Sequence record: MG748548
Source of the DNA: Escherichia phage EP335
Length of the DNA stretch: 64,000 nucleotides
Reading direction: 5' to 3' (one strand)
Part shown: piece by piece, positions 1 through 64,000 of the stretch
How the letters are laid out: every line of letters starts with the position of its first letter
Numbering within the stretch: the stretch's first letter is position 1
Program-made: the position numbers and the translations under genes
The notes under the pieces: generated by a model
Databases searched by the model: none
Told to the model about the DNA's origin: nothing
What the model saw: only the letters and a program-made list of their open reading frames with translations

Positions 1-141
1 ATGAAATGTAAACATGATTACTATCTTCTTCGTAAAGCTTACGGGGATGAAAGAATACACGGGCTATACCTATCAACATGGAAATGTAAGGATTGTGGTA
101 AGCTACGGTTTAGTGAATGGATAGACAGACCGGGATGATAG
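1..141 (+). CDS. small Cys/His-rich (zinc-ribbon-like) protein, 46 aa; may be 5'-truncated by window edge
   Basis: ATG at 1, in-frame stop TGA at 139-141; CxH...CxxC pattern (MKCKH...WKCKDCG); below ORF-track size cutoff, translated by eye. Confidence 0.25.
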
Positions 142-250
142 TGCCTTAACGTGACATGGCCTTTACATGAGGTCCCCTTTATATCAGCGTACACGGGTTG
201 TCAATGATGACTACGCCTTTACGGGGTGGCCTTAATATGAGCGCCCCTTT

Positions 251-538
251 ATGTCTTCCCTTATTCAGAGGAGAATTAATATGGATTTTATCTTAGACTT
301 TTTATCAGAGGTGATTCCTCGGTTTCGCACTGAAAGATGTGCATTCACATTTGAAGATATGGGTGACGGGGAGTTAATCCTCACCTGTATTGGTCGCTTG
401 GTAGACCTAGATGATGACGAAGACTTCGATGCCACAATGGACGTAAGCGCCTTGGGTTGGCTTTACATGAGAGCTTTCCTGTCATTCAAAACAAACACAT
501 TTACTGATTATAGAAAAGAGGACACTGATAATGAATAA
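251..538 (+). CDS. hypothetical protein
   Basis: ORF track 95 aa; stop overlaps next start (ATGA-type junction at 531-538). Confidence 0.4.
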   Translation: MSSLIQRRINMDFILDFLSEVIPRFRTERCAFTFEDMGDGELILTCIGRLVDLDDDEDFDATMDVSALGWLYMRAFLSFKTNTFTDYRKEDTDNE

Positions 539-1049
539 CACAACAATCATCGCAGCACAGGCTATGGACTTAAACAACTACAACTCTGCTCTGTGTGGCT
601 CAGGCACTGCAACTAAACTGGTTAACGGAGAAGTTGTTACGGTGAATGGTCTTTACTCTCCGGATATTTATAGTGGCTCTATCCTCAAGCCAGAACACAA
701 GAATCCTTCTACACTGGAAGTTATTCAGTATGAATCTACCAAGCACAACAACTTGCCGGAACATGCACGACAGATGATCGAATGGATTGAAGAAGCAGAA
801 TATGAAATGCTGTACAACTATATGAACTCAAAAGATGAGTGGACTCGATTGGTAAGTGTTAATGAAGATGGTACAGAAAAGATTACGTGGATTCATAAAG
901 ACGAAGTGGTTAACGACGTGGTAGAAGATTACGAAAAATTTTTGGTCGGAGGGTTGGCTGAAGTTGAGAAGGGGTATGCAGTTCCTGTAGAATATGAAGG
1001 TGAACTTGTTGCTCTGAAGAAGATGTTTAACCTAAGCATCGATTGCTAA
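531..1049 (+). CDS. hypothetical protein
   Basis: ORF track 172 aa; followed by terminator hairpin. Confidence 0.5.
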   Translation: MNNTTIIAAQAMDLNNYNSALCGSGTATKLVNGEVVTVNGLYSPDIYSGSILKPEHKNPSTLEVIQYESTKHNNLPEHARQMIEWIEEAEYEMLYNYMNSKDEWTRLVSVNEDGTEKITWIHKDEVVNDVVEDYEKFLVGGLAEVEKGYAVPVEYEGELVALKKMFNLSIDC

Positions 1050-1057
1050 TTTGGTGT

Positions 1058-1086
1058 GCCTCTCGTAGTGGGAGGCTTTTTGTTAT
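1058..1086 (+). terminator. rho-independent terminator candidate
   Basis: stem gcctctc / gggaggc with 5-nt loop followed by tttttgtta. Confidence 0.45.
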
Positions 1087-1112
1087 AGTGGTAATGTAAG
1101 AAGGAGAGAAAC

Positions 1113-1583
1113 ATGTTTGGTGAAAAAGGAGAACTCACGCCTCTACAGGTAGCTGAGGTTACAGGAAGATTACCCGGAGTAACGGAAGAACTTGAATCCA
1201 AGGGTATGAACCCAAGCAATGGGAAGTTTCAAAAAGGAAATAAGTTTGGTAGACCAAAAGGTAGTAGAGGTAAACTTACTCAGCTTATGTTAGACCGAGT
1301 AGCTTCTAGTCATTTGTCTCCTGATGAAGTGTTAATTCAAATTTACGAAGACCCTAATATTCCGCCTGATCTTAGATTCAAGGCTGCATCAAAAGTCGCA
1401 GATCTAGTTTATCCTAAGGCAGCTTCTGTTGAAATTAAGATGGAGGATGAGAATGCAATTAATGAGGAAACGTTGAATGCACAAATCAAGGACTTCTTGA
1501 CCGGAGCTTTAGGTATTGATGTTATGCCTCCAGAAGACTCTGAGGACGCTGAAAAGGAGGAGGAAGCGGACGAGAGTAAATAA
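1113..1583 (+). CDS. terminase small subunit (putative)
   Basis: RBS aaggagag upstream; basic motif KGNKFGRPKGSRGK; acidic C-terminus; position immediately upstream of large terminase. Confidence 0.5.
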   Translation: MFGEKGELTPLQVAEVTGRLPGVTEELESKGMNPSNGKFQKGNKFGRPKGSRGKLTQLMLDRVASSHLSPDEVLIQIYEDPNIPPDLRFKAASKVADLVYPKAASVEIKMEDENAINEETLNAQIKDFLTGALGIDVMPPEDSEDAEKEEEADESK

Positions 1584-1651
1584 AGGAAACGGGGAGCTGT
1601 CGAAGATTCTTTTACAGTGTACCTCAGTATAGAGGGGAGGGTTCTTTTCGC

Positions 1652-1673
1652 GAGGGATCTCTCCCTTTTTTTA
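1652..1673 (+). terminator. hairpin plus T-run (attenuator/terminator-like) between terS and terL
   Basis: agggatctctccct stem-loop followed by ttttttt; lies in 5' part of track ORF 1617..3230, probably non-coding. Confidence 0.3.
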
Positions 1674-1688
1674 ATTTTTGGAGGAAGT

Positions 1689-3230
1689 ATGTCATTAGAT
1701 AAAGAAATATATGAAGCTCTCACTGGAGATAAACTAACAGTAGAGGAAAAGAAGCGTCTGTTAGGAATATTAAAAGAGCGAGATACATGGAGAAAGTATA
1801 ATAAGATTCTAGCTTTCAAAGCATACGACTTTCAGAAGAAGTTTTATGAGGCAGGACTGAAGCATCGCTTTAGGTTCCTGTGTGCTGCTAACCGTGTTGG
1901 TAAATCTTACAGCGAGGCATACGAGTTTGCTTGTCATGTCACAGGTCGCTACCCAACTTGGTGGACTGGATATAAATTTAAAAGACCTATCCTTGCATGG
2001 GCAGTCGGGATTACAGGGGATTCCACAAGAAAGGTTTTGCAAAAGGAATTGTTTGGCACACCTATTGGAAAAGATACAGATCTTATTGGTACAGGTGTGA
2101 TTCCTCGTGATGCTATTGTCATAGACACAATAGAACGAGATGGTAACAAGCTTCAGATCGTACAAATCAAACATCAAAACGAAAGGGGAGAGTTTGACGG
2201 CCTGAGCACATTAGAATTCCGTTCAACCCAACAGGGTGAACATACATTGATGGGTGCTACAGTTGATTATATTTGGCTGGACGAAGAAGATCCTTATGAA
2301 AGTATGGCAATCTTCTCTCAGTGTGTAACACGTACACTCACAACTAAAGGTTTAGTAACGATTACAGCTACACCAGAGAACGGTTTAACAGAGCTGGTGG
2401 ATAAGTTTATGAAAGGTGAAGGTGATGCAGATACAGGTTCTCTGTATTTCCAGAATGCTTCTTGGTGGGATGCACATGTTGACTTAGGTGGTCACATCTC
2501 AGACAAGGATATAAAAGACATGACCGAAGGTATTCCTGCTTGGCAGCTAGAGATGCGCTCCAAAGGTATGCCTCTGTTGGGTTCAGGTTTGATTTATGAT
2601 GTATCTGATGACTCAGTTAAGTGTGAACCATTCGATATCCCTGATACATGGAAACGTGTGTGTGCGGTTGATATCGGTATTGATCACCCTACTGCTGCTG
2701 TTTGGTCGGCTTACGATGCTAACACTGATACTATTTACATCTATGACTGCTATAGAGAAGGTGGTTACACTCCAGCTTACCATGCTCCGGCTATTAATGG
2801 TCGAGGACAGTGGATTCCGGTGGTGTTACCTCACGATGCTGACAATCTTGAGAAAGGTAGTGGTTCTTCAGTGGCCCAATTCTATAGGAATGCAGGGGTT
2901 AACGTACAATCTGAGACCTTCTACAACAAGATTGGAATGGATGGTAAAAAGAACTTCTTTGTAGAGCCGGGAATTACAGATATTCGTGAACGTATGATGT
3001 CAGGTCGATTCAAGATCTTTAATACTGCTTCCTGTGCTAAACTCTTTGAAGAAAAAGCACGATACCACCGTAAGGTCGGTAGGATTGTTAAAGAACATGA
3101 CGACTTGATGGATGCGATGCGCTATTCTGCTTGCTCCGTAACACATAGAGGTCGTAGTAAACACGATGCTAGCTACGGAAGTTCGTCGCTTTATCAAGAA
3201 AATATTAACAGATGGAATTCGAGTTACTAA
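1689..3230 (+). CDS. terminase large subunit
   Basis: internal ATG at 1689 preceded by ggagga; Walker A-like AANRVGKS, Walker B-like IWLDEEDP, C-terminal RNase-H-like nuclease region (AVDIGIDHP). Confidence 0.8.
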   Translation: MSLDKEIYEALTGDKLTVEEKKRLLGILKERDTWRKYNKILAFKAYDFQKKFYEAGLKHRFRFLCAANRVGKSYSEAYEFACHVTGRYPTWWTGYKFKRPILAWAVGITGDSTRKVLQKELFGTPIGKDTDLIGTGVIPRDAIVIDTIERDGNKLQIVQIKHQNERGEFDGLSTLEFRSTQQGEHTLMGATVDYIWLDEEDPYESMAIFSQCVTRTLTTKGLVTITATPENGLTELVDKFMKGEGDADTGSLYFQNASWWDAHVDLGGHISDKDIKDMTEGIPAWQLEMRSKGMPLLGSGLIYDVSDDSVKCEPFDIPDTWKRVCAVDIGIDHPTAAVWSAYDANTDTIYIYDCYREGGYTPAYHAPAINGRGQWIPVVLPHDADNLEKGSGSSVAQFYRNAGVNVQSETFYNKIGMDGKKNFFVEPGITDIRERMMSGRFKIFNTASCAKLFEEKARYHRKVGRIVKEHDDLMDAMRYSACSVTHRGRSKHDASYGSSSLYQENINRWNSSY

Positions 3231-3341
3231 TTGTGCAGGGGCGCTAGATTCGTAAGTTAACTAGGCGTGTACAAATCGAAGGGGAGGCTAAGGTCTCCCT
3301 TTAGTAATTCCTTCCCAGCTATCAACCGAGGGAGAGATTAG

Positions 3342-5585
3342 ATGGCTAAGAAGAATTTTAGTGAAGATGTATTGGATGAACTGCGCGTTGACCTTCAACG
3401 TCGATTCAACTACGCTCAAGGCTACGTAGATATCGCTGTAAAAGGCTATGCTCGTGAGGCTTGGGAATATTTTTATGGGAACCTTCCTGCTCCAGTTACA
3501 GCTGGCAGTTCTAGTTGGGTCGATCGTACAGTATGGGAATCAGTAAACGGTACACTCCAAGATATCATCAACGTATTCTGTTCAGGTGATGAAGCAGTGA
3601 CATTTGTAGCGGACAACCAAGCAGATAGTGATGCAGCTGACGTAGCAACTAAGCTCGTTAACCAAATCCTGTTGCGTGATAATCCGGGATACAATGTTAT
3701 TTCCTCAGCGGCACAAGAGTGTCTTGTCACTCGTAACTCTTTTATCAAATACTATTGGGATGAACAAACCTCCACTCAGACAGAAGAGGCAGAGGGCGTA
3801 CCTCCAGAAGCACTTGCTGCATATGTGCAGGGATTAGAGGCTGGCGGTCTTGAAGAGTTAGAAGTCTTTACCACTGATAATGATGACGGTACAGTGGACG
3901 TCAAGGTTAACTACAAACAAACAGTAAAACGTGTGAAGGTTGAGTATGTTCCTTCCGAACAAATCTTTGTAGATGAACATGCAACCAGTTTTGCTGATGC
4001 ACAATATTTCTGTCATCGTGTACGTCGCTCTAAAGAAGATCTCGTAGCTATGGGTTTCCCTAAAGATGAGATTGAAGCTTTTAACGATTGGACTGATACG
4101 ATGGACACTACCCAATCAACCGTTGCTTGGTCACGTACCGACTGGCGTCAGGATATAGACTCAGATATCGGTGTAGACACTGATGATATCGCTTCTATGG
4201 TTTGGGTTTATGAACACTACATCCGTACTGGTGTACTGGATAAGAATAAAGAATCAAAACTCTATCAGGTTATCCAAGCAGGTGAGCATATTCTCAGTTG
4301 TGAAGAAGTAACCAGTATTCCGTTCGTAACTTTCTGCCCGTACCCAATTCCGGGTTCATTCTATGGTCAGTCTGTCTATGACATTACGAAAGATATTCAA
4401 GATTTACGTACCGCACTAGTTCGTGGTTATATTGATAACGTAAACAATGCTAACTATGGTCGTTATAAAGCGATTGTAGGGGCGTATGACCGTCGTTCTT
4501 TGCTAGACAACCGTCCGGGTGGCGTTGTTGAAATGGAGCGTCAGGATGCGATTGATTTGTTCCCATACCACAATCTACCTCAGGGTATCGAGGGTCTGTT
4601 GGGAATGTCTGAAGAATTGAAAGAAACTCGTACAGGTGTCACTAAGCTCGGAATGGGTATTAACCCTGATGTGTTTAAGAATGACAACGCCTATGCTACT
4701 GTAGGCTTGATGATGAATGCAGCTCAGAACCGTCTCCGTATGGTGTGTCGTAACATTGCACACAATGGCATGGTTGAGTTAATGCGTGGAATCTACAACC
4801 TTATCAGAGAAAATGGTGAAACTCCTTTACAGGTTCAAACACCTCGTGGAATGGTTCAGGTAGATCCGAAACAGTTACCACCTCGTCATAATTTACAAGT
4901 TGTTGTAGCTATCTCTCCTAATGAGAAAGCAGAACGTGCACAGAAACTGATTAGTCTGAAACAGCTGATTTCTGCTGACCGACAGTTAGCACCTCTCTTT
5001 ACTCTGGAGCAAGATCGTTACATGACTGCACAGATCTTTGAGTTGATGGGAATTAAGGATACTCATAAATACTTAATGCCTCTTGAACAGTATCAGCCAC
5101 CGCAGCCATCTCCAATGGAAATTCTCCAGCTGGAAATGACTAAAGCTCAGGTTGAGAACGTACAGGCTTCTTCTCAGAAGATGATTGCTGATGCATTCGA
5201 CCAGCGTGAACGTACTACATTCGAACAGCAGAAAGCTGCCGATGAGTTCAGTCTGAAGCAGGAAGAGTTGCAGTTCAAGCAAGAAAATGCAGCAGATGTA
5301 ATGACCTTAGAGAATCGTAAGGAAGACAATAGTGCTACTCTGGAACAAGCTAAACACAAACTGTCTCTTCTTCAGCAGCAGGTTCGTCAGTATGAATCCG
5401 TACTGAAAGAACTACAGATGGTTATGGACCATCAGGTTGACCAAGAGAAGATTGTTGCTCAAGCACAGGTTCAGGATAAGACTTTGGAACTCCAAAAGAA
5501 AGAGTCAAATGTAACTAAGAAAGACCAACAGAAGACTCTAAAAGATTCTAGGATTCCTAACAGACGTCTTGGTAGTAAAAAATAA
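3342..5585 (+). CDS. portal protein (putative)
   Basis: 747 aa ORF immediately after terminase; gggagag RBS; Q-rich coiled-coil C-terminus; synteny terminase-portal-scaffold-capsid. Confidence 0.6.
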   Translation: MAKKNFSEDVLDELRVDLQRRFNYAQGYVDIAVKGYAREAWEYFYGNLPAPVTAGSSSWVDRTVWESVNGTLQDIINVFCSGDEAVTFVADNQADSDAADVATKLVNQILLRDNPGYNVISSAAQECLVTRNSFIKYYWDEQTSTQTEEAEGVPPEALAAYVQGLEAGGLEELEVFTTDNDDGTVDVKVNYKQTVKRVKVEYVPSEQIFVDEHATSFADAQYFCHRVRRSKEDLVAMGFPKDEIEAFNDWTDTMDTTQSTVAWSRTDWRQDIDSDIGVDTDDIASMVWVYEHYIRTGVLDKNKESKLYQVIQAGEHILSCEEVTSIPFVTFCPYPIPGSFYGQSVYDITKDIQDLRTALVRGYIDNVNNANYGRYKAIVGAYDRRSLLDNRPGGVVEMERQDAIDLFPYHNLPQGIEGLLGMSEELKETRTGVTKLGMGINPDVFKNDNAYATVGLMMNAAQNRLRMVCRNIAHNGMVELMRGIYNLIRENGETPLQVQTPRGMVQVDPKQLPPRHNLQVVVAISPNEKAERAQKLISLKQLISADRQLAPLFTLEQDRYMTAQIFELMGIKDTHKYLMPLEQYQPPQPSPMEILQLEMTKAQVENVQASSQKMIADAFDQRERTTFEQQKAADEFSLKQEELQFKQENAADVMTLENRKEDNSATLEQAKHKLSLLQQQVRQYESVLKELQMVMDHQVDQEKIVAQAQVQDKTLELQKKESNVTKKDQQKTLKDSRIPNRRLGSKK

Positions 5586-5594
5586 GGACACTGA

Positions 5595-5831
5595 ATGAAT
5601 ACACAACATCAATTCAATAAAGAGCATGCCGCCAGTTTGGCGGCTCTCAATCTTACAGGCAGTCTTGACGCAGCATTAGAGGCATTGAAAGAGAAACTCA
5701 TGAAAGAGATCGTATCAACCGAGCCTCATGAGAACAAGAAACGCGAAGATTGTTATCAAAAGTATAAAATGGTGGGTAGCTTAAAAGAGGTCATAAAAGC
5801 TGCTATCAATAGTGCAGGAGATGTTTCATAA
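5595..5831 (+). CDS. hypothetical protein
   Basis: ORF track 78 aa between portal and scaffold. Confidence 0.4.
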   Translation: MNTQHQFNKEHAASLAALNLTGSLDAALEALKEKLMKEIVSTEPHENKKREDCYQKYKMVGSLKEVIKAAINSAGDVS

Positions 5832-6913
5832 TGCCACAAGATAATTATATTGACCCGAACGATTTTAAATCTTTCCTCCAACTGGATGACCTGAAAGGTT
5901 CCTTCAAAGAAGAACTTGGTCGATTAGAATCTGAACAAGAGCCAGAAGTGGACATTGACGAAGACTTCCCTGAATCTCAGGCTGATGACTTCGACATTGA
6001 CACCGACCTTCTCGGCAAAGGCGATACGCTAGCGTTCGAAGATGAAGATGGATGGGAAGATGAAGAAGGAACGGAAGACGAAGCAGATGAGACTGATGAT
6101 GTTGTCGAGGATGACGAATCAGATGAGTCCAGTGATGCTGAACACGAAGAAACAGCTGACGAGGACGTAGACTACGAAGACGGCGACGTCTATGATGTTG
6201 ACTACGAAACCGTTATCACTCTTCCGGACGGTCGTGAAATGACAATCGAAGAATTGTCTAACGGCTACTTAACTGGTTCAGCAATGACCGAACGAGAAGA
6301 AACTCTCCAACGTCATGTTGAAGCTTTTGAAGAACGTGTTACAGGTTTGACGGATGTATTAGATTTGGCGTCTCTGGAAGCAGACCGTGTGATTGAAGAT
6401 TACAACGGCTTTGATTGGGACAAGCTCGCACAAGAAGATCCTCAGGCTTATGTAGAAAACAAACGTTTCTTAGAAAAATATGTAGCTCGTCGTCAGCAGC
6501 TGGAAGCAGCTCAGGCTAAGGCTAAACAGGAAGCGCAAGCTAAAGAAGAAGCTGTATTCCGCTCTAAGAGTGCTGAATGTGTTGCTATTCTGAAGCGTGA
6601 GATTCCTAATTGGGATGAGAATCTGTATCAGGGACTGATGCAATATGCAATTGATCTCGGTGCTACAGAGGAAGAAGTATTGCGGGAGAATCGTCCGTCT
6701 ATCTTCTTGGCTTTACATAAAGCATACCAATTTGATAAAGGTAAGCAACAGGTAATGGCTAAGATTAAGCGTCCGGGTGCTCCACGAAAAGTCGTGAAGT
6801 CTGATGCTTCTAAAGCTCGTACTTCCGGTAAGCCAGACAACGCTAAGGTTGCCAAGGCATTTGCAGAGGGTCGTATTCGTCATGAAGATGCATTTAAGTA
6901 TCTCGTAGATTAA
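5831..6913 (+). CDS. scaffolding protein (putative)
   Basis: highly acidic D/E-rich, coiled-coil A/K/Q-rich region; position directly upstream of major capsid gene. Confidence 0.5.
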   Translation: MPQDNYIDPNDFKSFLQLDDLKGSFKEELGRLESEQEPEVDIDEDFPESQADDFDIDTDLLGKGDTLAFEDEDGWEDEEGTEDEADETDDVVEDDESDESSDAEHEETADEDVDYEDGDVYDVDYETVITLPDGREMTIEELSNGYLTGSAMTEREETLQRHVEAFEERVTGLTDVLDLASLEADRVIEDYNGFDWDKLAQEDPQAYVENKRFLEKYVARRQQLEAAQAKAKQEAQAKEEAVFRSKSAECVAILKREIPNWDENLYQGLMQYAIDLGATEEEVLRENRPSIFLALHKAYQFDKGKQQVMAKIKRPGAPRKVVKSDASKARTSGKPDNAKVAKAFAEGRIRHEDAFKYLVD

Positions 6914-6954
6914 TCGACAAATTTATTTTTTAATAGTATAGGAGCTAACATAAC

Positions 6955-8028
6955 ATGGCAAATCCAACTTTATTTGTATCTTACGACCAGAACGGTAAAA
7001 AACTTTCCTTCGCTAACTGGATTTCTGTTCTGTCCCCGCAAGACACTCCGTTTGTGTCTATGACTGGTAAAGAGTCTATTAATCAGACTATTTTCAGCTG
7101 GCAGACCGACGCACTGGCAGCAGTTGATGCATCTAACGCACACATCGAAGGCTCTCGTGCTGATGATGGCGAAATGCAGCCGACTGTAATTAAATCGAAC
7201 GTTACTCAGATCCTGCGTAAAGTTGTTCGTGTATCCGATACCGCTAACACCACCGCTAACTACGGTCGTGGTCGTGAACTGATGTATCAGCTGGAGAAGA
7301 AAGGTAAAGAGATCAAGCGTGACCTCGAAAAAATCCTTCTGTCCGGTCAGGCTCGTACCGACGTGCTGGCTGACCAGTACCTGACTAACTCTGCAACTGA
7401 TCCTGATCTGGTTGGTAAGAATGACACCAATGCAGCTCGTAAGACTGGTGCTTTCCAGTTCCTGTGTGCTCACGGTGGTCTGACTGGTGCTTCTGGTTCT
7501 CAGGTTGTTGATAAAACTAAGAACGGTCCTGCTGACCCGGATACTGGTGCAGTAACTGTTAAAGTTGCACAGAATGCTTCTAACCCGACCACTAACGTTG
7601 GTTTTGATGAAGCTGATATCTTTGATATGACTCTGCAACTGTACACTGCTGGTTCTGAAGCTGATATTATCATGATCAACCCTGCTCATGCTAAGATCTT
7701 TGCTGCTCTTCAGGAAAACTCTGTTGGTTCTCGTCAGCGTATCTTTGAGAACACCAAGCAGTTCATCTATGAAGTTAACAGCATTACTGACCCGCTGGGC
7801 CAGAGCTACAAAATCATCGTTAACCGTTGGATGCCTACTGATGCAGTATACTTCTTCCGTAGTGCTGACTGGACTCAGATGGTCCTGCGTGCTCCGAAGC
7901 GTACTGAACTGGCTAAAGATGGTTCTTACGAGAAGTGGATGATTGAAATGGAAGTTGGTCTGCGTCACCGCAACCCTTATGCTTCCGGCGTTCTGTTCAC
8001 TGCTGCGGGAAAGGTAGTGGCGGCGTAA
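6955..8028 (+). CDS. major capsid protein
   Basis: 357 aa; aggag RBS; position after scaffold; long spurious antisense ORF across it suggests strongly biased codon usage; slippery site at its 3' end. Confidence 0.7.
   Translation: MANPTLFVSYDQNGKKLSFANWISVLSPQDTPFVSMTGKESINQTIFSWQTDALAAVDASNAHIEGSRADDGEMQPTVIKSNVTQILRKVVRVSDTANTTANYGRGRELMYQLEKKGKEIKRDLEKILLSGQARTDVLADQYLTNSATDPDLVGKNDTNAARKTGAFQFLCAHGGLTGASGSQVVDKTKNGPADPDTGAVTVKVAQNASNPTTNVGFDEADIFDMTLQLYTAGSEADIIMINPAHAKIFAALQENSVGSRQRIFENTKQFIYEVNSITDPLGQSYKIIVNRWMPTDAVYFFRSADWTQMVLRAPKRTELAKDGSYEKWMIEMEVGLRHRNPYASGVLFTAAGKVVAA
8007..8013 (+). other. candidate -1 programmed ribosomal frameshift slippery heptamer G_GGA_AAG
   Basis: GGGAAAG in X_XXY_YYZ register within last codons of capsid gene (..A-G-K-V-V-A-A-stop); -1 frame is open from 7947 through 9131. 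Confidence 0.5.
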
Positions 8029-9131
8029 CAGTAGATACCGTAACTGTTAGTCCTTCGTCGGTTGCAAGCCTTCCGACGGGGGCTACTCAGCAGTTTACAG
8101 CTACAGCAGAAATGAGTGACAGCTCCACAAGCACAACCGGATTTAATTGGTCCGTTGAGGGCGGTGGGGCTATTTCTGTTTCTGGGCTATATACTGCACC
8201 GAGTGCGTCGCAAGAAACCCCAGCAACTATTACGGCTACTAAAGGTGGTAAGGCAGGTACTGCTACAGTTCAGTCTGTTTTTGAACCTGCTACTATTGAA
8301 GCCAAAGCCAACATCACTGGTAAAGTAGGTGGAAGCACTACAGCCTTTACTACAATGTTTACAGCAACTAATTCTTCGGCAGAAGATTATTCTTTTGTTG
8401 TATCTCCAACATCAGCAGGAACTGTCAGTGCCGCAGGAGTTTTAACTTTAAGTAATGATGCAACTGGCACAGTTACTGTTAAAGCAACTCATAAAACTCA
8501 GTCAGGTGTTGAAGCCACTGTAACCTTTACGGGTGTTGTTGCTAAAGCTGCTATTACTGGAAAAACAGTCACAGGTAAAGTTGGTGGTGATGTGATTCCT
8601 TTCACGGACATGTTCACTAGTAACAAACCAGCATCAGAATTCAACTACGTGTTGACTCCGACTGGTGATGTAGGTGAAATTGACACTACTACAGGTGCAC
8701 TGACTCTCTTAGATGACCCTACAGACGAACTTATTAGTGTTAAAGCTACTCATAAAACTCAAACTTCTGTAACAGCAACCACTACAATCACAGCTACTCC
8801 GAAACTTACGGGCCTTGTTGCTTCTACTGTTTCTAATACTGTGGTCGTAGGTGCTACAGATAACCCTCTTGCTACAGACTCTATCACAATCACTGACTCC
8901 GCTCAACCGGGTGTAGTTCGTTTTGATGGTGTACCTCAGGGTTCAGTAGTTGGTGCTCTATCTTATGACACAGAAGGTACTGATGTAGGTTTGATGGAAG
9001 TTGATTTAACAGGTCAGGTGTTGACAATCACTTTATCAGCTCCGATTACCAGTGAAGATACTAAAATCTCAATCAGAACTAACCCAGCCTCCACAATATT
9101 CCGTACTTATGTTGTCAAGTCTGGTGCATAA
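8013..9131 (+). CDS. Ig-like (Big_2) domain extension, probably expressed as capsid-Ig fusion by -1 frameshift; independent start at ATG 8112 not excluded
   Basis: frame open upstream of ATG 8112 and already encodes Big_2-like sequence VTVSPSSVASLPTGATQQFTATA before the ATG; no clear SD before 8112; T/S/V-rich Ig-like repeats. Confidence 0.55.
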   Translation, partial: GSGGVTVDTVTVSPSSVASLPTGATQQFTATAEMSDSSTSTTGFNWSVEGGGAISVSGLYTAPSASQETPATITATKGGKAGTATVQSVFEPATIEAKANITGKVGGSTTAFTTMFTATNSSAEDYSFVVSPTSAGTVSAAGVLTLSNDATGTVTVKATHKTQSGVEATVTFTGVVAKAAITGKTVTGKVGGDVIPFTDMFTSNKPASEFNYVLTPTGDVGEIDTTTGALTLLDDPTDELISVKATHKTQTSVTATTTITATPKLTGLVASTVSNTVVVGATDNPLATDSITITDSAQPGVVRFDGVPQGSVVGALSYDTEGTDVGLMEVDLTGQVLTITLSAPITSEDTKISIRTNPASTIFRTYVVKSGA

Positions 9132-9136
9132 ACCTA

Positions 9137-9165
9137 AGCTGCCTTCGGGCGGCTTTTCTTGTTTT
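9137..9165 (+). terminator. rho-independent terminator (UUCG tetraloop hairpin)
   Basis: agctgcc-ttcg-ggcggct followed by tttcttgtttt. Confidence 0.6.
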
Positions 9166-9185
9166 AAGACCTATACATGACCAAG

Positions 9186-9197
9186 TGTAATGTATAT
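9186..9197 (+). promoter_or_regulatory. promoter-like motif GTGTAATGTATA
   Basis: conserved TAATGTATA-type motif about 35-40 nt upstream of ATG 9230; recurs at 26307, 35797 (+) and 35724, 46340 (-). Confidence 0.35.
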
Positions 9198-9229
9198 TCT
9201 TTGTCTACATACAACTAGGAGGACAATCT

Positions 9230-9976
9230 ATGGCGATGCCAGACGTTCAGTACCCAATTAATACCTACGGATGGCTTAAGAAGGCTGTGTCCCTCTGGGC
9301 TGACCGTGATGACCCTGAATTTGTTAATCAGATTCCGAACTTTATTAACTTTGCAGAAAAGGAAATCTATCGTAATTTACGTATTCCTCCTCTGGAAAAA
9401 GAAGTCTATTTAGATATTAAAGATGGTGTGGCTTTTATCCCACCAGATTACTTAGAAGCTCAGTGGATGATGAGATCTAAAGATGGTTTAATCTTCCGTG
9501 TAACCTCTCTTGAAGAAGTTGATTGGCTTAAGCGTAATAACTCAGTCAACCCCACTAATTGGAATCAAGGAGAAGTTGTCTTTGCTCGTTTGGGTAGTCG
9601 GTTTATCTTCTATCCTGCAATTGAAGCAGATACTCCAGTTTACCCTGATGATGGCAGCCCTGAGATTCCAGCAGAGAATGCGGTCATTCTTAGCTATTAT
9701 GCTGACCCACCAGAGTTCTGGGAAGATTCAGACACAAGCGCTATTCTTACTATAGCCCCAGAGCTTCTACTGTATTTTGCTTTACGTCATGCTTCCTTGT
9801 TTGTTCAGGATGACAATGCAGTTCAGAAGTGGTCTGCTTTAGGTAAAGCCATTCTTGATGAAGTTGTTGAGCAGAGTAAGAAAGCAGAATACTCAGGTTC
9901 ACCTTTAGTTATTCCTAACACGATTAGCCGTCTACATAGCTCTCGTGAAGTATATGGGATTCGTCGTTTTAGATAA
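9230..9976 (+). CDS. virion structural protein (putative head-tail/tail component)
   Basis: ORF track 248 aa; ggagg RBS; position between capsid and tail fibre genes. Confidence 0.45.
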   Translation: MAMPDVQYPINTYGWLKKAVSLWADRDDPEFVNQIPNFINFAEKEIYRNLRIPPLEKEVYLDIKDGVAFIPPDYLEAQWMMRSKDGLIFRVTSLEEVDWLKRNNSVNPTNWNQGEVVFARLGSRFIFYPAIEADTPVYPDDGSPEIPAENAVILSYYADPPEFWEDSDTSAILTIAPELLLYFALRHASLFVQDDNAVQKWSALGKAILDEVVEQSKKAEYSGSPLVIPNTISRLHSSREVYGIRRFR

Positions 9977-9985
9977 GGAGAGAAT

Positions 9986-12766
9986 ATGATCGTTTATAAT
10001 AACCAAGCACCTTCGGCTGTTAACAACGTTGGTCAGTTTGGTGCAACAGAAGGCTCTATCGGAGCCTATAAACAAGCTGCTGAATACGCAGCTGACTCTA
10101 AGTATTGGGCACTTTTAGCTGAGTCTAAATTTGGTACAGTTGATGACTTGATTGCTCAGGTTGAAATTCTGTACAAACAAGGTGTTCTATTAAAAGAAGA
10201 TATTGAAGACTTAAAACAAGACTTCATTGCACAAGATGCTCGTTTGATGAATCTCATTGCTCAAACTAACGCAGCCGTAGCTGATGCAAATAATGCAGTT
10301 GCTCTGATTAATCAGAAGCTTGTAGAAGTTCAACGCCAGCTGGATATTCTGTTGGGCATGACAGTCACCGTTACAACCCTCCCCCCAGGTTCTGAGGCCA
10401 CTGGTTCATTTAACAGCCAGACCGGTGAAATCAAACTTGGTATTCCTGAAGGTGAGAAAGGTGCAGATGGTTCTGTTACTGACCTATCTACTGCCCCTAC
10501 CGGTACACCAGAGCTGGGGGATATTGGTTTCTATGTAGACAAAGATGATAACACTGTTCATAAAACCTCTCTTGAAGCTATTGCAAACCTGATCCCATCT
10601 GTTCGCTCTGTTTCTATTAACGGCGGCCCTGCGCTTGATGGTGAAGTTGCTCTTACAATCAACAAAGAGACAGTAGGTCTTGGGAACGTTTTGAACGTGG
10701 CTCAATATAGTCGCCAAGAGATTAACGATAAGTTTGATAAAACAACTAAAACATACCAATCGAAAGCTGAAGCTGATGCAGATGCTCAATTTCGACAAGT
10801 GGGAGAGAAGGTTTTGGTGTGGGATTCAACTAAATATGAATTTTATACTGTTGCAGCTAATAAGACACTCACTCCAGTTAAAACGGAAGGCCGTATCCTG
10901 ACTGTTAACTCTCGTGCTCCTGATTCAACAGGTAATATTGATATCACAATTCCAACAGGAAACCCATCTTTGTATTTAGGTGAGATGGTGATGTTCCCTT
11001 ATGACCCAGCTAAAACTGTTTCATATCCGGGAGTTCTTCCTGCGGACGGTCGTCTTGTTCCGAAAGCAAACGCAGCAGACCTTGGACCCTCTTTAGTCAG
11101 TGGTCAATTGCCTGTAGTTTCTGAAACAGAGTGGCAAGCTGGTGCTCGTCAATATTTCTCTTGGGGTAAACTTGCTGATGGTATTAATGATGCAGATTCA
11201 ACCAACTTCATCAACATCCGTCTTCCTGATTGGACAGGTGGTGAGGCTATTCGCTCCCCTGACTCTGATAAAGATACTAACTACAAAGGTCGTGTTTTGT
11301 CTCAGGTTCCTTATATTGTTACGGTTAACGGTAAAGCTCCTGATGACACTAATGGGAATGTAGTTCTAACAGCAGCTAATGTTGGGGCAGCGTCTTCAGG
11401 TGCTAACTCTGATATCACGTCTCTCAATGGACTGACTACTCCTCTCTCTGTTGCCCAAGGCGGTACAGGTGTTACTGACATAGGATCTTTGCGTAGAGCG
11501 GCGTTGGTTCAGGGGGTTCTGTGTAATGATCAGGCTGGCCCTCAATCTTATAACAGCTATAGATCTCCTAACGGGGAGTATGCTTTCAAAGTGGATAACT
11601 CGGGGCTTGTTGCTTCTATTAATGCAGGGACGGAAGAAGTTGTACCTTTTGCTATAGAATCAGGTGGTACGGGAGCAACCACATTAAATGATGCTCGAAT
11701 TAGTTTAAATTTGGAGAGATTTTTACAGCCTAGCAATGAAACCATAGTTATGGCTCCTAGTAAATCTTCATATTTAACAATTTCAGACACCTCTTGGGGG
11801 GCTTATAGTTCTTCTGACTCATCATGGAGAGCTTTAGGGATAGGACAAGGTGGTACAGGAGCGACCTCTGAGGCTGCTGCTCGTGTCAATCTGAAGGTGG
11901 ATAAGCTTGTTCAAAGTTCAACAGACACAAAACTTCTGGATGGTTCAGGAGAACACACCTTCTTTATTACAGATGCAGATTGGGGGTATTTCAATAACTC
12001 CGATTCTTCTCGAATAGCTTTGCCGGTAATAAGTGGTGGTACAGGAGGGAAGACTCCAGCCGAAGGTTCTGAAAAACTAGGAGCTATGCACTATCAGTAT
12101 GGTCAATCGACTTTTTATGGTAGCGAAGATTTGCCAACAGGTATTGGCTTCTACAGTCAAGACGTTTCCCCGTTCCCCGGGGGTAATGGAGCACCCTACT
12201 CCTATGCAGAGATTATGACCATCTCTGAAGGAGGTCGTGGTGGGAATTGGTCTCAGATTGGTTTCTCTACCATCACCAAGCAAGCTCCTCGGTATCGTCA
12301 AAGAACTAATGACCCAGCTTTGATCACTAACTGGAGAGACTTCTTGGTCAGAGACTTAAACACAACTGTGGATGTTAACGGTTTTGTTAAAATAGCATCC
12401 CCTATTGTCAAGCTTAAACCAGACGGCTCCTCTGAAGTTAATGATCAAGCACAAGGCGTAATCACAGAAAGATTAGATGTTGGTGTTTATAAGATCTCTG
12501 GAGTTCTAGGTTTTAACTCCGACCCTTCTTGGGGTGGTAATGGGGGTGGATTCTCTATTCCTCAAAACTCTAATGGACTTCCTTTACTGTGGGTGGATTA
12601 TGAAGTGGATGAGATTGGTGATATAACCCTTAAGACTTACCACAGAGTTCACAGTGGGGTTCCTTCTTTTGCTAGTAATGAAAAAGAAGGGGTTGTTGAT
12701 GGAGAACCTGTTGACATTCCAGAGGGCCGTTGGGTAGATCTTCGTGTAGAGATGCCAACCGAGTAA
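9986..12766 (+). CDS. tail fibre protein with phage tail-fibre repeats
   Basis: 926 aa; repeated GGTG(A/V)T...AR.NL motifs (QGGTGVTD, SGGTGATTLNDARISLNL, QGGTGATSEAAARVNLK, SGGTGGKT); N-terminal coiled coil. Confidence 0.6.
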   Translation: MIVYNNQAPSAVNNVGQFGATEGSIGAYKQAAEYAADSKYWALLAESKFGTVDDLIAQVEILYKQGVLLKEDIEDLKQDFIAQDARLMNLIAQTNAAVADANNAVALINQKLVEVQRQLDILLGMTVTVTTLPPGSEATGSFNSQTGEIKLGIPEGEKGADGSVTDLSTAPTGTPELGDIGFYVDKDDNTVHKTSLEAIANLIPSVRSVSINGGPALDGEVALTINKETVGLGNVLNVAQYSRQEINDKFDKTTKTYQSKAEADADAQFRQVGEKVLVWDSTKYEFYTVAANKTLTPVKTEGRILTVNSRAPDSTGNIDITIPTGNPSLYLGEMVMFPYDPAKTVSYPGVLPADGRLVPKANAADLGPSLVSGQLPVVSETEWQAGARQYFSWGKLADGINDADSTNFINIRLPDWTGGEAIRSPDSDKDTNYKGRVLSQVPYIVTVNGKAPDDTNGNVVLTAANVGAASSGANSDITSLNGLTTPLSVAQGGTGVTDIGSLRRAALVQGVLCNDQAGPQSYNSYRSPNGEYAFKVDNSGLVASINAGTEEVVPFAIESGGTGATTLNDARISLNLERFLQPSNETIVMAPSKSSYLTISDTSWGAYSSSDSSWRALGIGQGGTGATSEAAARVNLKVDKLVQSSTDTKLLDGSGEHTFFITDADWGYFNNSDSSRIALPVISGGTGGKTPAEGSEKLGAMHYQYGQSTFYGSEDLPTGIGFYSQDVSPFPGGNGAPYSYAEIMTISEGGRGGNWSQIGFSTITKQAPRYRQRTNDPALITNWRDFLVRDLNTTVDVNGFVKIASPIVKLKPDGSSEVNDQAQGVITERLDVGVYKISGVLGFNSDPSWGGNGGGFSIPQNSNGLPLLWVDYEVDEIGDITLKTYHRVHSGVPSFASNEKEGVVDGEPVDIPEGRWVDLRVEMPTE

Positions 12767-12806
12767 ATAATATATGCTCCCTTCGGGGAGCTTTAAGGAG
12801 ATTTTA

Positions 12807-14996
12807 ATGTCTAGAGAATTAATGCCCAAATCTGGCATAATGATGCCTCATGTTGTTATTAACCGAGATGCTGCGGTGGTGGGTGTCTCAACTGTTGATG
12901 GTGTTGCTGGTGCGGTTAATCTGACTGATAAATATTTACAGAAAACAGATGCAGCTTCTACTTATTTAACTAGAGCCGAAGGTGCTACTAAAACTTTTGT
13001 AACAGATGCAATTGGACCTATCATGTCTGGTGCACTGTTTAAAGATGACCCTGTTGTTGCAAATGATGTAGCTTTCCGTTCAGGTGGAGCTAATGGTGTA
13101 GAATCTGTGGATATGATTAAAGTCACTCCAGAGAATACTATCAAACTTGGTAGTTATGCATCTTCTGTTCAGGGAGTAGAGATTCACTCAGCTGGTCGTC
13201 TTCAGGTTGTTGATCAGAATGACAGTGGTGTAGAAACTAAATACCCTGTTTATTCTAAACGGTATCGTCCTGAGATTGAAGATTTACCTTTTGCTGCAAT
13301 TGGGTCTTATGTTAAGGATTCTAAAGGTCGTACTATTGGTGTTACTCGTACTGGTATCAACTCTGATATCAAACAGCTTACACAGAAAGTCACATTTACT
13401 CAGCCTGTAACTGTAGCAGATGGTGTTGGGGACTACGATGCTGTAACAATGAGGCAGCTGCGTAATAGTGGTGGTGGCTCTGGTGGTCCTACCATGAGTG
13501 GTATTTCTAACTTTGGTATTGGTGATTTTCACCTACGTGACAGTCGTGCTTTCATCCCCGCTTTTGAGGTAGTCTCTGACGGGCAGCTTTTGAATCGCGC
13601 TGACTACCCTGATTTATGGGCTTATGCTCAACTCTTAACTCCAATCAGTGACGCTGCTTGGTTGGCGGATGCACAGCAGAGAGGTAAATACTCTACTGGT
13701 GATGGTACAACCACTTTCAGGGTTCCGGATAGAAACGGCGTACAAGCAGGATCTCTTAAAGAACTGTTTGCCCGTGGTGACGGTGGTAATTCTTCTAATA
13801 ACGGTATGATGTATGATGCAGCTCTTCCTAATATCGTGGGCTATACCGCACATACTCTGCTAACAGCGTCTAGCTCTCAAGGACAGGTGGCAACTGATGG
13901 AGCTTTCACTTCAACCACATCAACCCAAGGTGTATGGCCTGTTAGTGGGGGGGGTGGTCTTTATACTAACATTCGTTTTGATGCTAATCAATCTGATCCT
14001 ACCTATGGTAGATATGGAATTACATCAAACGTAATACCTCGTAACTTTATAGGTGTTTGGACTATTCGTGCGCATGGTGGTTTTACTGCTGCTAATACTT
14101 CTTGGTCTGTTATTGATAGTGACTCGACAGAGCCTGCATCCGGAACAGTTGTTAGGGGCGGTAGTGTCAAATCTGAATACAAGATTGGTACAAGCCCAAA
14201 ATATCAAGCATATCTTCAGGCATATGGGAAAATTGGTGGGTTAGCAATTGACCGAGGTGCAGTTCTATCAAACGGGGTACAGGAGTGGTTCTTTAATCAA
14301 GATGGGACTTTGTATTTCCCAGACGCAGAGACGCAAATTGGTACATTAAGGTCTGATGGCGCGTTACATATTAGCGCATACGTCAGGCCAAAGGATGTCG
14401 TTGTAAATCCATTAAACTCTGTTGGGGTTGCAGCTTCAGAAAGAAACGCCGTCAGAATGATCAACTACGCAAATGTACCAGAAGGGGGTTATATTAACTC
14501 AGTTGGTGGCGACTGGTATGATGGGAATTGGATGCTCGGCGGAGTCAGAAGTGGCACAACAGCATTGGACCGTGCGCAACTTAACATTTTGAATGGCATT
14601 GGCAGCAGCGCCTCGTATATATTTGGCTCTGATGGTATAGCAAGATGTCAAGAATGGAGAAGTACATCTGATGAACGGATTAAAAGCAATATTGAGCGTA
14701 TCAGTGATCCACTCTCCAAGATGAAAAACATCAAGGGGGTTACGTGGGTTCTGGAAACCAACGGCTCGGTAGGGTACGGATTCATCGCACAGGACGTAGA
14801 GAAGGATTTTCCTGAAGCTGTATCAGAAATAAAGGCTTCACCAGTCACTCTGCGAGACGGGTCTGTGTTGGACAATGTAAAGTCAGTTAACACCTCGGGA
14901 GTTGCTGCTGCGTTGCACCATGAAGCTATTCTTGAACTTATGAAGCAGGTTGAAGATCTTAAGAAAGAGGTGTCAGAGCTTAAGTCTAGTAAGTAA
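12807..14996 (+). CDS. tail fibre/tailspike with C-terminal intramolecular chaperone (peptidase S74-like) domain
   Basis: internal ATG 12807 with aaggag RBS; C-terminus SDERIKSNIE...GYGFIAQDVEK plus terminal coiled coil matches autoproteolytic chaperone domains of endosialidase/L-shaped fibres. Confidence 0.7.
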   Translation: MSRELMPKSGIMMPHVVINRDAAVVGVSTVDGVAGAVNLTDKYLQKTDAASTYLTRAEGATKTFVTDAIGPIMSGALFKDDPVVANDVAFRSGGANGVESVDMIKVTPENTIKLGSYASSVQGVEIHSAGRLQVVDQNDSGVETKYPVYSKRYRPEIEDLPFAAIGSYVKDSKGRTIGVTRTGINSDIKQLTQKVTFTQPVTVADGVGDYDAVTMRQLRNSGGGSGGPTMSGISNFGIGDFHLRDSRAFIPAFEVVSDGQLLNRADYPDLWAYAQLLTPISDAAWLADAQQRGKYSTGDGTTTFRVPDRNGVQAGSLKELFARGDGGNSSNNGMMYDAALPNIVGYTAHTLLTASSSQGQVATDGAFTSTTSTQGVWPVSGGGGLYTNIRFDANQSDPTYGRYGITSNVIPRNFIGVWTIRAHGGFTAANTSWSVIDSDSTEPASGTVVRGGSVKSEYKIGTSPKYQAYLQAYGKIGGLAIDRGAVLSNGVQEWFFNQDGTLYFPDAETQIGTLRSDGALHISAYVRPKDVVVNPLNSVGVAASERNAVRMINYANVPEGGYINSVGGDWYDGNWMLGGVRSGTTALDRAQLNILNGIGSSASYIFGSDGIARCQEWRSTSDERIKSNIERISDPLSKMKNIKGVTWVLETNGSVGYGFIAQDVEKDFPEAVSEIKASPVTLRDGSVLDNVKSVNTSGVAAALHHEAILELMKQVEDLKKEVSELKSSK

Positions 14997-15090
14997 TCTA
15001 GTAGCCCCTTCGGGGGCTTTAGTAGTAAGTATGTTCAAGAAGTAATGAAACTACTATATCACAAAAGGAATACACATAGGAGATACGAAG

Positions 15091-15309
15091 ATGAAAATGA
15101 TGAAACAAATCAGTTATGGGTTAGCTTGTGTTGCTACCGGTTTTGCTGTGTCAGTGGCTGTTCCTGTTAACGCAGTGCATCCTCTGGTAACACACCCTGC
15201 ACCAATTGAGAAGTTAAGTGCATCTTGTAAGCAGCGTACAATTCAGAATAATCTTGTGGTTATTTGTCCAGACTCTGATTCTAGTGCTCTGAGAAACATG
15301 CTTCAGTAA
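15091..15309 (+). CDS. small secreted or membrane-anchored protein (possible lysis accessory/holin-like)
   Basis: 72 aa; N-terminal hydrophobic segment ISYGLACVATGFAVSVAVPVNA with AxA-like cleavage site; immediately upstream of lysozyme; ggag RBS. Confidence 0.45.
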   Translation: MKMMKQISYGLACVATGFAVSVAVPVNAVHPLVTHPAPIEKLSASCKQRTIQNNLVVICPDSDSSALRNMLQ

Positions 15310-15340
15310 TTTAGGGCTAACTGGGAAGGGAGGTGAAAAA

Positions 15341-15832
15341 ATGGATAATGTCGCATTGCCACCGATACAGCTGAGCTTAAGCCCAGACGGGATGGAATTC
15401 ATCATGAAGCATGAAGGTATGAGAACTCGTGCTTACCAAGATTCCGCAGGTATCTGGACGATATGTGTTGGGGCTACGCGCGATATGAATGGGTATCCAG
15501 TTAGACAGGGATTAACGTATTCTATAGAGGATTGTCTAGCTCTGCTAGATAGAGACACACAAGACTCTGTTCGTGCCACTCAGAAAAATATTAGGGTTCC
15601 TTTGTTAACCCACGAGTTTGATGCTCTCACCTCTTTCAACTTCAACGTTGGTGGTGGGGCTTTATCAACTTCTAAACTTAGGAAAGTTATTAACGGAGAT
15701 GTAAAGGGTGATGTTTATTCTGAGTTCCTCCGTTGGGATAAAATTACAGTTAAAGGTAAGAAGATTAGCAGTCCGGGATTGAAGAATCGTAGAACTGCTG
15801 AAGCTGACCTTTACACTGAAGGTAAATACTAA
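15341..15832 (+). CDS. lysozyme (glycoside hydrolase family 24, T4-lysozyme-like)
   Basis: catalytic motif HEG(x7)D(x5)WTI(C/G)VG in MKHEGMRTRAYQDSAGIWTICVG. Confidence 0.8.
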   Translation: MDNVALPPIQLSLSPDGMEFIMKHEGMRTRAYQDSAGIWTICVGATRDMNGYPVRQGLTYSIEDCLALLDRDTQDSVRATQKNIRVPLLTHEFDALTSFNFNVGGGALSTSKLRKVINGDVKGDVYSEFLRWDKITVKGKKISSPGLKNRRTAEADLYTEGKY

Positions 15833-15843
15833 AAGGAGTTGTC

Positions 15844-16647
15844 ATGGCAGTAGAAACTAATGCTAACACAATTAATGACCTCAACCCCCTGTACCCTCGT
15901 GACAGGGATTATCTTTACGAAGGGGCGGCTCAGATTCGCCTCGTTAAACAAGTATTGCAGAACACTTTTCCAAACGTAACAGAACCAGTTCAATTGGACT
16001 CAGACTCTCTCAATATTCTGGCTAGCAAAGTTACTTTTACTGGTGACTCTATGGATGTTGGTGGGTTGATGATCAAGAATGCAACTCCGGGTACAGGTGA
16101 TAGAGATGTTGTCACTAAAGGCCAGATGGAAGCTTTCATGCAGAACTGGATGGCTAACAAAGTATTCAGGATTGGTTCTTACTATATCACTGAAGAAGAT
16201 ATTAACCCCGGTGATAGTTCTTCTCTTGGTTTTGGCTCTTGGGCTAAAGTGACTGGTGTTATTATGGGTTCTGGTGTAGTAAACCCTGACGGTTCTGTTC
16301 CTAATGCTCAGCGTGTTGAATTCCAAGCAGGTGGTACAGGTGGTCGTGTGTTTAACACTATCCGTGCTGATAACCTACCTCTTGTAACTATCAATGGCTC
16401 AAGCTTCTCTGTATCTAGTAACACTCACGGTCACAACATGGTGTTTGGTCGTGGTGACGCAAGTGGTCATAACAGCTCCCCTAACTGGTATAGTCCGGGT
16501 GGTGGTTATAGTCAGAGAACTGAAAATGATACACACTCTCACACAATCTCTGGTTCTGTATCTTTTGGTCGTGATGATGTTTCTCGTCAGCCAATTAATA
16601 CTTTACCACCTTTCCGATCTGCACACATCTGGAGACGTATTAGCTAA
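15844..16647 (+). CDS. tail-associated structural protein (putative)
   Basis: ORF track 267 aa; aaggag RBS; in tail gene block. Confidence 0.45.
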   Translation: MAVETNANTINDLNPLYPRDRDYLYEGAAQIRLVKQVLQNTFPNVTEPVQLDSDSLNILASKVTFTGDSMDVGGLMIKNATPGTGDRDVVTKGQMEAFMQNWMANKVFRIGSYYITEEDINPGDSSSLGFGSWAKVTGVIMGSGVVNPDGSVPNAQRVEFQAGGTGGRVFNTIRADNLPLVTINGSSFSVSSNTHGHNMVFGRGDASGHNSSPNWYSPGGGYSQRTENDTHSHTISGSVSFGRDDVSRQPINTLPPFRSAHIWRRIS

Positions 16648-16656
16648 GGAGGAATT

Positions 16657-19600
16657 ATGGCGTTATACCCTATAAAATCACTTGGGGCTGTCGGTGTTAT
16701 CGCTGATCAGGCACCAACTGATTTAGCACCTAACGCTTTCACCAACGCTATGAACGCTCGGTTTGTTGAGCAGAGAGTTTTTAAGACGGGGGGCAATGCC
16801 CCTCTTTCTTACGTGGAAGAAGACAAAGATCTGACTCCACTCTCTTTTGTCTCCATGCCTTTCGATTATTATAGCGCAGGAAATAGCTTCCTTGTAGTAG
16901 GTACAGATAAGAAGTTATATAAACTGACAGATGAAAGCTTAACTGATATCAGTCGTAAAGTTGCTACGGTAACTAAGAAAGCTTCTGCTATCATAAAGAT
17001 TTATCCAGTGGTCTCAAGGATTGTTCCTAAAGAGAGTACTATCACAATGAACTTTAACCAGACAAAAGAGTTAGAAGTTCAGGTTTTTCCAGAGGATGCT
17101 AATAATGCTAATCTGACTTGGGAAGTAAGTAACCCTTCTTATGCCAGTATTGCAGTAAATCCTACAGATTCTAAAAAAGCCACCCTCACTACATTATCTA
17201 CAGAAGGAACACTGTCCATTACTGTTTCCATTGAAGATGAATCTGTGACAGCTCAAATCTCCGTTAACATTGTTGATGGGGATACGGGTATCTTCTTGAG
17301 TCAAGACACAATCACAATTCGAAGAGGTGGTACAACAACTCTTACTGCTATCTCAGGTAAGACTCCTATCACTTGGATTAGTAGCAATGGTGGTGCTTTG
17401 TCTGTGACACCCAATGCCAATACACTAACTGCTGTTCTCAATGCCATGGGAGAAGGAACTTTTACTGTTACAGCTGATAATGGCTCTAAGTCTGCTACCT
17501 GTACAGTTAATGTGATACCTCAGATTGATTCTATTTCTCTGAGTCAGACAGATGTTCAGATGGATAGAGGGACTCAGTATGTTCTAACTGCAACAGTCAA
17601 CCCTGCTGATGCTCCTAATAAAGCAATCACTTGGACTTCTTCCAATCCTAATATTGCTACAGTATCAGGGACAAGCACAGAGGCTACAATTACTGGACTT
17701 CTGGCTGGGTTTACAGAGATTACAGCAGTAACAGAGGAAGGTAGTCGTTCAGCTGTTTGTACTGTTCGTGTCAACCTAGCAGGTAGAATGCTAAATACCA
17801 GAAGCCTAGCGATGGCTGCTAGTGCACCTCTAGTGGAAGAGTTCAAAGAGGAAGAAGAACCAGTTGTGCAGAATGAAGAAGTTGTTTACTTCATGTCTGA
17901 CTCTATGGGAATTGATACCTCTGGCATGGCTGAAGGCAATAACTTCTTTGACTACTCTAACGTATTTGATATGGAAGGTTTTGCTCGTGCTGCGGAGAAC
18001 TCAAGAGCTGCTCCTCTGACAAATGTGACACTAGATATTGTTGAAGCTTCTCTAGATGTAGGTGAAGAAATTGTCATAACTGCTACAGCAGCTCCAGAAG
18101 GGGATTACTCCTATCAGTGGGTTGTTGACAAGAGTGGTTATGTTTCTACTACCTCAACAACTGGAAGATCTTTGAAACTTACAGCTGTTCGTAAAGGCGA
18201 GATTAAAGTTACATGTACGGCGAGTCAGATGACTCAAAGAGACTACGATGCTTTTGATGATTACCCTTGGTATCATGCAGTAATCTCTAACTGTGCAGTA
18301 GCGACAACTCACTATGAAACTCCTCAGGTTAAAGAATTCGAATCTGAATACTTTACAGACCTTCCGGGCTGGGGTGAACAAACAATTGTTGATGGTGATG
18401 GGAACCCTTCTGTTCGTAAGTTTAACTGGAAGTGCGAAAGGGTTAGAGCTTTTAACAACAGATTGTTTGCTCTGAATATGAGGGAATCTAATGCCTCTGG
18501 TGTTACCACTCACTATCCTTTACGTCTTCGCTGGTCTAACTTTGCGAACGAGAACAAGGCTCCTACTTTGTGGGATGATTATGCTTACGATCGACTGACA
18601 ACTTCTGATCTTTCAGCGAACATTGTTGGGCAGACTGAAGCTCTTGAGAATGGTTATGCAGGGTATATTGATCTGGCTGACTCTAACGGTAGTTTGATTG
18701 ATGTTCTCCCTTTGAAAGATTACTTATTTGTTTACACCGAGTTTGAAACCTACATCGGTTCTCCTACTAACAACACATACCAGCCTCTGATGTTTAAGAA
18801 GCTGTTTAACGATTCAGGTATTCTTGCTCCTGAGTGTGTGGTTGAAGTAGAGGGTGGTCACTTTGTTGTAACACAGAACGATGTGATTCTTCATAACGGT
18901 GCATCTAAGAAATCTATTGCATCTAACCGTGTCAAGAACATGCTTATTAATGAAGTGTGTTTGGTAAACCCTCTAGCTACTAGAGTTCACTTGCACCAAG
19001 ATAAGAAAGAAGTTTGGGTCATGTATGTTGGGCCGGGAGAGCCGAAAGAAAGTTTTGCTTGTACGAAGGCTGCGGTCTGGAATTACGAGTTTGATACTTG
19101 GTCTTTCCGTACTATCCCGTATGCTCAATGTATTGGTCTTGTTGATCCTCCTGTTCTCGAAAGAGGTCCAGTGTGGACTGACTTCCAAACTATCACTTGG
19201 GACGACCCTGCTATTGATAAACTGGTGTGGAGAAAGGATGCAACTAACTTCCGTCAGAGAATTACTATCGTAGGCTCTTTCTTAAGGGGTTTCTATCAAG
19301 TAGATGTTGGTGCTTTGGATTATTTCTATGACAGAGCGAATGACAAAATAATAGAGCGCCCTCTGGAAATGAGGTTAGAGAGAACAGGGATTGATTTTGA
19401 TAACGTCACTAACGAATGGAATCAAAAACACATCAACCGGTTCAGACCTCAGACTACAGGTTCTGGTACGTATATCTTTGAAGCTGGAGGTAGTCAATTC
19501 TCTAACGAGTATGGTCACAACCACACAACTAAGAGTTATACGATTGGAGTTGATAGGCACGTAGCTGTGAGACTGAACCATCCATACCTATTCTATAATG

Positions 19601-19677
19601 TTATAGATAATGATGTTAACAGTAACGCAGCCATAAATGGGCTGACAATAGAGTTTAATGTTGGCGGTCGAAGATAA
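16657..19677 (+). CDS. large structural protein with Big_2 Ig-like domains
   Basis: 1006 aa; aaggagg RBS; repeated Big_2-like segments (ITWISSNGG, ITWTSSNPNIATVSG..ATITGLLAGFTEITAVT). Confidence 0.55.
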   Translation: MALYPIKSLGAVGVIADQAPTDLAPNAFTNAMNARFVEQRVFKTGGNAPLSYVEEDKDLTPLSFVSMPFDYYSAGNSFLVVGTDKKLYKLTDESLTDISRKVATVTKKASAIIKIYPVVSRIVPKESTITMNFNQTKELEVQVFPEDANNANLTWEVSNPSYASIAVNPTDSKKATLTTLSTEGTLSITVSIEDESVTAQISVNIVDGDTGIFLSQDTITIRRGGTTTLTAISGKTPITWISSNGGALSVTPNANTLTAVLNAMGEGTFTVTADNGSKSATCTVNVIPQIDSISLSQTDVQMDRGTQYVLTATVNPADAPNKAITWTSSNPNIATVSGTSTEATITGLLAGFTEITAVTEEGSRSAVCTVRVNLAGRMLNTRSLAMAASAPLVEEFKEEEEPVVQNEEVVYFMSDSMGIDTSGMAEGNNFFDYSNVFDMEGFARAAENSRAAPLTNVTLDIVEASLDVGEEIVITATAAPEGDYSYQWVVDKSGYVSTTSTTGRSLKLTAVRKGEIKVTCTASQMTQRDYDAFDDYPWYHAVISNCAVATTHYETPQVKEFESEYFTDLPGWGEQTIVDGDGNPSVRKFNWKCERVRAFNNRLFALNMRESNASGVTTHYPLRLRWSNFANENKAPTLWDDYAYDRLTTSDLSANIVGQTEALENGYAGYIDLADSNGSLIDVLPLKDYLFVYTEFETYIGSPTNNTYQPLMFKKLFNDSGILAPECVVEVEGGHFVVTQNDVILHNGASKKSIASNRVKNMLINEVCLVNPLATRVHLHQDKKEVWVMYVGPGEPKESFACTKAAVWNYEFDTWSFRTIPYAQCIGLVDPPVLERGPVWTDFQTITWDDPAIDKLVWRKDATNFRQRITIVGSFLRGFYQVDVGALDYFYDRANDKIIERPLEMRLERTGIDFDNVTNEWNQKHINRFRPQTTGSGTYIFEAGGSQFSNEYGHNHTTKSYTIGVDRHVAVRLNHPYLFYNVIDNDVNSNAAINGLTIEFNVGGRR

Positions 19678-19682
19678 CAACT

Positions 19683-19711
19683 AAGGGGCTTCGGCCCCTT
19701 TTCTTGTTTTT
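19683..19711 (+). terminator. rho-independent terminator (UUCG tetraloop hairpin)
   Basis: aaggggc-ttcg-gcccctt followed by ttcttgttttt. Confidence 0.55.
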
Positions 19712-19728
19712 AAACTTTGGAGGTACTT

Positions 19729-20739
19729 ATGGGTGCTGGAGGTTTTCGTAAGAATACTGGACGTAACAACACCACACTTCCCTACAACGTTGGGTTTCTC
19801 AACAGGGTAGAGGATACAGAAACGTATAACACTGCTGTCTATGATGAATTACAGAAAGTCAGTACAGCGACTAACCAAATGTTCCAAGCAATCGACGAGA
19901 TTCATGATGAGATTGATGTTCGTATCAAAGCTCTTAACGCAATGAATCTCCAGTTCGATGAGCTTGAGAATCGAATTACTACAGAGATTGAAACAGCTAT
20001 TGCAGACATTCAAACTCAAATGGGCAATCTATCTACGGATGATATTTGGGATAACTCAACGAATCCTCCTACTAAATTGAACGGTACGGTAGCTGGTATT
20101 AAAACTAGCATTGAAGGTAATGATTTAAAGATTCAAACTGTTCAAGGCATTGTGAATGAGCAAGGACAAGAGATTGCTTTAGTTCAAACAGAACTTACAA
20201 CTCAAGGTCAGAAGATTGTGGATGTTGATGGAAGGGTTACAACTGTACAGAACTCTCTTTCTCAATATATGAAGCTTACCGAATATGAAGCTACTTGGGG
20301 TGTGAACTCAAGTGTTAACGGTCGGTATGCAGGAGTTAAGTTAACTAACAACGGAACGAACAGTGCTTTCCAAGTAACTGCTCAGAAGTTTATTGTCGGT
20401 GATGGTAGCTCTGGTAACACCCCTTTCGTCTTTGAGAATGGTAGGGCTAGAATGGAGTTCGCTGATATAAAGAATGTCAACATCACAACTGCCATGATTG
20501 CTAATGCTCGTATCCAGTTTGCTCAGATTGATAATGTATGGATTCAAGATGGTCAGATTGCTAACCTAACAGCTAACAAGATTACTGCTGGTAGTATGTC
20601 CGGCTCTAACTGGAGACTTACAGTAGGTGGGGATTTTGTAATGGGCGGAACAGGTGGGGCACAGCTTTGGATGAATGGAAACAGAATTGATTTCTATGAT
20701 GGGAGTGGTGCTTTGAGAATTAGAATAGGGAGTTGGTGA
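19729..20739 (+). CDS. virion structural protein (putative tail/fibre-associated)
   Basis: ATG 19729 with ggagg RBS (track start 19717 is TTG); coiled-coil N-terminus. Confidence 0.45.
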   Translation: MGAGGFRKNTGRNNTTLPYNVGFLNRVEDTETYNTAVYDELQKVSTATNQMFQAIDEIHDEIDVRIKALNAMNLQFDELENRITTEIETAIADIQTQMGNLSTDDIWDNSTNPPTKLNGTVAGIKTSIEGNDLKIQTVQGIVNEQGQEIALVQTELTTQGQKIVDVDGRVTTVQNSLSQYMKLTEYEATWGVNSSVNGRYAGVKLTNNGTNSAFQVTAQKFIVGDGSSGNTPFVFENGRARMEFADIKNVNITTAMIANARIQFAQIDNVWIQDGQIANLTANKITAGSMSGSNWRLTVGGDFVMGGTGGAQLWMNGNRIDFYDGSGALRIRIGSW

Positions 20740-20740
20740 T

Positions 20741-21772
20741 ATGGCATATGGAATTTGGGCACAACCTGTAGGGCCGGGGCCAGCTGCCCCTGCTCCTCTC
20801 TTTATAGATAGCGGGAGTACTTTCCCTCAGATAAAGAATACCATAAGTGGTAGTTTCAACTTTAACGGCGGTGGGAGATCTTTCCCTATTAGTGGGTGGG
20901 ATGGTTCAGGTCAGATTGTTATTGTCCCAACAGGATCTCTTTGTTGGCAATGGGAAGTCCCACCTAACCTAGTACCAGATGTTTATTGTGTAAACAATAT
21001 CTACGTAGAGAACACCACATCATTTCGTGTCAACCTTAACCAGAACCCCGGAAGCAACCCTCTTTTCGATTGTGGTTTTAACGTTTACCAAATCTGGCCC
21101 AGAGCTGATAGGAACTACGGTATAACCTTTTCTAACACAGCGGATTACTTCTCTATCTCTGATGCTGGAGTTGTTGGTCAGTGTGTTTGGGCTTGGCAAG
21201 GAACAATAAACAATGCTTTACAAATTCCAGATATCGGTGGATTCTACATGCCTAACGCTGTGGTTTTTGCTAACTGGTCTGATGGTGGTTTAGGTCTATC
21301 TTACACTTCTGGTGACAGGGTTATACGTGTTTATCAAAACCGTCCATATATTAATGGAAACACTAACGAAGGTGGTTCTGTCTTTGCTAGGGTTGCTGTG
21401 TTTTGTAATGGTGCTGGAGTTCCTGAGCACAATGGTGGTTTGAATATTTACTCACCGGGAACTGCACAGTGTGTATTCTCGACAAATAGGACACCTTTTA
21501 CCATCGACAATTTTATAGGCTCTGGTGGGGGTAACACTGGAATGGCTTACCCTATGATACCTCTTTCCTCTGGTATTGGGGCTATAAAGGGTCAAGGAAG
21601 TGGTTGGAGATATCAGCAGATGAGATCTCATACAATGTCCGGTTCTAGTGTAGGAACGGGTTATGGGAGATATCTTTTCCAGTGGGATCAGAATTATGAT
21701 TTAGGGTCTGATACTGTGGTCAATTTATCTATACCTGTAATTAATGCAGCTAAAGTTTTTGCTGGTTTATAA
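20741..21772 (+). CDS. virion structural protein (putative)
   Basis: ORF track 343 aa; start overlaps upstream stop. Confidence 0.45.
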   Translation: MAYGIWAQPVGPGPAAPAPLFIDSGSTFPQIKNTISGSFNFNGGGRSFPISGWDGSGQIVIVPTGSLCWQWEVPPNLVPDVYCVNNIYVENTTSFRVNLNQNPGSNPLFDCGFNVYQIWPRADRNYGITFSNTADYFSISDAGVVGQCVWAWQGTINNALQIPDIGGFYMPNAVVFANWSDGGLGLSYTSGDRVIRVYQNRPYINGNTNEGGSVFARVAVFCNGAGVPEHNGGLNIYSPGTAQCVFSTNRTPFTIDNFIGSGGGNTGMAYPMIPLSSGIGAIKGQGSGWRYQQMRSHTMSGSSVGTGYGRYLFQWDQNYDLGSDTVVNLSIPVINAAKVFAGL

Positions 21773-21784
21773 CAAGGAGAGATT

Positions 21785-22579
21785 ATGGATAGGATTTTAG
21801 GAGTTTCAGAACTAGACCCACTGGTTCAACAAGCTGCTAAGAAGTATGGTATTCCTGCTGCTCTTGTTCATGCGGTCATTCAGAGGGAATCTAGTGGTAA
21901 GCCCTCTGCCGCTTCAGGAACAGGGCCAGTAGGGCTAATGCAGATTAGTAAAAGTTTGGCTAAAGATTATGGTTACAAACTAGAAGACCGTCTAGACCCA
22001 GCTAAGAATATTGACATGGGTGCTAGATATATCAAGGACAACTTAAAAGCATTTAATGGTGATGTAAGAAAGGCAATGGTAGGTTATTCAGAAGGGACTG
22101 GTGGTGCTAAGCAAATGTTTGCTGGTAAGAAAGGGTTCACCCCTCAAGCACTAGACTCCATGAACAACAAACACTTCCTCCCTTTCTTCAACCCTAATGA
22201 TGCAGCAAGACAGACAGCAAACCCTGTAGGAGCTTTACAGGAGGCTCAAGTTGTAGATCAATACAATCCATCAACACTAACTCGTGAGGGTGCTGCAAAC
22301 GCTCCTACACAGGCTGAGGTGATGGCTAGTAAGACAGGCGCTCTTGGTGGGAAACCTGCCGAGTTCTACGCTGAAGAAGTACAAGGTCAAGATCAACAAA
22401 GACCTCAGAACTTTGGGAATGCTGCACTTGCTGCTGCTGCAATGTTGGCTGGTAAAGTTCCTAACTCACAGACTGTTCAAAGAGCACATGCACCTACTGG
22501 AGCTTCCTCTAATTACAGTTCTCAAACTCAAGCGGTGCTCAGACGTTTAGCAAGCATCGGTACAGACATTTACAGGTAA
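21785..22579 (+). CDS. lytic transglycosylase (SLT domain) virion protein
   Basis: SLT motif AVIQRESSGKPSAASGTGPVGLMQIS; aaggagag RBS. Confidence 0.7.
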   Translation: MDRILGVSELDPLVQQAAKKYGIPAALVHAVIQRESSGKPSAASGTGPVGLMQISKSLAKDYGYKLEDRLDPAKNIDMGARYIKDNLKAFNGDVRKAMVGYSEGTGGAKQMFAGKKGFTPQALDSMNNKHFLPFFNPNDAARQTANPVGALQEAQVVDQYNPSTLTREGAANAPTQAEVMASKTGALGGKPAEFYAEEVQGQDQQRPQNFGNAALAAAAMLAGKVPNSQTVQRAHAPTGASSNYSSQTQAVLRRLASIGTDIYR

Positions 22580-22588
22580 GGAGGTTCT

Positions 22589-23635
22589 ATGTCTCTCTTC
22601 GGTTCTTCGGCTAAATCTAAAGTTACAGTATCGCCTTCTTCTCAAGTGGATGCTCTGTTACGTCAGATTGTTTCCAACGCTCAAGGAATGAATAAAGGTC
22701 AATTTGTTGGTCGTGAAATGGCAGGATTCAATCAGAATCAAAGTGCTGCTCTCTCAGGTTTGGCTAACTCTGATGTACAGAAACAATTGGCTGCTCTTTA
22801 TACGCCTCGTACTCAGCAAGGCTTAGACCAGATGAATACTCTGGCCCAGCGATATCAGAGTATGGCAAACGGTGGTGGTGTTACTGGTCAAGCTGTTAAT
22901 GATTATAGCAAATCCCTGAATAACTCGGCTCTTGCACAAGCCACAGGTAAAGCAGCTTCTAATGTATCTCTTGGCAATGGCTCTGATTCTGGTTCACTCC
23001 GTCGTGCTAGTGCTCAAGGTGCTGCTCTGGCTAGTGCAAACACTAACCTCTCTCGTAGTATAGATGGTAAGAACATGGGGATTAATAACCTCCAGAACAA
23101 TGAAGCTTTCCAACGTGGTATCCTAGGTGCTCAGACAGGTCTGGCTGGTCAGAATCTTAACTTGGGTGCACAAGGTGTTCAGGCTACTCAGCAAGCCATT
23201 CAGAATCAGCTCTTGGCTGGTAATCTGCAACAGCAGCAAGATCAGACTCAGGCTAACCTTAATTGGGAGAATGCTATTGGTAATCAACAGTTCGGTTGGA
23301 ATCAACTCAACAACCAGCTTAATGTACTTAACTCAGTAAGTCCTATGGCTGGGTACACAATCAAGAATGCACAACCCGGTGTTAGTCAAGGGCAGCAACT
23401 GCTTGGTGCAGGTATGACTGGACTAGGTATTGCAGGTCGCTTAGGTGCTTTCACTCCTAATGCTCAGACTCAGAATGCTTGGAACTCTTACAACGCTTCT
23501 GGTGGACAATCCGGTATGGCTGGTCCTATGATTGGTGGGTCTAACCTTTCTAATCAACAGAGTCAAAACAACTGGCTATCTACCGCAGGTAATAATATTT
23601 TAGGTGGTGTTCTTGGAGCATTCGGGGCTAACTAA
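22589..23635 (+). CDS. Q/N-rich virion protein with Gly-rich hydrophobic C-terminus (putative internal/ejection protein)
   Basis: 348 aa; aaggagg RBS; paralog of next gene (shared N-terminal M.LFG...GFN.NQ..AL). Confidence 0.5.
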   Translation: MSLFGSSAKSKVTVSPSSQVDALLRQIVSNAQGMNKGQFVGREMAGFNQNQSAALSGLANSDVQKQLAALYTPRTQQGLDQMNTLAQRYQSMANGGGVTGQAVNDYSKSLNNSALAQATGKAASNVSLGNGSDSGSLRRASAQGAALASANTNLSRSIDGKNMGINNLQNNEAFQRGILGAQTGLAGQNLNLGAQGVQATQQAIQNQLLAGNLQQQQDQTQANLNWENAIGNQQFGWNQLNNQLNVLNSVSPMAGYTIKNAQPGVSQGQQLLGAGMTGLGIAGRLGAFTPNAQTQNAWNSYNASGGQSGMAGPMIGGSNLSNQQSQNNWLSTAGNNILGGVLGAFGAN

Positions 23636-23647
23636 GGAGAAAACTTT

Positions 23648-24616
23648 ATGGCTTTATTCGGTGGTGGGGGTGGTTCTACTACCTCCAAAATGACAAGACC
23701 TGACTATATTCAGAGTTACATTGATCAATTAGTTAATCAAGTAAACAACACAAGTTCAGGCGATTATGTTTATCGAGAGAATGTAGGGTTTAATAATAAC
23801 CAGAACCAAGCTCTTAACGATCTTGCTCAATCTGGTGCCCTAGGTGCTCTCTCTTCTCAATATATGGATGCAGCTGGTCAAGGGTTAGGTTATATGGATA
23901 ATGCCTACCAAGGCTTTAATAACCTCTCCGGACAGGGGCCTATCTCAGCAGAACAGATTGGTGCTCTTGCTGGTGAACTCTACGACGATTCTGCTGTACA
24001 AGCAGCTATTACTGCTAACAACGAACAAACTCAACAGAGTCTGGCACGTAATGCTCTTCCTCAACTGGCTCAGCAATATGCTGGTCAACAAGGTTCTGGT
24101 GCTCGTATGGCTAAATCTTTTGCTCAGGGTGATGCTCTGAATCAGATGCAGAATACAGCAACCAACATTACTAACAGTGCTTATGACTCTGCTTTAGGAC
24201 AAGCTCAGAACATCCTCTCTGGAAACAGACAGAACCAAGCAGCTGCTCTTAGTGGACTCTCTAACATTGGTGGTAACTTGGCAGGCCTTGGTCAGCAAGG
24301 TGCTCAGTTGTCACAACAGCAATTAACTAATCAATGGGGTGCTGGTTTGCAGCAACAGCAACAGCAACAAGCCGGTTTGGATAATGCTTATCAGAATGCT
24401 CAGAACGCAGCTAATTGGGGATGGCAAGATATTAATAATCAACTAGGTGCAGCAGGCGTCCTTAATGGTGCTCTCGGAACGACTACAACTACTAAAACAA
24501 CTGGTGGCGGCGGTGGTTTCCTTGGTGGGGCAGCAAGTGGTGCAGCAGCTGGTTCAGCGTTTGGACCTTGGGGTGCATTAGCTGGTGGTGTTATTGGTGG
24601 CTTATCCTCTACCTAA
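23648..24616 (+). CDS. Q/N-rich virion protein paralog with glycine-zipper-like C-terminus
   Basis: 322 aa; aaggag RBS; C-terminus GGGGGFLGGAASGAAAGSAFGPWGALAGGVIGG. Confidence 0.5.
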   Translation: MALFGGGGGSTTSKMTRPDYIQSYIDQLVNQVNNTSSGDYVYRENVGFNNNQNQALNDLAQSGALGALSSQYMDAAGQGLGYMDNAYQGFNNLSGQGPISAEQIGALAGELYDDSAVQAAITANNEQTQQSLARNALPQLAQQYAGQQGSGARMAKSFAQGDALNQMQNTATNITNSAYDSALGQAQNILSGNRQNQAAALSGLSNIGGNLAGLGQQGAQLSQQQLTNQWGAGLQQQQQQQAGLDNAYQNAQNAANWGWQDINNQLGAAGVLNGALGTTTTTKTTGGGGGFLGGAASGAAAGSAFGPWGALAGGVIGGLSST

Positions 24617-24630
24617 CTAGGAGATTAATT

Positions 24631-26295
24631 ATGCAACAAACTTCATATGCGTACCTCCGTAGTCGAGACCCACGCAATCAGATTTATGGTGTAAGTCAGG
24701 GAGGGGCACAAGCCTCTCCTTATGTTCCTCGTCCTGCTTACCCACAAGCAGATATGTCTGTTTATACCCGTCCTAATATGGCTCCTGCTGGATTAGCTGG
24801 ATTGGTTTCTCAGGCTAATGAAGATCAAGAAGCAATGCTTGGTCCAAACAAACAAGTTGTTCAGGGTGCTAATATCCAACCTGATATTCCTAACGAAACT
24901 CCTGTAGCAGCCTCTCAGTCAGCTTCTCCGTTTGCTAACGATGAAAGCATGGTTGCTGCTGGCCTTTCTCCAGAAACTGCTTCTCAAGAGTTCTCAGACC
25001 CTCTACCGGTAAGTGTTCCTCCTAAACCGTTGGAACCTACTGATACAGAGTTTACTCAAGACCAAGTTAAACAGGCACAACAGGTTATGTCAACCCTTTC
25101 TTCCGGCTTACCTGAAGCTGAAGGTATGGCAGGTGCTTCTCGTAGCGCTGATCAAGAACGTGTTAACAAGGATTTAATGGAAGTGGCTAAGGCTAAGAAC
25201 CCGATGGAAGAGTGGGGTAAGTTACAGAAACAACCTTTCTATCAGAACTCTAGCTTCTATACAGGTTTGATGGGTGTAGGTCTTTCTATTATGTCAGGTA
25301 AGTCTCCTATTGAAGCTTTCCAGATTGGTTCTGGTATGGCTGCACAGGATGAGACTAAGAACCAACTTGAAGCTAACCGCGAATCTCTTATTGAACAGGG
25401 TTACTCTCCAGACTCAGTTGCTGCTGCAATTGCTACTGGTGACCCTTCTGCTCTGAAGATGCGTCAGATTAGTCCTCAAGAGAAACTTGCTTTGTCTGCT
25501 ATCGAAGATGAGAGAGCTAACCGTGAATGGGACAGACGCCAACAGGTTAGTGAGCAGTCTATGAGTCGTAGGATGGATGCAACTCGCCAAGCTGCTGAAC
25601 AACGTGCACAAGAACAGTTTGCTCGTCAGAAAGAGTTGATTGGGTATCGTGATCAAGTGAAAGCTGATCGTGCTGAACAAGCTGCTAAGAGTTTTAATTT
25701 TAACCCGAAAGAAGTTCGTCTTGCTCAGAACACAGCTGAAGGTACAGTTGCTAAGCAGTGGGCAGAGAAAGGTGGTCTGTTTAACCAGTCCCATAAAGAC
25801 TTGGACTTGGCAGATCAGGCAGTTAAAGATAAAGACTACCAGACAGCTCGTTCTGCTTACATGCAGGCTATCATGAACTCCGCAAGGGCTGAAATCGGTG
25901 CTACTCGTTCTCTGACTGAAGAAGACTTACGTCACTTTGCAGAAGACCCCTCAATCTTTGTTAAGGTTGGTAATACTTGGTCTCTGAAAGGTGGGTATCG
26001 TCCTACTGATGCTGCTCTTGCTTATGCTCGTAAGCAGGCAACCGTTGGTGCTACTTCAGCAATGAAGGGTGTTAAGGATGCTAAGAAAGCAACCATTGAA
26101 GCTTACGTTGGTTCTGGTATGGATAAGAAACGTGCTACTGCACTTGTTAACCGTGCGATACCTTCTGGTGGTTTCTATGACCCGTTAGGTACTTTTGAAT
26201 CACAGGCTGAGGAAGAGGTTGGTGGTGCTGCTACTAATCCACGCCTGAATGGTGCTCTTTCAGCTTCTGAAGATACTAGCTGGTTCACTCAATAA
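24631..26295 (+). CDS. virion protein (putative internal protein)
   Basis: ATG 24631 preceded by taggag; track ORF begins further upstream in overlap with previous gene. Confidence 0.45.
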   Translation: MQQTSYAYLRSRDPRNQIYGVSQGGAQASPYVPRPAYPQADMSVYTRPNMAPAGLAGLVSQANEDQEAMLGPNKQVVQGANIQPDIPNETPVAASQSASPFANDESMVAAGLSPETASQEFSDPLPVSVPPKPLEPTDTEFTQDQVKQAQQVMSTLSSGLPEAEGMAGASRSADQERVNKDLMEVAKAKNPMEEWGKLQKQPFYQNSSFYTGLMGVGLSIMSGKSPIEAFQIGSGMAAQDETKNQLEANRESLIEQGYSPDSVAAAIATGDPSALKMRQISPQEKLALSAIEDERANREWDRRQQVSEQSMSRRMDATRQAAEQRAQEQFARQKELIGYRDQVKADRAEQAAKSFNFNPKEVRLAQNTAEGTVAKQWAEKGGLFNQSHKDLDLADQAVKDKDYQTARSAYMQAIMNSARAEIGATRSLTEEDLRHFAEDPSIFVKVGNTWSLKGGYRPTDAALAYARKQATVGATSAMKGVKDAKKATIEAYVGSGMDKKRATALVNRAIPSGGFYDPLGTFESQAEEEVGGAATNPRLNGALSASEDTSWFTQ

Positions 26296-26302
26296 GACCT
26301 AA

Positions 26303-26318
26303 GTCCTGCCTTCTATAA
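26303..26318 (+). promoter_or_regulatory. promoter-like motif CTATAATGTATATAGG
   Basis: TATAAT hexamer inside TAATGTATATA motif about 45 nt upstream of ATG 26361. Confidence 0.35.
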
Positions 26319-26360
26319 TGTATATAGGGGGTAGGACATTTTTATTTATAAGGAGACGTT

Positions 26361-29300
26361 ATGGCTAACATTAAATCTTGGGAAGAAGCATCGAAAAGCC
26401 CCAAGTATATGAACGCAACTCCTGAGCAACAAGCTCAGTTGAGAGAGCAATACAAAGCGGCAGGTGGTACAATCCCTGAAGATAAGCCAGTACAACCACA
26501 ACAAGAAGAGCGTGGCTTAGTTGGTGAGTTCGCTCAGGGCGTATCTAATGCTATCGAATCTGGTGGAGCTAATATTGCAGCTAGTACCGCTCGTGGTTTA
26601 GGTGGTCTGGTTGAAATGGGTGAGAACGTTCTCGGTTCCCAAACAAGTTATGGTAAAAGAATTCAAGATAACGCAAAACAAGTATTAGAAAAGCGTATGG
26701 CTGGTATCGAGGATGGCTTTGGTAAGACTGCTGGGCAGTATGCTGGAGTGGCTGCTGATATTGGTTTGACGGTTGCTAACCCAGCTTTGGCTGCTGGTGT
26801 TATTGCGGGACGTGAAGCAGGTCGAGCTTATGCAGACCAGACCCCAGAAGAGGGAGAAGACAAGTCAGTGTTAGATGCTGCTCTTGTTGGTGGTGCTAAC
26901 TTTGCAGCTCAGAAGATTCTTCCGGGTTTTACAGGAACAGCTGAATCTACTTTAGGTCGTATTGGTCAGAGTGCTGCTTCTAACGCCGTGGCTGGCGCTA
27001 AGGGTGGTGCTCTCGTAGGTGCTGCTGAAGCTCAGAATAAGTATGGTGATGACACTACACTTGCCAATGTACTAGAAGGTGCAATTGATGAAGGTGTTGC
27101 TGGTGCTGCTTATGGTGGAGCTATCGGTGGTGTTCATGGTGCAATTAGTCGCCCTAGTCCTCAAGTGTTTGATAAGACTCCTGAGAATGTTAAGACTGAT
27201 ATCTCCGCTGAAGATGAAGCAATTCGTAGTGCGAAGAATGCTGATGAACTCCGTGAAGCTTACTCTCAAGCCGATACTGCTAACACAGCTTCCGCTCTTA
27301 ACCTGCTAGACCAGAACGATTTCCGTATTACAGATGCTGTGGCTATGGATTCTCCTGCTGCCCAACGTATCCTTAATACTGACCAGACTCGTGCTGAGAA
27401 AGCTGCTTCCTCTCTTACAGAGCGTTCTAATATTCCGGGTCTTAATCCTCTTGTTTCTCCAAGTAAGGTCAAGGGTAAAGCTTTTGCGGATAACGAACAT
27501 AACCAGAAGCAAGCCGTAGCAATGAAAGATGCAATGGCTGACTACACTAAAGACAACACCAAGGCTCTTAATGATGTTCTTGATAACCTAGACCGAGAGT
27601 TGAACGACCTTCGTGTTCGTGGTGACTTTACTGGTAGTGCTATTGACATTAAGAATCAGACTCGTAACGATCGTGATTTCATTGATGCTTACAAGAACTT
27701 CTATACTGAAGCAAACAGATTCAAAGCTCGTGATGGCGAAGACTTTAATAACTTTGTAGAGAAAGCTACTGAACTACAGAAACTTGCTGACAATGTTTCT
27801 CCAGAGATGAAGCAAGCTATTGGCGGTTTGAAGAAACTCAAAGGTATGCCTGAAGGTTTCAACCCTATCCAAGATGCCTTTACTCTGAACAACACAGCTA
27901 AACTAATGAGTAATCAAGACCGTGGTTGGACGACACTGACAGATGATGGTTTCCGTGAAGCCTCTTCTCCAAGCTTTGTTATGAACACCCTAGGTGCTGC
28001 TAAGTATGCTCTGAACCGCTTCTCTTCAGAGAGGGCTAGATCTCAACGTGCTCGACAGCAGGACTCAAACAGTGAAGCAATTCGCTCTTTGGCTCGTGGT
28101 GATTTAGAGGTTGCTCGTGCTCGAAGAGCAGCAGCAAAAGCACGCGAAGAAATGGAAGCCGAACCGGTTGTTGATGACGTCCAATTTAAGACGCAAGCTG
28201 ATGACCAAAATCAGGCTGGTTCTGAACCTTCTTCTCCAGCTACTGTGACGGAAGATTTCTCTCCTTCTCCAGCTCCTTTAACTGCTCGTGATTTGGTTGC
28301 TCAAAGACGTGCCATCCGACAGGCGGAACAACGCCGTGCAGAGGAAGAAGCGCAAGCTGCTCAGAATGCTCCAGTTGAACCAGAAGCTCCAGCAGAAACT
28401 TTACCTACGCGTAACCCTCTTGAGGAACGTAGAGTGCAAGAAGCTGAGATGGAACAACAGCGTGCAGCAGAAGAGGCTGCTAAAGCTCCTGAGACGCCCG
28501 TAGAAGAGTCTACAGCTAAAGCTGAGCCATTACCTGCTCGTGCTCCTAAAGCTCCTAAGGAAGCTGCTCCTGAGGTTAAACCGGCTACTGGTGTAGAACG
28601 TCTTGCTGCTATGTCAACAGCTGCTCGTCAGGCTACTAAAAACCGTGCTGAACGTTTTGCTCGTTCTCTGTATACTGCTGGTGCTAAAGCTAAAGCTACT
28701 GCGGAAAACTTCTTGGCTTACAAAGGGGACCCGAAAGAGTTAATGCGTCGTATCCGTCAGGAAGACCAAGCGAACAATGCTGCTCGTCATGAAGAGATGG
28801 CTCGCAACCAATTAACTTCTCAGCAAGGTATTGCAGCTGCTAAGTCTAACCGAGTTCGTTCTGCATTCTCCGATTGGGTTAAAGAACGTGGACTACCTTC
28901 TGAAATCGCCTCTAAAGCCCTGCGTGCTGAAGAACGTGGATTGGATGGTAACGTGTCAAGTCTAGACTCTCTGAAGCGTAGAGCTGAGCGTATGTATCAG
29001 AAAGAACGTGATGATGAGTTTGATAGAATGTATCGTGAAGCTCTGGAAGAAAACAAAGCTTTCGATAAGAACGATGCACCTAAGCTGAAAGACCAGAAGG
29101 CTGAGTTCCAGTCAGAGATTGATTCTCTGCTTGAGAGCGAACCTCTTCGTCCTGCTCAGAAAGATGCAATGCGTAAGATGATGAGTGATTTTGTTGATGG
29201 GAAGTTTAAAGCGGCTGAGAAAGCTGGAAGGGAAGAAGCTTTAGAGGTTGGTCAAATGAAGGATTTGTGGGATGGGTTTATTAATACCTACAATCGTGAA

Positions 29301-30782
29301 GTTGGCATGTTCAATAAAGCTAACAAGAACTCTCAGTATGAAGCAGCAGCTAAACATCTACAGGCTCGTGAAGAACGTCTTACCTCTTTACGTAACAGAG
29401 CAGAAGCTCGTGCTCAAGCGAAAGCTACAGCAGAAGCTGAACGTCAGTCACTCGAAGCGATTGCTGGTCAGAAGACTGAGATAGAGAAGATGTTTGATGA
29501 GTTACCTAAACCTGTCCGCGAGGCTCAGGAAAGTCGTACTCTGAAACAGCTTGCAGCTCACCATGATAAGAACTCCCCTGTTCCTCCAGAACGTTTCCGT
29601 AGTATTATCGAACGTATCCATAACGCAGAGTCAGACTACCTTGATCGTAAGCGTCGTCTCACTGATGCAGAGGAAGATGCTCGTGAAGCTAAGTGGAACA
29701 AGATGTATGAACAAGCAGAGGAGATGAACCGTAAGTTCGATATAGATGCTCGTGTATCCCGTGATAAGAGCCTCAAAGAAGCTCAGGAGCGACAGAATGA
29801 TCTCATGGCAGTACAACGCCAACGTGATGACATTCATAGCCGTCTGGTGCGTTCTATCGAAGATAAGGGCATCCCTAAAGCTGATGCTGAAGCATTTGCT
29901 GGTTCTTATATGGATAACCGTTATGCTCTTCTTGAAAAACCTATGACCCCTACCGAACACCAGAATGCTCGTGCACGTATTGAGTCCGATGTAGAGAAGT
30001 TTGCTAAGAAGTATGAAAGCTTGTCTCCTATTGAGAAAGACGTGGTTAAGATTACTGGTGATGTGGAAGGTAAACTGGATGGGTTGGATGCTGAGACTGT
30101 GAAGGCAGTTGAGGAAGCTAGGAAGGTTGACTCTGATATTAAGAAACTTCAGGACGAAGAGTTGGAAATGGAGAAAATCCGTTCAGCTTTACCTGATGAT
30201 GAAAAGTCTCAGGCAAATTCCGACATTCTGGAAAGCATCAAAAAGCAAGAAGATGAGTTTGCAGGGAAGGTTGAGAAGGCATTCTTGGAAGGCAAGGACT
30301 TGAAGGAACTGGCTAGTGTTGCAGAGGTTCTGGATAGGGTTCATGGTGCTGACAAGGCTGGGAACAACCGTAGATTTGTTCGTGCTCTACAGACTGCTGC
30401 TGACAACAAGAAGAAGTATGGGGATAATCCGGTAGCTTGGTTTAGTGCTGATGATTACTCTGCTATTGCTAAACTTGGTGCTGCATCAGCGGGCGGTAAC
30501 AAATCGAGAGCGTTGGAGAAGATCTTTGGTTCTACAGCAGATCAAGCTAAGGCTAAGCTTTTGGGGAGAGATGATGTAGCGAAGATGAGACGTGTGATTG
30601 AAGCGAATCCTGAAGTCAAGATTCCTTCTTACAAGACTACTACTCGTCAAGAGTATTTACAGTTCTTGGAGAAGTATAATGATGAGGGAGTGTTGAAAGT
30701 CAAACGTGGTTCTCTGTCTGACAAATTAGAAAGGAATAAGCGTCAAGCTAAACTCCGTGTTAGAGTTCGCTCGAAAGAGTAA
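26361..30782 (+). CDS. large virion protein (putative internal/DNA-ejection protein), 1473 aa
   Basis: aaggag RBS; long A/E/K/R-rich coiled-coil content; last gene of structural block. Confidence 0.5.
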   Translation: MANIKSWEEASKSPKYMNATPEQQAQLREQYKAAGGTIPEDKPVQPQQEERGLVGEFAQGVSNAIESGGANIAASTARGLGGLVEMGENVLGSQTSYGKRIQDNAKQVLEKRMAGIEDGFGKTAGQYAGVAADIGLTVANPALAAGVIAGREAGRAYADQTPEEGEDKSVLDAALVGGANFAAQKILPGFTGTAESTLGRIGQSAASNAVAGAKGGALVGAAEAQNKYGDDTTLANVLEGAIDEGVAGAAYGGAIGGVHGAISRPSPQVFDKTPENVKTDISAEDEAIRSAKNADELREAYSQADTANTASALNLLDQNDFRITDAVAMDSPAAQRILNTDQTRAEKAASSLTERSNIPGLNPLVSPSKVKGKAFADNEHNQKQAVAMKDAMADYTKDNTKALNDVLDNLDRELNDLRVRGDFTGSAIDIKNQTRNDRDFIDAYKNFYTEANRFKARDGEDFNNFVEKATELQKLADNVSPEMKQAIGGLKKLKGMPEGFNPIQDAFTLNNTAKLMSNQDRGWTTLTDDGFREASSPSFVMNTLGAAKYALNRFSSERARSQRARQQDSNSEAIRSLARGDLEVARARRAAAKAREEMEAEPVVDDVQFKTQADDQNQAGSEPSSPATVTEDFSPSPAPLTARDLVAQRRAIRQAEQRRAEEEAQAAQNAPVEPEAPAETLPTRNPLEERRVQEAEMEQQRAAEEAAKAPETPVEESTAKAEPLPARAPKAPKEAAPEVKPATGVERLAAMSTAARQATKNRAERFARSLYTAGAKAKATAENFLAYKGDPKELMRRIRQEDQANNAARHEEMARNQLTSQQGIAAAKSNRVRSAFSDWVKERGLPSEIASKALRAEERGLDGNVSSLDSLKRRAERMYQKERDDEFDRMYREALEENKAFDKNDAPKLKDQKAEFQSEIDSLLESEPLRPAQKDAMRKMMSDFVDGKFKAAEKAGREEALEVGQMKDLWDGFINTYNREVGMFNKANKNSQYEAAAKHLQAREERLTSLRNRAEARAQAKATAEAERQSLEAIAGQKTEIEKMFDELPKPVREAQESRTLKQLAAHHDKNSPVPPERFRSIIERIHNAESDYLDRKRRLTDAEEDAREAKWNKMYEQAEEMNRKFDIDARVSRDKSLKEAQERQNDLMAVQRQRDDIHSRLVRSIEDKGIPKADAEAFAGSYMDNRYALLEKPMTPTEHQNARARIESDVEKFAKKYESLSPIEKDVVKITGDVEGKLDGLDAETVKAVEEARKVDSDIKKLQDEELEMEKIRSALPDDEKSQANSDILESIKKQEDEFAGKVEKAFLEGKDLKELASVAEVLDRVHGADKAGNNRRFVRALQTAADNKKKYGDNPVAWFSADDYSAIAKLGAASAGGNKSRALEKIFGSTADQAKAKLLGRDDVAKMRRVIEANPEVKIPSYKTTTRQEYLQFLEKYNDEGVLKVKRGSLSDKLERNKRQAKLRVRVRSKE

Positions 30783-30790
30783 ACAAGAAA

Positions 30791-30825
30791 AGCCCCAACC
30801 GAAAGGAAGGGGCTTTATTTTTATC
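30791..30825. terminator. bidirectional rho-independent terminator at convergence of + and - transcription units
   Basis: agcccc...ggggct stem flanked by T-runs on both strands (tttatttttat on +, tttcttgttt on -). Confidence 0.6.
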
Positions 30826-30885
30826 TAAATTTTAGAAACCATCAAATTCGTCATACATCCCAATTTTCTTCATTCATACAACCTC

Positions 30886-31140
30886 CTAGATTAAGTCGTA
30901 ATATTGAATAATATCTTTCAGAGCAAAGTCACGAATCTGATCTTTCTCTGTATCATAGGCTGTCATAATCCAGCAAGGATTCCCGTCATTGTGATAAACG
31001 GAAACACCAACTGAAGTTCGGATAGGAATAACGGCGCGGTCTGCAACCTCACCTCTCCAATTACGATAGCGAAAGCGAAGAATTTGTTTCGTAGAGACTG
31101 GAGCATCAGTTGTTTCCTTTTTTAAATTGTTTTCTAGCAT
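30886..31140 (-). CDS. hypothetical protein
   Basis: track ORF 30886..31254 overlaps HNH gene by 149 nt; internal ATG 31140 gives 84 aa with smaller overlap. Confidence 0.3.
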   Translation of the reverse strand: MLENNLKKETTDAPVSTKQILRFRYRNWRGEVADRAVIPIRTSVGVSVYHNDGNPCWIMTAYDTEKDQIRDFALKDIIQYYDLI

Positions 31141-31507
31141 TATTTTCTTCTTGAGTTTTAGTCTTGTGACAAGGTTCTTTACAAAGCACTTGGAATCCGT
31201 GTTTCTCAACAAGTGCTCTCTGAATAATTTCATCCCAAGTAGCTTCATGGTCAATAGGGACCAGAGGTTCTATATGGTCAATAGCCATTTCTTTAACAGG
31301 GTGATCGTTGCCACACATAGCACATTGATAGTGCATTGCCAGCTTCCCTGTCTTGGGGTTTATCTTGCGTTCTGTTTGAGCATCTTTAAGAGCATCGAAC
31401 ATAGGCTTCCACTTCCTAGTCAGAGAACGAATCCCTGACTTGATGAAGGAATTGTATCGAGCTTCTGTCCAAGTGCCACTACAGCGAGTCTTCTCAACCT
31501 TCGCCAT
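31106..31507 (-). CDS. HNH endonuclease
   Basis: Cys/His motif HYQCAMCGNDHPVKEMAIDHIEP...H typical of HNH nucleases. Confidence 0.65.
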   Translation of the reverse strand: MAKVEKTRCSGTWTEARYNSFIKSGIRSLTRKWKPMFDALKDAQTERKINPKTGKLAMHYQCAMCGNDHPVKEMAIDHIEPLVPIDHEATWDEIIQRALVEKHGFQVLCKEPCHKTKTQEENNARKQFKKGNN

Positions 31508-31688
31508 AACCTACATCCATATCATCCTCCTGCCAGACTCGTTTGTTAACACGGTGACTAACCTTGTCAGCTTTAGGGATACGACCAGTACGTTGATCAA
31601 ACAGTTGGTGTTTAATCTTCTGATCTTTACGAGTTTCACGGTTAGGTGAAGTTTCATCATAAGTACGGTAGTTGAATTTATTACCCAT
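31494..31688 (-). CDS. small basic protein
   Basis: internal ATG 31688 with aagga RBS; K/R-rich 64 aa. Confidence 0.3.
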   Translation of the reverse strand: MGNKFNYRTYDETSPNRETRKDQKIKHQLFDQRTGRIPKADKVSHRVNKRVWQEDDMDVGYGEG

Positions 31689-32520
31689 TATCAATATCCT
31701 TATTCCAAATTTTATCAAGCCATGACCACTCGAAGAGGTCTTCTGGTGTTTGACCTACGAATAGGAGACGAGCATTCTCAAGCATCTTCTCTTCCCATTC
31801 TGTATCAAACTTCTTATAATATTCCATTCGCACTATATGATAAAGAGTCCACTTATCACTTACACCTTGTAAAAGGTTGATAGCGGCTTTCTTTCCAACC
31901 CCTTGACGACGGAGTTGTAACTTACCTCCCCACATAACTTCCTCACGTTCGCCACAACCGGGAATGTTATCTGTTCCATCACCAATGAGCATTTGATAAA
32001 AGAAGTTTTGCCAAGCAACCTCATCTGATACATAGTGAGGAGGAACCTCTTTCTGCCTTTCTCCACATGCCCACCGATAATGCCAACCGGGAGTTATCAG
32101 TAAATCTTTGTCTCGTGTACAGATGATGGTGTTCTTGTCAGTTCGCTGCCTTTCTGCTAATGCGTCATCAGCCTCTCTTCCGTAAACATCTATATACTCA
32201 TAATTGTTTTTAATGTAATCACCAACGTTCTGCCAGTGGAAAGGTCTTTCTCCCGGAGGTCGGTTGGCTTTGTATCCTTGCTGCTTTGCTACATCAAAAC
32301 GGAAGTTACCGCCTTCACTGAAATAGAAGACTGTCTTTCGACAGCCAGCGCGAGCAATGATTGTATCAAGTTTGTTTTGAAGTCGTTCAATTAGAAATCC
32401 ATAATCTACTGGTGTACGTCCTGTATCTAGGAAAGGATGCTCCTGAGTCAGAGCACCCACTTCGTATCGGAGAACATCAGCATCCACTAAAGCTACTTCA
32501 GGATACTTAACGTCTTCCAT
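31681..32520 (-). CDS. 5'-3' exonuclease / flap endonuclease (FEN-like)
   Basis: motifs VDADVLRY, YKANR, GREADDALA, DKDLLI, LIGDGTDNIPG. Confidence 0.8.
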   Translation of the reverse strand: MEDVKYPEVALVDADVLRYEVGALTQEHPFLDTGRTPVDYGFLIERLQNKLDTIIARAGCRKTVFYFSEGGNFRFDVAKQQGYKANRPPGERPFHWQNVGDYIKNNYEYIDVYGREADDALAERQRTDKNTIICTRDKDLLITPGWHYRWACGERQKEVPPHYVSDEVAWQNFFYQMLIGDGTDNIPGCGEREEVMWGGKLQLRRQGVGKKAAINLLQGVSDKWTLYHIVRMEYYKKFDTEWEEKMLENARLLFVGQTPEDLFEWSWLDKIWNKDIDNG

Positions 32521-32521
32521 A

Positions 32522-33113
32522 TTACTCCCCTAAAAGTTTACGAACTTCTTTCTTGAATGTTTCATACTCTTCAGGGTATTCAAACCCACACTCTAGCATT
32601 GCGTAGTGAACAACCTTAAGCAAGTCTTGAACCTTGTTCTTATCTTTGTGACGATAAGCATACTTAATCATGTTGCATTGCTGGAAATTGAGCTGAGGGT
32701 TATTTGCATAGAACATACTTAATCATGTTGCATTGCTGGAAATTGAGCTGAGGGTTATTTGCATAGAACTCAATAGGTTGAATTTTCTTAGAGTCAGGGT
32801 CGTAGTGAGCACCACCAACCATAACATCTAGTGCTGGACTTCTTTTGCTGGTTTGTTCAGTTGTATTCTTAAAACTGACCACAGGAACAGAAGAGTAAAC
32901 TATATACTCTTCCCCTACTGGTGGTTTTACTCTTAGTCCACGCATGGCATATTCAATCTTTATGTCAGCGGAACCTGAAGCGACCTCTTCAATAGATTTT
33001 CGATAGCTGTCAATAACTGCTCTTAGCATAGAGATTGTTTTGGTCATATCTTTTACTTTCTCATTCAGTACAACAATCTCTGATTCTTTGAAATCGAACA
33101 AATTCATTTCCAC
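32522..33113 (-). pseudogene. DUF3310-like phage protein split into two ORFs by a frameshifting 55-bp tandem duplication
   Basis: ORFs 32700..33113 and 32522..32716 both encode FYANNPQLNFQQCNMIKY across the two repeat copies; joined reading gives ~178 aa with motif AHY...IQPIEF...NMIKY.YR...DLLK..HY. Confidence 0.5.
32659..32768. repeat. perfect tandem direct repeat, 2 x 55 bp
   Basis: 32659-32713 and 32714-32768 identical (catacttaatcatgttgcattgctggaaattgagctgagggttatttgcatagaa). Confidence 0.85.
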
Positions 33114-33496
33114 TCTCCAATGATTTCCATATCAAATTTATCTCCTTTCTTCGTAAGGAGTATTGCCGGTTTATCTTTACTTTTCATGTACTCAAACATA
33201 TGCAGAGAGCCTCTTGACTCTCCATCCCAGAAGACTATCGCTGAGTCAGCATACTCTCCCATGTCTACGTTTCGAAGGATACCAGCTTTCTTTCCTAAGG
33301 TTGTCCAAGAAGGGATAAACCTTTTAATACCAAGGCCGTTATGCTTAGCAATAACCTCTCCATGAGAGTCTGGCCCTTTTGCTCCCCCTGATACAACTTC
33401 AGTGAAGAGCTTAGGTATCTCTTTCGGGAGTAAATCCCACATCTGAATAAAAGAAGGCCAGTCAATAGACCGGCTTCCTGCTATAATCACTTTCAT
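33104..33496 (-). CDS. Rossmann-fold SLOG/LOG-like protein (putative nucleotide-binding)
   Basis: MKVIIAGSR..., VVSGGAKGPD..., FWDGESRGS pattern resembles SLOG/LOG-type folds; assignment from motif memory only. Confidence 0.35.
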   Translation of the reverse strand: MKVIIAGSRSIDWPSFIQMWDLLPKEIPKLFTEVVSGGAKGPDSHGEVIAKHNGLGIKRFIPSWTTLGKKAGILRNVDMGEYADSAIVFWDGESRGSLHMFEYMKSKDKPAILLTKKGDKFDMEIIGEWK

Positions 33497-33497
33497 A

Positions 33498-34139
33498 TTA
33501 AGACCCTTGGAATTCTTCCTTGTCGAAGTGCTTCTCTACCACATACTCATACAGATCTTTATACTCTGCATAACGCCGATAGAAAGTCCCGTGTGAGATG
33601 CCTAGCTCTTTCTGAATAGAATCATGAGGGATACCTAAGAAGAGCATTGAGAACATGCTTGCGAGCTTCTGTGTGTCCATTGTATCACTCAAATCTTGGA
33701 AGAAGTAGAAGATACGAGATTCCATGAAAGGGTCCCCAACTGAATCATGCTTATTAACTGCATATTCCAGAGGACCTTCTGAGTAAATGTCAGGGTTGTT
33801 AAACATATCTGCTTCTGGAATAGCATAGATACGTCGATCACCAACTGTCTGTCGATTAGAACGGATAGACCAGATGATATTCTTCACACGATAGGTCATG
33901 TGCTCAATCTCTACTTCACCTTCCAGTAGAAGCTCTTCTTGCTTGGAATAGATAAAACGCCAAACATTAAGCAACACCTCTTGAGCTACATCCTCTGCTT
34001 CATGATAGTCACGAATGTCATACATAAAGAATTTGTGAACCACTTTCCAGTTCACCTTATAGAACTCATCGAAGGTTGGGAAGTATTTGATTGGAATACC
34101 GTGAATACGATATCGAGTAGGTGTTGTTTTCTTAGCCAC
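33498..34139 (-). CDS. phage-encoded sigma factor (sigma-70/ECF-like)
   Basis: region-2-like [15 protein letters not shown] and region-4 HTH-like [16 protein letters not shown]. Confidence 0.6.
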
Positions 34140-34169
34140 AAGTTATCCTTAACTTTGTTGGTTTTAAAT

Positions 34170-34376
34170 TTATACGCTGATCAAGTAAATAGCTGTTTCT
34201 GGGTTTGGTGTGTGTTGTTGTGGTGTTCCGGGGATACGAATCCACTCATCGTTTTCTGGTTCGTAATACAACCAAGCATCTGTGAATTTGAAAGTTCTTC
34301 CAAACACTTTATTATCATGTTCCCAAATTACGTGAACATTCCTAGTATCAGGTAATACTGTTTGCGCTCTAATCAT
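34170..34376 (-). CDS. hypothetical protein
   Basis: ORF track 68 aa. Confidence 0.4.
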   Translation of the reverse strand: MIRAQTVLPDTRNVHVIWEHDNKVFGRTFKFTDAWLYYEPENDEWIRIPGTPQQHTPNPETAIYLISV

Positions 34377-34633
34377 TGGATACCTCTTTCTTTTAGAGCC
34401 TCTATTAACCCGTTGTGGTTAGCAGCACACTCTGTATATTGGTCTTGATACCACTCTAGTGTCGTTGATAGTGCAACACCTTGTGGGCCTTCTAGCATCG
34501 GTAAATCTACCCTACACTCAGCTTTTAGGTTTGCTGGTAAGGGCATTAATTGCCTGCTGTTGTCGCTCATTGAACAGCTTGACGTACTTATCACTAGCGC
34601 AAACATTATAAAAAACTGGCTTAGTCTTTTCAT
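34373..34633 (-). CDS. o-spanin candidate (Rz1-like lipoprotein), overlapping i-spanin gene in another frame
   Basis: signal peptide ending ...ALVISTSSC (Cys20), Pro-rich mature part; 5' end embedded in 3' end of upstream gene. Confidence 0.45.
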   Translation of the reverse strand: MKRLSQFFIMFALVISTSSCSMSDNSRQLMPLPANLKAECRVDLPMLEGPQGVALSTTLEWYQDQYTECAANHNGLIEALKERGIQ

Positions 34634-34868
34634 AGTGCATCTCTTTGTAAACTGTCTCAGTGTTCTTCTTCCAATCTGATAGACCGTTGAGAACTCTCAT
34701 AGCAACCTCATCAGCTGCTTTGTTTCTCTCTATCTCTAATTCTTGCTGATGTTTCTCTTTGTCCAGATTATTACTATCTGTTTGATATTCGTTAAACTTC
34801 ATACCACCAAAGAACACAAGAGCTGAAAAGACGATGAACCCTAAGTTATCACTTAACGTGTTTTGCAT
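34518..34868 (-). CDS. i-spanin candidate (Rz-like)
   Basis: ATG 34868 with ggaga RBS; N-terminal TM segment LGFIVFSALVFFGG then charged coiled-coil periplasmic domain. Confidence 0.5.
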   Translation of the reverse strand: MQNTLSDNLGFIVFSALVFFGGMKFNEYQTDSNNLDKEKHQQELEIERNKAADEVAMRVLNGLSDWKKNTETVYKEMHYEKTKPVFYNVCASDKYVKLFNERQQQAINALTSKPKS

Positions 34869-34880
34869 ATTATCTCCAAC

Positions 34881-34903
34881 GAAAAAAGCCACCCGAAGGT
34901 GGC
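34881..34903 (-). terminator. rho-independent terminator (UUCG tetraloop) on minus strand
   Basis: minus-strand gccacc-ttcg-ggtggc followed by ttttttc, immediately downstream of gene ending 34927. Confidence 0.45.
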
Positions 34904-34926
34904 TAAACTATTACAAGGAGAGATAC

Positions 34927-35667
34927 TTAGAATGGAGATTCGTCTTCTTCAAAAGTAGACTCAGGCTCACGATCGATAGTAGGGATAGAAGCAACCGGCT
35001 CTTTCTGCTCGTTCTCAGAAGCCTTAGTGACTTCACGACCAGCGAGAGGAATGTTCTTAGCGTCATTAGCTTGGGTAAGCAGGTTACGCTGGAATGGGAA
35101 GATTACCTGATAAGCAGCTACGTTATCATCTGTTTCAGCATACGGTTCGAAGAAGACCAGAGGACTGCGAGCAGCAGCAACAGCTTCACGATACTTGGTA
35201 GGAATCGGAGTAATCTGTTTGATAGAGTTCTTAACTTCACCAGCTTTGTTGGTGTAAGAGTTGATTAGAACGTTTACAGGCTGACCTAACAGCATTTCTT
35301 TAAACCAAGCCAAATCACCTTTCAGTGCTTGGATGCTAGGGTCAACCATCTTAATTAGGTTGAGAATACCAGAGTTCTTAGCTCGTGGGTTTACATCGAA
35401 GCTCTTAAACTGACATGCAGGGCGCGGGTCAAGAGCATTGCCTTCAGAGTCCTTACCGGTTGCATCAACACCAATCAGCTCAAACGCCAAGTCCATACGG
35501 AAAGCTGGGTTCTTAGGAGTAACTGCTTTAGTCTTAGGGTCAACCCAAGGGTCACGATTGTGAACACCAAGACCAACAACACGAACGATACGAGCTTCGT
35601 ACTCACCATCAGGGATTACGTCGTAGTTGGATTTACGGGAAACGGACATAGTTGGGATAGAAGACAT
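34927..35667 (-). CDS. single-stranded DNA-binding protein (putative)
   Basis: 246 aa with acidic C-terminal tail ending EEDESPF, characteristic of SSB C-termini; located in replication block. Confidence 0.45.
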   Translation of the reverse strand: MSSIPTMSVSRKSNYDVIPDGEYEARIVRVVGLGVHNRDPWVDPKTKAVTPKNPAFRMDLAFELIGVDATGKDSEGNALDPRPACQFKSFDVNPRAKNSGILNLIKMVDPSIQALKGDLAWFKEMLLGQPVNVLINSYTNKAGEVKNSIKQITPIPTKYREAVAAARSPLVFFEPYAETDDNVAAYQVIFPFQRNLLTQANDAKNIPLAGREVTKASENEQKEPVASIPTIDREPESTFEEDESPF

Positions 35668-35721
35668 ATTTTAATTTCCTTATTTAATTTAAGATTGTTG
35701 CTCACTTTGAGCGGTTATGTA

Positions 35722-35736
35722 TAGTATACATTACAC
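35722..35736 (-). promoter_or_regulatory. promoter-like motif GTGTAATGTATAC (minus orientation)
   Basis: reverse complement of 35722-35736; in 415-bp AT-rich intergenic region upstream of minus-strand gene starting 35667. Confidence 0.3.
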
Positions 35737-35981
35737 CTATACCGATAAGGGTGCTATATAGTATAAGCAGTAGTGGTAGTAGATATTGACTACTAGTAAT
35801 GTATATATTGTATAGATGATAATTCTATTGCAGGCTTGTATATTGGGCAATTCTCAGAATCCCTTGCAAGTACCGAAGGGCAGGAGACACCTGCGAGATA
35901 AAAATAGAGAATTAAGGAATCCTTGATTTAGGTTGTAGGGACTCCTAGGGACTTTGATTCTCTATTTAAAAGAAATATTAA

Positions 35982-36089
35982 TTACTTACTACCTAAATAG
36001 TTAACTAACTTACTTAAAACCTTTTCAATAAGAATTGCTAAAAGGATAATTCCTAAGAAAGCTAATAAGAGAAAGGCATAAGTTACCAT
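35982..36089 (-). CDS. unannotated 35-aa single-TM peptide
   Basis: MVTYAFLLLAFLGIILLAILIEKVLSKLVNYLGSK; ATG 36089 overlaps stop of upstream ORF; ggaatgatgga upstream. Confidence 0.3.
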   Translation of the reverse strand: MVTYAFLLLAFLGIILLAILIEKVLSKLVNYLGSK

Positions 36090-36334
36090 TCCATCATTCC
36101 TTTTAATCTAGATTCTTCTACTATTCGCTGATAGAGTAAGTTAGACTCAGCTTGATCTTTTAACATTTTACTGTATTGATCTCTGAGACTATCTTTATAA
36201 ACAACAGGTGGTTTAAATAGTGATGATACTTTGTTCTTTTCTTCTTTCATCAAAAGTCTTCCTAATCTCTTGCAGAGATACAGCTTTAAAGTTGATTTGT
36301 TCCATCGAGGTACAGAAGTATCTCCAATCATCAA
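36083..36334 (-). CDS. hypothetical protein (true start probably internal)
   Basis: track ORF overlaps 3' end of phosphoesterase gene by 120 nt in another frame. Confidence 0.25.
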   Translation of the reverse strand: MMIGDTSVPRWNKSTLKLYLCKRLGRLLMKEEKNKVSSLFKPPVVYKDSLRDQYSKMLKDQAESNLLYQRIVEESRLKGMMEW

Positions 36335-36719
36335 TCACATGATTGTGAGTATGAGCATAGATGTTGAACTTCCCTCTCATTTCATCAGCGTGAATGGGAA
36401 TGTGAGTCACCCAAAACTCTTTGTACTTGAAGTCACCTGATACAGTTCTGAACACTTTCATAATCTGTGGTAACAAATCCAGTCTGTCATGATTCCCTAA
36501 GACAAGATGCTTCTCGCCTTTAATCTCATAGATGATATCCAGTGCATATGGTTCAAACACCCAATCACCAGTGAAGAAAGTCTTATCTCGTTTAGTCACA
36601 TGGTCAAACGCTGAAAGAACTGCTTTATCGTGCTCTTCAATACTACCAAACTGTTTACGAAACTTGCAGATATTACGATGACCTAAGTGACCATCTCCTG
36701 CGAAATATACTTCAGCCAT
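36213..36719 (-). CDS. calcineurin-like metallophosphoesterase (Ser/Thr phosphatase-like)
   Basis: motifs GDGHLG, TGDWV, LGNHD, HTHNH. Confidence 0.7.
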   Translation of the reverse strand: MAEVYFAGDGHLGHRNICKFRKQFGSIEEHDKAVLSAFDHVTKRDKTFFTGDWVFEPYALDIIYEIKGEKHLVLGNHDRLDLLPQIMKVFRTVSGDFKYKEFWVTHIPIHADEMRGKFNIYAHTHNHVIDDWRYFCTSMEQINFKAVSLQEIRKTFDERRKEQSIITI

Positions 36720-36728
36720 AAAGACCTC

Positions 36729-36929
36729 TTAGATTGTGCAACCATCACACACGAAATCCCCACTCAGGGATTCTTGTAATAAACGACTTTGTTCATCAGA
36801 GACTAACTGATTAACAACTTTCTGTAACTCTAACAGTTGATCAAAATCTATATATCCCCCTTCCTCAAGAACGTTAGTTTCAATCCCCCATAAAGGTGAT
36901 GGCATGTTTCTGCTTGCATTAAAAATCAT
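36729..36929 (-). CDS. hypothetical protein
   Basis: track ORF starts at TTG 36950; internal ATG 36929 has aaggaaa RBS. Confidence 0.35.
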   Translation of the reverse strand: MIFNASRNMPSPLWGIETNVLEEGGYIDFDQLLELQKVVNQLVSDEQSRLLQESLSGDFVCDGCTI

Positions 36930-36940
36930 CGTATGTTTCC

Positions 36941-37084
36941 TTATGTCCAAGATTTAGCTTTTACTTCAACGTAGGTTTTAACTTCACCTTTCAGAACCTC
37001 TTGAGAAGCGATAGCGCTTTCTTCAGAGTGGTGTACAACAGTAATTACTTTCTTCCCAATCTTATAAGTATGAACCCAAATCAT
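36941..37084 (-). CDS. unannotated small ORF, 47 aa
   Basis: ATG 37084 overlaps TGA of upstream gene (ATGA); translated by eye MIWVHTYKIGKKVITVVHHSEE... Confidence 0.3.
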   Translation of the reverse strand: MIWVHTYKIGKKVITVVHHSEESAIASQEVLKGEVKTYVEVKAKSWT

Positions 37085-37287
37085 TTAACTTCCTCAATAT
37101 CAACTAGTTCAAAACTTCCTATTTCTTCAAGCTGGATAATCTCTTTAACCTTCTCAACAGCTTTAATAGGGTTTTCTTCTTCTACAACTTTACACCCTGA
37201 CACTTCGAGACTGCCTGTTCCACGAAGGTATAGATTTAACTTATAGATCACTTTGTAATATTTCATCGTATTCCCAATTTCTTTCAT
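37081..37287 (-). CDS. hypothetical protein
   Basis: ORF track 68 aa. Confidence 0.35.
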   Translation of the reverse strand: MKEIGNTMKYYKVIYKLNLYLRGTGSLEVSGCKVVEEENPIKAVEKVKEIIQLEEIGSFELVDIEEVK

Positions 37288-37420
37288 AATATCCAGAGTT
37301 GTAGTTTAGGGCGCATTTCTCAGCCTCTTCTATGTCATCTGTGTTTAGGATATTAACCCAACCACCAACTTCATCAAAACCCTCTTCTTCTTCATTAAAC
37401 CATACGCTGTATTTCTTCAT
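37241..37420 (-). CDS. small acidic protein
   Basis: ATG 37420 (track start 37441 is TTG); D/E-rich MKKYSVWFNEEEEGFDE... Confidence 0.35.
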   Translation of the reverse strand: MKKYSVWFNEEEEGFDEVGGWVNILNTDDIEEAEKCALNYNSGYYERNWEYDEILQSDL

Positions 37421-37596
37421 CTTGATAAGACTCTTCCCCAATCCTTGATGTAACAGCGACCATCAACCCACTTGGTCTCTGATTTAAACTCTTGAGAGAT
37501 TCTTGTTTCACAGTCTTCTTTACTGTAATCACCAAGCATCTCCATCACACAAATAAACAGAGCTATACCAATGGCCCACAGAATTAATTTCTTCAT
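37417..37596 (-). CDS. unannotated small membrane protein, 59 aa
   Basis: MKKLILWAIGIALFICVMEM... N-terminal TM; ATGA overlaps at both ends (37593-37596 and 37417-37420). Confidence 0.35.
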   Translation of the reverse strand: MKKLILWAIGIALFICVMEMLGDYSKEDCETRISQEFKSETKWVDGRCYIKDWGRVLSR

Positions 37597-37985
37597 CGAA
37601 TCACCAAAGGCTCATCAGAATACACAGGAGCTGCTATTTCTACAGGAGGTGCTGCTCTGAGGTCATTAAGTCTTACACCTTTTAGCATTCCATCTAGATG
37701 GTCCATTTTAGGAATTCCAACAGGGAAGTCGTCAATCCAAATATCTACAAAGAAACCAAGCTGACGACACACATCATCCTTCTGTACGCCGTTACAAAAG
37801 ATAATAGGAATCTGCAAGCACTCTGCATCAATCTTAATGTCGTGGTTGTCGTACCCATTAGGCTCTGCAAAGCGATAAGTTACGAATCGTACATCATAAC
37901 CCTTCGACTGCATTAATGCTACCACAGAACGCCACAACTCTTTATCAGAGGTGTAGGTATCATCGTAATCTAAACCAATGTTCAT
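37593..37985 (-). CDS. HAD-like phosphatase/nucleotidase (putative)
   Basis: N-terminal DxDxT-like motif IGLDYDDTYT and later DIWIDD. Confidence 0.35.
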   Translation of the reverse strand: MNIGLDYDDTYTSDKELWRSVVALMQSKGYDVRFVTYRFAEPNGYDNHDIKIDAECLQIPIIFCNGVQKDDVCRQLGFFVDIWIDDFPVGIPKMDHLDGMLKGVRLNDLRAAPPVEIAAPVYSDEPLVIR

Positions 37986-37997
37986 ATCTAATCCTTA

Positions 37998-38026
37998 GAC
38001 AAGAAAAGCCGCCCGAAGGCAGCTTT
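37998..38026 (-). terminator. rho-independent terminator (UUCG tetraloop); 27-nt copy of terminator at 9137
   Basis: minus-strand aagctgccttcgggcggcttttcttgt identical to plus-strand 9136-9162. Confidence 0.5.
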
Positions 38027-38031
38027 TTAGT

Positions 38032-38229
38032 TTATGCTTCTTGTTCTTCTGGCTCTTCAGCATTCAGCTGTTCCAGCCGATCATTCTCAATACTCAGATC
38101 GATAACTACACCAGTAAGCTCTACTACAGCCTGACGCAGTGCATCTTTACCCATCGAGTTAACTTGGGTCAGGAAGAATGCTTTACCTTCTTCGGTGGAT
38201 AGGGTTTCTTTAAGTTCAATAGGGGTCAT
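38032..38229 (-). CDS. small acidic protein
   Basis: ORF track 65 aa, E-rich C-terminus. Confidence 0.4.
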   Translation of the reverse strand: MTPIELKETLSTEEGKAFFLTQVNSMGKDALRQAVVELTGVVIDLSIENDRLEQLNAEEPEEQEA

Positions 38230-38576
38230 TTATTATCTCTCATAAATTCGGGTTACTGTACCACCCGCAGCTTCTACTTGAGCTACGAATGAATCACGCT
38301 CTTCGTCTGTATAAACCAGCTCATTCAGGAACGTCCCTTCAGAGTCTTGGTACAGGATGTTCCACTTAGGCAGGGGCTTACGAATCAAGTCCATCATTCT
38401 TTATCCTCCCGTTCTTTCCACAGTTGGGCTAGTTCTAAATAATACTCAGCTTCTTCAGTGCGTCCTTGTTCTTTACAGACACTGTACTGACGGAAGCACC
38501 AATCTGAAGGTTGCTCTTCCACTTCCTTGTCTCCTTGAGAAGTAATCAATAAGACTACTTCATTTGTTTTTCCAAT

Positions 38577-38768
38577 TCACTCTGCCATTTGAGGAATCTC
38601 TAGATGCTTTATAGAGAAACTTTTATTTGGGAAAGTCTTTATTAGCCAAGCTGCTTCTTGGATAGCTTTGTTTTCTTTCTCGTAAATACAAAGCCTAGCA
38701 TCCAAGGAAACAATTCTCCCGGTTTCACTGACGACTACCCATGTTTTATATGTGTAAGTAGGTGTCAT
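38577..38768 (-). CDS. hypothetical protein
   Basis: ORF track 63 aa. Confidence 0.4.
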   Translation of the reverse strand: MTPTYTYKTWVVVSETGRIVSLDARLCIYEKENKAIQEAAWLIKTFPNKSFSIKHLEIPQMAE

Positions 38769-39140
38769 TTATTTCTCCAACACTGAGATACTGTACCAAT
38801 TGTGTAAGGTTTTTCTAACCCAAGCAATGCGTTTAGGGTTTTTGTGATGAGAGCCTGTGTAACGTTCTCTGTGGTATGTGTCACAACCGAAAGGGTATAC
38901 CGGGTCCTCAAACCCTTCGTGTTCAAACATATACGTCAGGTCATTAAAGTCTATATGTTTTGTGAAGAAGTAATAGCTTTTATAACAACGGTAGTTGAAA
39001 CACAAACCGTGCTCAGGACTGAACCATTTTGGGTATTCGTCTGTCTGAGAGATGTTATAATACTGGAGGAGGAAATCCTCCATCCCCCTTTCTTTGGCAA
39101 TACATCTTAGTGTTCGGTACATAATGTTACTCTGCTTCAT
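38769..39140 (-). CDS. hypothetical Cys/aromatic-rich protein
   Basis: ORF track 123 aa. Confidence 0.45.
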   Translation of the reverse strand: MKQSNIMYRTLRCIAKERGMEDFLLQYYNISQTDEYPKWFSPEHGLCFNYRCYKSYYFFTKHIDFNDLTYMFEHEGFEDPVYPFGCDTYHRERYTGSHHKNPKRIAWVRKTLHNWYSISVLEK

Positions 39141-39149
39141 TGTGAATTC

Positions 39150-40997
39150 TCAGTGTGTGTGATTCCAGTTTAATCCAATCTGACAATCAGATGCCAGAGG
39201 GCATTCCATCTTGAGATACTCACCAGCTTTCTTAACACAAAGCTCTGTAAGTTCTTTTAGTTTTTGTGCATCATTACGGTGAACAGAGAACTGCCCTTCA
39301 TCGTGCATGTCAATAACCTTCGCACAACGAACACTATCACGCTCAATCCACTTGTTAAGGAAAAGCATGGCATACTTCATAACAATCGCACCAGCACTCT
39401 GTAAGAGTGTATTCAGTGCTTTATGAACCATAACCTTACCTGTTGCGTCACGTCTCATTGTAATACGACGACCATCAACACCCAAGATATAACCTTGAGC
39501 TGCTTTCTCTGTCATACGCTCAATAAGAATTGCAATACAAGGATTCTCTGCCAAGAAACGTGTTCTCATTACTGAACCTTCTTCAGAGCCTCCACCAACA
39601 ATAGAACCAAGCTTAGCATCACCTGCTCCGTAGTTGAACGCATAGATAAACGTCTTAGCGTTGTCACGAGTAGGAAGACCAGCAAGTCTCTGGTTGTGGG
39701 AGTGGATATCACCTTCTAATAGAATGTCACGATACATAACAGCAGAAGCTAAACCACGTTCAGCTAATGCTTTCTTACCAGCGTTACCTTCTGCAATTGC
39801 TTCAGCAAGCATGTCTCTACACTCTTTAATGAGGTAGTGAGCAAGCATACGAAGTTCTAATCCAGAACCATCATAACCTAGGAAGAGTTCTCTACCAGCT
39901 GGTACATAATACTTATACAGCCCTACTGGTTTGTCTTTCTTTCCGGGTTTTCCACGTTCGTAGATAACGTTTGTATTTTTTCGTAAGTAACACCCATCAG
40001 GGATATTGTTGGTAATGATGAAAGGATAGTTATGACTATCATCTGTGGAGTAGTTAGATTGAAATAAACTCCTACACTCGTGACCAAACAGACCGCGAGA
40101 AGGAATATTAACAACAATGCGATGTTTAAAACGAAATGTCGGAGTAGCGCAGCTATTAGCTTCCGCTGAGAGTTTACCATCTGGACGTTCCTTATCAATC
40201 AGTCCATTAATCAAGCCTAGTCTGTGAGCCGCTACAACACGTCTCTTAAGCAGACTTCCCACTTTACCTAGATCACCCTCAAGACCTTCTTCAAGAGTCT
40301 CTTCGAGGTTTGTAGGAGCTGTGGGCCACTTGTTCGAAGTAGCTAATGCTCTCTTAATTTCATCAAAGGTTACAGGTTTCTTCCTGTTAGGGTTTAAACC
40401 TAAACCAAAGACATAAGCCTTCATGTAGTTGACAGTTTTGTGACGAAAGTGCTTATCCAAGAACTTCTTGATATCAGCATCAACCATCTGAGCTGTCTGT
40501 CGCTCTTTCTCATTGCCACGCATCCAAGAGTTGTACCATTCTTGATACGTTCCACACTTACGCATGGCTCGCTTAATCTCAAATGTGTTCCAAGGCTTCT
40601 TAGATGTATTAAATTCTGGAGGAAGAAAACCTTCATCCATCAGTGCTTCTTTAACTCGTGCATCCTTTGATGGGTCAAAGTCAACATACTCAACACAAGT
40701 AAAAGCTCCACCAATATCTTCTCTCTTTAACCCCACTCTGTCGCAATATAATTGAGGCCACTTCTGAAGAGCACCAGTCTTCTTAAAGGGTTTCATGTAA
40801 GTAGAACCATCAACCCTCATCTTAGGTAACAGAGGAATCAGCTCTCTGTCGATGTTAACGATAATCTCTCTGAGAAGGTGAACATACCACCGTGCATTCC
40901 TCCGATTAAAGTTGACACCACTCTTCGCTTGCTTTGAAATTATATCAGCGACAGTCATCTCCGTTAAGAACGGAAGTACATCAGGGTTCTCCATCAC
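39150..40997 (-). CDS. DNA polymerase, family A, polymerase domain only
   Basis: motif A DGSGLELRMLAHY, motif B RDNAKTFIYAFNYGAGDAKLG, motif C VIDMHDEGQF; no 3'-5' exonuclease motifs in N-terminus. Confidence 0.85.
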   Translation of the reverse strand: MMENPDVLPFLTEMTVADIISKQAKSGVNFNRRNARWYVHLLREIIVNIDRELIPLLPKMRVDGSTYMKPFKKTGALQKWPQLYCDRVGLKREDIGGAFTCVEYVDFDPSKDARVKEALMDEGFLPPEFNTSKKPWNTFEIKRAMRKCGTYQEWYNSWMRGNEKERQTAQMVDADIKKFLDKHFRHKTVNYMKAYVFGLGLNPNRKKPVTFDEIKRALATSNKWPTAPTNLEETLEEGLEGDLGKVGSLLKRRVVAAHRLGLINGLIDKERPDGKLSAEANSCATPTFRFKHRIVVNIPSRGLFGHECRSLFQSNYSTDDSHNYPFIITNNIPDGCYLRKNTNVIYERGKPGKKDKPVGLYKYYVPAGRELFLGYDGSGLELRMLAHYLIKECRDMLAEAIAEGNAGKKALAERGLASAVMYRDILLEGDIHSHNQRLAGLPTRDNAKTFIYAFNYGAGDAKLGSIVGGGSEEGSVMRTRFLAENPCIAILIERMTEKAAQGYILGVDGRRITMRRDATGKVMVHKALNTLLQSAGAIVMKYAMLFLNKWIERDSVRCAKVIDMHDEGQFSVHRNDAQKLKELTELCVKKAGEYLKMECPLASDCQIGLNWNHTH

Positions 40998-41009
40998 CCT
41001 CTCCTTTTA

Positions 41010-41387
41010 TTATCGGTATAGTAAATCTGTAAACGCTTGGTTGTCTGCTATTACGTCCAAAGCCTCATCCGTGCTAGGAACTTCAGTTTCTTCCACTTGG
41101 TACGCAACCTCACGTACACGGAAAGCTCTTGCAGGAACCCTAAAGCCAGCATGTCTCTCCATAACATCTTTCTGAACCTGTGCAAGCTTCATACCCCACA
41201 CTTCTTCATAAAGCTCTGGATGTTTATTACTAATAACTACATACTGACGATGTACGGACTTCGACTCTCTGACCTTAGCTAATAACTCATTAAACAAGTC
41301 TAACTCTTCTTCAGAGAGCGCATCTACAACGTCTTCCCACTTCTCTACACAGAAGCGGTGGGCATGTCTGATAGGAAGTGACATCAT
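41010..41387 (-). CDS. hypothetical protein
   Basis: ORF track 125 aa. Confidence 0.45.
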   Translation of the reverse strand: MMSLPIRHAHRFCVEKWEDVVDALSEEELDLFNELLAKVRESKSVHRQYVVISNKHPELYEEVWGMKLAQVQKDVMERHAGFRVPARAFRVREVAYQVEETEVPSTDEALDVIADNQAFTDLLYR

Positions 41388-41642
41388 TTACCCCTTAGGA
41401 AAAGGAAGAAGATTCTCTACTGCAACACGATAAACCTTTTCTACGTTTTTGTTTTTATAGGAGATGAACTTGCCATCAGCACCACGAAGGATTACATTAG
41501 TGCGAGCAGTCTTCGGGTTCTGGGAAATCTGACCAGCAATGATAGATGCATTAAGTGCGTTCTCAGCGTAGTTAGTAAACTTCCACTTAACAAGTTTATT
41601 GGCAATTGAATCGATAATGGTTACAGTTTTTACGATAGACAT
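41388..41642 (-). CDS. hypothetical protein
   Basis: ORF track 84 aa. Confidence 0.45.
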   Translation of the reverse strand: MSIVKTVTIIDSIANKLVKWKFTNYAENALNASIIAGQISQNPKTARTNVILRGADGKFISYKNKNVEKVYRVAVENLLPFPKG

Positions 41643-41711
41643 AATTTCTTACCTAAGAAGTTTAATTTGGTTTATATAAAAGAAAAGGCCACCCAAACGG
41701 GTAGCCTCTGA

Positions 41712-42026
41712 TTAACTAGAGCTTAAAGCTCCTTTGCGACCGCCAGCTGATTTTCCAGCGCGATCTCCACTTTTGCCGCCAGCTGAACGATTTCCGCTGA
41801 CTGTCTCAACACGTAAATTGCTTGACGCATTAGAGCCTCCTGATTTAATGGCTCGTTTGTGTCCGACATCTTTACCTTTGAGTGCAGATTTTCCAACGCG
41901 TTTTTCAACGATGCGACGTGCACGGTGGCGCTGAGCATCTCCGCTCTTACTTCCAATTCCCGTTTCACCTCTTGCGATGGCTGTACGTCTTTCTTGTGCA
42001 TAATCTCTTTTAGCCTTATCAGTCAT
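41712..42026 (-). CDS. small basic low-complexity protein (G/K/R/S-rich)
   Basis: aaggag RBS 7 nt upstream of ATG 42026 supports this frame over overlapping ORF 41723..42001. Confidence 0.5.
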   Translation of the reverse strand: MTDKAKRDYAQERRTAIARGETGIGSKSGDAQRHRARRIVEKRVGKSALKGKDVGHKRAIKSGGSNASSNLRVETVSGNRSAGGKSGDRAGKSAGGRKGALSSS

Positions 42027-42084
42027 TTACAACTCCTTAATATATCAGTGTACACTAAGGAGTATACATTATGAGAGGGTAGCT

Positions 42085-42825
42085 TTAGTTGCCATCCTTC
42101 TCCATAGCTTTAACGATTGCTTTACAGAAACCAGAACGAACAATATCATCCGAGTCACCATCAACAATATCAGCGAACTCATACAGATCGTGCTCGTCAA
42201 TGAACTCGGTAGCCCAAGTAAGACCACTCTCTCGACCTTTCATATCGTGCTGGTTAGTGTCACCCATGCAGAACAGCTGGGATGTTTCACCCAAGCGAGT
42301 CATAATAGAGAATGCTTCATCTTTGGTTGTATTCTGGAACTCATCCACAATAACAATGGCATCATTGAAAGAGCGACCACGGAGATATTCCAGAGGTACG
42401 AACTCAATATTACCGTTACCAAGCTGGCATTCATAGAAACCTTTACCATACCGCTGAGTGATTACATCAACAATAGGCATTAGGTACGGTTCGAACTTAT
42501 CACGAAGCCCACCCGGAAGTAGTCCAAGAGAGTTACCCATGCCAACAGAAGGTCGGCTAATGATAATCTTTTGAATCTTACCGCTCTTCAGTGCATCAAT
42601 GACAGTAGAGGTGATGACGAACGTCTTACCACAGCCCGCAGGAGCGTCTGTGAACACCACTTGTTTAGTCTTGATAGCATTGAGCAGCTCAGATTGAAAC
42701 TGATTCTGAGGGACCACTGGCTTCGCTAAAACAACCTCTTCATATTCACGCTTACCCTTCTTGGTGACTAAGGCTTCACGACGTAAATCTTTACGAGACT
42801 CTCTACGGGACTGTCTACGGCTCAT
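42085..42825 (-). CDS. phoH: PhoH-like ATPase
   Basis: P-loop DAPAGCGKTF, motifs YLRGRSFNDAIVIVDEFQN and GDTNQHD. Confidence 0.8.
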   Translation of the reverse strand: MSRRQSRRESRKDLRREALVTKKGKREYEEVVLAKPVVPQNQFQSELLNAIKTKQVVFTDAPAGCGKTFVITSTVIDALKSGKIQKIIISRPSVGMGNSLGLLPGGLRDKFEPYLMPIVDVITQRYGKGFYECQLGNGNIEFVPLEYLRGRSFNDAIVIVDEFQNTTKDEAFSIMTRLGETSQLFCMGDTNQHDMKGRESGLTWATEFIDEHDLYEFADIVDGDSDDIVRSGFCKAIVKAMEKDGN

Positions 42826-43007
42826 TTGCGCTCTCCTAGCTCTTCGTAATTAAATACAGAGGTTCGACAATCTTTACATGTTGTTGTATAGACCCGAACA
42901 TTAATGAACTTCTTGTTCTTCCCTTTGGTGGGTGAGCCTTTAGCAAGCTCACTAATAACCTTAGAACTCAGGTTTAGGTTTGTGCCCTCGCATTTAGAGC
43001 ACTTCAC
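42822..43007 (-). CDS. small zinc-ribbon protein
   Basis: CSKCEG...CKDC pattern, 61 aa. Confidence 0.4.
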   Translation of the reverse strand: MKCSKCEGTNLNLSSKVISELAKGSPTKGKNKKFINVRVYTTTCKDCRTSVFNYEELGERK

Positions 43008-43170
43008 TCAGGCTCACCAACAGTAACTTCCCATACAACTTGAGAGATGATATTGTTGATCTGTTTGATTTGCTCGTGAGTCAGTTGCATGCCTTTCATT
43101 TTCCGAGAGGCATTACTTCGTGCTCTTCGCTGACGGTAGAAGTTATTCTTCTTAACAGAGTGTAAGCTAC

Positions 43171-43416
43171 TCATTTCACAAGCTCCACTTCTTCAATGCT
43201 GTACCCTTCATAATCCCACTCATCTCCCCAATAACTCTCCTTACCTTCGAGAAGTGATTCAATAACTCGCTCACGGTGTTTATCTGGAATAGGAAGACTT
43301 TCTAAATCCTTGCGTTCAGGGGGTGATAGAAAAACTTTGACAGCATAGGAGTAATCAGAACTCCCTTCCATCTCTCCTGCAAGTTTTGTTAAGACGAAAC
43401 ATTTAGATGCAGTCAT
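43171..43416 (-). CDS. hypothetical protein
   Basis: ORF track 81 aa. Confidence 0.4.
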   Translation of the reverse strand: MTASKCFVLTKLAGEMEGSSDYSYAVKVFLSPPERKDLESLPIPDKHRERVIESLLEGKESYWGDEWDYEGYSIEEVELVK

Positions 43417-43634
43417 TTCACAACCTTAAACTTAAATGTTGTTGGGTGGTAGTAGTGTAACCTGTTTATTGTATGCTTAGTCTCATGATACAGGATACAA
43501 GAGTGGCACATTGAATGGTGCAAACAGGTTACTGGATTACGTTTGAAATTGGCAATAAGCTTCCGCTTGTTACAGAAGCTACATGTTTTGTGTAAGTCCA
43601 TTAACTCTCCAGAGTTTTCCTTAGAGCTGACCAA
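43413..43634 (-). CDS. small Cys/His-rich protein
   Basis: ORF track 73 aa (CSFC...CLHHSMCHSC). Confidence 0.35.
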   Translation of the reverse strand: MVSSKENSGELMDLHKTCSFCNKRKLIANFKRNPVTCLHHSMCHSCILYHETKHTINRLHYYHPTTFKFKVVK

Positions 43635-44257
43635 GAAATTGGGTAGAGTTTAGCCATCTCTTCATCTAATGACTGAGCAAACAGTCGAACTTCATACTGA
43701 GCATGGGATGATAGTCGTTGACGACACAATTCAAACCAGCCATACAAACTACCAGTCCATACCCACTCAGTAATCATCCCCTGAGGAAGAACAAAGCGAG
43801 CTTGCTCTGGTGCAACAAATTCAATTAATTTGTCATAGGCTGCCAGTGAAGCCTCATACGCATTATTGATTAGCATTAATGCTTCGGCTCGTTCTCCGTT
43901 GACAAGCTGTGTCCCTGAACCTGCATGGAGGTCCGAAGGTCTCGCAAAAATCTCTTTAGGGATGAAGACTTCAACTGCTCCATCTTTATACCGCCGGGAC
44001 ATTTCGTTCCACGAGAATCCAACCTGATGTTTTTGTAGTTGACGAGCTATTGCAATTGGAGCTTTACATCGAAAAGATACTTGAGGGTGTCTGAACGGAG
44101 TACAGTGTTTCTCTCTGGCAAGAAAGTTGATTAATCGAGTATCACGATCATTCAAATCACCCTCTCGCACAACACCGAAAGAAACTCTTGCAGCATTAAC
44201 AACTGTTTTATCACTACCCATAGCTTCAATCAATGTTGCCTTCAATTGTTCATTCAT
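43601..44257 (-). CDS. thyX: flavin-dependent thymidylate synthase ThyX-like
   Basis: ThyX-type signature region ARQLQKHQVGFSWNEMSRRY (SxxxxSxRY present; canonical RHR replaced by KHQ) and C-terminal ARFVLPQG...GWFELCRQRL..HAQYEVR. Confidence 0.65.
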   Translation of the reverse strand: MNEQLKATLIEAMGSDKTVVNAARVSFGVVREGDLNDRDTRLINFLAREKHCTPFRHPQVSFRCKAPIAIARQLQKHQVGFSWNEMSRRYKDGAVEVFIPKEIFARPSDLHAGSGTQLVNGERAEALMLINNAYEASLAAYDKLIEFVAPEQARFVLPQGMITEWVWTGSLYGWFELCRQRLSSHAQYEVRLFAQSLDEEMAKLYPISWSALRKTLES

Positions 44258-44732
44258 ACTTCAACTTCTCCTTGTTATAAGCAATCTCTGCTTCCTCTGG
44301 AGTGTGGAAAGTTCCCAAATGTTTAGTCTTTCCGCCAACTCCGATGATAGCTCTGAATTTTGTACCACTCGCCGTCTCTCTGATATAGACACCCATTGGG
44401 AGCTTTCCAGCTTTTCCGGCTCTGTTATATTGTTTCCTGTTATGACAGTTTGTAGATGGGTCAACATCTCTTAGGTTTTTAAGAGAGTCATCCAGTTTAA
44501 TCTGGTTGATATGATCAATCTCAAACTCAGGCATCTTTCCATAAGAGAAAAACCAAGCTAAACGACAAGCTCTGTAAGATTTTCCTTCGTAATAAATATA
44601 CCTGTAACCTAGTGTAGAGATACACCCAGCAATATTCCCAGCCACCCGTCTACCTTTGGTATTCTTCCACCGAAAGATTCCAGTTTCAGGGTCATAAGAC
44701 AGGTCTTCTTTTATCTTGTCAGTTAATATCAA
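44250..44732 (-). CDS. HNH homing endonuclease with AP2-type DNA-binding domain
   Basis: HNH motif EIDHINQIKLDDSLKNLR...NCHN and AP2-like GVYIRETASGTKFRAIIGVGGKTKHLGTFHTPEEAEIAY. Confidence 0.7.
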   Translation of the reverse strand: MILTDKIKEDLSYDPETGIFRWKNTKGRRVAGNIAGCISTLGYRYIYYEGKSYRACRLAWFFSYGKMPEFEIDHINQIKLDDSLKNLRDVDPSTNCHNRKQYNRAGKAGKLPMGVYIRETASGTKFRAIIGVGGKTKHLGTFHTPEEAEIAYNKEKLKYE

Positions 44733-44994
44733 AAGCTGTTACCAAGAAAGATTTCAGGTTTGCTTCAGTCTGCATACCAGATAAGCTATAATGTGCACCG
44801 CTGTTACGGTTAGGTACGATGAAAGCAGGAATACTTCGTACACCGTATTCGATAGCTCGATCACGACCATTGCCTTCGAGGATGTTAACCTCTTCAACTT
44901 CTAGGTTAAGCTCTTCAGCTAATTTGTTGAGGGTAGGGGCCATTGCTTTGCAAGGAGCACACTGATTACTATAAAACTTAATAACTTTATTCAT
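44719..44994 (-). CDS. thioredoxin-like protein
   Basis: CxxC active site in FYSNQCAPCKAMAPTLNKLAEE. Confidence 0.6.
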   Translation of the reverse strand: MNKVIKFYSNQCAPCKAMAPTLNKLAEELNLEVEEVNILEGNGRDRAIEYGVRSIPAFIVPNRNSGAHYSLSGMQTEANLKSFLVTAFDIN

Positions 44995-45167
44995 TCACTC
45001 TTCCCATTTACAAACAGCTCAAGATGTCGCTTGGTAGTGGGGACTACGATATAGTCCTTGTAGCCATGAGACTTAGCAAGCTCTTCTGCTATCTTTTTGG
45101 TAGCACCTAATGCTACTACACATCGGCACACGATGATTGTGTGCGCTTTGTATTCATCTTTGTTCAT
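44991..45167 (-). CDS. unannotated small ORF, 58 aa
   Basis: translated by eye (MNKDEYKAHTIIVCRCVVALGATKK...); stop TGA overlaps ATG of thioredoxin gene (ATGA). Confidence 0.35.
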   Translation of the reverse strand: MNKDEYKAHTIIVCRCVVALGATKKIAEELAKSHGYKDYIVVPTTKRHLELFVNGKSE

Positions 45168-45174
45168 AAAAACC

Positions 45175-45360
45175 TTAAGCAGTGATCAGGTGGAGGATAA
45201 ACGGGATGACTACAGAGATGATAACCCAAGCAACAGATGCGATTTGAATTTCAGCTTTCTTGTCAGGAGTTTCTTCAATAAGTTTCTTGCTACCATAATA
45301 AACACCTCCGCCAATGAGAAGTGCCCAAATACTCCAAATGATTGCTGATAACATATTCAA
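45175..45360 (-). CDS. small membrane protein with two TM segments (holin-like candidate)
   Basis: 61 aa; hydrophobic segments AIIWSIWALLIGGGVYY and VAWVIISVVIPFILHLI. Confidence 0.45.
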   Translation of the reverse strand: MNMLSAIIWSIWALLIGGGVYYGSKKLIEETPDKKAEIQIASVAWVIISVVIPFILHLITA

Positions 45361-45412
45361 TTCCTTATAAATAAGTTCGCCCTACCTCGGATTAGGAGAC
45401 AGGGCGGAGGTT

Positions 45413-46000
45413 TTAGTATGAGACGTCACTAGAGTGTGACATGTTACTTTTAACGAAGTAGCAATACTTGCCTAACCCTTCGTTGATTTCTTGGAGCATG
45501 CTCTGGTCAACTGGATACTCGCTCAAACATCCATCGAACTCATCCATTTTGTCAATCATGCACATTAAAGACATGCACATATCAGAGAGCATACCATCCA
45601 TATCTAGGTCTGCATTTCCTTCAGAGAACCAAGAGTGTGATAGGTAGTTAGAAGCAGTTGCATCCACCTTAATACAGTGGAAACGCATACGTTCAGCTAT
45701 CCGATCACCTGTCTCACGAGCATAATCTTCAAGCTCATCAAACATTCCATGAACACCCTGAAATCCTGCACCAGATACGTTCCAGTGATAATTCTTAGCT
45801 TTGATATGCAAGAGTTCTAAATTAGCTTGAATACCGCATAGAATGTGTTCTAGGCTGTTTCCACTAATCATCCCTTGCATACGCTCTAAACGGGAGATAG
45901 AAGAGTCTGTTTCACGTAATACATCACGGAAAGAAGTCTCTTTTGTTAGAGTTGGTAGGTCGAAAACATTGTGATTAGGCATTAGGATTCTCTCCATCAA
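45413..46000 (-). CDS. dps: Dps/ferritin-like protein
   Basis: Dps signature LHIKAKNYHWNVSGAGFQGVHGMFDELEDYARETGDRIAERM. Confidence 0.7.
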   Translation of the reverse strand: MMERILMPNHNVFDLPTLTKETSFRDVLRETDSSISRLERMQGMISGNSLEHILCGIQANLELLHIKAKNYHWNVSGAGFQGVHGMFDELEDYARETGDRIAERMRFHCIKVDATASNYLSHSWFSEGNADLDMDGMLSDMCMSLMCMIDKMDEFDGCLSEYPVDQSMLQEINEGLGKYCYFVKSNMSHSSDVSY

Positions 46001-46304
46001 GTTCTACTGAGTTCGCAACATTGCGTGTAATGTTATCCATTACCTGTTGGGTGATAACGATGCAGTTCTGTGGGTCAACCGACTTAGAACGTCCCATCTC
46101 AGGGTCATACACTTTAACGCGCTTTGCTGTAGAACCAGTTACCTGTAACACCTTGAGAAGATAACCCTGATTCCCGATAGACCATGCAACAACATCACGA
46201 TTCTTGATGAATCGACCAAGCATATCACGATGATAGAACTGCTGCATAACCTTTGATTTATTAATCTCTTCGGCTGGCGGAGCCACTTTACTCAAATCTA
46301 ACAT
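45975..46304 (-). CDS. hypothetical protein
   Basis: ORF track 109 aa; overlaps Dps start. Confidence 0.35.
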   Translation of the reverse strand: MLDLSKVAPPAEEINKSKVMQQFYHRDMLGRFIKNRDVVAWSIGNQGYLLKVLQVTGSTAKRVKVYDPEMGRSKSVDPQNCIVITQQVMDNITRNVANSVELDGENPNA

Positions 46305-46335
46305 TTCACTCTCTCCTGTTCAATACAATATTCTT

Positions 46336-46350
46336 ATACTGTATATACAT
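46336..46350 (-). promoter_or_regulatory. promoter-like motif AATGTATATACAG (minus orientation)
   Basis: reverse complement of 46336-46350; about 35-45 nt upstream of minus-strand gene start 46304. Confidence 0.3.
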
Positions 46351-46376
46351 TTGAGAGTGATCATATCTACTACCAA

Positions 46377-46583
46377 CTAGTAGAAAACTGCTTTGGATAT
46401 AAAAGAGCCAGTATTAGGGTCCTCATGCCATCGATGCATAGTGACTTTTGAGATAACCTTGCAAGCTTTCAAGTTTTTCTTGGTGAGACGAGCTTCTTCT
46501 CTGGTGTTGAATAACTTGATGGTATCTTTACCCACACGCTCTTCTACTCTCCACACTATTCGTATAGCCCACATCTTTTTCAT
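46377..46583 (-). CDS. small protein, paralog family A (member 3)
   Basis: 68 aa; shares MKK.W.V.I...TRE.AR..KKNLK...Y pattern with two upstream neighbours. Confidence 0.45.
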   Translation of the reverse strand: MKKMWAIRIVWRVEERVGKDTIKLFNTREEARLTKKNLKACKVISKVTMHRWHEDPNTGSFISKAVFY

Positions 46584-46798
46584 TAGTAATGTACCTTTCC
46601 GCTGATATAAATACGGCCTGAGGTATACTCATAGCCCTTGAGGATTTTGACAGAGGAAACACTATTCATCCCACTGAGAGATTTCTTAAGATTACGTGAA
46701 CCCTCTCGTGTTTTCTGATAGGTCATGGTTGTATTACCATTATCCCACTCTATCTTAACTATCCAAATTCTTTTCATAAGACCTGCTCTCTTTACCAT
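46583..46798 (-). CDS. small protein, paralog family A (member 2)
   Basis: 71 aa (internal start MKRIW possible); ATGA overlap with neighbour. Confidence 0.45.
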   Translation of the reverse strand: MVKRAGLMKRIWIVKIEWDNGNTTMTYQKTREGSRNLKKSLSGMNSVSSVKILKGYEYTSGRIYISGKVHY

Positions 46799-46995
46799 TA
46801 GTAGTACACCTTGCTATTGGCGAAAAAAGCACCTTCGCTATTCACAATAGCTTTTCCTAATGTAACCTTGTTAAGTCTAAAAGTAGACTTGTATTGATTT
46901 TTGACCCTACGTGCGTGATCTCGAGTCTTAACAAAATCTACAGCTACCAAGTCTCCAGTCATGTTATCATGTACACGAACAATCCACTTTTTCAT
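46798..46995 (-). CDS. small protein, paralog family A (member 1)
   Basis: 65 aa MKKWIVRV...; ATGA overlap with neighbour. Confidence 0.45.
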   Translation of the reverse strand: MKKWIVRVHDNMTGDLVAVDFVKTRDHARRVKNQYKSTFRLNKVTLGKAIVNSEGAFFANSKVYY

Positions 46996-47529
46996 TTACA
47001 CACCCTTAGAAGCAACAACACCTTCGCTACCATTGTAGCGACCTTTAACTGCATAGGAATGCTCACCAGCATGTGAATGCTCAAACATCACCATCTGACC
47101 GACACGCATACCAGCACGAACCCGTAAGCTGTGGTGCTTGGTTACGTTATGGAACTCAAATGTCAGCTTGCTATTGTTAAACCCAGCGTCTGCCCAACCA
47201 GCGTGCAAGTGGTTCAAGCCACAACGAGCCATTGAAGATCGTAGAACAAACAAGCTGGAGATGTTATCTGGGAGGTTGAACTCTTCCATTGAGTGAGCCA
47301 AGAAGAATTGTCCCGGAGTGATGATAATGCCATCTTCAGGGATTTTTACTTCTTTCCACTTGAGGTTTTCTTTCGCATCAATGTCAACAATCCCATCAGC
47401 CTGTTCTTCAATAAGGATAGTATCACCAACACGGATATCCACACTAGCAGCGTTAACATACTTATGCTCCGCATCCAGAAAACCGTTGTCGATAACGTCG
47501 TGTAATTCCATGCTTCCTAATAAACTCAT
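46996..47529 (-). CDS. dcd: dCTP deaminase / dUTPase-superfamily protein
   Basis: motif SSMARCGLNHLHAGWADAGFNNSKLTFEFHN...GMRVGQMVMF. Confidence 0.7.
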   Translation of the reverse strand: MSLLGSMELHDVIDNGFLDAEHKYVNAASVDIRVGDTILIEEQADGIVDIDAKENLKWKEVKIPEDGIIITPGQFFLAHSMEEFNLPDNISSLFVLRSSMARCGLNHLHAGWADAGFNNSKLTFEFHNVTKHHSLRVRAGMRVGQMVMFEHSHAGEHSYAVKGRYNGSEGVVASKGV

Positions 47530-47543
47530 TCTTATTCCTTATG

Positions 47544-48824
47544 TTAATCTGCGATACTGTCGCTTTCGTCCATCCAGACTGGACTGTTAACCTGTCCTAG
47601 ACGACGAGCTGATGTTTCGTTAATAGAGTTAACCCCTGCTGTGCGAGGGTTTGTGTACCACGGTCGAGCTATGGTGCCCTCTCGAATCACTTGGTTCGTT
47701 TCGACATGCCATCTGTTTGATACCGTGTTGGCTCCGAAGTTACCACCCGCCCCACCACTAACAGGTACAGCTTGAGCTGGTTGGTTTACTCGGTTAGTTC
47801 CTGCCCCAAAGGCTGCTGCAAATTCAGACACACGTGCATCAAATGAAGAACGAACACGCTGAGTAGGTGATATATCATTTCGTGTATCTACTGCACGAGG
47901 CATAGCCCAAGTATCATCTGTTGAGATATCAGGGGTAGGCTCTTGCTCTAGAGGTTGAAGATTAGCTGTCCATTGACTATTCAGTATACGATAGAAATCT
48001 GCACCATAACCACTTCGGATAACATCCTCTCTGACACCAAAGAAGCGACTGATATCCCCACCGATTCGGGCTAGTTTGTCATTGTATGCAGGTATGATTA
48101 TTCCACCCTCTGTCACTAAATCAGAGACACGACTTGTTGTAAGTGGTGAAGTGATCCAACAATAATAATCAGTAATGTGACCATCGTATCCGAAGAATGC
48201 AATCTCTGCATCAGGCCATTTCTTGTGGACATATGCCACTTCACGGTTAGAACAAACAGGGATTGCACCTGTTTCAGTCATTGCATAGAAGCCGTCAGAA
48301 GAGAACCAAAGTGAATCTAGTGCTAAGAATCCACGACACACGCTCGGGAAAGTAGCAGCCAGCGCCCCAAGTGAGGTAGGTTCATTGAACATTAACTGAA
48401 TCTTTGCACCCTGATAATTAATCTCTAGGATATCTACAAAATTCAAAGAAGACCCAGGGGCATATTGATTATTACTTCGTCCAATATCCTGCTCAATGAG
48501 AAGAGATCTTGTTTCAACACCATGAGCCTCTGCCCACTCTTTGAAATCTTCAAGGAACAAGCGAGCCTTAGCTCGCCACATCGACCGATCAATTACAGAC
48601 TGTCTCGGCAATCCACCCTCTGTAGTGATGAGAAAGATATCAATGTCGTGAGGTTCACGCGTCTGAAAGATTGCATCCCTAACAGCACCACCTGCAATGA
48701 TAGGGTACACACCATCAGGGATTAAACGGTTTGCAATCAACTCGTTAATTAACGTAAGACCAGACACAAGCTGCGGACTATCATCAATCCGTCGACGAAT
48801 TAGTGCATTAGGGATATTATACAT
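47544..48824 (-). CDS. Pol-beta superfamily nucleotidyltransferase with CCA-adding-enzyme-like head motif and G/N/A-rich C-terminal region
   Basis: IIAGGAVRDAIFQTREPHDIDIF (GGxVRD ... DxD); C-terminal ~120 aa low complexity. Confidence 0.55.
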   Translation of the reverse strand: MYNIPNALIRRRIDDSPQLVSGLTLINELIANRLIPDGVYPIIAGGAVRDAIFQTREPHDIDIFLITTEGGLPRQSVIDRSMWRAKARLFLEDFKEWAEAHGVETRSLLIEQDIGRSNNQYAPGSSLNFVDILEINYQGAKIQLMFNEPTSLGALAATFPSVCRGFLALDSLWFSSDGFYAMTETGAIPVCSNREVAYVHKKWPDAEIAFFGYDGHITDYYCWITSPLTTSRVSDLVTEGGIIIPAYNDKLARIGGDISRFFGVREDVIRSGYGADFYRILNSQWTANLQPLEQEPTPDISTDDTWAMPRAVDTRNDISPTQRVRSSFDARVSEFAAAFGAGTNRVNQPAQAVPVSGGAGGNFGANTVSNRWHVETNQVIREGTIARPWYTNPRTAGVNSINETSARRLGQVNSPVWMDESDSIAD

Positions 48825-49373
48825 TTACATTTTCCAATATAAAGATGGGGGGTCATTTGGGTCAAAGTTTGCAATATGACAAAGATATTTATAAACCTTA
48901 ACCGTTAAGTTTACGTCCTGTTCACAATAAGTAAACATGTCCTCTGTAAAGGCATCCCATGCTTCTTCCTGTTCACCGTAATCGCCCTTAAGCTCTTCTA
49001 AGAACTCACCCCATTGCTTTAAGCCATGACCTCTTGGGCCATGTCTAGGGTCGCCTTTCGGATACTCAGGACTGTCACCAATACGGTCAGGTTTAAGATA
49101 CCGACTCAGACATAAAGTGTCTAGGACGTTGAATTTGTATTTGATTAATTTCGGATATACTTTCTTCAGAGCTGGAAGGTCGAAGTCAATAATATTATGA
49201 CCTACAACAATATCAGCCTCTGTAAGTTTCTTGATACCCTCTTCAATCTGGTGAGGACGAAATCCCCACCGTTCACCAGTTGCTATATCGAAGATAAAGA
49301 TACACCATACGTTTGTGATATTGTCGTACAGTGCATCACTCTCAATATCAAATGCGTAGACTTTCTTTACCAC
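48825..49373 (-). CDS. stand-alone 3'-5' exonuclease (DnaQ-like DEDDy)
   Basis: Exo I FDIESD, Exo [11 protein letters not shown], Exo III YCEQDV; sits directly after primase-helicase as in T7 gene 4 / gene 5 order. Confidence 0.75.
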
Positions 49374-51157
49374 GGGCTTTTCTCTCCATCTTGAGCAAGA
49401 AGTGATGCTGCATCCTCTCCATTTGTCAGCGAGAATGGATTTTCTTCATCAATTTCATGATCTTCACGCTCAAGCAACCGTCCCGTCTCTCCTACATACT
49501 TCGTATAGCACACCCCTGTTTGTCCATAGTTACGCTCTTTGAGGAGTCGTATAATGGATAGGTTCTTAGCCAGACCATCTGCTTGTTTGTCACGTTCAAA
49601 ACCGATGATACATTGACACCAACGCATAAGAGAACGAGAACCAGTAAACTGTACCTCTCGAACCTGACCACCTTCTTCATGAGGTGCACCACCTGCCGGA
49701 GCATTAAGATGAGATAGCACGAATGCTGTGAAGTTTAATTCTTGACACATACCAGCAAGCTCTGAAGCAATCTTACTGATTTCAGTGTTAATCTCTGAAG
49801 GTGTTAAATGGGATACCAGAGCGGTAATGTTATCAAGGATGATAAACTTACACTGGTTTTCAACAACCCAGAAACGGATACACTGTTTAATGTCGGCCCA
49901 TTCATTCTGACCAAAGTTATCATAGAGGAAGAATTTATCTGCATATCGAAGAGCTTCGTTACGCAATGTATCTTCATCATACTCAACATCAGGTCTGTGG
50001 AAAGGAATAGATGCTGACTTACCTGCAATATTCTTAACGGACATTCCGACCTTCTCTTCCAAGAAGAATCCACCACCATTAAAACCATGCTCAAGACAAA
50101 GCCAAGCAACCAGTTCATGTGCAATCAATGTTTTACCAGAGCCTACACCTCCACCAATTGCTACCATCTCTCCCCAACGAATACCGTAGGTCATCTCATT
50201 AAGAGTCTTCCACGGATATGGGATACCCCACTCTGCTTTCTTCAGAGCATCATCTAAGCAATCAAAAACAGTTACAGCACCAGCTGGGGATTCCCGCTTC
50301 GCTGAATATTTAAGAATGTTAAACAACTCCTGACCACGACCAGAGAGGAGCATATCATTCGCATCTTTAAGCTCTTTCTCAACACCGTTGTACTGGAAAG
50401 AACCTTTAGGAATACGAGCAAACTTCACATGGGGGAACAGAGCACGCCCTTTGGTAAGAGCAATCTCACCAGCATCATCGTTGTCCATACAGAGAACAAC
50501 CTCTTCAAAACCATTCAAGAACTCACGGTTGCGAGATAAAACGGAAGAGATTGACCCTGCACCGAAGGGTAAAGAGACGCACGCTGGTTTAATATTTGTT
50601 GCATTTGTAAAAGCTGTAAGAACATGGAAACCAGACATGCAAGACAAAGGGTCTTCAAAGATGAAGAGCTTCTTATTGTACACATCTCCACGTTTAGCCT
50701 GTGCCATACCAAACAAATCAGCTTCTTTCACACTACCGATGTAATAAAACTTTTTACTATCAAGTAGTTTAACCTCATAACCAACAATGTTTCCATCACG
50801 TTCACGAGGGAAGAAGTAACTGTCTGGTGTCTGACCATCAGTTTGACTGAGACCGATACGACATTCAAAACGCTCTGATACAGCTTTAGGGATTAATCGA
50901 CGAGTGAGTTCTCCTTGAGGTAACTCCAAGCAATCATCCAAGACTTCTCGAAGTTCTTCAGGGGACAGCTCTTTCTTTTCGTTTGGTGTAGGTGTCGTGC
51001 CTTTCTCAAAGACTTCGTAATTACCACACCGGTTACAACTACCCCACTCTTCACCGGATTCCTCATTACGGAAGAGAATCATGTGATTGTGGGTTTTATC
51101 ACGACCATGAGAGATGCACTCTTTACAGCCTGTATCTCCCAAAATGATCTTTGACAT
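49367..51157 (-). CDS. DNA primase-helicase (T7 gp4-like)
   Basis: N-terminal zinc ribbon CKEC...[22 protein letters not shown], Walker [10 protein letters not shown], Walker B FIILDN. Confidence 0.85.
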
Positions 51158-51194
51158 GCTCTATCCTCCTTGGATTCTCCTTGAGCAAACTACC

Positions 51195-51404
51195 TTACTT
51201 ATAAAAACTTCGAATCATGTCCCAGATTTCTTCCTGCTGGACCCTAAAGAAAGCTAAACGTGTCGATGTACGTTCAATAAATTCTTCACTATGCTTTTCT
51301 CTATCTAGCATACTGACAAGCTTTTCATATTTATTGATCTTCCATCGCATTTTTAAATAGTCTGATTCCAGTGTCCTTAACCTCTGACACTCAATCAAAC
51401 CCAT
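51195..51404 (-). CDS. hypothetical protein
   Basis: ORF track 69 aa. Confidence 0.4.
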   Translation of the reverse strand: MGLIECQRLRTLESDYLKMRWKINKYEKLVSMLDREKHSEEFIERTSTRLAFFRVQQEEIWDMIRSFYK

Positions 51405-51823
51405 TAGTTATCCTCTGACAGATAAAGAGACCAGTCACCAGATTCAACCAGCTCATCCTGCTCTTCATCGATGTGATAAATCCAAGCAGTGATAGTTTCA
51501 CCACTATCCATTACAACTTCGATAGGAGTACGCTTATAGAAAGTGTGTGGGTTGTCATTACCGCGATGCCCTTCCAGCATATCATAAGCACCCTCAACAC
51601 CATCCATATCCGTCTTAAATACTTCAACACGAACAGGTTTACCGTTGCTGTTGTGTTCCAGAGAAACACTTGGGAAGTATGAACCACCGTAGCGGTACAA
51701 GTTGTAGTTTTCTTTAGTGAAGCCTTCACCAATTGATTCAGCACCTGCACGAGCATTCACTCGGAAGTTGGCCTGACCAGTGCGAAGAGAACCGTAAGTT
51801 GCTACATAAATTACTTCTGACAT
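51404..51823 (-). CDS. gamma-glutamyl cyclotransferase-like (AIG2/GGCT family) protein
   Basis: N-terminal YVATYGSLRTG motif typical of AIG2/GGCT fold. Confidence 0.5.
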   Translation of the reverse strand: MSEVIYVATYGSLRTGQANFRVNARAGAESIGEGFTKENYNLYRYGGSYFPSVSLEHNSNGKPVRVEVFKTDMDGVEGAYDMLEGHRGNDNPHTFYKRTPIEVVMDSGETITAWIYHIDEEQDELVESGDWSLYLSEDN

Positions 51824-51824
51824 T

Positions 51825-52034
51825 TTAAATACCTTTCCAATCGTTCATGATTTTTTCAATATAAGCACACTGTTGATCAGTGGCACCTGTTACAAATATT
51901 TCACACCCTAACTGTTCACAGAAAGGATTGAGTATTAAGATTTGAGATTTACCATATGAGTGATGCTCTCTGTAAATAACACAACCAGCATCCCAAACTG
52001 AATCTAATGCCTTACTTAACCTTTTGTGTTTCAT
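51825..52034 (-). CDS. hypothetical protein
   Basis: ORF track 69 aa. Confidence 0.35.
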   Translation of the reverse strand: MKHKRLSKALDSVWDAGCVIYREHHSYGKSQILILNPFCEQLGCEIFVTGATDQQCAYIEKIMNDWKGI

Positions 52035-52090
52035 ACAGTCTCCAGTTAATCCGAACTAGCCTCCTCTTTCGAAGAAGCTAGAGCAGATTG

Positions 52091-52273
52091 CTATGCTGTG
52101 AAGTTTTTGATTACACCGCAAATAACATCTGTTTCAAACGTACCCACCAGAACATCGTCTCGGTAGAAATTAATCGCTTTACCATCTCGGTTAAAGTGAT
52201 CTGCTTCAATGAGCATAGATTGTACCTGACCATCTGGGGTGGAGGTTCGAAAGATGACGTTATACTGACTCAT
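52091..52273 (-). CDS. hypothetical protein
   Basis: ORF track 60 aa. Confidence 0.3.
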   Translation of the reverse strand: MSQYNVIFRTSTPDGQVQSMLIEADHFNRDGKAINFYRDDVLVGTFETDVICGVIKNFTA

Positions 52274-52512
52274 AAAGAAGTTACTCCCTTATCTTCTTGA
52301 GCGATAGAGATGATACGACTCACACACTGCATTGAGTACTCATCACCACGCTTTAGGAACGTTACGATAGCAGAGAATTGATTACCAATCATCCGCTCAT
52401 TTGTAATACCGAACTCTTTGCAGAGTTCTTTCAGTTTGCTACGAGAACCAATAATCAGAGGTTCTTTTTCTTCAGTCATTCCACGACTAATCAAATCTTC
52501 AATAGACAACAT
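52270..52512 (-). CDS. hypothetical protein
   Basis: ORF track 80 aa. Confidence 0.35.
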   Translation of the reverse strand: MLSIEDLISRGMTEEKEPLIIGSRSKLKELCKEFGITNERMIGNQFSAIVTFLKRGDEYSMQCVSRIISIAQEDKGVTSL

Positions 52513-52535
52513 AATTCCATTCCTTGGGGGTTTAA

Positions 52536-53753
52536 TTAAAAGTTTACTGCTTCACCATCAACGGTAGTTACTGATGCAAGACGACGAACACGGCCAATCT
52601 GTTCACGACTGATTGGAGTATTCCAACCAGAGCGATAGAAGTTGCGACCACAGAAGAACACAACAACATTAGAAGCAATCCGTCCGTAGTTACGATCAGG
52701 GTGATTGATGTTAGCAAGATAATAACCACGGGTCAAGTTTGCATTTTCGTTGATATGCCGAGCATTTGGTGCAGTTGTTTCAGCTTGCATCATTTCAGGA
52801 ACATCTTCTACGATAGGCTCAACCGTAGGTTCATCACCAGCTAAAGCAAAGTTCTCATCAGCAGCCTCTTCTGCATCATCTTCCAGCTCCACAGTTTCCT
52901 GAATAACTGGCAGAGGGTATGCTACACGATACTCAGGGTTTTGACCACGGAGAGATTCAACATACTGCAAGAAGTTGTGCTGGTAAGTTTCCAGAGTTGT
53001 ACCAGTCAGGCCCGGAGCGGTATTAACTTCTAACACCCACGCTTCCTCACCTTTACTGATAAGATCAACAGCACCAAAGTTAAGACCGAGTGCTTGTACT
53101 GCTTTGTGCGCTTGAATTAGAACCTGATCAGGTGGTGAATCATTAAAAGAGTTGGAATAAACCCAACCAGTGTGGTGATTACGAACATCTTCACGATAGT
53201 CAGGGTTATCACGATACCCATTACGACGAATCTTCTTCTGGACGTAAGTAATAACACCTTCAAAAACATGCACACGCCATTCACGACGTGGACCAGTGAT
53301 TGCTTTTGTATACAGAGGAGCCTCAGCAACACCCTCACGAGGAAGACGAACAGTGATGCCTTCACCAGAGTGACCATTAAGTACACCACGTTCGTAAACA
53401 ATACTGTTTTGGTTCCAGTTAAGTGCTTCATCTCGGTTAGTGGTATACTCAACAGTCTTGACTTCCGCAAGACGCATGGCATTGAAAGCTGCAACCTTGT
53501 TAGCCGCACGATTCAATGCTGCTACGTTGTTCAGAACCGTTGCACCTTCGAAGAAGGATTCTTGATAACGACGGTTTCCATAGTTGATAATCACGTCACC
53601 AGAACGAGCACGGAATCGGCTGGTTCCATCAGACAGAAGAGCCATTGCGTTGGCATTGATTCGGTTGTCACGGAGATGTTGATTCAAGCTGGATACCAGA
53701 GCATTAACAGAATCAGAAGGGCCATAAGGGAGAACACGGATACGAGTAGTCAT
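52536..53753 (-). CDS. ATP-grasp family ligase with ~130-aa C-terminal extension
   Basis: ATP-grasp hallmark WVLEVNTAPGLTG near residue 260; acidic linker then extra C-terminal domain. Confidence 0.55.
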   Translation of the reverse strand: MTTRIRVLPYGPSDSVNALVSSLNQHLRDNRINANAMALLSDGTSRFRARSGDVIINYGNRRYQESFFEGATVLNNVAALNRAANKVAAFNAMRLAEVKTVEYTTNRDEALNWNQNSIVYERGVLNGHSGEGITVRLPREGVAEAPLYTKAITGPRREWRVHVFEGVITYVQKKIRRNGYRDNPDYREDVRNHHTGWVYSNSFNDSPPDQVLIQAHKAVQALGLNFGAVDLISKGEEAWVLEVNTAPGLTGTTLETYQHNFLQYVESLRGQNPEYRVAYPLPVIQETVELEDDAEEAADENFALAGDEPTVEPIVEDVPEMMQAETTAPNARHINENANLTRGYYLANINHPDRNYGRIASNVVVFFCGRNFYRSGWNTPISREQIGRVRRLASVTTVDGEAVNF

Positions 53754-53755
53754 TT

Positions 53756-53989
53756 TTAGATACCTTTAAGTTTAAGAATTTCGTTGCGAGTACGTTGGAT
53801 ACGTTCTTCAAGAGTATGATAATCAAAGATGCACATCTCTTCTGCTTCATCAGAAGGTGCATCCATTAAACCCATAGCAATCGGATACACCTTTCGCTGT
53901 TCCGTTGTCATGTCCTGTAGCCGGAGTCGTTGATACTCCAGCAGGGTAATTTTCGGCTTGTTAGTTTCCTTGCTTGACATGAGGCTCAA
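53756..53989 (-). CDS. hypothetical protein
   Basis: ORF track 77 aa. Confidence 0.35.
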   Translation of the reverse strand: MSLMSSKETNKPKITLLEYQRLRLQDMTTEQRKVYPIAMGLMDAPSDEAEEMCIFDYHTLEERIQRTRNEILKLKGI

Positions 53990-54194
53990 CCTTGATACCT
54001 TTCAGTTTCACATAGTCAGCCAGCACGTTGTTAATAACTGTTGGGAAAGGAATCTCAACAGGTGCATTAACTAACCCACCAATACCCTCTTGCATCCACT
54101 TCTGGATTGCACGAAGGTTATCACATCCTGTGCTTGTCATTGGAATACGGCGAGTGGTTACAACGTTATCCAACATCATCTTACGAATTTCCAT
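53961..54194 (-). CDS. hypothetical protein
   Basis: ORF track 77 aa. Confidence 0.35.
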   Translation of the reverse strand: MEIRKMMLDNVVTTRRIPMTSTGCDNLRAIQKWMQEGIGGLVNAPVEIPFPTVINNVLADYVKLKGIKVEPHVKQGN

Positions 54195-54204
54195 AATACA
54201 CCTC

Positions 54205-56223
54205 TTAATTATGACCTTTACAGTGCACTGAATCGCACACCACTTGATTGGTATTGTTTAGTGTGCAGAGTTCTGCATCACGCCACGGAATCTTTTTAAA
54301 ACAGACTGCACAAAACCCAAGAGTAGACCAGAGGGCTTTTGTGAAGGTTGCTGATCGGTTTCCATCGAAGGACGCAACTGTTCTGGTAATTGAGACTTTT
54401 GACTCACGAAAGGTTTCCGCTGCTGGAGCGGGTTCCTCCTTTGGGGTAGTCACTGCAATAGCATAAACACCACCCCAACGCTTCTCAATGTAAGCACCGA
54501 ACACATCTTCCAGAGTGATTTCACTCTTACGTTTGGTTGAGGATTCCATGACAATCATGTTGTCCAGAATCTTTTGATCAACACGAAGAGCTACTTCAGG
54601 ACGTCGAGCACTTGTTGTATCAACATACTTGGTCCAAACATAACCCTCTTTCAGAGTGACTTGAGTTGCTTGCTTCTTTGCTTTATTAGCACAGATTTTA
54701 CAAACATCGTCACCACGAAGTTTACTGAACTCTTCATCAAATTCAAAGTCAGACTTCACTTCGCCGCACACTGAACAAACGCCGATAGGAATCTCATCCT
54801 CTTCAACGTCTTCCACTTGCTTCTGGATAGAATCAAAACAAGCTTTATGCCAATATGCTTGGTATGCGAAGATCGCACTTGGTGCTTCTTTCCAGTCAAT
54901 GTGCTTATCACATCCACCACAATCACCGTGGGAATGGGCTTCCCAGAACTTACGAGTGATAGTCACCCCATTCTTGCTGACAAAACTATCCTCTGCATCA
55001 AAAGGGATATCATCATCGAAATCAGCTGTAGTGCTTTCCGGCTCCTTTTTCGACAAGTCAAAGAAGTGACCAGAGATCAACACCAAACGAATCATGCTAT
55101 TAACTTCAGAGATACAGCCAACCGTACCACGGTAAACCATATGCTTGTTCTTAAGAGCAGCTTCGTAATCAGTTTGCAGGATGTTATGAACATCACCCTC
55201 AATATACTCTTGAGCTTTGTCATCATAAATATAACCAACCATCTTACCGCGATCGGTATCTTTATAACAAACAAACTCGTGAGGAATAATATCAACCTGC
55301 ATATCACGACGGACATCAACACCTTTGTCAGAGGCGATCTTGTTTTGTTTCAAGATTGCTTCACGACGACGTACATCACCTGCGGTTACGCCGGGCTTTC
55401 TTTGCTCGTCGCTGTTCCCGTTTACGTAACTTTTTGTCACGCTTGAGTGATTGTTGCTGTAGCTGTTCGAGTAATAACTTCCCCAACGCGTTGCTACCGT
55501 AAAAACCGGGAGTTCATGTACGACCTCCTCTACCAAAGTCATCTTGTTGTCAGAAACATCAAAGATGTACTCTGTACCGACTTTACACTCAAAGTGCTCA
55601 TCAATTCGGTTCTTGTGGCTCTTAGAACGCTGAAGAATCCACATTAGCATCGCTTCTTCTGAAGCACCAAACCATGAAGTTCCCAGACGGGCCAGATGGA
55701 AAGGACGTTCATCGTTACGAATGATGTGAAGACGGTTATCACTTGCATCATGCCAGATTAGAGTGAATGCACCATCCAACTTCTGAATAGTCTCTGCTGC
55801 ACCAATCTTGTTAATAGAGTGGCAGATGTTCTCACTATCAACCTCAAAAGCCTTACTGTCAGGCAGAAGGTCTTGATCAACTAAGGTTCCGTTATGAACC
55901 AGAGTAATATTTCCGTGAGAGAATGGGTGAGCGTTACGTGAGTTAATAGCGCCTTTCGTAGCATGTCGGCTGTGACCAACAATCCATGAAGGAGGCACTG
56001 TGTAATTAGTAAGGCCAGTTGTCAGCTCGGTGTACTCTTTCTGTAACATGAAAGCATAGGAAGGCAGTGCTTCTTTGTAAGAGAACACAGATCTTTCGCT
56101 TTTACGCTGACCGAAAATACCAGTTGAGTGTTGACCACGAAATACACCAGCATAAAGAAGCTGGTTGTAAATATCTAAGTCATAACTTGAGAGGCTTCCA
56201 CCTGCTAATACGATACCACAAAT
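54205..56223 (-). CDS. class-II (Ntn) glutamine amidotransferase domain protein with Cys-rich C-terminal domain; probable non-canonical ATT start
   Basis: in-frame upstream sequence K-I-CGIVLAGG...HSRHATKG...NAHPF...VHNG; Cys codon 56218-56220 preceded by ATT with aggtgga 7 nt upstream; track start is GTG 56088. Confidence 0.6.
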   Translation of the reverse strand: MCGIVLAGGSLSSYDLDIYNQLLYAGVFRGQHSTGIFGQRKSERSVFSYKEALPSYAFMLQKEYTELTTGLTNYTVPPSWIVGHSRHATKGAINSRNAHPFSHGNITLVHNGTLVDQDLLPDSKAFEVDSENICHSINKIGAAETIQKLDGAFTLIWHDASDNRLHIIRNDERPFHLARLGTSWFGASEEAMLMWILQRSKSHKNRIDEHFECKVGTEYIFDVSDNKMTLVEEVVHELPVFTVATRWGSYYSNSYSNNHSSVTKSYVNGNSDEQRKPGVTAGDVRRREAILKQNKIASDKGVDVRRDMQVDIIPHEFVCYKDTDRGKMVGYIYDDKAQEYIEGDVHNILQTDYEAALKNKHMVYRGTVGCISEVNSMIRLVLISGHFFDLSKKEPESTTADFDDDIPFDAEDSFVSKNGVTITRKFWEAHSHGDCGGCDKHIDWKEAPSAIFAYQAYWHKACFDSIQKQVEDVEEDEIPIGVCSVCGEVKSDFEFDEEFSKLRGDDVCKICANKAKKQATQVTLKEGYVWTKYVDTTSARRPEVALRVDQKILDNMIVMESSTKRKSEITLEDVFGAYIEKRWGGVYAIAVTTPKEEPAPAAETFRESKVSITRTVASFDGNRSATFTKALWSTLGFCAVCFKKIPWRDAELCTLNNTNQVVCDSVHCKGHN

Positions 56224-56297
56224 TTTCTAATCCACCTGAAGGGTAAACCCTTTCATCTAATTAACCTTTAGTTGTGCCCCTTTCGAGGCACCCATTG

Positions 56298-57398
56298 TTA
56301 CAGCAGTCGTTCTAACTGAATTTCCAAGTGATCTGGAATATATTCAGTGACGTTGTTATCGGAGACGCCAGATTCACGCATCATGTTGAGCATGCTACGA
56401 ATCTGTCCTTCTGTTGCTTCACGAGTTTCACTAATCTCTGTTTCATACAGAGCCATGATCTCGTTATGAACATCTTGAGCATTACCACGGACATATCCGA
56501 GGAAGCCATAGAAGTCAGACATATCACGAAGGGATACAACTACCGACCCACTATTATCAAGAGTTTGTAAACGAATACGCCCAACCTGACGGACAGAACG
56601 ATTACGACAGAACAGGATATCACGAGCCAGACGATAACCACTATCAAGATCTTCGTGTCTTGGGGTGTAGTCTAGAGGTAGGTGAGGGAGCATAGGGTCA
56701 AAACGAACCCTGTTAAGCATCTCAACAAACTCTTCATTGTCCATCTCTGCATTTTCAACTGCTAATTTCTTAAGAACCAAGAAGCGGTTTACCAGATTTA
56801 ACAGCTGACCTTTCTTCCACTTAGGCTCTGAGATACGGAACTCAACAGAACCGAACTGAGCCAGAGGAAGTAGGTTAAGTGATGTGTACTTATCCCAACG
56901 ATCAACAATGTGTCGGAAGAAGTTCTCACCTTCGTAGTTAAATGCTTCAGAAGCATTCATTACTTGAGCCTGCACTACCGCAAAAGCAGGACAGAAATTA
57001 CTACGGTAACGGTGATAACCAGAGCACTTAAACATCAATGCTTCATAGAAAGTCCACCCAAGGATAACTTTCTTAACGATATTGCTATCAGCATCTCGCA
57101 TATCCATATGAACGTGAGTGGAACAGCGCCAAGTCCCTTCTGCTTCGGACTCCATCACTGCCTCACTCAGATTGTTGATAGCGTCAAACAGTTCTACACC
57201 ATTGTAAGGGCGAGAACAGACCATTTCACATCCGTTGCGAAGCGAGCCATCCTCTGTACATTCCCACATATCTGCTTCGATATGATCGTCACCTTCAAGC
57301 TCCAGCTCAATACCAATACCGCATTGGAATGCGATACTCGGATGTGCTTCACTCAGACGATTACTACGGTATCCAAAAGCTTGCGCTACAGTTGTCAT
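56298..57398 (-). CDS. amidoligase-like (glutamine-synthetase-fold COOH-NH2 ligase) candidate
   Basis: N-terminal G.E.E strand motif FQCGIGIELELEG and His/Glu-rich core; assignment tentative. Confidence 0.4.
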   Translation of the reverse strand: MTTVAQAFGYRSNRLSEAHPSIAFQCGIGIELELEGDDHIEADMWECTEDGSLRNGCEMVCSRPYNGVELFDAINNLSEAVMESEAEGTWRCSTHVHMDMRDADSNIVKKVILGWTFYEALMFKCSGYHRYRSNFCPAFAVVQAQVMNASEAFNYEGENFFRHIVDRWDKYTSLNLLPLAQFGSVEFRISEPKWKKGQLLNLVNRFLVLKKLAVENAEMDNEEFVEMLNRVRFDPMLPHLPLDYTPRHEDLDSGYRLARDILFCRNRSVRQVGRIRLQTLDNSGSVVVSLRDMSDFYGFLGYVRGNAQDVHNEIMALYETEISETREATEGQIRSMLNMMRESGVSDNNVTEYIPDHLEIQLERLL

Positions 57399-58009
57399 AA
57401 CGACTCCACTAACTCCACAGTGTATTGGTTAAAATCACTTTGAATATGCTTGAACACATCAAGCAGTTGTACGGTCTGACGACCACGGCTGTCATGTCCA
57501 GCACCGAGAAGCACGCGACCAACGTGTGCTCCTTTATAATAAACAAGACCATCGGAAGGGTTGATGAAGATAAAGCGAGTCAACAAACCTTCAAAAGATG
57601 GATTAAACAGGTTATAAACCATCTCACCGGAGATGTTACGACCAAGAGAAGTTACGCCACGGAGTTTGTTACCCATCAACCCCTTAGCTCGCTGACGAAC
57701 TGGATTGATATGGGTCCAACTTACCATGTTACGACCATGTTGAAGATAACCAACATCAGGGGATTCCAGAATCAGGTTAGGGTTGAACACTCCAATCTGA
57801 ACTGTTGTACGGTTAAACCCTGAGTCTGTTTTAACCCAACGCTCTGCTTCGAACATCAAAGCCATCTCTGCTTCGTGAGAGAAGTCATCACGAGAGAACT
57901 CGCCTTGTTGGAATACGTTCATAACAAACAATGGGATGTTTAAGTTCCCACGTCTTTCAGCAATCCATGTCCCACAATAGTAATGAGAGAAGTCAGTTAC
58001 TAAGCTCAC
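57395..58009 (-). CDS. hypothetical protein in amidoligase cluster
   Basis: ORF track 204 aa, GTG start; 4-nt overlap with upstream gene. Confidence 0.45.
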   Translation of the reverse strand: MSLVTDFSHYYCGTWIAERRGNLNIPLFVMNVFQQGEFSRDDFSHEAEMALMFEAERWVKTDSGFNRTTVQIGVFNPNLILESPDVGYLQHGRNMVSWTHINPVRQRAKGLMGNKLRGVTSLGRNISGEMVYNLFNPSFEGLLTRFIFINPSDGLVYYKGAHVGRVLLGAGHDSRGRQTVQLLDVFKHIQSDFNQYTVELVESL

Positions 58010-58018
58010 GATAACCCC

Positions 58019-58906
58019 TTACGCTACCTGTAAACGTTTCAAGAACACATCTGCTTCACGAACATCGTTGGTGTTGATGATCTGGTGCAGCTTTTCAATC
58101 GGAAGGCGAGAGTGGAGGCCCATCAAGAACTCCATGTCGCTGTTTTGTACAACCTTGTCAACTTGATCATACACAAATTGACGATCTTCTTTCTTGCCAA
58201 TCCAGAAGTTTGACAGAGAGCGATACTCAATGCCATAAGGTTTGTAACGGATTGCGGATGCTTTACCGTATAGCTCTTTACGACGAGCATCACCGTCCAT
58301 CAGAACAGCAGGCAATGACAGGAAGTAATCACACAGAACGCCCAGCATCATCTGAACCTTCTTATTCACATCCAGAGAGCCAGTGACACCGATATGCACA
58401 TGACCGCCTGCTGTACGCAAGCCCTTGTTCTCTGAAGTTGGGGAAGCATTCTTTTGACCAGTGAATGCGTTGAAGTCTGGAGTACAACCAAACACGAAAG
58501 CGGACGGATGGAATGATTCCAATTCTTCTTTAGAGAAGATATGAGAACTTACACCCAGAGCCGCTTCCATGTCCTGTTTCTTCAGAACTTCGTTGGTAAG
58601 ATCAATACCACGCTGAACGTTGTCATTAAACGCTTCAAAACCTTGTTGTGGGTTGATATCAAATTCAGCAAGAACGTTGTCTTCTTGGAGACGAACATCC
58701 TTAGCCAGATCGATTTTATTTTCTTTAGAACAGCCCAGCTTTCCAGCAACAGAGGTGATGATGCCAGAAGAAGTACGAACAAACATTTCAGGGTCAGTGC
58801 CGATTAAAAAGATGCGCTTAGTCATTGTAGTATTCCACCAATTCTTTAAAGAGGGATGTGATTGTTTCTTTGTTGCTCTCTGTACTAGAGTCACAACGAC
58901 TTTCAA
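58019..58906 (-). CDS. hypothetical protein in amidoligase cluster (possible second ligase-like enzyme)
   Basis: ORF track 295 aa; internal start MTKRIFLIGTDPEMF plausible. Confidence 0.45.
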   Translation of the reverse strand: MKVVVTLVQRATKKQSHPSLKNWWNTTMTKRIFLIGTDPEMFVRTSSGIITSVAGKLGCSKENKIDLAKDVRLQEDNVLAEFDINPQQGFEAFNDNVQRGIDLTNEVLKKQDMEAALGVSSHIFSKEELESFHPSAFVFGCTPDFNAFTGQKNASPTSENKGLRTAGGHVHIGVTGSLDVNKKVQMMLGVLCDYFLSLPAVLMDGDARRKELYGKASAIRYKPYGIEYRSLSNFWIGKKEDRQFVYDQVDKVVQNSDMEFLMGLHSRLPIEKLHQIINTNDVREADVFLKRLQVA

Positions 58907-59747
58907 TACGTTCTAAGAAACCATTTACACTGATGTTAGAAATCTTTTCATCAAGAGATGAACGTTTCCAACCAGTGCTCATAGACCAAACTCTCAAAAA
59001 GGTACTCATTGAAGAGTACATCTCTGCGTTTTGGTTTCGACGACGAGCAATACGACGAAGGGCTGCACGGTCATGGTTTCGGATATACCCTGATGTGTTA
59101 TCACCTTCTCCAACTTTGTTTTGCAACCAAACATCGGTTGAAAACTCATCTGTATTGCAAATGATCGGAAGAAATGCAAATGCTGGTAAGTCGTGCGGTA
59201 AGTAGATAGATGTTGATTCATCAGTGGAATCATTAACTCTATCAAAGTTAAGCTCCCCAAAGAAATCCTTACTTACCCCAGCAAGAGCTAGAGCTAATCC
59301 AACACGACGACGGAATAGCCATTCTTCTCTATCATCAACTCCCTCTGAAAGAAAATCCATAGATTCATACTCGCAATCGAGATAACTACGGAAAGTCATT
59401 AGTCCTGTAAAAACTTTATCTGCTGCGTGTTCACGAAGATCAACCTCTACACTATTAGCAGAAGTGATTGTGAACATATCTTTGTACATAGAACAGGAGT
59501 TTAGTACATCAGCAGTATCCAACAAATGAGACTCAATCTCATCCATGTTGCAGTGAGGCCAGTAGTTAATCTTACCCATGTGTGCTGTGAAGTTATCTAA
59601 GCTGGTTCGATTACTCAGGCCATTAATATCACGAGTGCTGAAGTTGTGCATAGAGTTGTGGATACCGAAACAGACTCGGCTCGTAAAACTCTGCTCACCC
59701 ACCATATCACTAACTTCTACAGGAGCTAATGTTGTGGAAATTGCCAT
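58818..59747 (-). CDS. hypothetical protein in amidoligase cluster
   Basis: ORF track 309 aa. Confidence 0.45.
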   Translation of the reverse strand: MAISTTLAPVEVSDMVGEQSFTSRVCFGIHNSMHNFSTRDINGLSNRTSLDNFTAHMGKINYWPHCNMDEIESHLLDTADVLNSCSMYKDMFTITSANSVEVDLREHAADKVFTGLMTFRSYLDCEYESMDFLSEGVDDREEWLFRRRVGLALALAGVSKDFFGELNFDRVNDSTDESTSIYLPHDLPAFAFLPIICNTDEFSTDVWLQNKVGEGDNTSGYIRNHDRAALRRIARRRNQNAEMYSSMSTFLRVWSMSTGWKRSSLDEKISNISVNGFLERIESRCDSSTESNKETITSLFKELVEYYND

Positions 59748-59759
59748 TGTCTTTAACCT

Positions 59760-60953
59760 TTAATTTCCTAAGAAAAGTTTCGTGAGAATTGAATCCCACT
59801 CCGTACTAGGCAGTACATCAAAACTGCTATTATTTGACAGATTCGACTGTTGAAAGTGGCGAATCATTGTGTAAGTATTAACACGGTCATTGCCAAATCG
59901 AGTATACAACAACTCATTTCGAGTCTTGTCTGATAGGGAAATAGCTTTGGCAAAAGCTACAATCAGCATAGGCTCTTTGAGGGCACGATCTTGAAGGGCT
60001 TCCGGTTGAAGAATAGGTAAGAACATTGAGTTGTTTACATACAGCTCATGCTCTTCGTGTCCGGGAACGTCATACCAAACACTCGAATAGTCTTCATCAC
60101 GGAAATGTCCTTCACCAGCCATATATGACGGTTGACGCCACGCAGTCTGGCGAGGTTCTGCCATATTAGCTCCGATGCCCACTGTGTACAGTGTTACAGG
60201 GAACAGGCAGTTATCGTATTCATTACCAGTAAAGGCAACTCGTACTTCGCCAAACAGATTCTCTTTTGCGTTAATCAATCGAGAATAGGCAAGAGCTTGT
60301 AACGGAGACCAATCGTCCATAAAGAGCTTATCAAGGAAAGTCCACACATTTGCTTGCTCATCTTCTTGATAAAACAGACGATTAACCATAAGATAGAACA
60401 GGCAACGATCAGCAGGCACTGGTTCAGATACATCTTCTGTTACCACACCCATAAAACCTTTTTCATGCCAAACAAGACATGAAGGACGATCTTTATCCAT
60501 GAAAGCTTCAAGTGCTTCCATAACTGACTTGACAGTTACATCAGGTCGTTCACGATATTCAGCCCAAAGCTCAACTGCGTTCTTAGGCTTTTCATCCCCT
60601 ACATCAGCGTGATAGAAAGCATATTGGAAGGAGATGATGTTGTTGCTCCCATCCTTTCCACGCATAGGGATATGGGTTCCAGAGTTCCAGATAATACGAA
60701 TATCTTCCATTGACATTAAACTGCTTAGGAGTTCATCGCTGCCAGAGCTTTGCATCAAGCTATAGCTGCTATCCCAAACATGGACATACTGCGTCCAGCC
60801 TTCATTGGCTTCGTAGGTAATGGGGTCGTAATAATCACTATCTTCGTCACAATCATCACCACCGTGGTAGTTGCTGTGCTGAAGAAAGCCATAGCAAGGA
60901 GGCCAGACTGTTACTACATTGTCCTGCTTATCCTGCAATGTTACTGGAAACAT
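59760..60953 (-). CDS. hypothetical protein in amidoligase cluster
   Basis: ORF track 397 aa. Confidence 0.45.
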   Translation of the reverse strand: MFPVTLQDKQDNVVTVWPPCYGFLQHSNYHGGDDCDEDSDYYDPITYEANEGWTQYVHVWDSSYSLMQSSGSDELLSSLMSMEDIRIIWNSGTHIPMRGKDGSNNIISFQYAFYHADVGDEKPKNAVELWAEYRERPDVTVKSVMEALEAFMDKDRPSCLVWHEKGFMGVVTEDVSEPVPADRCLFYLMVNRLFYQEDEQANVWTFLDKLFMDDWSPLQALAYSRLINAKENLFGEVRVAFTGNEYDNCLFPVTLYTVGIGANMAEPRQTAWRQPSYMAGEGHFRDEDYSSVWYDVPGHEEHELYVNNSMFLPILQPEALQDRALKEPMLIVAFAKAISLSDKTRNELLYTRFGNDRVNTYTMIRHFQQSNLSNNSSFDVLPSTEWDSILTKLFLGN

Positions 60954-60964
60954 TTTGAAACCTC

Positions 60965-61327
60965 TTATTGTTGTTTGATCAACTCAACGGACTTACGGAT
61001 GTAAAGAATATCACGGAAGTTACGGTAGTTGTTCATGAATTGATGCTTCTGGAACTCCGCTTCAAGCAGAGATTCTTTGGCACTTTCATAACTCTTACGG
61101 GCAAGATACACAACCCGCTCTGGTAATACGTTTGCACGACGGATGATATACTTGTGAGCTTTCATATTGCTCTGCTCACGAGATATCTTACTTTTCGCTA
61201 CCGTAATGCCATTTGCAAGCCAAACAAGCTCTTGCTCAAGCTCTTCGTTGGACATTCCACCGAGGTTTGATGCAACCTTGTTCAGAGTTTCAATGTTAAC
61301 GTTGCCCTTGATGGGACGTGTATTCAT
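60965..61327 (-). CDS. hypothetical protein
   Basis: ORF track 120 aa; aggag RBS. Confidence 0.4.
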   Translation of the reverse strand: MNTRPIKGNVNIETLNKVASNLGGMSNEELEQELVWLANGITVAKSKISREQSNMKAHKYIIRRANVLPERVVYLARKSYESAKESLLEAEFQKHQFMNNYRNFRDILYIRKSVELIKQQ

Positions 61328-61330
61328 ACC

Positions 61331-61487
61331 TACTCCTGTTGTTTACACTCACCAATAACCCACTGATAAGAAGTGGATTGACCTGAAAAGAAACACTGAA
61401 TAAATCCAGACGTTCTCTGCGTTACCAGTGCTAGTGCACATATCACTACCGCTGCTGCTAGCAGTTTCATATCTAATTTAGACATAT
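61331..61487 (-). CDS. unannotated small secreted protein, 51 aa
   Basis: MSKLDMKLLAAAVVICALALVTQRTSG... signal-peptide-like N-terminus; gagaggaaa RBS. Confidence 0.35.
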
Positions 61488-61504
61488 TTCCTCTCTTTGA
61501 ATTT

Positions 61505-61529
61505 AAAAAAGGACTCTCCGAAAAGAGCC
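61505..61529 (-). terminator. rho-independent terminator candidate (UUCG loop)
   Basis: minus-strand ggctct-ttcg-gagagtc followed by tttttt. Confidence 0.4.
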
Positions 61530-61718
61530 AAGCTTTAAATACAAAAAGATATTACCCAATATCTGTGGATAACCTGCTCTTAAAATATCTATCCGACGGA
61601 TGTTCGAGGATTGTTCCTCTCCCTAGCATCGGCCCCATACGGGAAATATATTAAGATTAGGTTAGTTGAGTCAGAATGACTCACATAGCCCTCCGAAGGG
61701 AAGGCTATAAATGTCACT

Positions 61719-61961
61719 CTATTTATCCCCACCAAAGGCGAGGTAGGCATCTCTGATTTCAGTAACCTGTGAATCAGGTTTGAATGCAGACAAATGTCCT
61801 GTGTTCAGGTTAACTGCGTTGGCAGGGATGATGCAACCCTCTACTTTAGTATCAGGGATTTTCATGTAGTAACTTGAAAAGTGCTCTGCTGAGAAAACTT
61901 CTCCAACAGTGATATCACTAATCTTCGCTAGAACATCCTTAGCTGGTTGCCCTATTTTCAT
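61719..61961 (-). CDS. small protein, paralog family B
   Basis: 80 aa; ISDITVGEVF...YYMKI...AVNLNTG motif shared with neighbours. Confidence 0.45.
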   Translation of the reverse strand: MKIGQPAKDVLAKISDITVGEVFSAEHFSSYYMKIPDTKVEGCIIPANAVNLNTGHLSAFKPDSQVTEIRDAYLAFGGDK

Positions 61962-62194
61962 TACTCACCTTTCTTAGCACGGTCTTTGGCAGTTTTACCA
62001 GTGCGGATACGATGGGAAACGTTAACCAGAGTGCCACCTTCAATAATGGTAACGCTCTTGTTCTTGGCAATGTCAAACACAGACTTCTCTGTGCCACCCA
62101 AGCGAATCTGCTTAGGCTCGCTGAAGGTTTGAGTGGACTTGGATTGGATGTTGAACGGCTGACGGATTGCATCGATTGCGCTTACTTTACTCAT
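61961..62194 (-). CDS. small protein (weak family B resemblance)
   Basis: internal ATG 62194 with aggag RBS. Confidence 0.4.
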   Translation of the reverse strand: MSKVSAIDAIRQPFNIQSKSTQTFSEPKQIRLGGTEKSVFDIAKNKSVTIIEGGTLVNVSHRIRTGKTAKDRAKKGE

Positions 62195-62228
62195 AGGGGA
62201 ATAGCTCCTAAAAATCATGACTGCGCAG

Positions 62229-62240
62229 AGGGAATTCCCT
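62229..62240. promoter_or_regulatory. perfect 12-bp palindrome AGGGAATTCCCT (operator-like)
   Basis: between minus-strand terminator hairpin and RBS of gene starting 62194. Confidence 0.3.
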
Positions 62241-62244
62241 ACGC

Positions 62245-62268
62245 AAAAACGACGCTAAAAGAAGCGTC
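62245..62268 (-). terminator. rho-independent terminator candidate
   Basis: minus-strand gacgct-tctttt-agcgtc followed by gttttt. Confidence 0.45.
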
Positions 62269-62427
62269 ACAGTAGTTGAAAAGAGGTACAGAAACAGGGG
62301 TTATTTAGCTACCTTTTTCTGACCGTTTACGAACCAGATAATTGAACCGTCAGGCTGTCGTTGACCGAAGCCTTTCATGGTTAGCATGTCTTCCGAAAAC
62401 TCTTTAAAAGTAATCACTTACTTACCC

Positions 62428-62673
62428 TTACATTGGAGTTAATATAATCTCTGCTTTGGCATACTTAACACCGACTTCAAGATTGTCAGCAACAGGACGA
62501 GGTTTGCCTGTACCCAAATTAACTGCTCTGCGATATCCTCCGGATACAGTCATCATCAAATAGATGGTGCTGCTGTCATCTTCTTTTAAAGTGAAGATAT
62601 CAGCGGTTGACAGATCTTTAACAAAGAGTTTCTTTTCTTCTTCGTGACGAACCTTGATATGTATTGTGCTCAT
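62428..62673 (-). CDS. small protein, paralog family B
   Basis: 81 aa; VKDLSTADIF...IYLMMTV...AVNLGTG. Confidence 0.45.
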   Translation of the reverse strand: MSTIHIKVRHEEEKKLFVKDLSTADIFTLKEDDSSTIYLMMTVSGGYRRAVNLGTGKPRPVADNLEVGVKYAKAEIILTPM

Positions 62674-62675
62674 AC

Positions 62676-62927
62676 CTACTCCTGAACCACGGACATACGA
62701 ATCATTTCTACCGGAGTGTCACCCTTCATAACACCCAGCACGCCAGTCAGAAGGTTAACTGTAGTAATCCAGTCTTTTTCTACAGAGATTTTGCTGGATA
62801 CATTGGCAACACGCATATGATACTGAGGTGATGCTGAACCTCGCTGAATTACGAAAGGGTTTCCGGGGATGATAGTATCCAGTGGATAAGTGTTATCTTT
62901 AACCTTGGGGATAATTTTCATTAGCAA
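62676..62927 (-). CDS. small protein, paralog family B
   Basis: 83 aa; LDTIIPGNPF...YHMRV...TVNLLTG. Confidence 0.45.
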   Translation of the reverse strand: MLMKIIPKVKDNTYPLDTIIPGNPFVIQRGSASPQYHMRVANVSSKISVEKDWITTVNLLTGVLGVMKGDTPVEMIRMSVVQE

Positions 62928-63190
62928 CCACTCACTAAAAGTTCAGCTGATACAGGGACAACATGGCACGTAGAATCTGGTGCTGTTACCAATCCATCAC
63001 ACAGACGAAGGGCTAAGGTACGTCCACTTTTTACGGACACATTAGGAGTATTGTGAACAAAGCCTTTAACATAGAGGGTGTCGCTGTCTGGGTGCTTGAA
63101 CACCGCTCCATTTTCTAAGGACTCGAGTCGGACACGATCTGTTCTGTTGGTAATTTTCACATTAACCCTTAACAACCTTAGCTTCAACAT
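62921..63190 (-). CDS. small protein, paralog family B
   Basis: 89 aa; LESLENGAVF...LYVKGF. Confidence 0.45.
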   Translation of the reverse strand: MLKLRLLRVNVKITNRTDRVRLESLENGAVFKHPDSDTLYVKGFVHNTPNVSVKSGRTLALRLCDGLVTAPDSTCHVVPVSAELLVSGC

Positions 63191-63407
63191 TGACAGGATA
63201 AACCTTCATGCCATCAACAGGGGCACTCAGTTCGCCATTTTCCAGTTTAACACACACAATACGACCGAGAGGTGGCTCAATCCAAGACGTCTTATCTGTT
63301 GTACATACCATGTGAATAGGTCCACATGACTCTTTTCTGAAGGTGTCTCCGCTTTTTAACTCGGACAGCTTTACAGTTTTAGTAGGACTAACATCATTAA
63401 CTTTCAT
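63162..63407 (-). CDS. small protein, paralog family B
   Basis: internal ATG 63407; LSELKSGDTF... Confidence 0.4.
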   Translation of the reverse strand: MKVNDVSPTKTVKLSELKSGDTFRKESCGPIHMVCTTDKTSWIEPPLGRIVCVKLENGELSAPVDGMKVYPVNVEAKVVKG

Positions 63408-63408
63408 A

Positions 63409-63639
63409 TTATTTACCCTGAATAATAAGTTTAGACTCGAACATCTCAACAGTATTGGATTGAGGGACTGGATAGAAAATTTCTTTGGAGTTCTGAACAC
63501 CCATTGCAGAGTGGTCTCCTATTTTCATCCAGAACTTAGGGGCTATGCTGTCACCAGTAAAACGGAAAACATCTCCATTCTCTAAGTCAGAGAAGGTCTT
63601 GGAGGGTTCTTTGCTTTTTGGTACTTGCTCAAAGTTCAT
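63409..63639 (-). CDS. small protein, paralog family B
   Basis: 76 aa; FSDLENGDVF...FWMKI. Confidence 0.45.
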   Translation of the reverse strand: MNFEQVPKSKEPSKTFSDLENGDVFRFTGDSIAPKFWMKIGDHSAMGVQNSKEIFYPVPQSNTVEMFESKLIIQGK

Positions 63640-63647
63640 CTTGATTC

Positions 63648-63971
63648 CTATTTAAGTTTAAGGCTGATATTAAGGTGCATACACGCCCTGTTCTGTACAG
63701 CGGCATAACTTCTACCGAGCATGTCTGCCATTCTCTGAATAGGCATGAATCCAGCATTACGAATAACAAACTGATCTTCTTCTTCCGTCCACTTGACACG
63801 TAGAGTAGCTCTGGAAATTTTGAATTTAGTACAAGCTGTGTTAACAGCATTCTCTGTAACATTCATAATCAAAGCTATCTCAGGGATAGAGTATTCTTTG
63901 ATCAACCGTCTAAGATTCTCGATTTGCATCGGAGTCCATATGGTTCTTCTGGCTTTCATCTCACCACCCAT
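63648..63971 (-). CDS. DNA-binding protein with two Myb/SANT-like HTH repeats (putative early regulator)
   Basis: two W-containing repeats RRTIWTPMQIENLRRLI... and RVKWTEEEDQFVIRNAG... Confidence 0.45.
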   Translation of the reverse strand: MGGEMKARRTIWTPMQIENLRRLIKEYSIPEIALIMNVTENAVNTACTKFKISRATLRVKWTEEEDQFVIRNAGFMPIQRMADMLGRSYAAVQNRACMHLNISLKLK

Positions 63972-64000
63972 GTCTACTTTTAACTAGGATGCCATCAATT

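Follow-up and report, generated by a model that had tools for sequence, protein, structure and literature searches.

A probable AUU start codon next to the catalytic cysteine of a glutamine amidotransferase gene in Escherichia phage EP335 and its counterparts in related phages

The window analyzed, a stretch of 64,000 nucleotides (nt) from Escherichia phage EP335 (MG748548), carries on its minus strand an amidotransferase gene (54205..56223) that extends from an ATT start to a TAA stop, and the coding sequences (CDSs) of phiEco32 (phi32_83) and of Bas86, Bas89 and Bas94 begin at the homologous ATT. According to the list of open reading frames and the translation, the frame ends at the stop at 54205-54207; it comprises 672 codons with the initiator and gives a mature protein of 671 amino acids (aa) counted from Cys1. 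The minus-strand sequence around the start is cttcAGGTGGAttagaaaATTtgtggtatcgtattagcaggtgga (reverse complement of 55900-56400). The putative initiation codon ATT (AUU in the mRNA; 56221..56223) abuts the 5' side of TGT (56218..56220), the codon of the catalytic N-terminal cysteine, which becomes Cys1 once fMet is removed and is followed by GIVLAGG; the cysteine thus directly follows the initiation codon. Upstream of ATT are an AAA codon (56224..56226), an in-frame TAG two codons ahead of the cysteine (56227..56229) and a Shine-Dalgarno (SD) sequence AGGTGGA (56231..56237), with the 7-nt spacer ttagaaa between the SD and ATT. The duplex energy of AGGTGGA (−5.9 kcal/mol) is weaker than at most other ATT/ATC loci of the family, and its register (−13 to −8) is that of GGAGGA in the other ATT/ATC members. 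There is no canonical alternative at this place, since upstream the frame is closed by the TAG and the nearest canonical start, a GTG at codon 45 (56086..56088), lies 44 codons downstream. A preliminary description had put TAG, AAA and ATT ahead of the cysteine codon, the SD 7 nt before ATT and the first in-frame ATG or GTG at 56088, 44 codons after the cysteine; all these coordinates proved right in the sequence and translation, and TTG is also absent ahead of that GTG. It had overlooked an upstream in-frame ATG at 56256-56254, which opens a 9-codon mini-ORF.

On the evidence of sequence profiles and a structural model, the gene product is a class-II (Ntn) glutamine amidotransferase of a phiEco32-like E. 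coli phage. Its glutaminase domain of about 240 aa (55501..56220, minus strand) was recognized by Pfam as GATase_6 (53.3 bits with a cut-off of 27, E 3.8e-14) and GATase_7 (28.6 bits, cut-off 25). An AlphaFold (AF2) model of the domain reached a pLDDT of 91.5 and a pTM of 0.89 and, used as query in Foldseek, matched GlmS, PurF, AsnB and EgtC with probability 1.00 and E-values down to 2e-13, the matches to GlmS 3ooj/1xff and PurF 1ao0/1gph having an E of about 1e-13. The model and these matches display the four-layer alpha-beta-beta-alpha Ntn fold, in which Cys1 is the opening residue of strand beta-1; a PDB sequence search with the amidotransferase returned no match, and the fold search was used in its place. 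In an alignment of 60 sequences the columns C2-G3, R86, N111-G112 and D129 were invariant, and R86, N111-G112 and D129 are presumably the counterparts of Arg73, Asn98-Gly99 and Asp123 of GlmS. The phage enzyme therefore resembles GlmS, PurF, AsnB and EgtC in fold, N-terminal cysteine, oxyanion Asn-Gly and glutamine-binding Arg/Asp. It differs from them in having no recognizable synthase domain, as no Pfam match was obtained past residue 260 or so (the C-terminal part of about 430 residues, which contains cysteine-rich zinc-ribbon-like motifs), and in belonging to a phage cassette with Amidoligase_2, COOH-NH2 ligase and ATP-grasp enzymes, in which the Amidoligase_2 and COOH-NH2 ligase genes are adjacent to its own. 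Rather than supplying ammonia to a fused or partner synthase, the modeled glutaminase domain could work like EgtC, as a gamma-glutamyl hydrolase.

The upstream gene, encoding the Amidoligase_2 enzyme (56298..57398, minus strand), has its stop 74 nt before the ATT, so that the amidoligase and amidotransferase genes are not translationally coupled. Just past that stop there is a hairpin, GUGCCUC-GAAA-GGGGCAC (56274..56291, minus strand), with compensatory changes between genomes (GGGTGCC...GGGGCAC vs. GGGCGC...GGGCGC). An intrinsic terminator between the two genes is unsupported, as this hairpin has no U-tract and was not called by the scan. Next comes a 55-nt leader, TAAAGGTTAATTAG...ATTTGTGG (56216..56270, minus strand), which is invariant across the Kuravirus clade in a seven-genome alignment, while the flanking coding sequence shows a dS from about 0.9 to saturated. 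The leader contains the mini-ORF ATG AAA GGG TTT ACC CTT CAG GTG GAT TAG (MKGFTLQVD*; 56227..56256, minus strand), whose nine codons are in frame with the amidotransferase and whose stop is 3 nt ahead of ATT; it is invariant in the clade, with an AAGG about 8 nt upstream of its ATG. In addition, a hairpin UGAA(A)GGG-UUUA-CCCUUCA (56237..56255, minus strand; core AAGGG/CCCTT at 56239-56252) abuts the SD. RNAfold gave −6.1 kcal/mol for the 35-nt segment holding this hairpin, the leader as a whole had an unremarkable folding z-score (−0.75), and in the predicted leader fold the AUG region of the mini-ORF pairs with part of the SD region.

The ATT-TGT junction and the same leader were present in every Kuravirus-like genome examined, and therefore reflect neither chance nor a sequencing error. 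The junction TAG AAA ATT was also found in three loci outside the clade (L174, L175 and L187; the called proteins of L174 and L175 are 38-39% identical to the EP335 amidotransferase), in which the mini-ORF is not conserved, and the mini-ORF was accordingly discarded as a general feature. Other roles for the leader were likewise dismissed. It is not a repeated phage promoter, since no second credible copy of its 17-mer TAAAGGTTAATTAGATG exists in the 64-kb window; nor does it contain the motif TAATGTATA, which the SU10 supplement lists for middle/late promoters of the phiEco32 type, and a sigma-70 scan gave no hit on the coding strand. It does not match a known RNA family either, its best Rfam hits reaching 16 and 14 bits where the gathering thresholds are 44 and 45. 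A phage tRNA decoding AUU as initiator was rejected because the window contains no tRNA genes.

The codon before the cysteine was then compared among homologues, a check proposed in the preliminary description. In 128 non-redundant relatives it was ATG in 94, ATT in 20, ATC in 7, TTG in 6 and GTG in 1, that is, ATG in about 73% and ATT or ATC in about 21%; in the wider family, too, only these five codons were found, all of which are known initiators. GlmS genes, on the contrary, always use ATG (80 of 80 gammaproteobacterial genes; Fisher p = 7e-7). Since some 73% of the family relies on ATG, weak initiation is no inherent property of the enzyme. On a neighbour-joining tree built from about 200 aa, at least 17 switches from ATG to ATT or ATC were counted, and the ATT/ATC start recurs in at least a dozen lineages beyond the Kuravirus clade; within that clade ATT is conserved in all genomes examined in spite of saturated synonymous divergence. 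No in-frame ATG, GTG or TTG exists between the previous stop and the cysteine in 23 of the 27 ATT/ATC loci, and in most ATT/ATC relatives an in-frame stop lies 1-18 codons upstream. Out of sample, we took eight database proteins whose N-termini were truncated or extended; ATT or ATC stood before the cysteine in seven and TTG in one. ATA, a transition product of ATG, was absent from the 27 non-redundant ATT/ATC loci and from the seven out-of-sample ones. Tandem ATT/ATC codons (ATT ATC and the like) were considered as a signal and discarded (5/27 vs. 8/94, p = 0.16).

The genes starting at ATT or ATC share a layout. In them GGAGGA keeps to one register, −13 to −8, and 97% have G at −9; their SDs are stronger than those of the ATG class (p = 0.004, with loci treated without phylogenetic correction). 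Tight translational coupling as the cause of such starts was rejected, given that the opposite was seen: 16% of the ATT/ATC loci were coupled to an upstream ORF vs. 68% of the ATG loci. With a threshold on the minimum free energy (MFE) of 35-nt segments, a hairpin (MFE ≤ −5 kcal/mol) was detected in 70% of the ATT/ATC loci vs. 14% of the uncoupled ATG loci (Fisher p = 1.3e-4, again without phylogenetic correction). After near-identical Kuravirus loci were collapsed, the figures were 67% vs. 24% of neighbouring genes at the same loci (p = 8e-4), a control that uses approximate gene starts. Of 22 such hairpins, 21 have their 3' end 9-15 nt from the start, and the position of the hairpin is fixed while its sequence varies between lineages. 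Moreover, leader and start codon differ together in three pairs of proteins with 96.7-99.5% identity, namely phages PA11 (TTG) and O4 (ATC), loci L033 (TTG) and L037 (ATT), and loci L031 (ATG) and L032 (ATT).

It must be considered where translation of the EP335 gene begins. The preliminary description had left two alternatives, initiation at the rare ATT, possibly for regulation, or a protein that starts at the GTG and lacks its nucleophile. The second, a product of 627 aa without Cys1 and the first beta-strand that would be catalytically dead or repurposed, seems extremely improbable to us. Among the canonical starts of the open frame the GTG does come first, and the KBNP1711 annotation uses it. 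Nevertheless, codons 1-44 ahead of it show the same substitution pattern as the downstream codons (dN 0.13-0.18, dS from about 0.9 to saturated), so by this measure they are under purifying selection like the remainder of the gene; the GTG is replaced by GTC in four of seven clade members (SU7, NJ01, phiEco32 and one metagenomic relative) and, on inspection of the sequence, no SD precedes it. In addition, the segment that would be lost holds the invariant Cys-Gly and Arg-Gly as well as strand beta-1 and helix 1 of the confidently modeled Ntn domain. Homologues point the same way, 92 of 120 distant ones having a Met-Cys N-terminus, and PHROG profiles begin with Met-Cys, their position 2 aligning with Cys1. 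Given these observations and the recurrence of ATT/ATC with a fixed-register SD in many lineages, the first alternative is favored, and comparison of the sequences indicates that the amidotransferase gene almost certainly initiates at ATT. Another route to residues encoded ahead of Cys1 is offered by PurF of B. subtilis, which is made with an 11-residue propeptide that is removed autocatalytically. In EP335 there is no open extension of this type from a canonical start to the cysteine: the in-frame TAG (56229-56227) lies between the only upstream ATG and the cysteine, and therefore no propeptide can be made without read-through. A proenzyme from the ATG at 56256, with the TAG passed by suppression or recoding and a 12-residue propeptide MKGFTLQVD-X-KI removed autocatalytically, appears very improbable. 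That the mini-ORF is in frame, has its own AAGG and is invariant in the clade would agree with it, as would the general knowledge that propeptide-bearing Ntn amidotransferases exist; but in hosts without a suppressor UAG is as a rule seldom read through, no tRNA is encoded in the window, and the SD is positioned for ATT and not for read-through. Furthermore, the three loci with an identical TAG AAA ATT outside the clade have no in-frame upstream ATG, and the nearby upstream stops of most ATT/ATC relatives come without any canonical start. In the related phage SU10, nine peptides of the amidotransferase were found by infection proteomics and it was classed as an early product (PMC4281155), data which establish only the existence of the protein and not its N-terminus.

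Overall, the best explanation is, in our judgment, quite probably that the ATT start forms part of a conserved weak-initiation module. The 30S subunit, held by AGGTGGA, would set the initiator fMet-tRNA on AUU, and the host deformylase and methionine aminopeptidase would then take off fMet, exposing the Cys1 nucleophile. In this module a small hairpin would be followed by a strong SD at −13 to −8, then by an A-rich spacer of 7 nt and by AUU or AUC as the start; it would recur in the enzyme family where the gene depends on its own ribosome-binding site instead of upstream coupling. Its most likely role is to keep the expression of a glutamine-consuming enzyme low. In this regard, AUU has been reported to give about 1-2% (Hecht et al., bioRxiv 10.1101/063800) or about 12-25% (PMC3592434) of the expression from AUG, and nutrient limitation and ppGpp preferentially depress non-AUG starts (PMC5499595). 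From the latter two studies we infer that modulation dependent on IF3, ppGpp or nutrients may operate here. On our analysis the weak initiation at ATT is most likely deliberate, and expression is perhaps sensitive to IF3 or to host nutrition, as for infC, pcnB and ccpN of S. aureus. A bolder form of this proposal, which we regard as possible though doubtful, is that hairpin, GGAGGA, 7-nt spacer and AUU/AUC constitute a dedicated, ancient and exchangeable module, in which hairpin and SD would cooperate to hold the 30S subunit and output would be gated by initiation fidelity (IF3, ppGpp, nutrients) or slowed to allow complete removal of fMet. If true, no earlier non-canonical initiation signal in phages would have been structurally defined and spread across a whole family, and ATT/ATC starts would be systematically overlooked wherever catalysis does not pin the N-terminus.

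With only 3 nt between the mini-ORF stop and AUU in the Kuravirus clade, termination-reinitiation from the mini-ORF may supplement de novo initiation there. A variant of the same explanation, in which AUU is reached mainly by this route and translation of the mini-ORF melts the hairpin and sets the output, seems rather unlikely. The arrangement of a stop, 3 nt and AUU with the SD inside the upstream ORF is that of thrS-infC (PMC3592434), the predicted fold engages both the mini-ORF AUG region and part of the SD region, and the entire leader is invariant. This invariance has, however, another side, since without leader variation in the clade a coding constraint is indistinguishable from an RNA constraint. 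It must also be noted that other lineages with the same junction have no mini-ORF, so that reinitiation cannot be the general mechanism, and that family-wide the ATT/ATC genes are the least coupled to upstream ORFs. A different view, which we consider improbable, is that the start codon has decayed to ATT without effect or with slight harm, which is tolerated since small amounts of the enzyme suffice, the association with hairpin and SD deriving from shared leader ancestry. The lability of the start codon, with its repeated switches and near-identical proteins that start differently, is in line with such decay, and the hairpin and SD statistics, uncorrected for phylogeny, leave room for it. 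Against it, ATT is fixed in a clade with saturated synonymous sites, ATA is never and GTG hardly ever encountered in the loci surveyed, the position of the hairpin is constant between lineages while its sequence is not, leader and start codon change together in the three near-identical pairs, and no comparable decay is seen in GlmS.

The proposed weak-initiation module can be compared with known non-canonical starts. As in infC and pcnB of E. coli, an AUU start is combined with a functional SD and the weak codon would limit expression; in infC, AUU makes expression sensitive to IF3. The likeness to infC extends to the junction, UAA GGU AUU at thrS-infC (PMC3592434) being similar to UAG AAA AUU in EP335, both of them a stop, 3 nt and AUU; at thrS-infC, roughly equal shares come from reinitiation and from de novo initiation (PMC3592434). 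The differences are that the upstream cistron in EP335 is a 9-codon mini-ORF and not a real gene, that the phage product is an enzyme with its N-terminus pinned by catalysis, that AUC is also used, and that a hairpin abuts the SD. In S. aureus, cvfC1 (AUU), ccpN (AUA) and infC (AUA) have conserved non-canonical starts and extended SDs, with an output of about 10% of that from AUG, which for ccpN depends on the medium (PMC13009471). They share with the phage genes the conservation of the start and a strong, correctly spaced SD. However, they are cellular Gram-positive genes belonging to single orthologous groups, with no upstream hairpin described, whereas in the phage family the trait appears in many lineages and has been repeatedly gained and lost. 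Finally, ebpA of E. faecalis is similar in that its expression is reported to be lowered by a rare ATT start, the annotated ATG being further downstream (PMC4447247), and different in being a Gram-positive pilus gene with neither a constraint on the N-terminus nor family-wide recurrence.

With respect to annotation, the CDS begins at the homologous ATT in the RefSeq record of phiEco32 (NC_010324, gene 83, phi32_83, YP_001671828) and in the BASEL phages Bas86, Bas89 and Bas94, so that as a single case the ATT start is already present in public annotation. In the literature searched, which left aside Iyer et al. (2009) and the papers on the phiEco32 genome and its transcription, no report was found of the family-wide ATT/ATC pattern or of an ATT start in a phage amidotransferase. 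In other records, such as KBNP1711, SU7, O4 and KpnP_VR7901, the gene is truncated. ATT and ATC are not among the starts that standard gene callers accept, and consequently the enzyme is shortened and its catalytic cysteine lost in many public phage records; about one fifth of the metagenomic predictions also truncate it. A rule anchored on the catalytic cysteine would mend this annotation. Because its N-terminus is pinned by catalysis, the enzyme family is a natural reporter of non-canonical initiation in phages, where AUU and AUC turn out to be frequent (about 21% of lineages), repeatedly gained and lost, and accompanied by a strong fixed-register SD and an adjoining hairpin. This context gives testable rules for where weak starts occur, and is a hint that it matters to the phage how much of the amidoligase/amidotransferase cassette is made, or when. 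Natural pairs for comparison are phiEco32 and Bas89 among E. coli phages and PA11 and O4 among P. aeruginosa phages, of which PA11 (TTG) has no hairpin and O4 (ATC) has one.

On the minus strand of the window, the start region of the glutamine amidotransferase gene reads ...GAAAGGGTTTACCCTTC AGGTGGA TTAGAAA ATT TGT GGT ATC GTA TTA GCA GGT GGA.... The Shine-Dalgarno (SD)-like AGGTGGA (56237-56231) is separated by the 7-nt spacer TTAGAAA from an ATT codon (56223-56221), which has AAA directly before it and is followed by TGT (56220-56218), the codon of the catalytic Cys. An in-frame TAG lies at 56229-56227, and the first start in a mechanical ORF list is a GTG at 56088, 44 codons past the Cys. 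The frame is translated as *KICGIVLAGG..., and, counted from the Cys, 671 codons precede the stop (54205-54207). Reverse-complement reading, translation and the ORF list confirmed the positions that the preliminary description had assigned to the Cys, TAG, ATT, SD and GTG. It had missed an ATG at 56256-56254, in frame with the TAG, which opens a mini-ORF of nine codons (MKGFTLQVD*) whose stop is 3 nt ahead of the ATT.

The window belongs to a phiEco32-like (Gordonclarkvirinae) E. coli phage, a 1-kb query being 97.6% identical to KBNP1711 and 95.9% to Bas89. The N-terminal ~240 residues of the protein matched Pfam GATase_6 and GATase_7 above threshold. An AlphaFold model built from a 60-sequence alignment had a mean pLDDT of 91.5, and Foldseek matched it with probability 1.0 to the glutaminase domains of GlmS, PurF and AsnB and to the Ntn hydrolase EgtC (E down to 2e-13). 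The N-terminal Cys-Gly, one Arg, Asn-Gly and Asp are invariant in the alignment and, judged from sequence, are the catalytic set expected of a class-II amidotransferase; we take them to correspond to the catalytic residues of GlmS. The remaining ~430 residues matched nothing in Pfam; they include Cys-rich motifs, among them several of CxxC type resembling zinc ribbons (CGGCDKH..., CSVCGEV...CKICA, CAVCFKK...) in residues ~260-671 (54205-55450, minus strand). Most family members have only ~380-450 aa and a single conserved C-terminal GCxxC...CxxC motif, and therefore the enzyme of the Kuraviruses, the phiEco32-like clade of the window, bears an extension.

The preliminary description had offered two options, initiation at the ATT or a protein that starts at the GTG and lacks its nucleophile. 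Five results favour the former, and translation most likely starts at the ATT. The 44 codons ahead of the GTG are coding, since between clade members their dN was 0.13-0.18 while dS ranged from 0.9 to saturated, a picture indistinguishable from that of codons 45-100. The GTG is replaced by GTC in SU7, NJ01, phiEco32 and one metagenomic relative, and no SD precedes it in the window sequence. A Met-Cys N-terminus was found in 92 of the 120 best homologues, and PHROG profiles aligned their position 2 to the Cys. The ATT itself is preceded by an SD at 7-nt spacing. Finally, the start is already publicly annotated, as the phiEco32 RefSeq record (phi32_83) and those of BASEL phages Bas86, Bas89 and Bas94 begin the CDS on the homologous ATT. 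In the related phage SU10, the amidotransferase was detected as an early product by shotgun proteomics, with 9 peptides (PMC4281155).

As gene callers disallow ATT or ATC starts, the enzyme is often annotated without its catalytic Cys. Truncated public annotations were found in KBNP1711 (GTG), SU7 (internal ATG), Pseudomonas phage O4 and Klebsiella phage KpnP_VR7901, and N-terminally truncated metagenomic calls were seen among database proteins P0028, P0036, P0062, P0077, P0080, P0086, P0093 and P0098. The practical consequence is that the nucleophile is missing from many public records of this enzyme.

For the family survey, 168 IMG/VR loci were gathered irrespective of start codon and the catalytic Cys was placed by HMM; 128 members were kept after removal of duplicates and of distant GlmS/AsnB-like matches. 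Whether the Cys of homologues follows an ATG, a point raised in the preliminary description, received a divided answer: this was so in 94 of the 128, while 27 had ATT (20) or ATC (7), six TTG and one GTG, and no other codon occurred among the 128. GTG normally accounts for ~14% of bacterial starts. Neither the 27 non-redundant ATT/ATC loci nor seven out-of-sample loci had ATA at this position, although it is only a transition away from ATG. The out-of-sample set comprised eight proteins with truncated or extended called N-termini, taken from a 5.8-billion-protein database; on their contigs, ATT or ATC directly preceded the Cys in seven and TTG in one, in agreement with the family pattern. A neighbour-joining tree required a minimum of 17 switches from ATG to ATT/ATC or back. 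By comparison, control GlmS genes had ATG before the Cys in all 80 different gammaproteobacterial species (Fisher p = 7e-7). Tandem ATT/ATC codons before the Cys, present in 5 of the 27 loci, showed no significant excess over ATG loci (p = 0.16). ATT or ATC starts also occur in cultured phages, including the E. coli Kuraviruses (ATT), P. aeruginosa phage O4 (ATC) and KpnP_VR7901 (ATT). The only confirmed AUU starts of E. coli are infC and pcnB (bioRxiv 10.1101/063800).

The weak starts occur in a particular context. In 23 of the 27 non-redundant ATT/ATC loci the stretch from the preceding stop to the Cys contains no in-frame ATG, GTG or TTG, and the class carries GGAGGA at -13 to -8 in a rigid register (G at -9 in 97%). 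In plain locus counts that ignore kinship, as do all SD, coupling and hairpin statistics given here, its SDs were stronger than those of the ATG class (p = 0.004), and only 16% of its genes were coupled to an upstream ORF (>=50 aa, with its end between -10 and +20 nt), against 68% of ATG genes, which when coupled typically show TAATG-type overlaps. Folding of the 35-nt segment that ends 9 nt before the start predicted a stable hairpin (MFE at or below -5 kcal/mol) in 70% of ATT/ATC loci. Such hairpins were predicted in 19% of the ATG loci as a whole, in 14% of those that are uncoupled (Fisher p = 1.3e-4 for the difference from ATT/ATC) and in none of six TTG loci. With near-identical Kuravirus loci collapsed, the frequency was 67% vs 24% for neighbouring genes of the same loci, whose starts are approximate (p = 8e-4). 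Of 22 such hairpins, 21 had their 3' end 9-15 nt from the start.

Hairpin sequences are wholly different between lineages whose remaining leader is common; four loci of the family (L008, L012, L049 and L100) have in common ...CTAGGAGATGAGAAAAT(T/C)TGTGG. Leader and start codon both differ within three protein pairs of 96.7-99.5% identity: TTG without a hairpin in PA11 vs ATC with one in O4; TTG in L033 vs ATT in L037, which differs by a 19-nt insertion in the hairpin/GGAGGA segment; and ATG in L031 vs ATT in L032. The 21-nt junction GGAGGATTAGAAAATTTGTGG (in-frame TAG, 3 nt, ATT) is exact in L174, L175 and L187, the called proteins of the first two being only 38-39% identical to the query, and the Kuraviruses have a GGTGGA variant of it.

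Seven genomes of the Kuravirus clade agree at every position of the 55 nt that run from TAAAGGTTAATTAG to ATTTGTGG (56270-56216), while both flanking genes are near saturation at synonymous sites, so that the leader is under strong constraint at the nucleotide level. Within it lie the mini-ORF and, abutting the SD, a hairpin (56255-56237, -6.1 kcal/mol). Search for repeats or a promoter motif rejected a repeated promoter, a known Rfam family was rejected for want of a match, and no tRNA genes were found in the window. The ATG-type leader of Pseudomonas phage Lyrsu01 (L190), ctaaaggttaatagagggtttcaatATG, ~25-50 nt before its ATG start, is similar to the 5' half of the invariant Kuravirus leader, ctaaaggttaattagatgaaagggttta, which raises the possibility that the mini-ORF ATG and the hairpin 5' arm are left over from an earlier ribosome-binding site of the ATG type. 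A second hairpin, GUGCCUC-GAAA-GGGGCAC (56291-56274, minus strand), directly follows the amidoligase stop codon, has no U-tract, and differs between Kuravirus genomes by compensatory changes (GGGTGCC/GGGGCAC vs GGGCGC/GGGCGC). Possibly it serves RNA processing or stability in the early operon.

Start-site anatomy, coding constraint, fold and comparative pattern are established by these data, and a route of expression may be proposed. An SD-anchored 30S subunit would put fMet-tRNA on the AUU, deformylase and then methionine aminopeptidase would expose the Cys, and the near-cognate AUU would lower output. Estimates of AUU yield range from ~1-2% to ~12-25% of AUG (bioRxiv 10.1101/063800; PMC3592434), and S. 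aureus non-canonical starts give ~10% of AUG output (PMC13009471). Because IF3 discriminates against non-AUG starts, and nutrient limitation and ppGpp preferentially depress them (PMC5499595), a weak start could link production of a glutamine-consuming enzyme to host state. As the Cys must be residue 2, expression is tunable only via SD, RNA structure or start codon, and it is in part because the start position cannot drift that the pattern is visible in this family. The hairpin might insulate the SD, stack on the SD helix or block ribosomes arriving from upstream.

In geometry, the Kuravirus UAG AAA AUU matches the thrS-infC junction, UAA GGU AUU, and in reporters modelling the latter reinitiation was about equal to de novo initiation (PMC3592434). 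The pattern is of a kind already known, in which a conserved non-canonical start with a strong SD attenuates translation or places it under regulation; examples are infC, pcnB, S. aureus cvfC1 and ccpN, and E. faecalis ebpA. For the individual gene, the phiEco32 annotation already has the ATT start. The literature searched held no report of ATT/ATC recurring across a phage enzyme family, of its association with uncoupled ribosome-binding sites of fixed SD register, or of an adjacent hairpin gained and lost along with the weak start.

Amidoligase_2 and COOH-NH2 ligase genes lie upstream of the amidotransferase and, according to the annotation of relatives, an ATP-grasp or RimK-like enzyme is encoded downstream. 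This cassette was first noted in phiEco32. A secondary source mentions cell-wall modification or metabolite synthesis as its proposed role (PMC10580990). A small ORF just 3' of the amidotransferase (53961-54194, minus strand), matching DUF7195 (E = 1e-17), is kept between it and the ATP-grasp gene. The window apparently lacks an HNH insertion at the ligase gene. Relatives have an HNH endonuclease gene within or beside that gene, as in Bas89 (L002; 371-1682, 406-876) and SU7 (L003; 375-845), and in Bas89 the annotation joins the ligase CDS from two pieces on either side of the HNH gene, an arrangement suggestive of an intron-like or homing insertion. In two further relatives, L180 and L181, the amidotransferase too is flanked by HNH genes.

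Follow-up and report, generated by a model that had tools for sequence, protein, structure and literature searches.

Towards the end of a stretch of 64,000 nucleotides from Escherichia phage EP335, a phiEco32-like kuravirus (sequence record MG748548; this whole stretch is the window), six small ORFs lie on the minus strand between positions 61719 and 63639. The original prediction, made by reading the window, took them for a tandem array of diverged paralogues at the early end of the genome. Are they really copies of one gene, and if so what might the phage do with so many?

The genes of the array

All six ORFs are present where they had been placed. Upstream of the first (p1) is a D5-like helix-turn-helix regulator resembling phiEco32 gp99 (63648..63971, minus strand), which matches Pfam Sigma70_r4_2 (1.3e-6) and phrog_323 (4.6e-27) and has counterparts in relatives that are annotated as transcriptional regulators. 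This gene is a conserved landmark, after which a block of five family genes starts. The first of these, p1 (63409..63639, minus strand, 76 aa; an exact match to EP335 gp096; orthogroup OG7), is the most divergent of the six copies; it matches phrog_10911 and phrog_6570. It is followed by p2 (63162..63407, minus strand, 81 aa from an ATG; gp095; OG6), which matches phrog_7832, 8365 and 6570. The third gene, p3 (62921..63160, minus strand; gp094; OG8), probably starts at GTG 63160 and encodes 79 aa, not at ATG 63190 of the longest ORF (89 aa), because its orthologues are 79 aa long and begin MKITNRT. An AAGGG ribosome-binding site precedes its junction with p2. The predicted size range of 76-89 aa is thus sound at its lower end and probably too generous at its upper one. 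Next comes p4 (62676..62921, minus strand, 81 aa from an ATG; gp093; OG1), which matches phrog_7431 (8.6e-31) and represents the most widely retained orthogroup. The block ends with p5 (62428..62673, minus strand, 81 aa; gp092; OG2), which matches phrog_12612 (3.7e-36). The four junctions from p1 to p5 (TAAtATG, TAAtGTG, TAATG and TAGgtATG) indicate tight coupling, with ribosome-binding sites ahead.

The sixth gene, p6 (61719..61961, minus strand, 80 aa; gp089; OG9), matches the same PHROG as p5 and is the nearest of the six to the family consensus. It is lacking in phiEco32, where an unrelated gene fills the slot. The six had been called consecutive. This holds for p1-p5, which are contiguous from 63639 to 62428, but p6 lies beyond three other features. 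The first is a 38-aa mini-ORF resembling phiEco32 gp94 (62301-62417, minus strand); it has no match to the family HMM and falls outside the family, and a 117-nt CDS is annotated at its position in phiEco32, ES17, Bas89, KBNP1711 and Paul. The second is a pair of terminator-like hairpins (62221-62270, minus strand), found by consensus scan and from the sequence; these putative terminators stand between the five-gene block and the genes downstream. The third is a basic ORF resembling phiEco32 gp93 (61961-62194, minus strand, 77 aa, pI about 10.3; phrog_6662). This ORF, lying between p5 and p6, was considered as a family member and rejected as unrelated, the family HMM giving no match. That there are at least six copies was a safe estimate, since five more lie past the end of the window and EP335 has 11 in all, in three clusters of its early block.

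The early placement is well founded. In phages of the phiEco32 type, the gene block to which the array belongs is assigned to the early class, and strong sigma-70-like promoters lie upstream of the array. No copy of TAATGTATA, the middle/late promoter motif of the phage, was found near the array. Rfam and tRNA scans of the array region gave no matches.

Kinship, copy number and selection

Direct similarity among the six proteins is weak. In pairwise BLASTP only p2-p3 (E 1.7e-6) and p4-p6 (3e-4) are significant, and profile-profile comparison of the orthogroups with hhalign singles out the same two pairs (96%, E 1e-9, and 91%, respectively), other pairs being marginal. Family-level profiles, which we regard as decisive, do establish kinship. 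When the own orthologues of each protein were removed from the profile before it was searched (leave-one-group-out), all six were still recovered at E 5e-6 to 1e-11 (p1, 8.7e-8; p2, 3.1e-10; p3, 4e-7; p4, 5.2e-6; p5, 3e-7; p6, 9.6e-12), and none of 2,000 shuffles reached the score of any of them. An independent profile built from 13 distant relatives, which BLASTP does not link to any of the six, also found them all (E 4e-6 to 3e-18; p1, 1.9e-9). Each of the six matches at least one family PHROG at E 2.5e-15 to 3.7e-36 and cross-matches others. A profile scan of the whole window left an empty gap between E 1.5e-12 and E about 1. These lines of evidence agree and, as far as sequence comparison goes, the six ORFs are true, anciently diverged copies of one family. 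No DNA-level repeats were found in the array, so that the duplications must be old.

The shared core on which the original prediction was based proved real, and agrees with a family consensus drawn from 154 sequences: F-x-D-L-x-x-G-D-V-F, then Y-M-K, then N-A-V-N-L-x-T-G. All three motifs (L-x-x-G-(D/E)-V-F, aromatic-hydrophobic-K and N-A-V-N-L-x-T-G) occur in p2-p6; p1 lacks the third. Profile matches span residues 1 to about 75, that is, the whole protein is a single stand-alone domain. Family members are typically such domains of about 66-85 aa, starting from the initiator methionine (M-K-I); those of the window have 76-81 aa, with short N-terminal extensions in p1 and p5.

Related phages carry 1 to 10 copies, spread over 13 orthogroups that have been gained and lost independently. 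Copy number thus varies by gain and loss of whole genes, as the block behind the regulator illustrates: it reads OG7-OG6-OG8-OG1-OG2 in EP335, OG7-OG8-OG1-OG2 in phiEco32, OG6-OG1-OG2 in Bas89, OG1-OG2 in KBNP1711 and only OG1 in Bas93, whose genome is reduced. Since copies come and go one by one, they are evidently individually dispensable accessory genes. An exhaustive profile search extended the family to at least 2,669 sequence clusters, spread over many lineages of phages, the model phage N4 among them. Unrelated phages (an SPbeta-like contig, Privateer and Vibrio phage 1.101.O) have tandem arrays too, invariably set in a run of small accessory genes. In one case the copy adjoins phage NAD-salvage genes.

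The array had been described as rapidly diverging, and this was not borne out. Orthologues in other kuraviruses share 49-95% amino-acid identity (median per paralogue, 57-94%), and dN/dS against orthologues in up to eight genomes is 0.13-0.34 (p1, 0.34; p2, 0.20; p3, 0.24; p4, 0.175; p5, 0.22; p6, 0.13), indicating purifying selection. Flanking genes have values of 0.04-0.20, so the array genes are similar or only modestly above. Together with the lack of DNA-level repeats, this speaks of old and conserved genes. It also bears on whether the ORFs might be chance frames or decayed remnants that make no product. They are short and annotated only as hypothetical, and p3 is missed by one gene caller; yet they are under purifying selection, have orthologues on dozens of contigs, match profiles with high significance, possess ribosome-binding sites and coupled junctions, and yield a confident fold prediction (see below). 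We consider the idea effectively refuted.

Predicted fold and proposed role

The original prediction could not place the family in any known domain, and nor could we. Scans of the six proteins against Pfam, NCBIfam and PADLOC gave nothing meaningful (PADLOC had no match at E up to 1), 100 family relatives fared no better against Pfam, and a PDB sequence-profile search found no match. Of 100 distant representatives, 98 match nine PHROGs, all labelled 'unknown function'. Foldseek against BFVD returned uncharacterised phage proteins, N4 gp21 among them, and one 77-aa entry labelled 'endolysin', probably a misannotation. In the literature on N4 gp21, phiEco32 early genes, Kuravirus and small beta-barrel phage proteins we found no functional data on any member.

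Structure prediction was more informative. An AlphaFold2 model of p6 (pLDDT 82) is all beta, with five strands and a strand as its first element, and predicts a five-stranded SH3-like small beta-barrel. The conserved 'MKI' strand at the N-terminus and an 'A-E-L-x-I' strand at the C-terminus close the predicted barrel. The best structural neighbours of the model are all SH3-like barrels: uL2, the N-domains of eIF5A/EF-P, Tudor, KOW, and the SH3 domains of FeoA and IdeR. Residue F23 never varies, and conservation reaches at least 90% at G20, L52, G55 and V66. Conservation thus falls mainly on buried hydrophobic residues and two turn glycines (G20 and G55), the remaining sequence varying by paralogue. 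The wider family keeps a few polar residues (K2, D/E21, K34, N48, N51, T54 and D71), which are not kept among the six copies.

Do such barrels bind nucleic acid, in the manner of LSm, KOW or Tudor domains? The identity of the fold neighbours suggests so, as do the lysine- and arginine-rich repeats of a homologous cellular protein, an SprT-like protease (see below), and the case of T4 GoF, which is reported to have the same FeoA and IdeR domains among its neighbours (PMC12152347) and whose D25Y variant stabilises an mRNA. Wild-type GoF, however, showed no RNA effect. [quoted passage not shown] Membership of the Sm/LSm/Hfq group was rejected, because neither the six proteins nor the 100 relatives have an LSM Pfam match and the model lacks the N-terminal helix; KOW and Tudor Pfam matches are likewise absent. 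Finally, the six proteins carry hardly any net charge (-2.3 to +1.6), and most of the family is acidic (median pI 5.4, with 3% basic members). Protein binding therefore fits better, and we think a nucleic-acid-binding family rather improbable.

Could the paralogues instead be subunits of a single machine, a hetero-oligomer held together by edge-strand pairing as in Sm rings? At least nine natural fusions of two family domains occur among the top 150 matches. One of these was modelled as two barrels bridged by one continuous strand (pLDDT 85, pTM 0.80), albeit from a 9-sequence alignment, and the EP335 genes are translationally coupled. But the orthogroups are present or absent independently of one another, down to OG1 alone in the Bas93 block, and N4 has a single copy, so we judge this arrangement unlikely.

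The reading that we prefer, while giving it only an even chance of being right as a whole, is that the six are real genes of an SH3-like family encoding early proteins that are non-enzymatic and that bind host or defence proteins in a paralogue-specific way. It is the absence of any catalytic or known domain signature that leads us to call them non-enzymatic. They would be binding modules made early in infection. Through its own variable surface each paralogue would engage a separate target, a protein of the host or of its defences, which would thereby be inhibited or redirected; as a repertoire, the paralogues would adjust host takeover and host range and would have no core function. The original prediction likewise pointed to host takeover or anti-defence, a role that we infer from the position of the genes and their dispensability.

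Some observations run counter to paralogue-specific binding. The polar residues conserved in the wider family could mark a common ligand site, not diversified targets. The predicted structure comes closest to SH3-like domains associated with RNA or translation, and the sole cellular relative that we found has very basic repeats attached to a protease. Purifying selection with no signs of an arms race is also atypical of classical anti-defence genes.

A specific form of anti-defence activity would be inhibition of restriction-modification enzymes, making the family the restriction-evasion determinant of the Gordonclarkvirinae. The BASEL study found this group remarkably restriction-resistant with no known modification pathway or inhibitor, and the genes are early and accessory. 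Against this, Bas93-type genomes have one member, yet Bas86-93 as a group are described as restriction-resistant; these natural one-copy isolates weaken the proposal. Nor are the proteins strongly acidic DNA mimics, to judge from their net charge, and the BASEL authors prefer DNA modification via a dCTP deaminase and a nucleotidyltransferase. We therefore give restriction evasion very little credence.

What does recognizing the family bring? One family accounts for 11 early-block genes of EP335, against roughly 125 genes per such genome, and its at least 2,669 clusters are without a Pfam or NCBIfam entry, a solved structure or a published function. Unifying it reveals no new mechanism by itself, but it yields a defined and tractable set of proteins (about 75 aa, soluble, individually dispensable) with which the early accessory genes of kuraviruses can be probed; a characterised collection already offers natural phages with one copy (such as Bas92 and Bas93) and with 11. 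A bolder and distinctly speculative proposal is that this is a phage 'multigene family' of mini SH3-like binders whose copies neutralise different host or immune factors and are shuffled as cassettes for host range. If so, its thousands of members, from phages that infect Gram-negative or Gram-positive bacteria, would amount to a large reservoir of natural inhibitors, and the broad defence resistance of the Gordonclarkvirinae could stem in part from the family.

Comparison with known systems

The SH3-like small beta-barrels of uL2, eIF5A/EF-P domain I, KOW, Tudor/PWWP, FeoA and VapX are among the closest systems, although no significant structural or sequence match to the uL2, eIF5A or EF-P barrels was found. 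[quoted passage not shown] The EP335 family model is a bent five-stranded antiparallel sheet with FeoA and IdeR SH3 domains nearby, as in the GoF-type fold. The T4 proteins differ in having 119-141 aa, with a linker and an extra C-terminal domain besides the barrel, whereas those of EP335 are bare barrels of 76-81 aa. The T4 genes are also scattered, and the EP335 family genes are in tandem arrays.

A characterised small host-takeover protein, gp79 of phiEco32, comes from the same phage group and the same leftward transcription block. It is a four-helix protein that acts purely through binding host RNA polymerase, at the N-terminus of beta'. Kinship was rejected, as gp79 is helical and the EP335 family is predicted to be all beta; though not a homologue, gp79 exemplifies in practice the kind of action that we propose for the family.

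Among cellular proteins we found a single relative, P0102, a SprT-like metalloprotease from the Bacteroidota, in which five C-terminal tandem repeats match the family profile (E 2.5e-9 for the whole protein in a search of 1.8 billion proteins; 7e-6 to 8e-4 per repeat) and carry L-x-x-G-S-V-F / Y-x-K / C-L-K-L motifs. Unlike the phage genes, that for P0102 is chromosomal and lies among bacterial housekeeping genes, and its repeats are protease-fused and strongly basic, not stand-alone.

N4 gp21 (E 1.8e-16 against the family profile) and PHROGs 6570, 7832, 7431, 8365, 12612, 16423, 34455, 9955 and 10911 belong to the same family by sequence. This likeness transfers no mechanism, because no member has a described function. 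Members of the N4 gp21 type agree with those of EP335 in size and motifs and, broadly, in lying among small accessory genes; the difference is in copy number, N4 having one and EP335 11. The PHROG database divides into at least nine unlinked groups what we here describe as one family.

Anatomy and common ancestry of the array

The region carrying the array shares 85-95% DNA identity with phiEco32-like E. coli podophages (Kuravirus, Nieuwekanaalvirus; subfamily Gordonclarkvirinae), and EP335 gp089, gp092, gp093, gp095 and gp096 exactly match five of the six array proteins. The family ORFs are all on the minus strand. Five of them, p1 (63409-63639), p2 (63162-63407), p3 (62921-63160), p4 (62676-62921) and p5 (62428-62673), are contiguous, with junctions TAAtATG, TAAtGTG, TAATG and TAGgtATG and a purine-rich ribosome-binding site ahead of each junction start, and they look translationally coupled. 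The start of p3 is most likely the GTG at 63160, because its orthologues have 79 aa and begin MKITNRT. The array had been described as six consecutive, packed ORFs; this holds for p1-p5, but p6 (61719-61961) is set apart. The gap holds, on the same strand, a 38-aa ORF equivalent to phiEco32 gp94, two terminator-like hairpins after it (62221-62270) that split the array, and an unrelated, strongly basic 77-aa ORF (61961-62194, pI ~10.3) that is phiEco32 gp93-like, matches phrog_6662 (function not assigned) and lies outside the family.

Are the six ORFs really paralogs? In an alignment of the six with five copies from phage Bas89, p6 is only 16-29% identical to the other copies. BLASTP among the six detects only the pairs p2-p3 and p4-p6, and the HMM-HMM comparison, made with narrow orthogroup profiles, supports the same two pairs (96% and 91% probability, respectively) and leaves the others marginal. 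Independently built PHROG models, by contrast with these marginal pairs, cross-link all six: phrog_12612 is common to p5 and p6, phrog_7431 (that of p4) is also matched by p6, and phrog_6570 is matched by p1, p2, p3, p5 and p6. When a protein was left out of the profile together with every relative that BLAST detects, it still scored E 5e-6 to 1e-11, a score reached by none of 2,000 shuffles in any of the six cases. A profile of 13 distant relatives, without BLASTP similarity to any of p1-p6, also recovers all six (E 4e-6 to 3e-18). As judged from these sequence comparisons, p1-p6 are unambiguously one family, with the signal at family level; the three lines of evidence agree with the paralogy originally proposed, and the core motifs then noticed are the family consensus. 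No further ORF in the rest of the 64-kb window scored better than E ~1 against the family profile. There is no DNA-level repeat within the array, so its copies are old.

Early setting and variation among kuraviruses

The leftward minus-strand block holding p1-p6 belongs to the early class in phiEco32 and SU10, where host sigma-70 RNA polymerase transcribes it from far-end promoters. A 76.6-kb assembly contig (L028), which matches the last 10 kb of the window at 100% identity and runs on past its end, has two near-consensus sigma-70 promoters upstream of p1-p5, at a distance of ~9.4 to 10 kb. Terminator-like sites are enriched across the early block (L028 1-12400; 21 found against 8.5 +/- 2.7 expected), a sign that attenuation or antitermination may operate in the early operon.

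Directly upstream of the array lies a regulator gene (63648-63971, minus strand) whose product joins a helix-turn-helix resembling sigma-70 region 4 to a second half that is weakly Myb-like. It is D5-like (phrog_323), has a very low dN/dS against most relatives (~0.04) and is kept even in the reduced Bas93 genome. Directly downstream of p6, an intergenic stretch of 233 nt (61486-61718, minus strand) keeps ~95% identity in seven kuraviruses, even though the upstream gene varies by phage and conservation is lower in the flanking genes. Its 5' end forms a hairpin, for which Bas93 has a compensating variant; it also holds a sigma-70-like CTGACT-18-TATATT and internal hairpins, and an intrinsic terminator closes it. 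The stretch may encode a conserved small RNA or act as a regulatory leader. It has no Rfam or tRNA match, and the seven phages vary too little here for a test of covariation. Farther downstream of the array (57395-60953 and further, minus strand), genes for a COOH-NH2 ligase, an amidoligase and a glutamine amidotransferase form a cluster of the phiEco32 type, with several large hypothetical proteins; in Bas89 an HNH endonuclease insertion, as annotated, splits the COOH-NH2 ligase gene. The gp87- and gp88-like proteins of the window share 96-98% identity with their Bas89 and KBNP1711 counterparts but only ~45-47% with those of most relatives, a pattern that indicates mosaic exchange.

Scanning L028 revealed five further members in two clusters upstream of the window end, bringing the EP335 total to 11. 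Across nine kuravirus loci the members sort into 13 orthogroups (OGs), with 1 to 10 per genome (nine in phiEco32), so the copy-number variation sought among related phages is indeed found. The block following the helix-turn-helix regulator is OG7-OG6-OG8-OG1-OG2 in EP335 (p1 to p5, in that order), OG7-OG8-OG1-OG2 in phiEco32 and ES17, OG6-OG8-OG1-OG2 in Paul, OG6-OG1-OG2 in Bas89, OG7-OG1-OG2 in TH38, OG1-OG2 in KBNP1711 and OG1 only in Bas93 (68.9-kb genome). The copies are thus individually dispensable and behave like cassettes. Such independent gain and loss argues against an obligate hetero-complex of the paralogs. A specific role against restriction is made less likely by the one-copy phages, which fall within a group reported as restriction-resistant. 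The small-genome clade (Bas93, L026, compared with L025, L027 and L003) has lost most small early genes and retains one family member, making it a natural minimal comparison strain.

The dN/dS values of the six genes against their orthologues (0.13-0.34) indicate that they are coding and constrained. Set beside flanking genes (0.04-0.20), they give no sign of the accelerated divergence that had been supposed.

The wider family and its predicted fold

Searched exhaustively with HMMER, 1.84 billion representative proteins gave 2,669 clusters at E <=1e-3. Among the 150 matches listed, nearly all have 66-85 aa and align end to end, and a few are natural two-domain fusions. The profile also matches a chromosomal SprT-like zinc metalloprotease of Bacteroidota with five basic C-terminal repeats (L018 3583-5019, L019 8001-9437), the sole cellular, multi-domain context found for the domain. 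No Pfam family was matched by the six or by 100 diverse relatives, and the nine PHROGs that they matched are all annotated without function, in keeping with the initial failure to place the family in a known domain.

Isolated phages with members are kuraviruses and their relatives, N4 (gp21), N4-like phages, Vibrio phage 1.101.O and a T4-like Pectobacterium phage. Structural matches in BFVD extend the list to phages of Erwinia, Dickeya, Klebsiella, Pseudomonas, Yersinia and Serratia, with uncharacterised proteins in every case; one match, the 77-aa A0A7L4XW47 of Escherichia phage vB_EcoP_EcoN5, carries the UniProt label 'Endolysin', probably an annotation error. The tandem arrangement is seen again in unrelated contigs: an SPbeta-like one, for instance, has four genes side by side that encode five domains. 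In the kuravirus relative Privateer at least four copies form two adjacent pairs. The neighbourhoods sampled are runs of small accessory genes. In one metagenomic phage contig (L011 2844-5927) a member lies two genes upstream of an NAD-salvage pair (ribose-phosphate pyrophosphokinase-like and NAPRTase-like), and a similar pair occurs in the Privateer early region (L032 6858-9580), within a few kb of the members there.

The AlphaFold2 model of p6 (56-sequence alignment) is all-beta and confident (pLDDT 82), with five main strands and short strands at both termini. For a natural two-domain member the model, built from a shallow alignment, has two barrels with one long joining strand (pTM 0.80). 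The strongly conserved columns mostly hold hydrophobic residues (M1, I3, F14, L17, V22, F23, Y32, M33, A49, V50, L52, F60, V66, A72, L74) or the turn glycines G20 and G55; some polar positions conserved in the family at large are not kept among the six paralogs. Taken together, the evidence shows an ancient, expanded, early, dispensable and constrained family whose members are, on the predicted fold, bare SH3-like barrels.

Possible function and comparison with known proteins

The family has no enzymatic signature. We propose that its members act stoichiometrically as binding modules, whose paralog-specific surfaces may be aimed at different host or defense proteins. A precedent in the same phage group is gp79 of the phiEco32 group, a small protein that acts purely through binding RNA polymerase, although it is helical and unrelated to this all-beta family. 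A general nucleic-acid-binding role is a less likely alternative to protein targets, favored by fold neighbors and by the T4 proteins discussed below; the near-neutral or acidic charge speaks against it (net -2.3 to +1.6 for the six; median family pI 5.4, basic members only 3%).

In sequence terms the window proteins form one family with N4 gp21 and several PHROGs, all uncharacterised. [quoted passage not shown] They differ in architecture, adding a C-terminal domain to the barrel, and no sequence or profile similarity to the family was found. The array accordingly belongs with the small SH3-like early accessory phage proteins, and is of note mainly for its copy number in EP335 and for how large the uncurated family behind it is.
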